This document shows, piece by piece, positions 1 through 64,000 of a stretch of DNA of 64,000 nucleotides (position 1 is the stretch's first letter; the number at the start of each line of letters is the position of its first letter). The stretch is from Leucoraja ocellata (Eukaryota), in contig JAWMAR010000024.1 in assembly GCA_036785375.1 (NCBI GenBank), forward strand, positions 5,766,001 through 5,830,000. Reading direction: 5' to 3'. The notes under the pieces were generated by a model. That model was not told the DNA's origin and ran no database searches. It saw only the letters and a program-made list of their open reading frames with translations. Position numbers and translations under genes: made by a program.

Positions 1-111
1 AAACGGGGACATAGTGTCACTTAGAGATTTAAGACTGAAAATGGATAGTTTCTTGTTTTTAGTAATGAAAGTTATCAACGTATATTTTTTTGTGTGTTGG
101 AAAACAAAATA

Positions 112-340
112 TAGTGGCACAGCTGGTAGACTTGCTGCCACACACACCAGAGATCTGTGTTCGATCCTGTCCTCGGGCACTGTCAGTGTTGTATTTGCAC
201 ATTCTCCCTGCAAGCGTATAGGTTTCCTCCCACATCCCAAAGACGCATTGGATTTGTAGGTTACCTTGTCTCTGTAAAATTGCCCCTAATGTGTAGGGAG
301 TGGGTGAGCAAAGTGGGATAACAGAACTTGTGGTAAATGG
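112..340 (+). mobile_element. HE1-type tRNA-derived V-SINE
   Basis: A-box-like tggcacagctggt, B-box gttcgatcc, V-domain-like tttgcacattctccc...ggtttcctcccacatcccaaagac. Confidence 0.75.
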
Positions 341-780
341 GTAGACAAAAATGCTGGAGAAACTCAGCGGGTGAGGTAACATCTATGGAGCGAAGGAAAT
401 AGGCGATGTTTCGGTTCGAGACCCTTCTTCACACTGATGTGATGGGGGGGGGGGGGATGGAAGGAGAAAGGAAGAAGCGGAGACAGTGGGCTGAGGGAGA
501 GCTGGGAAGGGGAGGAGAAAGCAGGGACTGTCTGAAATTGGAGAAGTCATTGTTCATACTGTTGGGGTGTAAACTGCCCATGCAAAATATGAAGTGTTGC
601 TCCTCTAATTTACGATGGGCCTAACTGGCCACGGAGGAGGCCCAGGACAGAAAGGTCGGATTTGGAATGGGAGGGGGAGTTGAAGTGCTGAGCCACCGGG
701 AGATCAGGTTGGTTATTGCGAACTGAGTGGAGGTGTTGTGCGAAGCGATCACCAAGCCTGCGCTTGGTCTCACCGAGGTT
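341..780 (-). mobile_element. Penelope-like element 3' fragment (GIY-YIG C-terminal part plus pseudo-LTR)
   Basis: ORF 610..846 contains LGETKRRLGDRFAQHL...VAQHFN. Near-identical to 35250-35710. Confidence 0.85.
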
Positions 781-1149
781 GATCATACGCTGAATAATCC
801 AACGACATTTTTGTTTGGAAGTGGAAAGAAATAATAGAAATTGCATTCAGTGCAACGTGTAAAAAGAGTTGAGATACTGTATTATAATTTTGCTGCATGT
901 CATTGTGGTATATATCATGTCTTGAATGGTGAATATGTTTAGTTTGTGACTTTATTTGAAGCGGAAATAATATGTGAAGGCTTCTTTGAGCATAATTCCT
1001 ATTGGTAACTACGCACTTCGTCCGAGTACATTATTGCACGCGTCATGCAAGCCGTCTTAAATGACCACCTAAACTGTAATTTGGCAACCTAAAAAGCTGC
1101 CAAGATTGTCCGGCTGACAACAGAGAAAATAAGTTAAGTGAGAGCCCTG
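781..1149. mobile_element. Probable hAT DNA transposon end
   Basis: Ends in gtgagagccctg (reverse complement CAGGGCTCTC, a hAT-like terminus). The other end was not found. Confidence 0.45.
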
Positions 1150-2439
1150 TAATACCTTCTAATTCAGTCACAAAAACGCTATATGGAACTGGCTGAAGCA
1201 TAATTGAAGTAATTTGAAATCATTTAAGGTACATTTTGTGCTTGATAGGTCATTTTGCAGAAAATCTGCATTCATGCACTATGCATTCATACACCTAGGT
1301 CTCACAGTAACTGTATATTACTCAATCTGATCTTACTCTGGGAGACTTTGGAAGCTGGCTCGTGTGCATTGCTGTCTTGCAATCCAACCTAAACTTATGT
1401 CAAAAATTTAGCTCCTTTTTTTCCTTACTAATAAATTACTAATTATATTTCCTTGATGGTATGTCATTGATAACTAGTCAGTGATTGTTGCAGTAAAACA
1501 CAAAGTGCTGGAAAAACTCAGCAGGTCCGACAGCACCTCTGGAGGGAATGGCGGCATCTCTGGAGGGAATGCACAGGCAACGTTTTGGGTAGGGACCCTT
1601 GCTTAGTGTTCTTCTGTGATTCTTACAACTCAAATAAGAATGGGTTCAGCCTGCATATACATTGTAATCACAAGCAATTTGTCTTGTTGTAGAAGCATAA
1701 TCATGGAAACTTACAACAGTGCTAAATCTACATTTGATCATAGATATTCATTCATGTTTCTGGAGATGTTTATTTTTCTATATTGATTCCCTAGCAATTA
1801 AATTAAATCCTTTCTATTAGTGTAACATCATATTTAAAGAAAATGCATTATTTGCTTTGAGCGTGAAAGCTCAGACATCAAAATAAGCAATGGTGGATCT
1901 GTCTGCCATAGAAAGTAGACACATAAACCTGGTACTTGGGCCAATGCAATGGCAACCTGACTGATTCAATTGGACGTTGATGACTGGCAGATGCCTGTGC
2001 AGGCCTCCTAACAGGGTGATGAGCAATGAAATTGGAGTCAGCAGTCAGCCTCTGTGCTGCCAGCAATGCTCTGCATGAACTTAATGCACCCTTCAAGGTT
2101 ACAGAACAATGCTACAATGCTAACTCAACATTTGATTTTCCTAGCTCGTTGCAGTGGCTTATGCAGTGACTATTACAATCAATACAATTAAATTTTGGTT
2201 GCATTTTCAAATATGTTACTTTTATATCTTTGCAAACATTTCTCTACCCCACCCCTTCTTTTGAGGTGCTTGTGACATATCAAATCTTCGCAAATAAGAT
2301 GCAAATAAGGAAGCAGCGAAGTTATATTCCAATTCCAATCTAAATTCTGAATGTATTTAAATGATCTTCTAGAAATCACTTGACAAAGCTCTTTAACATG
2401 GCTGTAAATTAAAGAGCTAATTTAATCGATGGGAATTTC

Positions 2440-4760
2440 CTGATTAGGAAATTGACTGAGTGACAGGAGACAGAGTGTGAATACGGGGCAGGTAGTGAAA
2501 TTAGCAGATGAATAGTGGTGACCTACAATTATTTGTGTTGGAGCCTCGCTATTCACTGTATCATACAAGATTCTACATTGGAACCATGCTATTCACTGTA
2601 TTTATTAATCATTTGGATGATGGGATAAAAATCCATGCATTCAGTGTTAAAATTGGCAGCTAATTAAGTACTGTAGATGATAGAAATCAGATGATAGTAA
2701 TAGGATAATGAATTGGAAATTGTAGCAAGTGTATTCAGTGCAGGTAAACTTGTGTAATCAACTTGATGGTCAGCAGGAATAGAACAAAATTATCACAGAA
2801 TCATCGAAAAGTTACAACACCAAAGGTGGCTATTCGGTCCTTAGAGATGGAGCTACCCAACCTAATTCCACTCCTGCAGGCTACATCACTTCAAGTACTC
2901 AAGCAAAGAGTTGTTTAAATGTGATGAGCGTTTCTGCCTCTGCCACTGCCAGACAGTGAGTTTCAGAACTCTTCTACTCTCTGCGTGAAAAGGAAATCTC
3001 CAAACCCCTCCCCCGTATAATTCTAGCAATTACTTTAAATCTGTCTCCTGCTTTTGACCCCTCTGCTAAGTGAAATTGGTCCTTCCTATTTACTCCAGGT
3101 CCTCATAATTGTACACACATCAAGTCTCTCAGGCTATAGACATCAAGTCTCTCTATTCTAATGAAAACAAATTTAACTAATCCTCCAATTTTTCCTCTTG
3201 GTTACAATTAACTAGTATCCTCTGCATCCATGTCAATATGATCACATATTTTCTGTAATATAGTGAGAAATCATAGAAACATAAAAAACATAGAAAATAG
3301 GTGCAGGAGTAGGCTATTCGGCCCTTCGAGCCTGCACCGCCATTCAATATGATCATGGCTGATCATATGCAGTACTCAAATTCTGCATACTTCCTAAATT
3401 ATAAAATGCCCCAAACAGTAGAAATCCAAAGAGAGATCTGGCTTTTTGCTATGTAGATCATTAAAGTGCATTATACAGGTAGCCAAAATAATAAAACAAG
3501 GTAATTTTAATGAAAAGCATGATCTTGGTATCTAGAAACCTACAGCACACAGGAATAAAGGTTACTATCGCTGAACTAAATGTATGGTAATGGCACAGCT
3601 GGAATACTGTATTTGGTTCTGAAATCCATGCCTTAAGAGGGTCTATTATCCTGGGAGAAAATAGAGGATCAGTTTATTAGAACGGTGCTCGGATTGCAAG
3701 GGTGAAAATATATATGTGTAAATTCAGAACTCTAGAGAATGATCTTAAAAAAAAAATTAGAGCCAAGCCATTCAATAGACAACTTAGAAAATTCTTCAAT
3801 ATGCAATAACTATAGTTAAAATCTGGAACCTCTTCTATAATGGGCAGTTGATATCAGGTCATAGTATTATAAGGTTGTATTGCACAGAAAACGGTTCTTT
3901 AGCCCACCACATCCATTCTAACCTTTCAGCCCATCTACACAAATCCTATTGACCCACATTAGGTCCATATCCTTCAGTACTGTATCTATTTAAATGCCTA
4001 TTTAAATTTATCTTGAACATAATGAATATGACTTCACCACCAACTCTGGCAGTGAGTTCCAGATATCACCCACACTCTGTGTAAATAAAAACTTTCTACA
4101 AATCTTCTTTAAAACTCCTTTCTCTCACTTTAAATCAATGTGTTCTTGTTTTTCATATCGCTGCTCTGGGATAAAGATTCTGACTATCTACCCTATCTAT
4201 GCCTCTTAGAATTTTATATACCTCTATCAGGTTACCTCTCAGCTACCACTCCAAGGAACAAAACCCACCCTCGCACTTGTTGGATTAAATTTATCTCCCA
4301 ACATTCCACCCAGCTTTCTATCTTTTCTATATTCTGATACATTGGTCTAGCTTTCCCTGGAATAAAGAAGGCCGAGGGGGGGTGATCTGATAAAGACATA
4401 TAAAATTATAGAAGGTATAGAGAGAGTAAAAAGCCAGAACTAGGGCAGGGGAATCAAGAACTGGGTGCGGGACATGTTTAAGGTGAGAAGAAAGACATGT
4501 AAAGGAAGATCTAAAGGGTACATTTTTCACACTAAAGTTGGTGAATATCAGGAACAAGCTTTCAGAGGTGGAGGTGGAAACGAATACAATCCTTCTGTTT
4601 CAGAAACATTTAATCAGACACTTAAATAGGCAAGGATTCCGGCCAAAAGAAAGATATAGCTAATACAGGTACTTGGGATTAGTGTAGAAGGGTAGAAAGA
4701 TTGGCATGAACATGGTGGTCTGAAGGGCTAGTTTCTGTTGTACAACTCTCTGACTCTGAC
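2440..4760. mobile_element. Cluster of decayed CR1/HER1 LINE fragments in alternating orientation
   Basis: Degenerate ORF2 C-terminal motifs (GDLI..YKI, FFTxRVV) and 3' UTR tails on both strands. Confidence 0.7.
3272..3366 (-). mobile_element. Young HER1/CR1 3' end (5'-truncated)
   Basis: ATAGAAAC tail plus aggtgcaggagtaggc.attcggcccttcgagcctgcaccgcc, near-identical to 11597-11690. Confidence 0.85.
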
Positions 4761-7525
4761 TTTTTCTGTCTGACAATGGCATTGCAGCAATGGAAATGCT
4801 GGCTGACATGGCAAGTGGGTCTTTCCCACCCCCTGTGTGTCTCCAGGCAACAAAGGCTGGCAATATGATGACCAAGTAACCATGCCACTCCTCAGCTGGA
4901 TAATTGGATTTAGAGTAAATTGTTATGAGGTCTATGTCTCTGCAAGAGCTGCCAGACTTGAACTGTAACTCATTCAAGATTCACTCCTGATACTACTTCA
5001 AATGCTGCTTTTGTTCCTGCACCATTTAACATAATTATGTTCTAAAATGGAACACCACTTTTTCATAAAGAATATTCTAGGTATAATTCATTGTGAAAGT
5101 TATAAATCTAGACTTTACAGATTGTTTTAATTTATTGTTTAAAAAAAAAGTGTTTTCCCCTGCTATTCAATGCCATGCAGTTTTACTGTTAGTTGTTTGA
5201 CCCTACATCATTCTTAAGGTACCTGTGTAGTTATCTGTTTGCAGACATATGAAAACACATACACTGCACAATGCTGCAGTGTTAACGGCATTGTGCAGTG
5301 TGACATTTCTACAGTGCAGATTAAACCAAGAAGGCAAGGTAAATCTGAAAGTTAAATGGGATTTAACTAAACCACACAAGTGCATTGTGTCAGTTAGAAA
5401 GTCAAGAATACTAACACATGGTAATGGATTCAAAGTTTTTTTTTGTCTGGGGGTAGTAGATGGTATATACAAGCAATGCCTGCCCATGTGAATCCTCACA
5501 AATAGTTGTTGTGTTGGAAGAAAAAAGACTATTTGACATGCATGTAATACTTTGGCAACAAGCCGCTGCAAGTCTAAAACCCTGCCAACTGTCATTATCC
5601 TTCTGGTAAATTCAGTTCTTATAAACTGTGTGATAGCATAGGACTGCATAGTTCCCATTGAACCAAAGCTTGTCTGAGTAGCAGCATTTTCCACTCTTGA
5701 ATGGGACTGTTGGCCTCATGGGGATTTGTGTCTTAGAATGTGGTAAGTGATTAGATTGTCCCACATTTTAAAATGATCCACTGTTCTGCTGCTGCTGAAA
5801 GACATTTTCTACTCTTCCCAGCCAGCTTTGTCAAAGCAGTGGATTATCTCTGTGGTTTTCTTTGTGATATGTATTTTAACCTAATGTCAATTTACTCAAG
5901 ACCTGCAATATATAAGAAAACACTGTCCCTCTTTATGTTTCTATAATTTAAAAATCACATTGTTAGAATTAAAAAAAAAGTTATTACTTTTTGCCCCAAT
6001 TGCCTCTGCATCGTTGGGATAAACAAGAATTAATTAATCAGTTTTCTTTAACTGAAGCATATATAAAATAACAGTGTCAGCACTGTTAAGGGAATCTGAA
6101 CTAACACTGCAAAATCTTGTAAAATTAGTTCACGGGGATCCTTTGAATCACTGAGACAAGGATAGTTTTTTAATTCTATTTTAAATGTGGTTCCAAATGA
6201 CTTGGCAATACTAGTGAAATAACACTAAATCTTCTTATGCCTTATACTTTTGCTTTATTTTGTTTTTAAATGGACTGATGCATCTGTCAGAATCCCAAAT
6301 GAGTGAATGATGTTCCCGTGAACCATAAAGTACCAGTTATAAAATACAGATGAGCTATTTGTTTCACCAACTCACATCCAAGTGTCACATAGTCAATCCT
6401 CAGCTTACACTTTATCCATATTCTTCATTGTTACTTTTCAAGTAGCCATGTAATTAACCTTTGGATTTACATACTCTGATTGGCAAATGCAGACATAGCG
6501 AATATCACAATCTATCACATGTGCAATAATTTTGTTTTAACTTTGCATATTGCTTTTGAATATCTTAAATATATGATCTCTCACTAATTAATGTTTATTG
6601 TTTGTTACTATTTTCTCTCAGTGAGTGTTCTTAAACTTTTTTAGTTCATCCCTTAAACTTTTTCAGTTCATCCCTTAAACTCTGCTAATGGTAATTTCTC
6701 AGCTGAAGTGAAGTCCTATATGCCATTGACCCAAATAAATAAGTCTGAGATAATTCTAAACAATCTAACAATGTTTTCTAGTTAAAATCCATTGGCATAG
6801 TGATTTATCAGTGCCTGCAGAAACACAGCTGATGGACCTATCTGCGGCTCGAGAGCCATTGCATTTAGCATTATAGGATGCAACTTACAAACTGGGAGGT
6901 TGGGACCTAATCTTGATCCATGTGGTTGTGGAGGGGAGAAATTCTGGTAGTTGGGGGTCAGGTTATTGAATCAAGGTGAGAGGATGCCACATCAGAGAAC
7001 AGAACTTGGGAAGGATTCACATTAGTGGTCCAGAACTGAGAGAAATGTACAATGGTTTGCTATTCAGTACAATTAGGGGTATGTTGGGAGCTTAAGATGA
7101 ACAGGAAAATAAAGAAATAACATATAGTCAAAAGAATATAGTCCCTAAAGCTGGTCTGGGATCTGTTCACTGAACCCCCCTTTAAAATCATAATGCTATG
7201 AAATAATTTATGTCAAAAAGAATCTTGCACAGAAAATGATGTTATTGGATATGTGGTCTGCTTATGTCAAGTGAGTTTCATCATTGTAATTTATCTGGTG
7301 GATTTCTAGAGTGGTGTGTTATAGTCTTGAAAAAATTACAGTTATGGTCCACTGTGGATAAGAATAATTTACATGTGTATGGTATTGATAATTCTTGATG
7401 CTTCAAAGTATTGCAATGAACATTAATTTGTTTGAAATGATACATTGCTAACAAAGTCTGGAATGTTAGTTTGTAAAGTTTATGCTACTTGTGAGAAATT
7501 GTGCCACCAGTACACATTGGGAAAT

Positions 7526-7650
7526 TAGGGCCTCGACCTGAAACGTCACCTAATCTTTTCTCCAGAGATGCTGTCTGACCTGCTGAGTTGCTCTGGCTTT
7601 TTGTGTCAATCTTCGGTTCAAACCAGCATCAGCAGTTTGTTCCAACACAC
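7526..7650 (+). mobile_element. Penelope pseudo-LTR fragment
   Basis: agggcctcgacctgaaacgtcacc...tctccagagatgctg...aaaccagcatc family motif. Confidence 0.7.
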
Positions 7651-7764
7651 AATTCACTTCTGTACATATCTTCCATTCTGGGGATAAGGTAGAGAAAAAA
7701 AAATATTCTGTTTGTTTTGTAATTATGAAACCTAAAACACTTTACTGTCTCTCTTTGTATTTAG

Positions 7765-8007
7765 AAAATGTAGATCGCCATATAAAATGGGAAACCGTAT
7801 GCGTATGCAAAGTGGAAAACCATCTTTCCGATCTACAGTTGGATTTCATACTTGCCCACAGAGCAGACGAGCAAGATTTCAAAACTCATTTGAAAGCTGC
7901 AGCAAGATTTCAGCCTGTAAAAGCAATATTTCAACTCATAAAATGAAATGCAGACTTCGGCTCCCAAGGATCAAAAGATGCTTGAGTGCTCCCCCTGGAA
8001 CAATTAG
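7765..8007 (+). CDS. DCDC1: DCDC1 coding exon (N-terminal low-conservation region), phase 2 to phase 2
   Basis: Acceptor ctctttgtatttag and donor ag|gtaatt. Open frame KCRSPYKMGNR...IKRCLSAPPGTIR; SAPPGTIR resembles RPVSAPVGQLR as I recall it from human DCDC1. Phase joins in frame to the 11004 exon. Confidence 0.8.
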
Positions 8008-9139
8008 GTAATTACACCCAGGACTTGGGAAAATTTGAATTGTCTTATATGGCTGAGAAATATTACAAAATAGTTGATGTTTTACATTTAAATGAAATTA
8101 CTATAGCATTATGTGCCAAGCGGATAATCAATTTCCACATTAAGAAAGATTCCACAAACAGCAATGTGATGAATGATCATTGAAACATTTTTGGTAGTGC
8201 TGGCTGAATGAATTTAAATGCTGTTGCCCGAGTAAATAATTATCTGTAAAACATTTGTTATACTTATCCAATCTATTTTTCAGCCAAAATCATATTATTG
8301 CAGACTGACTTATTTTCTGGTCTGCTAACCTGGAAGGATCAAGACTTGTGATTGGGGCAGTGGGGAGAGCTTTAAATGAAAGGTTTTCACTGTACCTCGA
8401 TACACGTGACAATAAATTAAACTCAAACTCAAATGATCGGGAACTGTAGGATTGAGGGAGAGGGGAAACTCCGTATTTCAACAACATTTCTGATGATAGC
8501 TGGATATTGCTTTCAGTGGTTTGCTCAAATAACTGGGTTTTTTAAGGCATGCCCGGCTGACAGTAGGATGGAAATATTTCAAGAGAGTGGATTATGCACA
8601 ATGATAGGAGGTTGTACAGAAATTGCTTTGCCCATTCATTTCAAATGAGCAAGGTATTTAGGCAAGTATGTATTTTCCTTAAACTGTATGTTTTAAAATA
8701 TTTTAAGTAATTATAAGTGATACATTTATTACATTTTTATTATAACTTTGAATAGTTTTAATAGTTGTTAATTGGTTTAATTTATTTTTATGAATGTTTT
8801 TCAATGTCAGAAGCATTCACTTTGAAGTTTCCATCTAAGTCAGGAGATATGGCTTAAAAGCAGAACATGCTGGAAACACTCAGCAGGTCAAGAGGTGCAG
8901 CTTAAATGGTTGTCATTATGTTTAAAGATTGGCGTTATTGTGGTTGCCTCATGTGATCCTGTTACATCATTGCATCAGGCCAGCTTCCCCCCAGCTAATT
9001 CCTGCTGGGAGGATCACCCGAGTAAATAATGGATTTATTTTAGAAATTTGGTCATTTCTGCTGCTGTATTGTGGTCTTTATCGCAATGCTGTTTGTGGGG
9101 ATTTTACCGTTAATAAAAATTACATCTATGCCCTCTCGA

Positions 9140-9830
9140 AGAAAACGATTCCACCATCTATCCATTTTACACCTCGTATTATTTTATATACCTCTTTCAG
9201 GTTACCACTATCCCCCTCTGCAGTAAAAAACACCCTCCTCTCTCTCTCTCTCTCTCCCTATAACTAACATTCTCCAAACTAGGCAACATTCTGGTGAATT
9301 TCATCTGCAGTCACTCCAGCACCAATCATATTCATCCAATATTGAGGCACTCAGAATTGCATACATTACTCGGAACAAGTGCGGTCTAATAAGTCTTTTG
9401 TAAAGTTGCAACATAATCACCCAACTTTTATTTCTATGCCCCGACCTATGAAGGCAAGTTTGCCATGTATCTTTGTCACATCGACCTGGTTTCCTACTAT
9501 CAAGTAACAATGGATTTGAACTCAAAGAATCCTCAGCTCATCAGCATTTCTTCATCCTCTATTATTTATTGTACCTGTCTTATTCCTTTTTGATTTCTCG
9601 AACCACATCCGACACTCTTGTCAGAATTAACTTGCAACAGTCAATGCTTCACCCAACTTTGCTCATTATCCACAACACTATCAATTTTCAAAACACCCAC
9701 AAACTTATTGATCAAACCTCCCACATTCACATCTAATTGTTAATATATATCACAAACCACAAAGGTCGCAGCACCAAGCCTGTGGTACACCACTGGTCAC
9801 AGATTTACAATTAGAAAAGTACTTCTGAGC
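9140..9830 (-). mobile_element. Decayed CR1 LINE ORF2 fragment
   Basis: ORF 9301..9525 contains MLQLYKRLIRPHL and 9750..9950 contains SVTSGVPQ. Confidence 0.75.
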
Positions 9831-11003
9831 ATGCACAGCCAACCACACGACTTGAAAGTCAGATGATGATACTTCTGGCTGTTCCCTCTTCTCTTGATTG
9901 TAGCGGCAGGATAGTGACTCAGTGAGGAGAGGGTTGGGCACACACTGCATTTGCTTCTCACTGTTATGTCAGGGAAAACAAGTCTAGGTACAGCTGTCCC
10001 TCTGAACACACGTAGTGGAGATACCTGTTTTATGATATTTTACTTGCTACTTTAATTAATTGTTGGTATTTTAATGCATTTTTATCACATTTATTGCTTC
10101 CTTTTTTAATTAATCGTCATAGTCATACAGCGTGGAAATAGGCCGTTCAGCCTAACTTGCCCAGACTGACCAGCATGCCCCATCTACACTAGTCCCATCA
10201 GCCTGCATTTGGCCCATATCCCTCTAAACTTGTCCTATCCATGTACCTGCCTAATATATATTTTTAAATTAGTTAAGTAGTTTTAATAATCATAGATGTT
10301 TATAAATGTTGACAGCCAGCGAGATGTCAAAAGCCTTCCTAGATCATAGATATTGAGGAATGTTGCTTCAAGATCCACAGCCTGAAATGTACTCACTGCC
10401 TGTAACCTGTTCCCAATTGAGGAATGCTTATTGGATTTGGTGGATCAGCTTGTTCAGTCCTGCGAATGACGAAGAAGTAACCATGGGTAAGACGGTGATG
10501 CCAGGCGGCAGCAAGCCTGGGCAGGACCAAGAATCTAGCCTGGTTATTTAAAGCTGTTATCATTGGTTCTATTGGAAAATGGAAACAAAAAAATCAGTTT
10601 GGCTCTGAAGGTACACACTGAAGGCAATGTTCTTTGTGACAGATACTAAATAATCTTTATGCTTGATACTGAGCTGATGTCTGTACAAACATGTTAACAA
10701 TTGCCCTCAGATTTTATCTCAATGGTTGATAAATGGCTTTCTGAAATTGGCAGGCTAGATTAGTGATGATGGGACCAAACATGAGCATTGCTGGTCACGG
10801 CCTCAATGACTGGTAAAATAGCTTGACTGGTAAAATACCTATTAGCATACCCCCGATTTTATGTTCTTAATCACCGACATAATCTACTCAATTTTTTTCT
10901 GTTCACAGTCATGCATTTGCTTAACATTTTAAATACATCACTATTATTTTAGCTTGCTTATTGTTACTTGATTCACGCACTGAATTCATTTCATTTTACA
11001 CAG

Positions 11004-11163
11004 GAAGGTACATTCTTCATTTTCTTCAAGGATGCTGACAGCTCATAGAGATGGCAAACAAAAGCCACTCTTTAAACGTCAGGAGTGGATCATAAAAGTG
11101 ACAGCCTTCAAGAATGGGACACATAATAACCCTACAAAAATTGCAGTTCCTAGCATCAAAATG
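11004..11163 (+). CDS. DCDC1: DCDC1 exon, start of first doublecortin-like domain
   Basis: Acceptor tttcattttacacag and donor atg|gtaatg. Encodes KVHSSFSSRMLTAHRDGKQKPLFKRQEWIIKVTAFKNGTHNNPTKIAVPSIKM, including the DCX-type IKVTAxKNG motif. Confidence 0.92.
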
Positions 11164-11596
11164 GTAATGGCTTATATGAAGAAATTCTTTTTAGCACTAG
11201 GTACAATAACAGTTCTAAGATAGATATGCCAGCTATTGCTCATGAATAATTTAATTTTTCGATCTTGTATTTCTCTGCAATCTATTATTTTTAGGCTGAT
11301 AATCTTCGTGAAGGCTGAACATTCCTGGGGTATTATTCACGGAGGCATCCGCAACATGTTACATTGTAGAAATTGGAGCTTATAATAATTATTTTAGGAG
11401 CATAAAAGGACAGTGAAGCACAGTTTAGAAGCTCAATGTTCGGTGCTTTAAGAACCTGCAACATATATCTGACTCAAAATTAGGTCAAGCATGTCAATGG
11501 AGGCAAAAGATTTGTATGGACAGGGGGGGCGAAGAAATTTTTGGCAGGCTTGCCTTCATTGGCAAGGTTATAGAGTACAAAAGCTGGGACATCATG

Positions 11597-12345
11597 ATAG
11601 AAACATAGAAACATAGAAATTAGGTGCAGGAGTAGGCCATTCGGCCCTTCGAGCCTGCACCGCCATTCAATATGATCATGGCTGATCATCCAACTCAGTA
11701 TCCCGTACCTGCCTTCTCTCCATACCCTCTGATCCCCTTAGCCACAAGGGCCACATCTAACTCCCTCTTAAATATAGCCAATGAACTGGCCTCGACTACC
11801 CTCTGCGGCAGAGAGTTCCAGAGTTTCACCACTCTCTGTGTGAAAAAAGTTCTTCTCATCTCGGTTTTAAAGGATTTCCCCCTTATCCTTAAGCTGTGAC
11901 CCCTTGTCCTGGACTTCCCCAACATCGGGAGCAATCTTCCTGCATCTAGCCTGTCCAACCCCTTAAGAATTTTGTAAGTTTCTATAAGATCCCCTCTCAA
12001 TCTCCTAAATTCTAGAGAGTATAAACCAAGTCTATCCAGTCTTTCTTCATAAGACAGTCCTGACATCCCAGGAATCAGTCTGGTGAACCTTCTCTGCACT
12101 CCCTCTATGGCAATAATGTCCTTCCTCAGATTTGGAGACCAAAACTGTACGCAATACTCCAGGTGTGGTCTCACCAAGACCCTGTACAACTGCAGTAGAA
12201 CCTCCCTGCTCCTATACTCAAATCCTTTTGCTATGAAAGCTAACATACCATTCGCTTTCTTCACTGCCTGCTGCACCTGCATGCCTACTTTCAATGACTG
12301 GTGTACCATGACACCCAGGTCTCGTTGCATCTCCCCTTTTCCTAG
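11597..12345 (-). mobile_element. Young 5'-truncated HER1/CR1 LINE (intact 211-aa ORF2 C-terminus)
   Basis: Stop-free ORF 11695..12330 (RDLGV...LYRVLVRPHLEYCVQFWSP...RRLRGDLIETYKIL...FFTQRVVKLWNSLP), 3' stem-loop and (ATAGAAAC)n tail. Confidence 0.95.
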
Positions 12346-12354
12346 TCGGCCTAG

Positions 12355-12800
12355 CGCAGCTGTACAAGTCGTTGGTGTGACTACACTTGGAGTACTGGTT
12401 GTGCAGTTCTGGTTGCCCAGCTATAGAAAGGAGGAAAGTTGGAAAAGATTGGATTCACCAGGCTGTTAGCTAGACTTATTGAAGTATATGAAAATCACGA
12501 GAGGCATGAATAAAGTGATCAGATCACCCACAGATCACCCACAATCATTTTCCCAGGTTAGAAGACTAGGAGCACGGACTTAAGATGAGAGGGAAGAGGG
12601 GAGACCTTAGTTGAGACCTTAGGGGCAACCTATCACTCAGAAAGTAGTACCAGCTGCCAAACAAAGCTGTAAAAACGGATACAATTCCAACTTTGAAAAG
12701 CCATTTGGACATATATGGATAGGAATGTTTTAGACAGATATGGACCAAATGCAGGCAAATGATATTAGCCCAGAATGCCTGTATAGCTCAATGGCACTAT
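12355..12800 (+). mobile_element. Older CR1 fragment, continuing 11560-11596 and interrupted by the young LINE
   Basis: agagtacaaaagctgggacatcatg | cagctgtacaagtcgttggt reads EYKSWDIM..QLYKSLV. Confidence 0.7.
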
Positions 12801-13339
12801 GGTGAGGTGTAAGTCGCCATTTGGGGCTGATCAGGACTGGGAGGAAAGTAGATATATTGTCAATACAGGCAGCTCACGGATTAAGAAAGTATTCAATTCG
12901 TAGTAACTGTTCATACCTGAATTCTTTGAAAATTGGAAATAAACAGGGTCACAGAAACAGCTATGCCACGAGAGCAAGAAGACAAGGGAAGTGTGGCCAC
13001 TAGCTGGCCTTCCCGATTAAGTGAGTGAGTCTGGTTGGCACTCTCACACTCACTGGGCAGAAGATGTCTGCAACCCTGCAGCATCTGGCAAAACCATCCC
13101 CATGAAGACCTTTGAACAGCCAGCACAGTGGCTCAAATCACTGATACCCACTGAAAATATTACCTCCACCTCAATAGCATTCAGCTACATGGCAAGGCTC
13201 CAACCACACTGGCTAACTCCATATCACTTGATTCACCTCACAGTCACCAGTGAAGCTCGAGAAAGTTAGGGAACAAAAACTGGTTTAGAAATTTATTGGA
13301 AAATGTTCGTGAAGTCAAAAATGTGGAGGTCGACTTTTG

Positions 13340-27217: not shown

Positions 27218-27429
27218 CTAATATTTGAAAACAAGCGAAATGGACATTGGGCAGCAAAGGTGATCTTGAAACATGGAGAATTGTCTTTTTGTTTGGATGT
27301 CTGCTTGTAAAACTAGTAACAATGAACTCAGACAGTTAACATTTGCAGAACTTCTCATGCCATGAACGTTTCTAAAATTTCACTTCAAAATTGTGATTTA
27401 TTTTGATATTCTAATGATATTTAAGGATT

Positions 27430-27524
27430 AGGCACAAAATGCTGGAGTAGCTCAGCAGGACAGGCAGCATCTCTGGAGAGAAAAAATGGGTGACGTTTCG
27501 GGTTGAGACCCTTCTTCAGACTAG
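27430..27524 (-). mobile_element. Penelope pseudo-LTR with intact minimal hammerhead core
   Basis: Minus strand reads agt CUGAAGA agggucucaaccc GAAAC GUC accc. Confidence 0.75.
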
Positions 27525-28539
27525 GGGTACTTGCCTTGCATCCGTACTCTGAATTTATAATATATACTTGCCCTTGTTTTATTATTATATCTTAGATATT
27601 AAGTTGGATCAGAGTTATGTTAAGAGTTTTTGCCAGTCTTGGTAACAACTAGGCAATGAATCAATATAGGTGTTTCTGACTATTATTTAATGTACTATAA
27701 CAGTACAGGAATTAGAATCTAACAGAAAATTCACAACCGCTCTGAAGTGGAGGTATCATACCTTACATAAATTATGTCATCTATTTAGATTTTTAAGATT
27801 AAAATCTGAGTTTGGAATCGCTATAAACAAAAAGGATGGATTTAGGAATACATAAATAATTATATAATGCTATCTGGCAACCAAAGGAAAATCATTTTGA
27901 ATGTAAGTGAAAAGTCTAAATTCGGACACAGATTCAAGGGGGAAACTCACAGGTGAATTTACAGAACATGAATGATGGTGTTGAGATCAGAAGCACTCAC
28001 AGAAACAAACAAGACAGGATCAGATACAGCATTAAAGTACTAAATCATATCGGAATCTTCAAACAGATTAGCATAAATATGCTTGTGTACAATATATTTA
28101 TTTAAAAGAAAAACATAATATTTGTTTTGAAAATGCACACTCTCCACTTCATTGTGTGCCCCTCAAATGAGTTGAATGTAAATAACAGTTGATGATATTT
28201 TTTGTGGTGTTCATAGCAGTTCTACGCATTGATTTTAACGAGGAAATTAGTGATGCATTAACAGGAAAGCATTGAGATATCTCACCTTTCTCAGTACTCA
28301 TTCCATGTTTCCCAGTCAATTTTCAGATTTAACACTGCTTGTGCCTCAGGGGCAGTTTCAATCTCAGCGTTGAGGAGCGCGTTAGATACATAGATGCAGA
28401 ATGAATGCAAAAATAGAAAATACAAAGCAGTGCGCGCATAACCTACAGTTCAACCTGTAGAGAAGTCAAACTGAATTTTGATATTGATAGAGCCTCGTTG
28501 CAAAGATTAAGCAGCCAATAATCTTATATTGATTAATAA

Positions 28540-28920
28540 TCTTGACCTTATAGAGGTGTATAAAATGATGAGAGGAATAGATCAGGTAGACACACAGAGT
28601 CTTTTGCCCAGAGTAGGGGAATTGAGAACCAGAGGACATAGGTTTACGGTGAAGGGGGAAAGATTTAGTAGGATTCTGAGGAGTAACCTTTTCACAAAAA
28701 GGGTGGTGGATGTATGGAACGAGCTGCCAGAGGAGGTTGTTGAGGCCGAGACTATTGCAACATTTAAGGAACAATTAGACATGTACATGGATAGGACAGA
28801 TTTAGAGGGATACGGGCCAAATGCAGGCAGGAAGGATTAATGTACACGGGACATGTTGGTCAGTGTGGGTAAGTTGGGTCGAAGGGCCTGTTTCCACACA
28901 GTATGAATCTATGACTCTAT
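28540..28920 (+). mobile_element. CR1/HER1 3' fragment
   Basis: ORF 28529..28840 DLIEVYKMMRGID...FTKRVVDVWNELP; (tatgactc) tail. Confidence 0.9.
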
Positions 28921-30044
28921 AATAAACTGCAGACTCTTGGTTAGATATCATTTCGTTGTTTGATCAGAATCTTTTCCATGTGGACTCCGCTCTCCATTTT
29001 AGCTGATTAACTGGTCCATAGATCCTTGCAAAACTTTCATGGAGGGGCTTCTTGTATTTAGAACAATTGCACTAATTACGAATAGTTTTTTAAATATTTT
29101 TATTGTGCAATAGCTACAAAAAATTTTACATAATGAGCACTGCACTCTACACATTTGTTAACATGTGACTGTTTCAGCACAGTACAGTCCCTTTGCTGTA
29201 ATAACAGAAATGTTGATGAAAATCAAGTTAAATCCTGTGGTTAAATATTCCATAAAATAATTAAATAACCAATTGAACACAGTGATTAATCTTGCATCAA
29301 TATTTATATAATCTCAGTTGAAAGACATCCATATGATTATTAATTGAACGTTAAGTATATATATATTTATTTCCAAATCTATCTAGGTACATTTTTACAT
29401 AATACATTGATTATTATTTGTTTTTTACGGCAAGGATCTCAACTATTTGTGGACTGATAAGCAGAGAACATTGAAACACTGGAATTTCTCTGGAGTAGAG
29501 GCTGAGAAGGTGTGGTTGGGAAATGGCAGTAGTCGCTATTTTTGGAGAGAAAAGTTGGGGCTAGAGTTCTATAATGCTATTAGAGCTGAGGGTTGAAATC
29601 ACAATGTGACAAATATGCATAAACACCATAGTAAACACAGTCATAGAAAATGCACAAGAACAAAAGATACTTACAGTGAGAAAAGACATTTTGGCCACTT
29701 ATTTCATCTAGCCAGATATCAGGCTGCACTGTCAGGAAATATTGATCATTAAGCTGTTCAATAAAACATCTAAGGGACACTGTGCCCATTTTATGTGGCA
29801 TGAAAGGATTTTCTTCATTACAACCTAAACATGTGATGTTGGATATCCTTTCGATTGCAATTGGGCATTAAAAATGTATGTAACAAATTGCGATATCATC
29901 CCTGATCACTGTTTAACTCTCCTTTTTATTGAATTGAATTGAACATTTTATTGTCACATGTGACAATTTACAGTGAAATTCTTTGTTATTTACCCATAAA
30001 TAGTCACCCATAAAGGGCGCTTACAAAGTTACAAATCCCCCCCC

Positions 30045-30240
30045 CCCCCGCTTCATCACTTCCCCTTTTGTTCTTCACCCCTCCACCCTCCCTTACAGCA
30101 GTCCCCCCACACTGGGTCCTCTATTGTCCATTATTCTTCCACCTCCCTCACAATGATCCCCCCTCACCGGGTCCCCATTGTCCATTGTTCTTCCCCCCCC
30201 CCACTTCACGGCGGTCCCCACATACCGGATCCCTGTATAG
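30045..30240 (+). repeat. Degenerate ~57-bp C-rich tandem repeat within a retroelement 3' UTR
   Basis: Repeated ccccc.cac.gggtcc.c.attgtccatt.ttcttcc units. Confidence 0.6.
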
Positions 30241-30334
30241 CAGCAATAGTAAACGATCGGTCTAATACATGATTGTACAATGATATAATTATCGCAGTAA
30301 ATCAAAGCACTTTGTACAATAAACTATTCTTGGA

Positions 30335-30530
30335 AAGACATAAAATACTCAGTAACTCAATGGGTCAGGCAGCATCCCTGGAGAATATGGATCGGTGATG
30401 TTTTGGGCCATGTCAGGTTTGTGTCTCGAAACGTTACCTATCCATGTTCTCAAGGGATGCTGCCTGACTTGCTGAGTTACTTCAGCATTTTGTGTCTTTC
30501 CTTGATAAACCAGCATCTGCAGTTCCTTGT
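30335..30530. mobile_element. Palindromic Penelope pseudo-LTR unit
   Basis: gtaactcaatgggtcaggcagcatccctggagaa versus ttctcaagggatgctgcctgacttgctgagttac. Confidence 0.7.
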
Positions 30531-31643
30531 TTGTAAATTTGGGGGGAAATTTAGTGACTTGCTTTGTAACTATACCAACTATTTTGGACCATTAACATTG
30601 AACATCTCTCAAATAATAGTACAGGTAGTCTGAATAGCAGTTACATTAAAACTGGCACCCATGGGACTTTTAGATGGTGACGGGCTATCCAACTATGGGA
30701 TATCACTCCTATTCATACACCAGCGCAATTTAATTTCAGTTTTATTATATTTTATAATAAACTTTACCGTGAGCATGGGAAGTTTTAAGGGAATGGGAAA
30801 CTGAACATGGTGAGTTTAAAAGGAATTGATAACAGAAACTAGCTTGTTTGAGCTGTTCAACTTCAGTTTGTGTATTCCAGGTTGTCAAAGCCTTGACACA
30901 TCATTACTTCCTCTTATATTGAAAGCACCCACTCTGGTCCACACACTGGGTCCACACTTGGGACCTTCGCTGCAAAGCAGACCACCACCCCTATTGATAA
31001 ATAGAGTTTTACTGTCATTTATTATGTTGGTGGTGATGGTTCAATGTTGATCAGGAGATTGGGGCCTTTTTTTATCTTGATGTGAACCATTACAATGGTT
31101 GGAAACCTGCTCAATTGAACATCTAATCTACCTTACATATGATAATTAGACTTGAAGATCTTGCTAAAATTCAGAAGTGATTGGTTTTGGATATTAGTAT
31201 AAAATGGATGACAGGAAAACAGTAATCCATTTTACATCTCGTTCTTTTTGTCAATGGAAACGTGAATTATGTAGTTGTAGAATTGGCTGTGGAATTGTTA
31301 TTGATCATTTTGCTCTACCAGAGCTGATGAACACTGATTTCTTCTTCACACTCTCCCAACCGATATCATCCCTCTCATCTCCACACTCCCCTACCCCTCC
31401 TAACCCCATCCCCACCATTATCCATGTGTGACCAGTGCATTTCTCATATTTCGATTGGTGTTATGGCACATCAATTTGCCTTCTTTGACAACTCCCATAA
31501 AGAATTGATTCATGATTGTGAAGTATTTCTATGCCTCCATTCTAAGATATAAAATAGAGCCATACAATATACTTGTTGATTGATCTCTATTTGAGTAATA
31601 GTTGATTATTTTTCTTTGTGTTTCTTTTTATTTCTGCTTGTAG

Positions 31644-31737
31644 TTTTTAGACCAATGCACTCTAAAGATCAAATTAGCATCCCCAGCAAGGATGTTGTAT
31701 GACTGGCAAGGAAATCGAATCTCTGACCTCAGAACAG
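31644..31737 (+). CDS. DCDC1: DCDC1 exon, second doublecortin-like domain (not in ORF track)
   Basis: Acceptor tttctgcttgtag and donor g|gtatgc. 94 nt encoding FLDQCTLKIKLASPARMLYDWQGNRISDLRT; phase 0 to 1 fits both neighbouring exons. Confidence 0.93.
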
Positions 31738-32299
31738 GTATGCAATTGTTAGAATTCAGGACATTGAGAAATTCTTGTTTTGAACATTCCTGGATTATTT
31801 GCACAATATATAACGTTTTTAGATTCCCTATGTCTAGATCATAGGCAGTAGTTAAAAGTTGTTTGGGTAATGAGGCCACAAGCATAATAATCTTATGTCC
31901 AACTTTGAGAAAGATTCACTTTGACATTGAATCAAATGGGCAGCAGATTCTTGGGATTAAATATATAATCCATTTCACGTGTAGCTCCTAAATCCACTAA
32001 AATTGGCCAATAGAATTTTATTTTTTCTAATATTTGTTTCTGTGTTTGTGAATGAACACAATCCAATGGTTTTCTTAAGTCTGCTTTCATACTTTTGGTC
32101 CCAGTCCATGTGTTAGACATAGACCAATGTTTCCATTAATGTAGAAGGTACAGAAAATGGCACAGGAAAATACACAAATTACACATAAATTCTGCACATT
32201 CACCCTTTCTTTGCCAGGTTGACAAGCTGAAACACACCCAAGGACAGCTCACAGTAAATGTAGTAAATCTACACCAATGCTATTATGGATTCTGCTATT

Positions 32300-34130
32300 A
32301 ACTCTATACTTTCTCCTTCAGTTTGATCTTCCAATGTGTCACACCACACTTGCTCAGATTAAATTCCACCTGCCATTTTTCTACCTATATCTGTCACTGA
32401 TATCCCGAATCCTTCTATATCTTCTGAAGGCTGCCTTCACTGTCTGCAAATACATGACATTTTTATGTTGTCTGCAAACTTGCTAACCAACCCCATCTAC
32501 ATTTATGTCCAAGTCACTAATGTATATCTCAAACAACAGAAGTCCCAGCGCAGATGCCTGCAGAACACCACTGGCCATCGCTTTCTGGCCAAAATGACGA
32601 TTACCTTCTGTCATATGTGGGTCAGCCAGACTCATGCAAACTACCAAGTCATCATGGATCTCAAGCATCTTAAGTTTCTGGATCAGGATACCATGAGGGA
32701 ACTTGTCAAATGTCTTACTGAGGTTCATGTGGACAACATTCACAGTCTTATCCTCATTATATTTAAGAGGGAGTTAGATGTGGTCCTTGTGGCTAAGGGT
32801 ATCAGGGGGTATGGAGAGAAGGCAGGTACGGGATACTGAGTTGGATGATCAGCCATGATCATATTGAATGGCGGTGCAGGCTCGAAGGGCCGAATGGCCT
32901 ACTCCTGCACCTAATTTCTATGTTTCTATGTTTCTATGTTTAATCACCTTCATCACCTCCTAAGAGATCTCAGTTGTTTGTTAAACATAATCTGCCTTTC
33001 TGACTTTAACTAATGAGCTCATTCTCTTCCAAATGTGAGTAAATCCTCTTCAATAGTTTCCTTAACACTGACGTTTACCAGCCTGTAATTTCCTTTTTGC
33101 TTTTTAAAGGGACAATGGCTACTCTCCAGTCCTCCAGAACCTTACCTGTGGCTAGGCAGGATATAAAAATATTTGTTGAGGGCCCTGCAATCTCCTCTTT
33201 TGCCCATTTCAATAACATGGGATAGATCCTTGTAGGCCCTGGGGACTTGTACACCTTAATGCTCTTCAAGGGACCCAACATTACCTTCTTCTTGTTTTAA
33301 AATGGCCTAGCAAATTAGTATAGCAACACTGATCTCATTGTCCTCCATGTTCTTCTTGGTGAATACTGTTGCAAAATATTCATTTAGTATCTCCCCCACA
33401 TCCTCTGACTCCAAGTATAAAATCATTTCATTATCCTTGAGTGTTTCTAGCTTCTCCCTGGTTACCCTCTTGTTTGTAAAGTTTGTATAAAATGCCTTGT
33501 AATTCTCTGTAAACACCATGTCATGTCCCCTTCTGGCTCTTGTAATATCCTGTTGGAGGTATTTCTTGCTTTCTTTATTTTTATCTGGTTAGCTTCCTTA
33601 ACCTTACATTTGTTTCCTTTTTCATTTTGACCAAATCCACTACTCTCATTATCCAGGATTCCCTTACTTTGCCACCCTTGTTCCTCCTCCTTGCTGAAAC
33701 ATGCCAGAATTGAACTTTGATCAGCTGGTCTTGAAGTAATTCCCACATGTCAGATGTGAATTTACCCAATAGCAGCTGCTCGCCTCGGCTCCTGCCTAAT
33801 TATTTTGTAATCTGCCTTACTCCAATTTAGCATTTTCTCCCCAAGGTCCAGATTTATCCTTATTCACAACTAACTTAAAACATAAGGAGCTGTCATCACT
33901 GTTCCTGAAATGCTCTCCCACTGAAATTCCAGTCACTTGGTCTGGGTCATTTCACATCCAAGGTCCAATATGGTCCCTTCTCTAGTTGGACTATCCATGT
34001 ACTGTTTAAGAAAGCCTCTCAGATATATCTAACAAATTCTGCCCCATTCAAGCCTCTCACACTCAGGGATTCCCAATCAATACAGAGGAAGTGAAACAAG
34101 CTTGCTGCTTTTACGTCTTTCCATGATCTG
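32300..34130 (-). mobile_element. Decayed CR1 LINE ORF2 (RT region), interrupted by a young 3' end at 32757-32940 (+)
   Basis: Frameshifted ORFs with KSPGP..IYP.LLK...DWRVAIVP, LSKTFDKFPH, SGVLQAS.LG and YISDLD. Confidence 0.85.
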
Positions 34131-35249
34131 TTTGTATTTTGATGTTTTGTCTTTTCCAGTCAAGTCACGTTGTGGCTATTGTCATATGCACATATGGTGA
34201 GGTTGTAGGCACAAGAAAAATCTTGCTTGCTGCAGCATCACAGGCACATGGACTCAGACAACACACAAACATATAAATTATATTTAAATTATACACAAAT
34301 TACACATAAATACTGCACATTCATTCTTTCTTTGAAACTATTGAGTGTAAATCTTTTTATCAGCTGTTTTCAAACACTATGCTTTTTATAAAATATTGCG
34401 TTTCTGATTATGCAACAACATAGAAGTTATCAGTTTGATTTTGAGATCGACTCTTCAAAATGTTTCACTAACAGCTGCATGGGGCATGGCTATATCTTGC
34501 CGACTGTATTGGACTGGATCCAGTAGCATACAATAGTTGAAGATCCTCTGGGAGCGAACCTAGGCACTGCTGTGTTCACCCACCTTAAGTAGACAGCCAA
34601 TGTCTGATAGCTGAAATGCAAAGCATCAAAACATCAAAGTCCTTTTTGATCTGGAACTTAGGTAGGCAGAGACAAACTTCCAAATGGCTTAGTTTAGTTT
34701 CGTTACAATGTGGAAAGGGGCCCTTCGGCCCACTGAATCCGCGCCGATCAACAATCACCCGTACACTAGTCTGAACTATATGTAGAAGTGTCTGAAGCGT
34801 AGAAACCAGGCATCAGTTAGAAGTGGCAATAGATATTTTTCCACCTTTTCTGAATCATACTGACTGGAATGAGACAGATATCAAAGATCAAACGGAAGTT
34901 GCATGTAAATGATGACTCAGCCTAATAGATGCAACTGGCCCTTCAGCGTCAGTTCAACAGAAATCATATCCATTCCGCCTGTACAGTTTGAGGTTCCCTG
35001 ACACAGTAAACGATTATATCATTCAATGTGAAGCGGAGCTTTTACAAACAATCTACCACATCTGATGTTGTGCTTTAATTTGACAATCAAATCGGACTTC
35101 AGACATCACTCAGTGTAATGTAATCTGTATGTGGCAATTGCATGACTTTGCCATGTGGTAGCATCGTCGAGGACATCTATGGTCTGGCAAAGAGCAGATA
35201 ATATACAGATATGTATAAATAATGCAAAGTATATTTCACAATAAAGAAG

Positions 35250-36170
35250 GTAGACAAAAATGCTGGAGAAACTCAGCGGGTGAGGCAGCATCAATGGAGT
35301 GAAGGAATAGGTGATGTTTCAGGGTTGAGACCCTTCTTCAGACTGATGTGGGGGTGGGGGGTGGGGGGGGGTGGGCAGGATGAAGAAAGGAAGCAGCGGA
35401 GACAGTAGGCTGTGGGGGAGCTGAGAAGGGTAGGGGAAGGAGGGAGAAAGCAAGGACTACATAAAATTGTAGAAGTCAATGTTCGTACCGCTGGGGTGTA
35501 AACTGCCCAAGCGAAATATGAGGTGCTGCTCCTCCAATTTGCGGCGGGGCTCACTCTGGCCATGGAGGAGTCCCAGGACAGAAATGTCGGATTCGGAATG
35601 GGAGGGGGAATTGAAGTGCTGAACCATGGGAGATCAGGTTGGTTAAGGCGAACTGAGCAGAGCTGTTAGGCGAAGAGATTGCCAAGCTTGATATTGGTCT
35701 CACCGATGTAGAGCAGTTGACACCTAGAACAGCGGATGCAATAGATGAAGTTGGAGGAGGTGCAGATGAACCTCTGCCGCACCTGGAAAGACTGCTCGGG
35801 TCCTTGGATGGAGTCGAGGAGGGAGGTAAAGCGACAAGCGTAGCATTTCCTGCGGTTGCAAGAGAAAGTACCAGGGGAGGGGGTGGTTTGGGTGGGAAGG
35901 GACAAATTGTCCAGGGAGTTCTGTGAGTGGTCTCTGCAGAAAGACGAAAGGGGAGGAGATGGGAAGATGTGGCCAGTGGTGGGATCACGTTGGAGGTGGC
36001 GAAAATGTCAGAGGATTATCTGTTGTATGTGAAGGCTGGTAGGATGGAAGGTGAGGACAAGGGAGACTCTGTCCTTGTTGCGAGTGTGGGGATGGGGAGT
36101 GAGAGCGGTGCTATGGGATATAGAGGAGACCCTGGTGAGAGCCTCATCTATAGTCGAAGAGAGGAACCCC
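35250..36170 (-). mobile_element. Penelope-like element (Neptune-type): RT-EN linker, GIY-YIG endonuclease, pseudo-LTR
   Basis: ORF 36008..36250 (LVLTFHPTSLHIQQII) and ORF 35666..35905 (CNRRKCYAC...CTSSNFIYCIRCSRCQLLYIGET); frameshifted. Confidence 0.9.
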
Positions 36171-39100
36171 CAAATTGTTCGCTTAATTGTCCTACTTTGC
36201 TTGTTGTAAAAACTGGTTATTCCATTATAAACCAATGACACAAGGGACAAAAATTGATAAACATTGGACTAATTTTCAACACGTAAAATGGCCACAAAGT
36301 GTACCAGTTTAACACTAGGTTGGATCATGTGCAGTGTTGGTCCCACTCATAAATTTGTGAACCCTTTCTGTATATTCAGGGCCATTGCCTGGTAAAGGAT
36401 TTCTGATATATTGCGTAACAATGACTAGGATAGAACAATTCAAGCAAAGGTACTTTGTCTGCTAATCAAAACTAACCCCCTTATTTTAGACAGAGGAGCA
36501 ATGATTACAAACTCCTCCACTGCTTGGTTTAATTTTCTCCCAAGACTTAAGTTGAAGTGCGGCAATTGACCCCAGCTGTTGCGTGAAGAGCCTTTGAAGA
36601 CGCAACCTTCATAGCCATCTTGCACCAATCATTCACATAAAGCACAAGAACATTAGTCATCTGGACGCTTCTTTGTATTTGTACAATACAACTTGTATAA
36701 AGAAGATTCATATTGATTTGTATCCCCAAAAAGCCGAAAGGCATGCACATTCCTCAGTGTTTTGTGTGAAGTACTTTCTGAAGCGTTAGTGAAAGCATAT
36801 AAAAATTGAAATGCCTAAACTTTCACACAGATCAAGCTCTGACAATGCCTTACACCTTAATATAATCAAGAAAAACCATATCAAAGGTATCATAAACAAT
36901 CTGGTGGAGGAATAGAAAGAATGGTTAGCAACTGGGTCAAAACACAACATCAGTTCTGAGAGTTGAGAGGGAAGACGGCGAGGATAAAGTAAAGAGAAGA
37001 AAGGTTAAGACGGAAGCAAGAGGTGGTAGGTGGACCAGGTTAAATGTGGTCCTCATATCTTAAACAAGTTAGTGTGGGAAAGTTGGGCTGAAGGGCCTGT
37101 TTCCACACTGTATAACTCTATGATTCTATAGCTTCCACTTTCCTTACTCCATCAGTAATGGAAATACTTACATCAATCTTTCCTCACCGTTGATAACATT
37201 CAGAATATGAAGTGCACATATTTTAATTATTTAGCCACTATTCCTACATCATTAGTATGTCGCTGAAAAATATAACACCAATGTATTATTAGATCTTTCT
37301 GCACAGGAGCAGATTAATTGGCATTTTCTTATTACATTTTGACACACTGGGTACAATGACCTCATAATTTAGGTCAGTTAAGACTCTAAATTGTTATGCT
37401 ATATGCCAACGGTAGTTAAGAGATGAGGAATCCGGGTGGTGGAATAAGTAAGAGAGATAAAGAACATTGTAAAAACCCCAGCACTTACTATCCCTGAGCC
37501 CATTCAGAACCAGCAAGCGTATGATGAGTGTAGTGGTTTTGAATATCGGCCTTAGATCCCATGCTGTTTTGAGGCAGGCTTGGAACATGGCATCTCTCTT
37601 TTACAGACATACAGCCTCATCACTCTCAATTTAACCCTACATCTGATGAACCCATTACTCCAAACTTGATTTCATGGAACAGGGAGTGGATATAGTTACA
37701 AATGATCAATGACAATCCTTGAACTGAAGCAGCAAGGCATGAACGATTTACACATTTTGCTTCACTTGCTCAAGCAAAAGATCTGCCAACATACAGTATT
37801 TAATGCATAACTGCTTCAACAATTTACGAAGGGGAAAAAAATGCACGACTCATGCTACGTTCCCTAAAGTAGTGAAGAATTACTTGATTGCGTGCCTACT
37901 GCCCATTTATTGGCAGGCAGCAAACCCGCTGATTCGCAAAAAGCTAAAGAACCCAGGTGCTGAACAGAGACTGCTGCGAGAGACGTTTGAATTTTCTTTA
38001 TGGTTGTACAAATTTATTACCTTAAGTACTGTTTTTTTTTTGTTATTTTCTCATGGATAAAGCCATGTTCCATTAGGTGCACAAAGCAACAAAAATAAAA
38101 TCAGCATTGTGCTCCACAACTGTAATGCTTTAAACGCTGCAGGCTGAGCCTGTCAATTTAATGGGATCACTGGAAACCAAAGCAGCTGTAAAAAATTGCT
38201 TTAAGTACAGCAATCGTGCCCTTGTCATTCCATTCAGTGGTTAATAAAAAAATACAAATTCAGATAGGCATCAATATTTAAGAAAAATGATTGCTTAACC
38301 ATTTCTCGTCAGCACCTGAGGGAGAATAAATGTGACGGCAAACATATAAACAAAAAGTCACAGCAGCTGTTGGCTTAATTTTGGCTGAGAAAGAGTGATC
38401 AGGATGACATATATCAGCATTCAGACAGCTATCTGAAAGCTTGTTGTGGTAAACCAGGGCTGCCGCATCCATCCCAAAACACCCAAAAAAGAGAATAAAA
38501 AGCAGAAAAGTAATGTTAAAATATTTATTTACCATCAAAAACAGATTCATGAACAATTGTACATTGTGTTATCAAAGTATTGCGAATTAAAGCGGGCTCA
38601 CACAATCTGTTTGGAAATTTTATGAGTTTTGAATTGCAAAATCAGTGCCTATTAATTAAACATTAAACTGTAATTTATGTGCTTAATATAAATAGTTTCA
38701 TATTGGTGATTTAAAAATGAATTATCTTCAGTTTTACCGTTTATCATGAGTTTTTAAATATTCACGTAGATTGAATGAAAATAGCTGTGGAAGTTAATTT
38801 CTGAAGATTCACAGTATAATTCAATGCATTTGTAATTCTGTTGCACTTTATAAAGGTCAGTAGGATATGTCTAGCATTTTGCTGGAAATCATCTATGACC
38901 ATTGTAATTGCACACATCTGCTCCTCCAGGCTGGAAATCAGTTTAAAAAAAAAAACAGGCCTAATGCAAGTCTCAGAACAATATAAGTTTTGTTTCAGCA
39001 AGGTTTGCTTCAACCCAACTGTGATAAATGAGAAGATAAGGCAATCAGTGCACACCATGACACCGTGTGCAGTTAGTTAGGCGCAGTTCAAATCTATTCA

Positions 39101-39353
39101 GGTGTACTTGAGAAGCTTCATGACTCTACAGTTGGGGGCTCAACACACATGTATAAATATCTATACTCTTGATGGTGACCACTAGTAATCCAGGATTTGC
39201 TCTTGTCAGTGCTTCTTCAGGACATATATAAATAATAGGCATGAAGAGTTAGGTCCAGTGCTGTTTGTATAGACTCTGATTTATGGTTCAAGTTGGTGCA
39301 ACAGAGTGGATGTAAAATCCTTGATTTCTTTTTAATGCTGCTTTCTTCTACAG

Positions 39354-39520
39354 TTCCATTGCTCGACAAATGCCTGCAGAATTCCTTCACACCTCTGCGT
39401 GGACCTGTCTGGGTCTCCAAAGGGGAAGGGTTCATTCCGTCAGGAGCTAAGGCATACATCCAGGGAATCATATGGGCTATAAATCAAAAGCTGAAGCCTG
39501 CATGGAATTACAGTAAGCAG
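39354..39520 (+). CDS. DCDC1: DCDC1 exon
   Basis: Acceptor ctttcttctacag and donor cag|gtgaga. Encodes VPLLDKCLQNSFTPLRGPVWVSKGEGFIPSGAKAYIQGIIWAINQKLKPAWNYSKQ. Confidence 0.95.
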
Positions 39521-42500
39521 GTGAGATGCAACACTTTTAAAGAGGCTACTTTTCAGTTGTGTCTATTATAGACAGTGATTGGCACTTATGTCATTAAATA
39601 AATGTGACATGTATTACATGTGTTCCAGTACCCAGTGGAGGCCAGAATACTTTCACTGTGATCTCTGAGCCAACAATAATGATGCTAATTGTATCTGTCT
39701 TTCAGTGTAAGATGTCATGTGCCTAATCTTTCTGTGACACACTGTGAAATGTTACAGCAATTCACACACTTGGGAATGCTGTGAATGCAAATATGTCATT
39801 CACGAAAAATGACAGACCACCCTCTTCCTTTCCTTCTCAGCTACTTTTTAAGCTACAGGATGTATACAGATCTTTTAAAGTACTATTTCAAAATCTCTAT
39901 ACCATGTTTCAAACAGTGATATAATTCACTAAATAATATGATGAGCAAAACCTGTTAAAAGTAAATAGCTAGTGAAGCGGAATAAACAGTTAACATTTGC
40001 GGTTTGCATTGAAATTGTATGAGGAGCAATATTCTGAATCTTAAAATCAAATTAGTACTTTTAAAATTGTTTTGGTAGTTCAAACAATAAATTGGTGAAG
40101 AATTGGTTTAGTTGAAGGAGTGGTAATTCTAAATGCAAATTGACATTAGAAGATCGGCTACTTTGATTTTTTATCATGAAGCTGTCTCAGCTAAATTACC
40201 GAGTAATCAAATCCATCCTGTGTCTGTTTAATATATTCAATGCCTACAAATCACTTATAAGCCCAGACGTATTCCTTCATCCCTCAACCTTGCTTTATTT
40301 CCTAAAAATTCAGTTTAATAGCTGAGAAAACTTTTAACACTTTCAGTCATTCTGGGTACTGGCATCTAATTAGCATTCCCATTACATGGTTGTTTTGGTG
40401 GCAGAGATGCTGCAGCTGGAATGCTATTGTGCTCTATTCCTCTGTTTGGGGACAAACACTGCTGGGGAAGGAACGTGTGAAAAAGCCACACCATAGTGAC
40501 TGAAAGAGGGAGGCAGTGTTTTCTGTAGGCTTCAAGCTGGGTAGCTGTCATTCATGGCCTCCGTACAGCTAAACAGATCAAAAAAGAGAAGACAGAACCA
40601 CCTTTCAATTTAAAGTCTATTCCTGCCTTTAGGAATAGACTCTAAATTATTTAATTTAGGCATTTTATTTTGCCTATATTTTCTTAAAATCAATCACATA
40701 AATGTTCCACCATGGTGGAATGTACATTTTTGCCTCTTGAATGAGATGTGATCATATGCATTTTGAATTAATAAAAGTATTCTGTGAAATGTACAACTGT
40801 TACTGATCATTGAATAGACATGCCATTCAACAGTGATACTGGGAAAGATCCCCTTGAGTGCTATAGTATGCCAGTTTCTCTGCAGGAGTATAACTCAACA
40901 GGTTCTGTACATTCACAGTCCATTCAATTGCTCATAGGGCTTAATATGTCATATTAGACTACACTGTTTATTTTCTTTATAAAATGTCAATGAAAAGTGT
41001 GCTTTATACTTCTGTATTTCTAACAAAATCTCAGAATGTGATTTTTTTAAATGCATGACATCATGTCTCGGTTTTATTTCTAAACTTGCCTTTCCTTCAA
41101 TTTACTGGGTCCGTACAATGCCCAATATTTGTTGATCATCTGTTTGAGGTTTTCTTTTTTGTTGTATCAAATTGTCTGCAACTCACGCTCTGTGTTGATG
41201 CTTGACCTTTCAAGCTGGGGAATGATAGACATTTTGTGTCTATGCGTTATGCACGTTTATTCCTCATATTGATTTTTACCTCAAAACAATGATTTTTTTT
41301 GCAGCACCTAAGTGTACAATAGATCTAACTATACAAAATAATAGAGAAATAGGAGATGTACTGGAGAATTTGTGTGCCAATTATTATGAAGTATCAAAGA
41401 CAAAGGTTTCCTTGTAATTAAAATTGGGAAGATTCTGATTATTTCTTGAAGACCAGGGTAATTACACAAGGAGAGTGTTCTGAATTATATTAAATTATTC
41501 CCTTACTGCTATCTTCTGAAATGATTTTTATTTTTGAATAACGATGCACTTCTAACACTAACCATAAAATGAGACACAATTGATATTTATTGAGATGGAT
41601 CGCATTGAAGTGACAAAATATGGTTTCGTTTATTTGCAGTAAAATTGTAGATTTTACATATTAGGATTATAGCCATATGTGAAATGAACATAAAAAATAT
41701 TATAATTTTGCTGATTAAAAATTACATAAGAAAAAGTCAAGAATATTGTTTGCATCTGGATGGTGAACTTTCTAGCTTATCTATGTAAAATGCATTTATG
41801 CCATGAAATCATTCCAAATATTTATTTATTTAAAAAAATAATTTATTTGAACCAGCCATATAATTTTAAAATATGTTCATATGTTATAATATATTAATTA
41901 ATAAAAATTAGATTTTGTATGTTTTTATAAGTTTTTGAATATTATTAATTTCTCTCAATATATATTACATTTTATAAATGTTCCTGCCATATATTAGATT
42001 ATTAATTTTGGCTAATTTATATTCAACATTTAAATTTTGTTACCAACTTTCACTATAAAAATATACAACCTGTACTTTCAACATTGGAAGTCTTATTTGG
42101 AGGAAACTTGTCAATTTTTACTTTTTGTCTTTATTGAAGGCAAACCGTTTAACTCTAACAACATGAATTTAAATAAGTATTAAGTTTAATTTGTACAGAA
42201 TGCTATACATTCTTAGGAAGAATTTGAAAAATATTTACATTTCTCTCTTATAATGCATTGTCAGTCTTACTGCAGCAAACATGTAGCATAATTAAAAGAA
42301 AATATAACTGTCTGGTGTTAAGATGTCTTGGAGCTTTGCCTTCACGGGCCATAGAAGTGCTGCCTATAATGGGGACTGTTAATGGAACGATCTTTGTTAG
42401 ACTTGTAAAAGCAGTTTGTGACTTTATCTACAGTATTTGAGGGTGGTTGTTAGGAAGGTGGAAATTTATTGATGCTAATTATTTATTTTTGCATATGGAG

Positions 42501-44099
42501 CTATCAAAGCCATTTATCATTCGGTTCTCATTTACTATTTTTAAGTGATGCAACACCGCCTGACTTCAATGTCACGTTGAATTCTGATTAAAAATGCTGG
42601 AATGCAACATTGTACTGCAGCGTGACCCCTCCTCTCCCCGCCCTGCCAGTACTCCTCCCCCACCTCACCCATCCCTGCTGTCTGGATACACATTTTATGC
42701 CCTTGAACATATTCAGTGAAGTTTCACAATTAAAATGATTTTGAGCAATGCCCTGGGATATCTTTACAATTCTACAGCTGATCTATGTTTCTATGTTTCT
42801 AATCACTTCTGTGCAAGGAACAAGGAAGAAGTGAAATTACTCTCTGAGTTAACAACTACGATTTCCAAGGAAGACTGGTACATATGACATTGTCCACTGA
42901 CTAAACTTTGCTTGGCTGCACCTAGTGAAAATCTGCCAAAAATCCTACATGATAAAATGCTTTTTAGAATGAGGAACCACAGGAATTATTGAGTTCCAAG
43001 TCAACTAGCCTGCCTCTGATGTTACAGGAAGAGGAGAATTTGGAAAGAACATTTAATAGTTCATCAAAAGAATAATATCAATGAAGAAAATTTTATATCA
43101 TTTTTATGTGCAGTACTATTTACGACACCCGTTCAGAAATTTAAACCTGAAGGACTATCATATGTAAAGTGTTCAGGGACTTATTTTTAAGAGTTATGAT
43201 TCGGTGGTATACAAATTATTCTTTGGAGATGACATTAAAAAATGTGTTAGGATTTTAATACACAATCAACCATGTTCATTTGACCCAGTGCTAAAATTCA
43301 ACCTGAGACCTCATTAACATGATTAATGTCACCGGTCAATGCTAACTCCAAGTTTAGTGCACAATCAATGGGCCTGATTTCATGAATGGGTGACATTAAG
43401 TGAAGCTATCTAGCACTGATTGAAAACGCCTGTTACAGGGGAATTGCTTTATGGCTGCAGCTGGTGTGCTAGTTATTTCAAGGGTTTAAAGAGTTTGTTG
43501 GAAATTCAGCTGCAAAGCTTTGAGATTGATTGTCTAAGATAGTTGTTTAGGCTTAGGTTGACGAGAAGCTGAGAAAGGGAGAACCTTTTGTTTTTCATAG
43601 AATGTCACGATTTCCTTCAGGTCAAACGTTAGTGAGAGGAAGCACCAAAGAAGGTCAATGTCAGGAGTCAAATTCCCAAGACATTGTTCAATATCCAAAA
43701 AACTAGTGATCTCATGGGCATGGCCAAGGTTGGTGTACCATCAATTATGGTAATGCAGATAGTGGTGGAATAAGCCACAGCAGAATGGTATAATGAAACT
43801 TTGGTAGTATTTTCCTATTTATATTTTAATGAGGTAGAGATAATCTCTTGTTGGATTCAGTTATTATTTTGCCACTTGTGTGGTACCAATGTTCCTGGTA
43901 TTTTATTAGTATATAAGAAACAAAGTATGCAGGTTAGGTTATATTATAGACATTCTGAAGTCCAACAGACACAAGTTTATTCTGTCCAACCCATCCACAC
44001 AAGACAACCTGGCAATTCCAGGTTGAAATCGAACATTCTCCAAATTTCTTCCAATGTGTTTGGAGACAAATATCTGCATGATATTCCAGATGTAGCCTT

Positions 44100-44232
44100 A
44101 ATCTTCTTCTTTCATATGGCGTGCCTAAAGTTGTAAGACAACTTGTTCTGTTTGATCTTCTGTTTGTGCACGCCAGGTTGATTGCATTCGTCGAAACAGG
44201 GTGGACCACGTGAAGGTTGCAATCTCCACCCC
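44100..44232 (-). mobile_element. Short ribozyme-headed retroposon (SIDE/SINE-like), copy 1
   Basis: Ribozyme head and (GAA)n tail, flanked by the direct repeat tgtagcctt (44091-44099 and 44233-44241). Homologous to 62349-62483. Confidence 0.85.
44180..44232 (-). ncRNA. Minimal HDV/CPEB3-like self-cleaving ribozyme (predicted), 53 nt
   Basis: Minus strand reads GGGGUGG A GAUUGCA ACC UUCACGU GGU CCACCCU GU UUCG A CGAA UGCAAUC. This gives P1 7 bp with G1.U, P2 7 bp, P3 ACC/GGU, L3 UUCACGU, vestigial P4 and J4/2 CGAA. Confidence 0.85.
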
Positions 44233-44724
44233 TGTAGCCTTTATAATGCCTTATAATACAGAAGCATAACTTTAGTGGTATCCTGTTCCTTTTGTGCAGT
44301 TTATTCGCTGATCCTCATATCTTGATTAGCTGAATGCTCAAAAATTTATTGTAGAGAAACACAAGGGTTTGCAATTCTTTCCTAAATACCAGACTCCTCG
44401 TACTGTTACTATGCCCAGAATTTATAGTTTCTCTGCCTTGATGTTTCAGCATCCACTGAGCTCTGCACTCTCAGAATTTTGTATGTCTCAATGAGATCAG
44501 CTCACATTCTTCTAAATTTCAGTAAATTTAGGTCATTTTTCTGCAATCTGTCCTCCTTGGCCTACACCCTCATTCTAGAGATCATTCTACTGAATCTACA
44601 TTCCATTGACTCTGGGGAAAGTATCCTTCCTTTGGCATGGAGGCCAAATCTCACTACCAAATTTCTATTTTCATGTTGTTCAGATTTTACTGCATGCAAG
44701 CACAGTTTACTGCATTTCCGGAGT

Positions 44725-45085
44725 ACACAACGTTCTGGAGTAACTCAGCAGGTCAAGCAGCATCTCTGGAGAGCATGGATAGATGATGTTTCGGGTCAAG
44801 ACCTTTCTTCAGAAACGTCAGAGATTTAGCTCTTTTGACTAAAGGAATCAAGGGATATGGGGAAAAAGCAGGAAAGGGGTACTGATTTTGGACGATCAGC
44901 CATGATCATATTGAATGGCGGTGCTGGCTTGAAGGGTCGAATGGCCTACTCCTGCACCTGCACCTATTTTCTATGGTTTTATGTTTCTATCCACATTCTC
45001 CAGATATGCTGCCTGACCTGCTGAGTTACTCCAGTATTTTGTGCCCTATTGTGCATCAAGCAGCATCCACAGTTCTTTGTTTCTG
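44725..45085. mobile_element. Palindromic Penelope pseudo-LTR unit with a HER1/CR1 3' end (44820-44990) inserted between the arms
   Basis: ctggagtaactcagcaggtcaagcagcatc arm, then LINE tail, then atgctgcctgacctgctgagttactccag arm. Confidence 0.7.
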
Positions 45086-45633
45086 CATGACTAGAGAAAC
45101 TGCATGTTGAATTAAATATTTTGCAATCACACTTGAAGCTTTTGATTGATTGAAAGGTACAATATGGAAACAAGCCCTTCAGTGCTCTGAGTCCATGCCG
45201 ACCATCGATCATCCATTGACATTAGTTCTGTGTTATTCCACTTTTGCATGCATTCCCTACCCACTAGGGGTAATTATCCTATAATCCCTCATGTATTCTG
45301 ACTTTACAATGGAAGAAGGATCATTGACATGTAAAGGAAGATTCTGCATAAATTAAAATGGATTTTGCAAGGGGAAATATTAATAAGATCTTGTTTTTCT
45401 CATTCAATTCAAGGTGTTGATTAATAAATATGCTAAGATCACACAAGATCCCCTTTTCCCTTTTGTAAAAGTTGTTTGTAAAATAGCTGGGGTTTTTTAG
45501 ACAAGTTTTACCAATATTAGCTTTTATTTTCAATTGAATTCAAAATCACATAGCGATAGATGAACTTACACTTCAAGTTTACTAGTCCAGTAACATGATG
45601 GGTCACTACAATTGATAGAAGTCATTACTTAAA

Positions 45634-45868
45634 GTGTGGGAAAGAACTGCAGATGCTGGTTTAAATCAAAGGCAGACACAAAATGCTGGAGTAATTCAGC
45701 GAATCAGGCAGCATCTCTGGAGCGAAGGAATGGGTTGGAGAGAAGAAATGGGTGACGTTTCGGGTCGAGACCCTTAAGAAGGGTCACCCATTTCCTCTCT
45801 TCAACCTGTTCCTTTGCTCCAGAGATGCTGCCTGACCGGCTGAGTTACTCCAGGATTTTGCATCTACC
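45634..45868. mobile_element. Palindromic Penelope pseudo-LTR unit with 14-bp TSD
   Basis: agtcattacttaaa at 45620-45633 and 45869-45882 flanks two inverted arms. Confidence 0.85.
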
Positions 45869-46569
45869 AGTCATTACTTAAATATTTGTTAAGGATGAAA
45901 ATAGGCCAATGTGTGAGGAAGCAAACAAACCAGTGGATGAAGGTAGACAAAAATGCTGGAGAAACTCAGTGGGTGCAGCAGCATCTATGGAGCGACGGAA
46001 ATAGCAACGTTTTGGGCTGAAACCAGTCTCAGGGATGAGTCTGACATTACTCCCCATGCCCCTGCATCCATAACCCACAATCACTCCCAATCTGATTCAA
46101 GTTCCTCTCCTGATTTGTTTATTCTTCAATTCAGGAAGCCAATGGAAGATATTTTGGCCTTTGATGTGTGCCCAGACATAATAGGCTCTGCAAAGATGTG
46201 TTCAATGTCCTGAGTGAGAGAGAGTGGAAGAAGAGTTGATCTTTGGAATATTTCTGTTTGGTTTCTGTTGAATTTGTATCTCAGTTTTCAATCGAAGCAC
46301 TTTAGAATCCCTCATGCTTTTATAAGGCCACTGATTATTTAGATCCATAAATCTGCCACACTGGAGCAGGAGAGAATAATATTAATACTGGTACTTTGTG
46401 GACATATGATTATTACAACCAAATTAAAATAATATACAGTAGATATTTAAACACTATACTTTTCATTTTAATTCGTTTTTGATTTTTTACTTTGAATAAT
46501 GGTAATTTCTTTGCAAAAGATTTTTACTGCCCATGGCTTAAAACATACAGTAACTAAAACAGATCACTT

Positions 46570-46865
46570 GGTTTAGATTTAGAGATGCAGCGTGGAAACA
46601 GGCCCTTCGGCCCACCTAGTCTGCGTAGACCAGCGATCCCCACACATTAACACTATCCTACACACACTTGGAAGAATTTACATTTATACTGAGCCAATTA
46701 ACCTACAAACCTGTACATCTTTGGAGTGTGTGAGGAAACGGAAGATCTCAGAGAAATCTCATGCAGTCGCAGGGAGAACCTATAAACACCGTACAGACAG
46801 CACCCATAGTCAGGATCTGACGCTGGAAGGCAGGAACTATACCGCCGAGCCACTGTGTCGCCCCT
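46570..46865 (-). mobile_element. HE1-type V-SINE
   Basis: ggaaacaggcccttcggccc tail; aacctacaaacctgtacatctttggagtgtg V-domain. Confidence 0.85.
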
Positions 46866-47336
46866 TACAATCACATACATACAGTCAGAACTTAATGTCA
46901 TCTCTGAATAATGTGTGAATGGAACTATTGCTGAATGATTCTTGAAAACCTCTTTTCTATTGCAAAGTTAAGTTGCTTGTGAAATTGACAAAATAACCAT
47001 TCCAAGGTATCAGCGTAACTTCATCAGGGTGACCTCTTCAGCAAATGATTGTTACCCACTCTGTTAAGACTCAATCGTAAAGGCAGAATTACCAGGTGTC
47101 TACGTTGTGATCTGTCTAATAAAACTGAGGAAATGAATAACGGCAAGAATGCATCATTGCAAAGATAAGGGGAGGCGTACAGAAAGATTGTTTAGTCAGC
47201 TTTATATATATGATATAATGGTCACAAAATTGACAGAATTAAACTGAGAAACCTGCATTAATCAAATATATCAAATGCATTCTTGCTGGGCAATTCTTGC
47301 TTGGTACTCGGATATTAGCACTGCCATCTAAATAAT

Positions 47337-47495
47337 TTGGAGTGGCACAGCGGTAGAGTTGCCACCTTACAGCGCCAGAGACCCGGGTTGCTTTGTGTAC
47401 GGAGTTTGTACATTCTCTCTTTGACCACATATGTTTTCTCCGGGTGCTCCAGTTTCATCCCACATTCCAAAGACGTACAGGTTTGTAGGTTAATT
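47337..47495 (+). mobile_element. HE1-type V-SINE, 3'-truncated
   Basis: gtggcacagcggtagagttgcc...ccaaagacgtacaggtttgtaggttaatt. Confidence 0.8.
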
Positions 47496-47664
47496 GTCCC
47501 TAAGGGGATTGCGTCCAATCAGACACTCTCCGAGGGGCGTTGCGGCCAATCACCGACCAGCTTCCCTTACTGAAGCAGAAGATGGCTGCCCCCAACACTG
47601 TGTCTGCTGTTTGCACACAGTGCTAGGCAAAGAGAAATTTCAGGTGTAGGTGTAGTAGTGTGTG

Positions 47665-47900
47665 TAGAGGGAGGGTAGGGAGAGGGGGGAGGGCGAGAGA
47701 GAGAGGGAGGGGGTGGGGTAGAGGGGGGTAGGGAGAAAGAGAGTGAGGGAGGGAGAGGGTGAAAGGAGAGAGAGAGAAAGGAGAGAGAGAGGGAGAGAGA
47801 GAGGGGTGAGAGAGGGAGGGAGAGGGGAGAGAGATAGGGAGGGGGGAGAGGGAGATAGATTCCTTCCTTTCTTCCCTCCTTCTCTCCTTCCTTCCATCCA
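47665..47900. repeat. Purine-rich (GA/GGA) low-complexity tract followed by a pyrimidine tract
   Basis: gagagagggaggg...ttccttcctttcttccctcc. Confidence 0.9.
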
Positions 47901-48619
47901 GCCCCTCAATGTTTCCCCAGGCCATGGGGAAACGTTGCAACCAAATGACTTTCAATTATAAACTTCTGGACAAATGCAAGAAAGCAGCTATGACATATAA
48001 TACACAATAAACGGTATTACAAATACACAATAAACAAGTTATGCATTCTTGTACTCTTACATGGGTTTGACTGCACATTAAAAAAAATAATTCAGCAAAA
48101 GGGCACCGCGTAAAAATACTGATTTCCTCAGCAAAATACTGATTTTCAGGTACCAGAATACTGAAATGCTCTGACAAAACTTGGCAGCTCTGAATATAAT
48201 CATGATATCGGCAAACTACAAAAAAAACCCTAAAAATCCAGGAGCTAAGGCGGGCCCCTGGCTCACACTCCGTCAGCCAGAGTAAGATTTTTAATTTTCA
48301 AATGTTGGCAGGTATGACATATGTTCATGGCAGAAAAGAGCTGTTATGGTGTCAGAGAAGTTAGGACCAACCCATCACCACTATCCAACCAACCCCAGTC
48401 ACATCAAGGTCAGCCAAATTTCAACCAAGTTTTCCCTAAAACAGTAAATTCCATTTAAATCTCTGATTGCTATTTGCATTGTGGTTTAGAGATTAATGTG
48501 ACTGCAAGATCAGTGCAGAAGTGTGTAATCAACGCTTTAGTTGCTAAATCTGGACTGTGACCAATCTCCATAGTTTCTATGATCCTAACTCCATGTTACA
48601 TTGATATAGGATCACAGAT

Positions 48620-48910
48620 TCATGCAGAGTGGAAACAGGCCCTTTGGCCCACTGAGTCCACACAGACCATCGATCACCCATTCACACTGGTTCTATGTTA
48701 TCCCACTTTCTCATCTAGTCCCTACACGTCAGGGGCAATTTACAGCAGCCAATTAACCTATAAACCTGCATGTGTTTGTGATGTGGGAGGAACCCCAAGC
48801 GGTCAAGGGAAATTGTGCAAACCTCATACATAGAGCACTCGAGGTCAGTTTCAAACCCAGATCTCTCTGCGCTATGAGGCAGCGACTCTACCAGCTGCTC
48901 CACTGCGTTA
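48620..48910 (-). mobile_element. HE1-type V-SINE
   Basis: ggaaacaggccctttggccc tail through gaggcagcgactctaccagctg head. Confidence 0.8.
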
Positions 48911-49104
48911 CCCCTCACTCCCTTGTATTTTGGCATCAGACCAGAGGAAGTTTGGCTTTGGAGATGGTACAGTGTAGATTCATCAGGATGATGCAAGAGG
49001 GTAGAGTGTTAAATGGTGAGAGCAAAGACTTGGTTTGCATTCTTGAGTTTAGAAGGTTGAGTACCGAACTAATCAAGATGTATAAAAATGATCAAGGAAT
49101 CATT

Positions 49105-49410
49105 CAGGTGGCACATTGGCGCAGCGGTAGAGTTGCTGCCTTACAGCGCCAGAGACCTGGGTTCAATCCTGACTATGCGTGCTGTCTGCACGGAGTTTGT
49201 TTACCTGTGACCACGTGGGTTTTCTTTGGGTGCTCCAGTTTCCTCCCACATTCCAAAGACATACAGGTTTGTAGGTTAATTGGCTTTGGCAAGTTGTAAG
49301 ATTGACCCTGGTGTGTAGGATAGTGTTATTCTACGCGGTGATCGCTAGTCAGTATGGACTTGGTGCGCCGAGGGGCCTGTTTCTGCACTGTATCTCTAAA
49401 GTCTAAAGAA
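49105..49410 (+). mobile_element. HE1-type V-SINE inserted in a CR1 remnant (48920-49615)
   Basis: tggcgcagcggtagag A-box, gggttcaatcc B-box, V-domain and tail. Confidence 0.85.
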
Positions 49411-51029
49411 TTTAACTGGAAAAATGCAGAACAGTGATTTGTTCTGGGGATAGTCCAACATAAGAGTGTACGATCAAGACATTATTTTCACCACATTTAG
49501 ACGTGAAGGGGTCTAGGAAATTTGATACTTGCTATTCTTGAATTCAATGGTGATGAAGCAATTTAAAGTTTTATGATTCAGATTGTTAGATTTTTAAGGT
49601 GCAAGGATTTCAAGGAAGTAAGACAAAAATGCTGGAGAAACTCAGTGGGTGAGGCAGCATCTATGGAGCGAAGGAAGTAGGCAACGTTTCGGGCCAAAAA
49701 CATTCTTTCAAAGAAGTAAAATGTGTTTTGGTTCATATCAGCTACAATCTAATTAAAAAATTGAAGGGTCTTAAAGGGGCTGAATCGCCTAGTCCTATTT
49801 CTAATTCCCATGCTAATGGATCTCAGAGCAGTGAACTCTTCAATAACCTTTTACCAGTCAATATCTCTTTAAACTGCATGCCTCCTATTTGGGAGCAGAG
49901 AAGTCTGCATCTGTGTAATCAGGCAAACACTCTCCTACAACCAGTTAATCCTTTATTAAGTAGAACTGAAGAGGGAATCTCCACTCTCCAAACATTTAAG
50001 TTTGGAAACAGCTTCATAGTGACCTCCTAACTTGAAGTATAATGCACTCTCACAGAGAGAAAGTAGGTTTCAGTAGTAATTGTGGTTCCCCACTTGAGTC
50101 CCATTGTTAACACCTCACTCATTATCATTATTCTTCCCTTCAGCTGAATAGATAGGATATTTACTTATGAGTATGCCTAAAGAATTAAATGCTTCTATTA
50201 ACTCTGTTTTTGGATGCGATTTGAATATTTAAACTAAACCAGACATGACTTTGAATCACATGTAATTTAACCCTACTTGCTTTAGTTACCCAAGCTTTTT
50301 ATTTTTTCTTCGAACATGAGATATAAGAGAAGAAATAAACTATACAACTTCTTAAGCCTACCACACCTTTCATTACGATGCAAGAATGGATTTGTCTCTT
50401 CTTTTACGCCTGTGCCTATTATTCTTGATTCTTTCGTAACTCCTAAATCTTTTGGTTCAATCCTGCTTGACTCAGCATATTGCACCTCTGCAATCCCTTT
50501 ATCAAACCACTTAAAGGATAAATTGACCTTGACTGTGGTACACTGTAGATTCATCAGGATGATGTAAGGACATGTACAATTAAATGGCGAGGACAGTTCG
50601 CAAAAGTTTGGTTTACTTTCTTGACTTTAGAGCTTGAAGGCTGATCTAACTGGAATATACAAAAATTATTAAGGTATTCAATTAGGAAGAAATTATGGGA
50701 GTTGAGAGTCTAACTGCTGTGGCTGTCCTGCAAGACAAACTGCCCCGTAAGCAATGGCAAGGTCTTGTGCCATATTGTCAAAGATCGTTCAATTGTTTCT
50801 AAATGTACCTGTTAAAGACATTTGAAAATAGGTGAGATAGATATAAATAATTGAAAATTAATGCTTGGAAATTAAAAGTAATTTTGTTTAAAACTTACTT
50901 AAATTAAAAATTAATTAAACCATTAAAATAAGGAAAGAAAAATGGCATGCAGTTACATTCTACATCCAGGTTGGTGACCCTGTTTTAATGGAATGAGGTT
51001 GCTAGGGCAAATAGCTTTTTTGCTCAATA

Positions 51030-51325
51030 GTAGTGGCGCAGCAGTAGTGTTGCTGCGTTCCAGTGACCCGGGTTCGATCCTGACTAAGGGTGCTGTCTGT
51101 ATGGAGTTAGTACGTTCTCTCTGTGACCTGCGTGGGTTTTCTCCTGGAGCTCCGGTTTCCTCCCACACTCCAAAAACGTACAGATTTGTAGGTTAATTGG
51201 CTTGGTAAAATTGTAACTTGTCCCTAGTGTGTTGGATAGTGTAAGTATGCAGAGATCACCAGTCGGCGCAGCCTGTGTGTTAAAGGGCTTATTTATGCTC
51301 TGTATCTCTAAACTAAACTTAACTT
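51030..51325 (+). mobile_element. HE1-type V-SINE
   Basis: gtggcgcagcagtag, gggttcgatcc, ctgcgtgggttttctcc.ggagctccggtttcctcccac. Confidence 0.85.
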
Positions 51326-52062
51326 TGATTCTATTTGTTTAAATAGGAGGGTATCTCCTTTTGAAACGATAGGCAAGGGCAAGTAGTCTTTTACTATTTT
51401 AACAATTTTAATGTTTCTAAATCACTTTTAAGTTTTCTGCTATTTAATCTATTTCAATAGCCTTTGAATGTTTCTGATGAGCTGTAATATATTATCAGGT
51501 GTTGGATCTCACACTCCAAAGCTGCAGCTTCCACAATGTATGGAGCATGTTCTGCATTGAGGGAGGCCTCAGCTGGCCAGCCTTCCCCAGCAACTGTGTG
51601 AGCTCTTGGCCCACTGTTGCAGCAACCACATTGACTCTGCATGCAGGTTGATGTTACTGTTGTGTGACCAGAGCCCTCTGTTCCATGGTGCAAAGGCACA
51701 CGGTTCAAGTTGGATATTGTACGCTACCTATGCTCAGAAGTGTCCAACTGTGGTAGAGCCGTTAATCGCCTCTGTAAATCGCCCCAGGAGTGCTGGGAGT
51801 GGATAGCATAGAACTAGTGTGAATGGGTGATAAATGGTCGGCATGAACATGGTAGGTCGTAGGGCCTGTTTCGATGCTGTGTCTCTAAAATTTATAAATA
51901 AATAATATTGCACTTCAATTCGGTTGCGTGCCATGTAAATGCTGCGATAGATTTTCAAGGCTTGTTATAAATGTCTCTTCCGATTCAGCGTAGCATCAGA
52001 TCTCATAACTGGAATAAAGGTCATTTAAAAAAAAAACGATCATGTGATAATTATTGAGCAAA

Positions 52063-52489
52063 AAACCAAAATGGCAGAGGAACTCAGTGGATCAGGCAGC
52101 ATCTGTGGTGGAATTGACTGGTGAGCATTTCTTGATTAGTAAGAGTGTCAACGGTTACTGGGAGAAGGTAGGAGAATGGGGTTAAGAGGGAAAGATAGAT
52201 CGTAGAAAATAGAAACATAGAAAATAGGTAGGCCATTCGGCCCTTCGAGCCTGCATGATTGAATGGTGGAGTAAACTTGATGGGCTGAATGGCCTACTTC
52301 TGCTCCTATGTCATGATCTTATGATGGTGTTTTGGGTTGGGGCCCTTCTTTAGACTCCCGAGAATTTAGCAGGATCCCTACATGAAATACAGTGTGCCCA
52401 TTCCCTCCACAGATGTTACCTGAACCACTCAGTTCCTCCAGGTCATTATTTATGCTCAAGATTTCAGCATCAGTATTTCCTTGTGTCTC
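52063..52489. mobile_element. Palindromic Penelope pseudo-LTR unit with nested CR1 tails
   Basis: gaggaactcagtggatcaggcagcatctgtgg versus ccacagatgttacctgaaccactcagttcctc. Imperfect 22-bp flanking repeat catgtgat.attattg..caaa. Confidence 0.65.
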
Positions 52490-53695
52490 CATGTGATTAT
52501 TATTGGTCAAATAGTGAAAATAAAAGTCTACTGCTCTCTCATTAAATACCCTAATATTACCATCATCGTGTTCTAGAAATCTGAAATGAGACCAGACAAG
52601 GTCAGTAGCATCATGGAAAGAGCAACAGTTAACATTTCGGTTCTGGAATACTTCATCAGAAAATAAAAAAATATCAGTGTCGGAGTAGGTGGTAATAGGA
52701 AGGGTAGAACAAAGGAATGATCTCTTGTAAGGTTACAAGCTCATCATTCTACTTATTGTGTGAAATGATGGGGTTTTTGGACCATGGATGGTGAGGTTGT
52801 GGGACATGCCCAGCAGGACAGTTGAAATGAATAGAAACAGAAAAATTGAATCAAAATGATCAGGCAGAATTTAGACCAATTCTATTGCAAATGGAAAAAT
52901 AGTTCCCTAAAGTTGGAGAATTCGATATCAGGTCCGGGAGGCTGCAACATGCTCAGATGGAAGATGACTCTTTATTCCTCAAGCTTACATTGGATCACAT
53001 TGTAACAGTGCAGGATGCTAGTGACAGAAAGGTCAGTCTGGGATGGAAAATTATAGAGGTAGGCAAGTGAAAGCTCTGGGTCACTCCTGCAGACTGCCAC
53101 AGGTGCATGACAAAGGTGATCCTTAATTGGAATTATGTGTTTCAACAATTTCTTGTAACGATCACCAACTTTGAAACCAAGATCATTCTATTAGCGAAGG
53201 TTACTCATTCCTTGTAATGTACATTATATTTGGATCATTATAACGAGGACCTGGGCCTCAGATTTGCAGAGCCCCAGTTATCCCAATTTTGATATTACCT
53301 AAAAGTCATTATTAGGCACTGTGCAGGCATAATCTGGCAAGTTGCTATTACCTGATTCCTTAAATGTATTAACATAATTATATTGTAACTCTTTACAGTT
53401 GTAATTTCTTTCTTTCAAAGATGTGGAATCAACATTACCATTGTTCCAGTAAAGTTAAAAAATTATGTTGCTGCTGACAGACTGGGGAGTAAAAGTTTGA
53501 TTGACAATGTAGGCAGGCATTCATCTGAATTTCAAGGTAGTTTTTTTTTTTAGTTTTTGTTTTTTTTTAAATACATTTTTATTGAGCCATTAAAAAATGG
53601 GTACAGATTATGTTGCCATATCCAAACTCATTTTTTCCAAATGTACATATCGAAGCAGAACTTTTGAGTATTATACAAAAAAAATGGACGGGCAT

Positions 53696-53899
53696 NNNNN
53701 NNNNNNNNNNNNNNNNNNNNNNNNNNNNNNNNNNNNNNNNNNNNNNNNNNNNNNNNNNNNNNNNNNNNNNNNNNNNNNNNNNNNNNNNNNNNNNNNNNNN
53801 NNNNNNNNNNNNNNNNNNNNNNNNNNNNNNNNNNNNNNNNNNNNNNNNNNNNNNNNNNNNNNNNNNNNNNNNNNNNNNNNNNNNNNNNNNNNNNNNNNN
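53696..53899. other. Assembly gap (204 N)
   Basis: Run of n characters. Confidence 1.
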
Positions 53900-54380
53900 A
53901 ACTCCTCTTCAGGGGTCCCCGGCGAGGTACCCCACTCCTGATGATAAGTCCCCGCCGCACCCGCAGTAGAAGTTGGCCGCGGGCCGGCGGTCGGAGCTCT
54001 TCTCCTCCCGGGTCCCCAACGAGGGATCCCAGGCTGCAGACGCTGCGCTAGCTGGAGCTCCGCAGACCGCGGCTTCAGGCTGCCGCGGGACAGCAACAAG
54101 AGTCCACGCTGCACCCGCCGCTGAAGCCCCGGGTACGTCTCCGGAAAAGCCCACACCGATCCTCGATGTTAGGCCATGGGGGAGGCGACATGGAAAAAGC
54201 CTCTACGTGGACGAGGCGACCAAAATGGTTTCCCCCTTATCCCCCCCCCCACACCACCCCCCACACAAGACACACCAAGAGACATTAAAAACATACATTG
54301 GGACCCACTAAAGAAATATAAAATGTAGAAAAAAACTAACACGCCGCTGGCAGGGCTGCCGGCTTGCAGCGTCCCCACCG
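53900..54380 (-). mobile_element. GC/CpG-rich segment, probably the 5' region of an unclassified retroelement abutting the gap
   Basis: Abrupt GC-rich, CpG-retaining block with sharp borders in an AT-rich intron. No credible protein. Confidence 0.4.
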
Positions 54381-55937
54381 ACCTGTGAGTACTGATAGAG
54401 TAATAGAAAGCTCGAGCTTATATTCCAGGTTGAGTTGCTTTCCATACTTATTCTATACTTATCCTGCACTAAGATGAGCATAGAAAATCAACCCTGGTCC
54501 ACATTTGAGCATTAATGGAAAGCAGCATTTGTTTAATCCAAATACTTATTTTCTGGTATAAGTGGCATCCAAACTCAACTGGGTTGAAAAGAAATGAGTA
54601 TAAAATGCATTGGCGAAAATTAAAAAATTCTGCCTGATGACTCCAATGGATGTCAGATATGGATCAAACCCAACATCAGTTAAATGAAGTGAAAATTGTA
54701 TTCTTGGCTTGATAAAGATGAAAATGGATTTCTGGTCATGAACTAGATGTACATGTCACTTTTTAAAAAGGTGTTAGCAATTTACTTCACCAACTAAAGT
54801 GTGGATTCCATATGATACTGGACTCAAAATCTGTGCAATCAATAAAAGCTTCTACCTCATTACGTTTATAATAAAGGGCTATAGATCTGCACAGCATAAA
54901 TGTTAGTAAGTTGGAAATTTGCAAGGACAGGCTTGTGTTGATTTTGTCATCTAACACAACATCGCCACCTTGAGGCACAATGTACTCAGTGTTGTATTCA
55001 TCAGTGTTTGTAACAGTAAAATATTCTCAGAATTAAACAGTGTGGAAATTGCCCCATATGCATTTCTAATGACTTCAAATTGGACTTCAGGACCTCTCAT
55101 TTAGCTTTGGTGTGTATATTGAACCTAGAGATTACTGTTAATAACAGGGAATGCATAATCAATATTTACTCTAACAGGGGGATAGTTGAACCCATTTAAA
55201 ATAGACCAGTTAACAAACCTGTAGCACCTTAATAGTTAGGAATGTAAGACTAGAAATAGGCAATACTAACCCATTAGTTTGCTTCTCCGTTCAATAAGAT
55301 AATAACACCTGTTCTTCAACCTTTCATATATCTTGATCTTCTTACTCAAGAAAAGTCTGTCAGTTCAATTCTAGAAATGCAACATTATAGGCAGGAGGTC
55401 TCCAAATTTCTACCAAATGTTATCAGAAAATAATATTTCCCAAACCCATTCCCAAGTAACCTATTTCTAATTTATAGCTGCAGTTATTGCTCCAGTTTGC
55501 AGCATTTGCAGTCTCTTGTGCCTCTAACATCATTATAATTTTAACTTATTGTCCGACTCAAAGGACAACAAATGTTCAAACAATATTTATTTAATGTAAC
55601 TCAATCTCAATAATGTTTCTTGATAAATTGGAAGCATGTTCCACTAAATTCAGGATGTTAGACTAAATTTCTAATTTGCTTCAAGTTTGAACTGCGCAAT
55701 TTCCTTTTTTCTGCAGCACATTAGTTTGCAATAAAAACAGTAAGGAATTCTTTAGTGACTATTCCTCTTGCCTAAGTTATCCTATTAGGAGGCTAGATGG
55801 TTTGGGTCAGTATACCTTGAATTTTAAAAGAACGATGAGTGACCTTATTTAAACATGTAAGATGTAAGATCCACAGGGAGTTTGACAGGGCAGCTGTTTA
55901 TCTTTGGTTTAAATGTTTTCACTCGTGGGCAAACAAT

Positions 55938-56157
55938 AATAATAATATAATAATCTTATTTATATAGCACATTTTTAGTCAACTTGCATTGACCCCAAAG
56001 TGCTTCACATAATTACATTACATTTACACACAGGCAAAGGTGGGTGAAGTGTCTTGCCCCAAGGACACAACGACAGTATGCACTCCAAGCGGGATTCGAA
56101 CCGGCTACCTTCCGGTCGCCAGCCGAACACTTAGCCCATTGCGCCATCTGTCGTCCC
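55938..56157 (-). mobile_element. tRNA-derived CORE-type SINE, full length
   Basis: A-box TGGCGCAATGG, B-box GGTTCGAATCC, CORE-like tgtgtccttggggcaagacactt, L2-like tail gtgaagcactttg...tgctatataaataa(att)n, TSD acaat. Confidence 0.85.
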
Positions 56158-56250
56158 ACAATGGGGCATAATGGGTCGTAGCTAAAATGGGGGACAGATA
56201 AAACTGAAGTGTGTAGAAAATTCTTCTCTCAGATGATAGTGAAGCTCTTA

Positions 56251-56545
56251 TGGGCCTGTCCCACTTTCCCGAGTTATTCACGAATTCTCCCGAGTTTTCA
56301 AACTCGCAGAATGTTCGTAACGAGTCCGTAGGAGGCTGTAGGAGTCCATGGATATATCGTAGCAGCTCGTTATGCCAGCCGTAGGTACTCGGGGCTATTA
56401 TTTTACTGGTGGACGTTTTTCAACATGCTGAAAAAACGTCCCAACATACCTGATATACGGGCTCCTACAGACCCGTTACGAACATTCTGCGAGTTTGAAA
56501 ACTCGGGAGAATTTGTGAATAACTCGGGAAAGTGTGATTGGCCCT
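56251..56545. mobile_element. PIF/Harbinger-type MITE
   Basis: About 85-bp TIRs (gggcctgtcccactttcccgagttattcacgaattctcccgag...) with TTA duplicated on both sides. Confidence 0.85.
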
Positions 56546-56583
56546 TTAATCTCTGCACCCAATGTTGATGGAGGACAGATTAT

Positions 56584-56974
56584 TAGGTCCACCACCAATT
56601 TTCCCACAACTGGTGATCCAGCACCTCCTTCAAAAACCGGACAAAATTAAGAGGGCATACTTGAAATTCCCCCCCCCCCCCCCTTCCCCCCAGAATTCAC
56701 CAAAAAATGTGGCACATAAGCCACATGACGTGCCCAATCTCGATTTCACCAGGACTTCTGCGGCCGATTAGCAGGTTGAATTTGCGCCCTATGGTCGGTG
56801 CTCTGGAACTCCGGCCTGGCTGCAGCTGACAGACCCATACCCATAGCTTATTTCCGAGACGACTTTGTGGGCGATCATCTTGGCCCCTCGAAGGCCCAAA
56901 CAGCCATTTCCGGTACCGTTCGATAATCCAAAAAGAGTCTGGACCAGGGGGGCATAAAATCAGTGGTGGACCTA
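56584..56974. mobile_element. Tc1/mariner-like (pogo/Tigger-type) MITE
   Basis: TIRs taggtccaccaccaattt and aaatcagtggtggaccta with TA-rich flanks. Confidence 0.6.
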
Positions 56975-57519
56975 TAGTCATTTAAGGTGGAGGTGGATAA
57001 GGGACTGTTGGTGGAGGTGCAGGAAACTCTGCACTGTCGAGTGTGGCTACCTGGATTGAAGAAGGGATGGTGTGGTGGGAGCAGATTTGATAGTGGTGTT
57101 TAAGAGTTCTTTAGGTAGCCATATAGAGTCATGTAATTTAGGGATATGGATCATGTGTAAGACAAGGAGATTAACGTGGCATTATGTTCGGCACAGACAT
57201 AATGGGGTTCTATGTTCTATGATTCTTGTTTTTAGACCAAATGTGGAATAGTTTGGTTTGCTTATTTAACCAAGACCGCTATCATTAAGGCAATCATTAT
57301 TATTCATGGGAGCTGGCAATAGTTTTTTCAACTAACATTTAATTTCAGGATCAGTTCCATGATTTTGCAGTTGCAGGAGCAGAGATCCAGAGAAGGAAAA
57401 GGGAGTCACAGAGTTGCTTCCTCATTTCCAACCATGCCCTGATCGGAAGGTGGCTCTCATGTTGAATTAGATAATTGTTTGGTGCATAATTCTATTGTTG
57501 GAGGTGGTGATGAGGCTTT

Positions 57520-57770
57520 GTTTAGCTTAGATTAATTTAGCTTAGTTTAGCTTAAATATGTGGAAGCAAGGCCCTTTGACACACTTTGTCCACACCGACA
57601 ATCAATCACCCATACACTAGTCCAATTAACCTACAAACCTGCATGCCTCTTGAATGTGGGAGAAAACCCACAAAGTCACAGGGAGAAGGTGCAAACTCCG
57701 CACGGACAGCACTCGTCGTCGGGATTTAATCCAATTTCTCTGGCGCTGTGAGGCAGCAGCTCTAGTGTTG
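57520..57770 (-). mobile_element. HE1-type V-SINE
   Basis: (ttagc/tttag) tail, ccaattaacctacaaacctg, ctggcgctgtgaggcagcagc head. Confidence 0.75.
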
Positions 57771-58360
57771 TCCAAAGCTTCATCGGTAGACTTGATTTCA
57801 TACCTTAGACGCTGTAGAAATATGTGAAAGATGAAGGAAAGGAAAACAAAGTTGAATTCTCAAGATACATTAGAAGTGGCCAAACAATCATTGGAGGAAG
57901 AGATGGATTTCTACAGACAAAAGGCATCAATGGGTGTGAAGAGAGATCAGGTATATGGTCTTGGGATGTAAATGTTAGACAGCAGAGTCGACTCTGGCCT
58001 GCTCCTTTGTTTCTATGAGTACCTTCCATGGCTGAACTCACCTTTGAGTTGTGCGCAAGGAATAAGTTATGAATTACTCTTGTGACTCTTTAATGCATAA
58101 ATATTAAGTTCTGAATATTTTTTTCATTAAAGCACCTTGGATGTTGAAAATCTGAGATAAAGATTGTTTCTGCGGGAAAAAATTAGACAGCAGCATCTGT
58201 TAAGAGAGAATTAAAGTCACTTGAGGTTGCAAGGTGACCTGATAGAAAGCATTGTAATTGTACCCTTGTCTACCACCTCTGTCCACACCACCTTCTGTGT
58301 GGAACAACTGACCCCTCAGATTTCCTCAAATCTTTCCTCTCTTCCCTTAAACTTGTGCCC

Positions 58361-58400
58361 TTAGCCTGAAGAAGGGTGCAAGCCCGAAACGTCTCTCTAG
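58361..58400 (+). ncRNA. Minimal type I hammerhead-like core (Penelope pseudo-LTR derived)
   Basis: CUGAAGA agggugcaagccc GAAAC GUC. Stem I flanks do not pair well. Confidence 0.5.
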
Positions 58401-58810
58401 ATGGGACTTGTTGGGCAAGTTAGGCTGAAGGGCCTATTTCTATGCTGTATGACTCTATGACTATAAGTGTATAAAATTATGAGAGGCATAGATGTAGACA
58501 ATCCGAACCTTTTTCCCAGGATGAAAATATCAAACACTAGTGGGCACACCTGTAAGGTGAGAGGGGCAAAGTTTCAAAGAGATGTGTGAGGAGGCAAGCT
58601 TTTTACACAGAGGGTGGTGAGCTCCTGGAACATGCTGTCAGGGTTGGTGATCGATGCAGGGATAACAGTGGCATGTAAGCGATAGGCATGTATATATGCA
58701 GGGAATGGAGGGATATGGATTACATGCAGATGGATATAATAGATGGTCTTAGACATATTCGACATAGACATTGTGGGCCAAAGGACTTATTTCTATGTTG
58801 TTCAATATTC
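58400..58810 (+). mobile_element. CR1/HER1 3' fragments
   Basis: gctgaagggcctatttc...tatgactc tail, followed by gtgtataaaattatgagaggcatagat...tttacacagagggtggtg. Confidence 0.75.
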
Positions 58811-58965
58811 TGTGTTTCAGGTCAATGAACTCCTGTGATGAAAGGTTATCAATATGACATGTTAATTTTATTAAACTTTCTTACAATTTAGCCAATATCC
58901 AGGTGAAGCTGACAATGTTCCTGTCAGGTGTTTGCATTTTACCTGCCTTGATTCATGTAGTTTCC

Positions 58966-59160
58966 ATAGTCTGAAGAAGCGTCCTGACCATAAACATTGC
59001 CTATTCATGTTCTCCAGAGATGCTGCCTGGCATTCTGAGTTATTTGTGTCGCAATTATTACGTGTTTCCCATGGACTCCAGAGATGCTTCCTGATCCACT
59101 GAGTTATTCAAGTACTTTGTGTCACTTTTGGTAAACCAGCATCTGCAGTTCTTTGTATCT
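58966..59160 (+). mobile_element. Two tandem Penelope pseudo-LTR fragments
   Basis: ctccagagatgct.cctg...ctgagttatt occurs twice in direct orientation. Confidence 0.65.
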
Positions 59161-59947
59161 CAGTAATAATTATGTCAGCTGCAGCTCTGGAATGTGGGAG
59201 GAAACTGGATAACCTGTAATGGTCAGATGAGATGTTAAACCAAGGCTTCGTATGTCACTATAGATAATTTTTCCCATTATTTTTGTTTGGAATCTGGATA
59301 TTGCTAGCAATACCAAAATTTGTTCCCCACTCCAAACACCCCTTGACTGACTCTATGGTGAAGGTACTTCCATGATATTATTGGGTTGAGAGTTTCAGGA
59401 CTTAGACTCAGCAAAGATGAAGGATCATTAATATATTTCCAAGTCAAGCTGAAGTACTTGGAAGTGAATCAGCAGATGATGTTGAACACATTGACATGCT
59501 ACTGTTGTCCCTCTTGTGATTGAAGGCATGGGTTTGGAAGGTTTAATGAGTGTAGCCTGGGTGATTAACTGAAGTGCATTTTGTAGATGGTACACACTAC
59601 AGCTATGATGCGCTAATGATGGAATCAAGAGAATGGCCTGCACGCTCAAGTCAGTCAAGAGTTTGATCGTCATATGCATTGGGACCGGAACAACTTCTAA
59701 ACCTTGTTCAAAACGGCTGCACACTGATTAATTTAGAGAAGGAAGATAGTCAGTGGCAAGCAAGAGGAGCTTTCTTTGCCCAATTACCTAATTAAGCAAA
59801 GAACTGCAAATGCTGGTTTACACCGAAGGTGGACACAAAATGTTCATCACAAAATAACTCAGTGGAACAGGCAGCATCTCTGGAGAGAACGAATAGGTAA
59901 AGAAGGGTCTCGACCCAAAATGTCACCCATTCCTTCTCTCCAGAGAT

Positions 59948-60438
59948 ACTACCAGAGATTTTTACTAGAATGTTGCCTGGGTTTCAACAACTAAGTTATA
60001 GAGAAAGGTTGAATAAGTTAGGTCTTTATTCTCTGGAGCGCAGAAGGTTAAGGGGGGACTTGATAGAGGTCTTTAAAATGATGAGAGGGATAGACAGAGT
60101 TGATGTGGACAAGCTTTTCCCTTTGAGAATAGGGAAGATTCAAACAAGAGGACATTTCTTCAAAATTAAGGGACAGAAGTTTAGGGGTAACATGAGGGGG
60201 AATTTCTTTACTCAGAGATTGGTAGCGGTGTGGAATGAGCTTCCAGTGGAAGTGGTGGAGGCAGGTTCGTTGGTATCATTTAAAAATAAATTGGATAGGC
60301 ATATGGATGAGAAGGGAATGGAGGGTTATGGCATGAGTGCAGGCAGGTGAGACTAAGGGAAAATAATTGTTCGGCACGGACTTGTAGGGCCGAGATGGCC
60401 TGTTTCCGTGCTGTAATTGTTATATGGTTATATGGTTA
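59948..60438 (+). mobile_element. CR1 3' fragment nested in a palindromic pseudo-LTR unit (59795-60480)
   Basis: ORF 59970..60350 LSYRERLNKLGLYSLERRRLRGDLIEVFK...FFTQRLVAVWNELP with (tatggtta) tail. The host arm resumes at cctgtcccgctgatttactccagc. Confidence 0.9.
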
Positions 60439-61688
60439 CCTGTCCCGCTGATTTACTCCAGCATGTTGTGTCTATCTTCGACCTGATTCAGTACTCTGAA
60501 CAAGAACAAGGTAGCTATCCTTAGTGTCCTCATCCTTAATTCAACATCATCAACTGGTCATTATCTCACAGCTGTTAATAAGAGCTTAACAAGTATAGGT
60601 TGAAGGCATATTTCCTTCATTAGAACATTGTTTTCAGGCAATGTGGGGCAGGGATGGTGCATTGTATAAATGCAGGGAGAGATTGGTAAGACTGTAATGT
60701 GAATAATGTTTGGTTGGTCTACATTAGAAAATGACGAGGAAAGTATAATTCCTCCTAGATATGTATTGATATTCTAAGCTAGTTATCAGTGAATACATGA
60801 AGTAGTTTGCAAGATCATTTTCTATGAGATTTGGTTCTTCAAAAGAGAAAGGTTTCTATTGAAATGGTGCCGCAACTGTTTGTGGGTCTTTTTGACTCTT
60901 GACTGTAATGCCTGTGCTTGAATATGCTCCAGAATATACCACTATAACTGAAGTGACGTGACATAGGACGGAAAGGTAAATGCGGCAAGCAAAAGAAATA
61001 ACATTATAGTATATCCCGTAAGAAACTGATTCGAAAATAAAATATTAAAAATGTTGAACAAAAGATAATGAAGAGAAAAGGGAAAAAAGTGACATAGCAA
61101 TATAAGTAGGATGTGAGTTGCAGTGGAAGGAGTGGTGCTACGGATAAAGAAGATAATTCATGCTTGGAAGTTGGAAGATTATATCAGCTCAGATATTTAT
61201 CAAGGATGAGGATGCTGCCAAAATCGTAGAAGGGGAGGTAGTAGAGACGGAGTGAAATTTCCTAATGAGGAGGTACAGAACAAGATACGAAACAGGACAA
61301 GCAAGAGATGCTGGAGCTTCTTCCACCTTTTAGTAAGATGTTGGCTGGTCCAATCTTGGCCTCAGTGACACTAGAAGGGCTGGTTCTACTTAAAGAAAAC
61401 AATTTATCTGATCTGCATCGTGAGTTGCAAAGGAAGGTGTGGCCACTGTAGAAGTGCTTGCCGTAATCTTCCAGGATACAGGGGAAGCTTCTTTAGATAC
61501 AGGAGAAACCCCAGGGCAATGGGAAATGACAAACATTTGATTTAGGTTTATTATTGTCACATGTACTGAGACAGTGAAAACATTTGTTGTGCATTCCATC
61601 CAGGCAGATCAGACCACACATAAGTACATACATATAGCAAGGTAGTGCAAAAGAGAGAAGAAAATGCAGAATGTAGTATGCAGTGTTA

Positions 61689-61914
61689 TGCCCCTGTTCC
61701 ACTTAGGAAACCTGAACGGAAACCTCTGGAGACTTTGCGCCCCACCCAAGGTTTCCGTGCGGATCACGGAGGTTTTTGTCAGTCTCCCGACATGCTTCCA
61801 CTACCTGCAACCTCAGGCAACCACCTGCAACCTCCGGGAACCACACGGAAACCTTGGGTGGGGCGCAAAGTCTCCAGAGGTTTCCGTTCAGGTTTCCGAA
61901 GTGGGACAGGGGCA
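61689..61914. mobile_element. PIF/Harbinger-type MITE (226 bp)
   Basis: Near-perfect long TIRs tgcccctg.tccactt.ggaaacctgaacggaaacctctggagactttgcgccccacccaaggtttccgtg. TTA TSD at 61686-61688 and 61915-61917. Confidence 0.9.
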
Positions 61915-62348
61915 TTACAACTACAGTTAGAGTGCAGATTTTTAAAAAAGGGCATGAGGTGCAACACAGTACATTGGAAGATCAAGAATTCATCTTAACA
62001 TGTGGGAGAAGTTTCCAAGAATTGGATGATAGCAGGAAATAAGCTGCTCTTGAATCTGGTGATATGTGCTTTCGAACCTCCGTATCATCTGCCTTACGGG
62101 AGAGGGGGATCCTTGATTATGTTGGTTGTTTTCCCGAGGGAGCGGGAATTATCGATGGAGTCAATGCATGATGTTTTGGGTTCCCTTCACAAATCTTTGC
62201 AATTTCTTATGGTCTTGGGCGGATCAGTTGGCATACCAAACTGTGATGCATCTGGATAAGATCCATTTGATGGTGAATCGGTAAAAATTGGTGAGAGGCA
62301 TTGGAAACATACCGAATGTCTTCAACTTTCTGAGAGAGCAGAGGCACT

Positions 62349-62483
62349 TCTTCTTCTTGCGTATGGCGTGCACAGCCTAAAGTTGTAGGTCAACTTGTTC
62401 TATTTGATCTTGTTTGTGCAAGTCGGGTTGATTGCATTAGTGGAAACAGGGTGGACCACGTGAAGGTTGCAATCTCCCACTCC
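62349..62483 (-). mobile_element. Short ribozyme-headed retroposon (SIDE/SINE-like), copy 2
   Basis: Perfect 12-bp TSD agcagaggcact (62337-62348 and 62484-62495) and a (GAA)n tail. Inserted into a Rex1/Babar remnant. Confidence 0.88.
62430..62483 (-). ncRNA. Minimal HDV/CPEB3-like ribozyme (predicted), 54 nt
   Basis: GGAGUGG GA GAUUGCA ACC UUCACGU GGU CCACCCU GU UUCC A CUAA UGCAAUC. One A.C mismatch in P1; J4/2 CUAA keeps the catalytic C. Confidence 0.78.
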
Positions 62484-64000
62484 AGCAGAGGCACTGATGT
62501 GATTTCTAGGCAGGTGTGTCAATGTGGTTGGACTAGGATAAATTGTTCATGATGCTTGCACCTAGAAACTTGCCGCACTCTACCATATTCATTTCAGCAA
62601 CATTGATACAGACAGCATTGATACACCCGGTTTCCTGAAGTTGATGACCAGCTCCTTGTTCTGCTGATGTTGAGGGAGAGGTTGTCGTCCTGATATCATG
62701 CCACTAAGCCCTCCATCTCCTTCCTGTTCTCTTCTCGTCATTCTTTGATATCCTGCCCACTATGGTGGTGTCAACTGCAAACATGTAAACAGAGTGCAAA
62801 TAGAATTTGACCACATAGTCGCGAATGTGTAGGGAGTACAGTAAGGGGAATGCCATTTGCAGAGCCCGTGTATTGAGAATTATCATGGACAATGTTTGTT
62901 GCCTTTCCTTACTGATTGTGGTCTGCAGGAAGTCAAGGATCCAGTTGCAACGTTGGGTGCTGAGTTCTCTGTCCTGGAGATTGGAGATGAGTGGTTAGAA
63001 TTATGGTGTTGCAGGTGCAGATATAGTCAATAAATAGGAGTCTGATGTGAGTGGCTTTGCTATCCAGATCTCCCAGGGATGAGTGTAAGGCTCCGGAGAT
63101 GACATCTGCTGTAGACCTGTTTCAATAGAATAAGGCACTGGGAGGCTTGCATTAATGTGCGCCATGACCAGCCTTTCAAAGCACTACATGATGGTAGATG
63201 TTGGAGTCCCCAGGCACCCTTCTTTGACTTTATCGTTGACAAACGGACGATAGTGGTCTTTTTCAAGCATTTGGGAATCTTAGATTGGAATATGGAAATG
63301 TTAAGAATATCTGTGAACTCATGCTAGTTTGCCCACATGCTTGCTGAAGACATAGTCAGGGCCAGTTGCTTTCTGCGGGTTAACTGTCTGAAAGACTGAT
63401 GTGACATCCAACACTAATCATGGCTGCAGGTACATCCAAGGTTATCGGAGCAGATTATGTTATTTCACTGAATTCCCTGTTCGAAATGAGAATGGAATGC
63501 ATTGAGTAAATCATGGAAGGATGAGCTGCAGCCAATAATTCTACCTGCCTTTACTTTATAGTCCATTGTAGATTCAAGCTTTGCCACAGTTGAGCATGTG
63601 TTTGTGATATTAGTCTGGGACCCATGGTTGGATCGGTATTGTCTCTTGATGTCCCATATGACTTTGTGAAGGTCATATCTAGAATTCCTGTATAGGTCAG
63701 CATCTCCCAACCTTACAGCTGGACTTCATGAGGGAATGGATCTCCTGGATTGTCCATGGTTTCCAGTTTGGGCGACACTCAGATTGATGTCTTTGTCTTG
63801 CGGTGCACTGCACACTAATTTGTGATGGCAGTGGTGTACTCATCTTGGTTTGCTGCCGTTTCCTTGAATGTGAACCAGCCTACCAACTATAAGCAGTCAC
63901 ATGTGATCTCATGTTTTTTCTCAGGCTGGCACTATACAACTTTCTGTGCTGGTTCCCTACTCTTCAGTATCTGCCTCTAAGCATGGAGAAGCACAAGCTG

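Follow-up and report, generated by a model that had tools for sequence, protein, structure and literature searches.

The minus strand of the window (the whole 64,000-nt stretch of Leucoraja ocellata DNA analysed here) carries at 44100..44232 a decayed copy of a bipartite, non-autonomous retroposon, 133 nt long including its tail and two extra T residues. The first-pass annotation placed the first base of the element (G1, at 44232) directly against a target site duplication (TSD), and this is borne out by a 9-bp duplication found at 44233..44241, where it adjoins G1 on the 5' side of the element, and at 44091..44099 on its 3' side. A second copy, also on the minus strand, lies at 62349..62483; it belongs to a LINE-like subfamily with CUAA in J4/2 and is bounded by a 12-bp TSD (62495-62484 and 62348-62337).

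The first 53 nt of the element (44180..44232, minus strand) are predicted from sequence, descriptor and covariation to fold as a minimal HDV-like ribozyme with a putative cut site just 5' of G1. Every part of the full nested double pseudoknot that had been drawn from 44232 is found in place, namely P1 with its G1.U wobble (44232-44226 with 44204-44198), P2 (44224-44218 with 44186-44180), a P3 of three pairs (44217-44215 with 44207-44205), L3 (44214-44208) and a candidate catalytic C at 44190 that opens J4/2. Between P1 and P2, where the family has GA, J1/2 is a single A in the window copy through a 1-nt deletion that removed one G. P4 had been described as reduced to a UUCG loop; the loop is present, and with U-UUCG-A between J1.1/4 and the catalytic C the stem itself amounts to one base pair at most.

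Positions 44161..44232 (minus strand) derive from the 5' UTR of a LINE, with nt 1-72 of the element matching positions 5191-5119 of locus L061 at 90%, and positions 44100..44133 (minus strand) from a LINE 3' end comprising the last ORF codons, the TAG stop (44127-44125), a ~25-nt 3' UTR and a GAA tail. By these matches the short element consists of the terminal parts of a resident LINE whose interior has been lost, and the junction left by that deletion holds a small hairpin with 7-bp arms (44128..44144) that is absent from the LINE. The GAA/AAG repeat of the tail (44102..44111; 2-8 units across the family) is short in the window copy and is followed by TT. An 11-bp inverted repeat has its 5' arm at 44165..44175 and its 3' arm at 44124-44117, the latter shortened by a 5-nt deletion in the 3' part of this copy. 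In short copies the two arms form an 11-bp stem, bringing the 3' UTR together with the stretch that follows the ribozyme, and the z-score of the whole RNA is only -1.0; such pairing of 5' and 3' sequences as a general Vingi trait is unsupported, with 8 bp in L061 and only 6 bp in L172.

A regular-expression search found neither an A box nor a B box in the element, as the first-pass annotation had maintained, and no tRNA, 5S or 7SL head with A and B boxes was detected by that search or by Rfam. The missing boxes, the lack of an Rfam match and a head that is LINE 5' UTR together ruled out membership in the Pol III SINE class.

Copy number and boundaries of the short family

Members of the short family are about 137 nt long (~135 nt in the first estimate), and thousands of matches, TSDs and a LINE-type tail uphold the view that they form a multi-copy, non-autonomous retroposon. 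A DNA search of the genome gave 1,690 candidates, 40 of them scored, while exact 24-nt motifs gave 4,861 matches for the 3' part and 4,480 for the 5' part and reversed controls gave none. On one contig (C1) 16 of 54 matches to the 3' motif also carry the 5' motif, and on this basis the 3.4-Gb genome is roughly estimated to hold ~14,400 copies, assembly-wide and with duplicated loci counted. Near-identical pairs of loci with shared flanks on one contig, often inverted (L001/L002, L031/L032, L040/L043 and others), account for 12 of 100 sampled loci and reflect segmental duplication or haplotype retention, which inflates the copy counts.

Boundaries were read in the first 100 listed matches to the 3' motif (contigs C1 and C2), from which 12 were dropped as flank duplicates, leaving 88 loci that comprise 4 LINE ends and 84 short elements. 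These short copies were chosen by the 3' motif alone, and 76 of the 84 reach nt 1-4 (62 at nt 1), with three starting at nt 11-12 and five later, a clustering at G1 that agrees with the proposed 5' end. TSDs of at least 8 nt flank 53 of the 76 full-length copies; 48 of the 53 stop no more than 1 nt from G1, and 32 measure 11-12 nt. The same counts bear on whether the family is a fragment of a longer element, a possibility that the first-pass annotation had raised against itself: the family does consist of two LINE ends, but it has multiplied as a family in its own right. A mere fragment was rejected on the two-part build common to 76 of 84 short copies.

In 46 TSD-resolved copies the 5' junction has nothing extra in 38 and other letters in 8, and a single extra G in none. 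In L1 a capped template leaves an additional G at this junction; if the same rule applies here, the 46 junctions fit an uncapped template. They count against the idea that the same bipartite Vingi derivative owes its 5' end chiefly to a Pol II promoter lying within the first ~77 nt, the ribozyme acting as a backup or as a 5'-protecting fold in the manner of Pr77 of L1Tc/NARTc. Such a promoter would account equally well for 5' ends at G1, and the 77-nt head of the sister Ingi clade is described as promoter and ribozyme at once (PMC4035085); moreover, a P4-less fold with one Watson-Crick P1.1 pair may be slow. An internal promoter is nevertheless difficult to square with the missing extra G at all 46 resolved junctions, and Vingi-type heads keep the fold despite wide sequence change, which fits selection on RNA structure and not on a DNA motif. 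We consider it unlikely that an internal promoter is the main determinant.

The window insertion is common to two related organisms, contigs running into the element from both flanks in one and from one flank in the other, and no empty site was seen in the contigs of either; the insertion is therefore old. The family is also present in two runs presumed to be RNA, as contigs only, which show no start, strand or level.

The resident parent LINE and its clade

In two of the first 30 loci the 3' motif is preceded by coding sequence that closes with a Cys/His finger. The larger of the two stretches (L061) has a predicted ribozyme head 4.2 kb upstream, and with two later insertions subtracted it is a ~3.1-kb single-ORF LINE (family A) whose ATG lies ~110 nt past G1. 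Compared with family A LINEs, a typical short copy is 86-88% identical over nt 1-77 and 91-97% identical over its last 37-46 nt, the 3' part opening in the last codons of the ORF with the stop included; the ~20 nt between the two parts resemble, by eye, a short duplicated 5' UTR motif with a few further bases. The ends match family A alone (L061, L123, L127), with no match in the five loci compared from other Vingi-type families; a full-length LINE (L123) shares the G1 start and is flanked by TSDs of 11 bp. No unbroken copy of family A was seen: among the 150 RT matches listed at an identity of at least 60%, open frames reach 449 aa at most.

Several LINE copies carry an inverted 5' piece, as in twin priming (L096, L098, L106, L109, L111-L113, L117-L121). 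The piece is joined directly at nt 3-13 in L090, L096, L113, L120/121, L098/100 and L111, and at nt 64-67 or later in other inverted copies; in three independent cases the join at nt 64-67 falls on a GTGCAC palindrome. An insertion ~1.0 kb inside the L061 LINE looks like a DNA-transposon end, and the reverse complement of its start also interrupts the ribozyme of a short copy (L042). Separately, an open LINE frame of 915 aa was found at L126:2257-5001 (minus strand), and 3' fragments of that family lie in the window at 11695-12420 (minus strand); both are presumably from a CR1-type LINE.

The partner LINE had been taken for an RTE-type element, an attribution that finds no support, in that both ends of the short element match a resident RNase H-less Vingi-type LINE. 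Judged by domain content and tree position, it is most likely Vingi and not RTE. Fragments of family A encode APE and RT domains without RNase H, and P0001, an intact protein of 1,019 aa and the nearest such relative (77% identity over the RT query), combines APE, RT and a weak C-terminal zinc finger, again with no RNase H. RT trees of loci only, without named Vingi or RTE proteins and with an uncertain root, place the parent among RNase H-less elements in a 100/100 clade that is separate from, but near, the RNase H-bearing ones (L189, L190, L194 and L201), which are labelled Ingi-type by their domain content. Vingi has been described as a compact single-ORF sister of Ingi without RNase H (PMC13708176), and L172, a member of the same clade as the parent, has a 5' end that equals, by eye, that of Vingi-2_Gav in the supplement of PMC5786205; the name Vingi is applied because of these domain features and the L172 anchor.

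RTE elements are reported to carry HDV-like ribozymes and to form bipartite derivatives (PMC5786205), and the trees contained no RTE sequence, no RTE reference having been found among the loci compared. An independent, ribozyme-headed SINE-like element moved by an RTE-type LINE would still have to explain why a single resident LINE family matches both of its ends at 85-97% identity, and why that family falls in the clade of L172, whose 5' end equals those of named Vingi elements. We regard this as highly improbable, and an RTE partner was set aside on the ends shared with that one resident LINE family. Three further Vingi-type lineages are present in the genome (L323, L324, L325, L327). A Vingi-type element with a GAA tail at L137:1-330 has a long G-rich 5' end with a 9-bp inverted repeat that misfits the HDV descriptor and possibly forms a larger fold.

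The predicted fold and the proposed mode of spread

An HDV descriptor run on the 64-kb window hit two sites, both of them copies of the short family, and on 20 shuffles (1.28 Mb) it hit none in 19 and two in the other. A chance fold was rejected on these shuffle controls together with covariation. The latter was assessed in seven Vingi-type heads, three from short copies and four from foreign LINEs, a set that is small, related and chosen for fit, in which both partners vary in 12 of 16 pairs and pairing holds in 95.5% of cells; none of 500 shuffles reaches 95.5%, and slid controls reach 33-48%. The G1.U pair, misplaced by the aligner, was excluded from the 16. The covariation in these alignments is support, not proof, for the fold. 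The C that comes first in J4/2, followed by NAA, is kept in 70 of 76 full-length copies, and this candidate for the catalytic residue is invariant in the seven aligned heads. The foreign LINE heads have a real P4, whereas the short family has at most one pair there. Among 12 loci of metagenome LINEs the fold lies upstream of the ORF in five (L159, L162, L163, L172 and L173), and only L172/173 rise above the control threshold (0 of 41 ORF segments). No upstream fold was found in L133, L134, L137, L139, L146, L180 or L210, some of which are short or 5'-truncated, and in L148/152 the fold is on an inverted piece.

The fold has weak points. P1.1 consists of one C-G pair and a U.U, and its G has the catalytic C as an alternative partner; rapid cleavage is reported for ribozymes in which one P1.1 pair is non-standard (PMC13635239), and minimal HDV-like ribozymes elsewhere are reported to be active without P4 (PMC10879173). 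The minimum-energy fold of the window copy, computed with a program that cannot model pseudoknots, extends P1 into P3. The HDV likeness seen in the first pass found no echo in an Rfam/HDV model search, which returned no match at cut-off in the window and none at E<=10 in 43800-44500. A near-typical copy (L055) scores 15.9 bits on the HDV-like Rfam model (E 0.53, cut-off 44), in a match that spans exactly the 54 nt of the predicted fold, and the short element stays below 35 bits on RF00622.

What distinguishes the subfamilies leaves the fold intact: in P1 an A-to-G change makes U.G of a U-A pair, J1/2 has a change of G to A, and in J4/2 the CUAA of the LINE becomes CGAA. Most of the remaining variation is at CpG sites. 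This pattern is relevant to the proposal that the ribozyme is a dead relic, full length being due to a short RNA supplied by a small number of master loci whose promoter is external. The family is decayed: median divergence from the column majority is 5.8%, the core is intact in only 15 of 76 full-length copies, the copies of the parent LINE are, as seen above, all broken, and the window insertion is in two related organisms too. Decay after insertion is to be expected, however, and is concentrated at CpG sites, while the changes that define subfamilies all preserve the fold. An external promoter would also leave an upstream leader, and no leader sequence shared among copies was seen upstream of G1. 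A relic of this kind seems to us quite improbable.

A mechanism can be sketched for the observed copy number, TSDs, tail, common ends, starts at G1 and covariation of the fold, and we hold it with good confidence. The short element would be a bipartite derivative of a Vingi LINE, copied in trans, with a predicted 53-nt ribozyme that cuts read-through RNA before G1. A host Pol II transcript would run through a copy; the ribozyme would cut at G1 and release an uncapped RNA; and the LINE protein would recognise the 3' end that this RNA has in common with its own and prime reverse transcription at a staggered nick, from which TSDs of 8-15 bp would arise. Since the RNA is so short, most copies would be full length and regain the whole ribozyme, and in this way the short form may have out-bred its parent.

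The CPEB3 ribozyme and other known systems

The likeness of L3 and the following GU to the mammalian CPEB3 ribozyme, pointed out in the first-pass annotation, goes beyond a common loop, with near-copies carried by sister Vingi-type families. A typical copy shares with CPEB3 (RF00622) a 7-bp P1 with G1.U, a 2-nt J1/2, a 7-bp P2, L3, the GU of J1.1/4 and the CGAA of J4/2, but the stem sequences of the short family differ and it gives no RF00622 match. On RF00622, where the cut-off is 35, L172/173 by contrast reaches 55.6 bits; its ribozyme agrees with the model consensus at 35 of the 37 leading bases, and the head is at the TSD boundary of a full LINE (L172:3617-6790). In the genome itself, 56 of 59 scored RF00622 matches are above the cut-off, the best at 64.7 bits, and at least 15 of the top 38 have a same-strand Vingi-type RT match 1.3-1.8 kb downstream. 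At L318 a 10-bp TSD adjoins G1, and L318/L319 group with L172 at 97/96 in the RT tree. Compensatory changes separate the CPEB3-like heads of the genome from CPEB3 itself.

The RF00622 cut-off is passed by at least two further ribozyme-headed families (L283-L297 and L318-L321; e.g. C89:5017878 and C28:7289884). One of them (family B) is Vingi-type and has decayed less: its open frames run to 753-784 aa, and G1 adjoins the TSD. Four loci (L283, L286, L292 and L297) have CPEB3-like heads without a LINE ORF of their own, and may be truncated copies or further short derivatives.

Named elements in the supplement of PMC5786205 have near-CPEB3 5' ends as well (Vingi-2_Gav, Vingi-4_Crp, Vingi-2_SPur, Vingi-1_BF and SINE2-1_AMi). 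Compared by eye with the Rfam consensus, Vingi-2_Gav agrees at 38 of 40 bases, then at 14 of 14; SINE2-1_AMi also shares the P4 stem of CPEB3. The HDV-like fold is reported to have only six invariant positions (PMC8256844), and near-identity beyond these makes convergence unlikely. Taken with the sequence matches, this suggests that the CPEB3 ribozyme is likely a domesticated Vingi 5' end, the direction and timing of the change being inferred. The broader view, in which ribozymes are a common Vingi 5' end that gave rise both to the P4-less family and, through a Vingi-2-type element or a SINE derived from one, to CPEB3, appears probable to us. The CPEB3 ribozyme has been described as mammal-only, in studies that report no non-mammalian outgroup, and a Vingi origin for it was not proposed in any title or abstract opening found in a literature search. 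If the origin is correct, Vingi heads supply that non-mammalian outgroup, and the close match of Vingi-type 5' ends makes the origin of CPEB3 directly testable.

The literature search found no publication title on the family in sharks or other cartilaginous fish and, in the excerpts it returned, no link between Vingi and ribozymes, part of which earlier work may cover. Vingi elements were earlier named Ingi, and prior mention is therefore possible. Kojima's ribozyme-bearing clades, in the excerpted text, are R1, R2, R4 and RTE, along with Ingi and LOA, with Vingi missing (PMC5786205). The short element is in effect a natural 137-nt minimal Vingi cassette, with a putatively self-processing head and ~45 nt of 3' end, and it bears on Vingi-based gene-insertion platforms, for which the excerpted text of PMC13708176 mentions a ribozyme only for R2. 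A P4-less HDV-like ribozyme would also gain an animal host and a likely job. The drz-Mtgn and theta ribozymes are likewise nested double pseudoknots without P4 and have the catalytic C first in J4/2, but they are tied to phages and tRNA genes (PMC10879173), whereas the heads described here belong to an animal retroposon and lie at its insertion boundary.

Bipartite non-autonomous LINEs are reported for RTE, Ingi, Vingi and R2, with NARTc and RIME (L1Tc/ingi), R2 SIDEs, Vingi-1_EE deletion derivatives, Bov-A and RTESINE as examples (PMC5786205; PMC4035085; PMC6765202). The hedgehog Vingi derivatives are internal deletions of the same kind as the short element. SINE2-1_AMi and SINE2-1_ACar are similarly short and contain a Vingi 5' end, but a tRNA head lies upstream of the Vingi part, whereas the short element has none and starts at G1 (PMC5786205). 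The likeness to SIDEs, as these are described, extends to the joined 5' and 3' ends of a resident LINE, the lack of an ORF, the TSDs and spread in trans; NARTc and R2 SIDEs moreover keep a 5' HDV-like ribozyme, which for NARTco has been shown to cleave. What sets the short element apart from these known SIDEs is a Vingi-type parent, a predicted ribozyme of 53-54 nt with almost no P4, and ~14,000 estimated copies. The short element is thus of a known kind, and what is less familiar is its almost P4-less ribozyme and its Vingi host clade.
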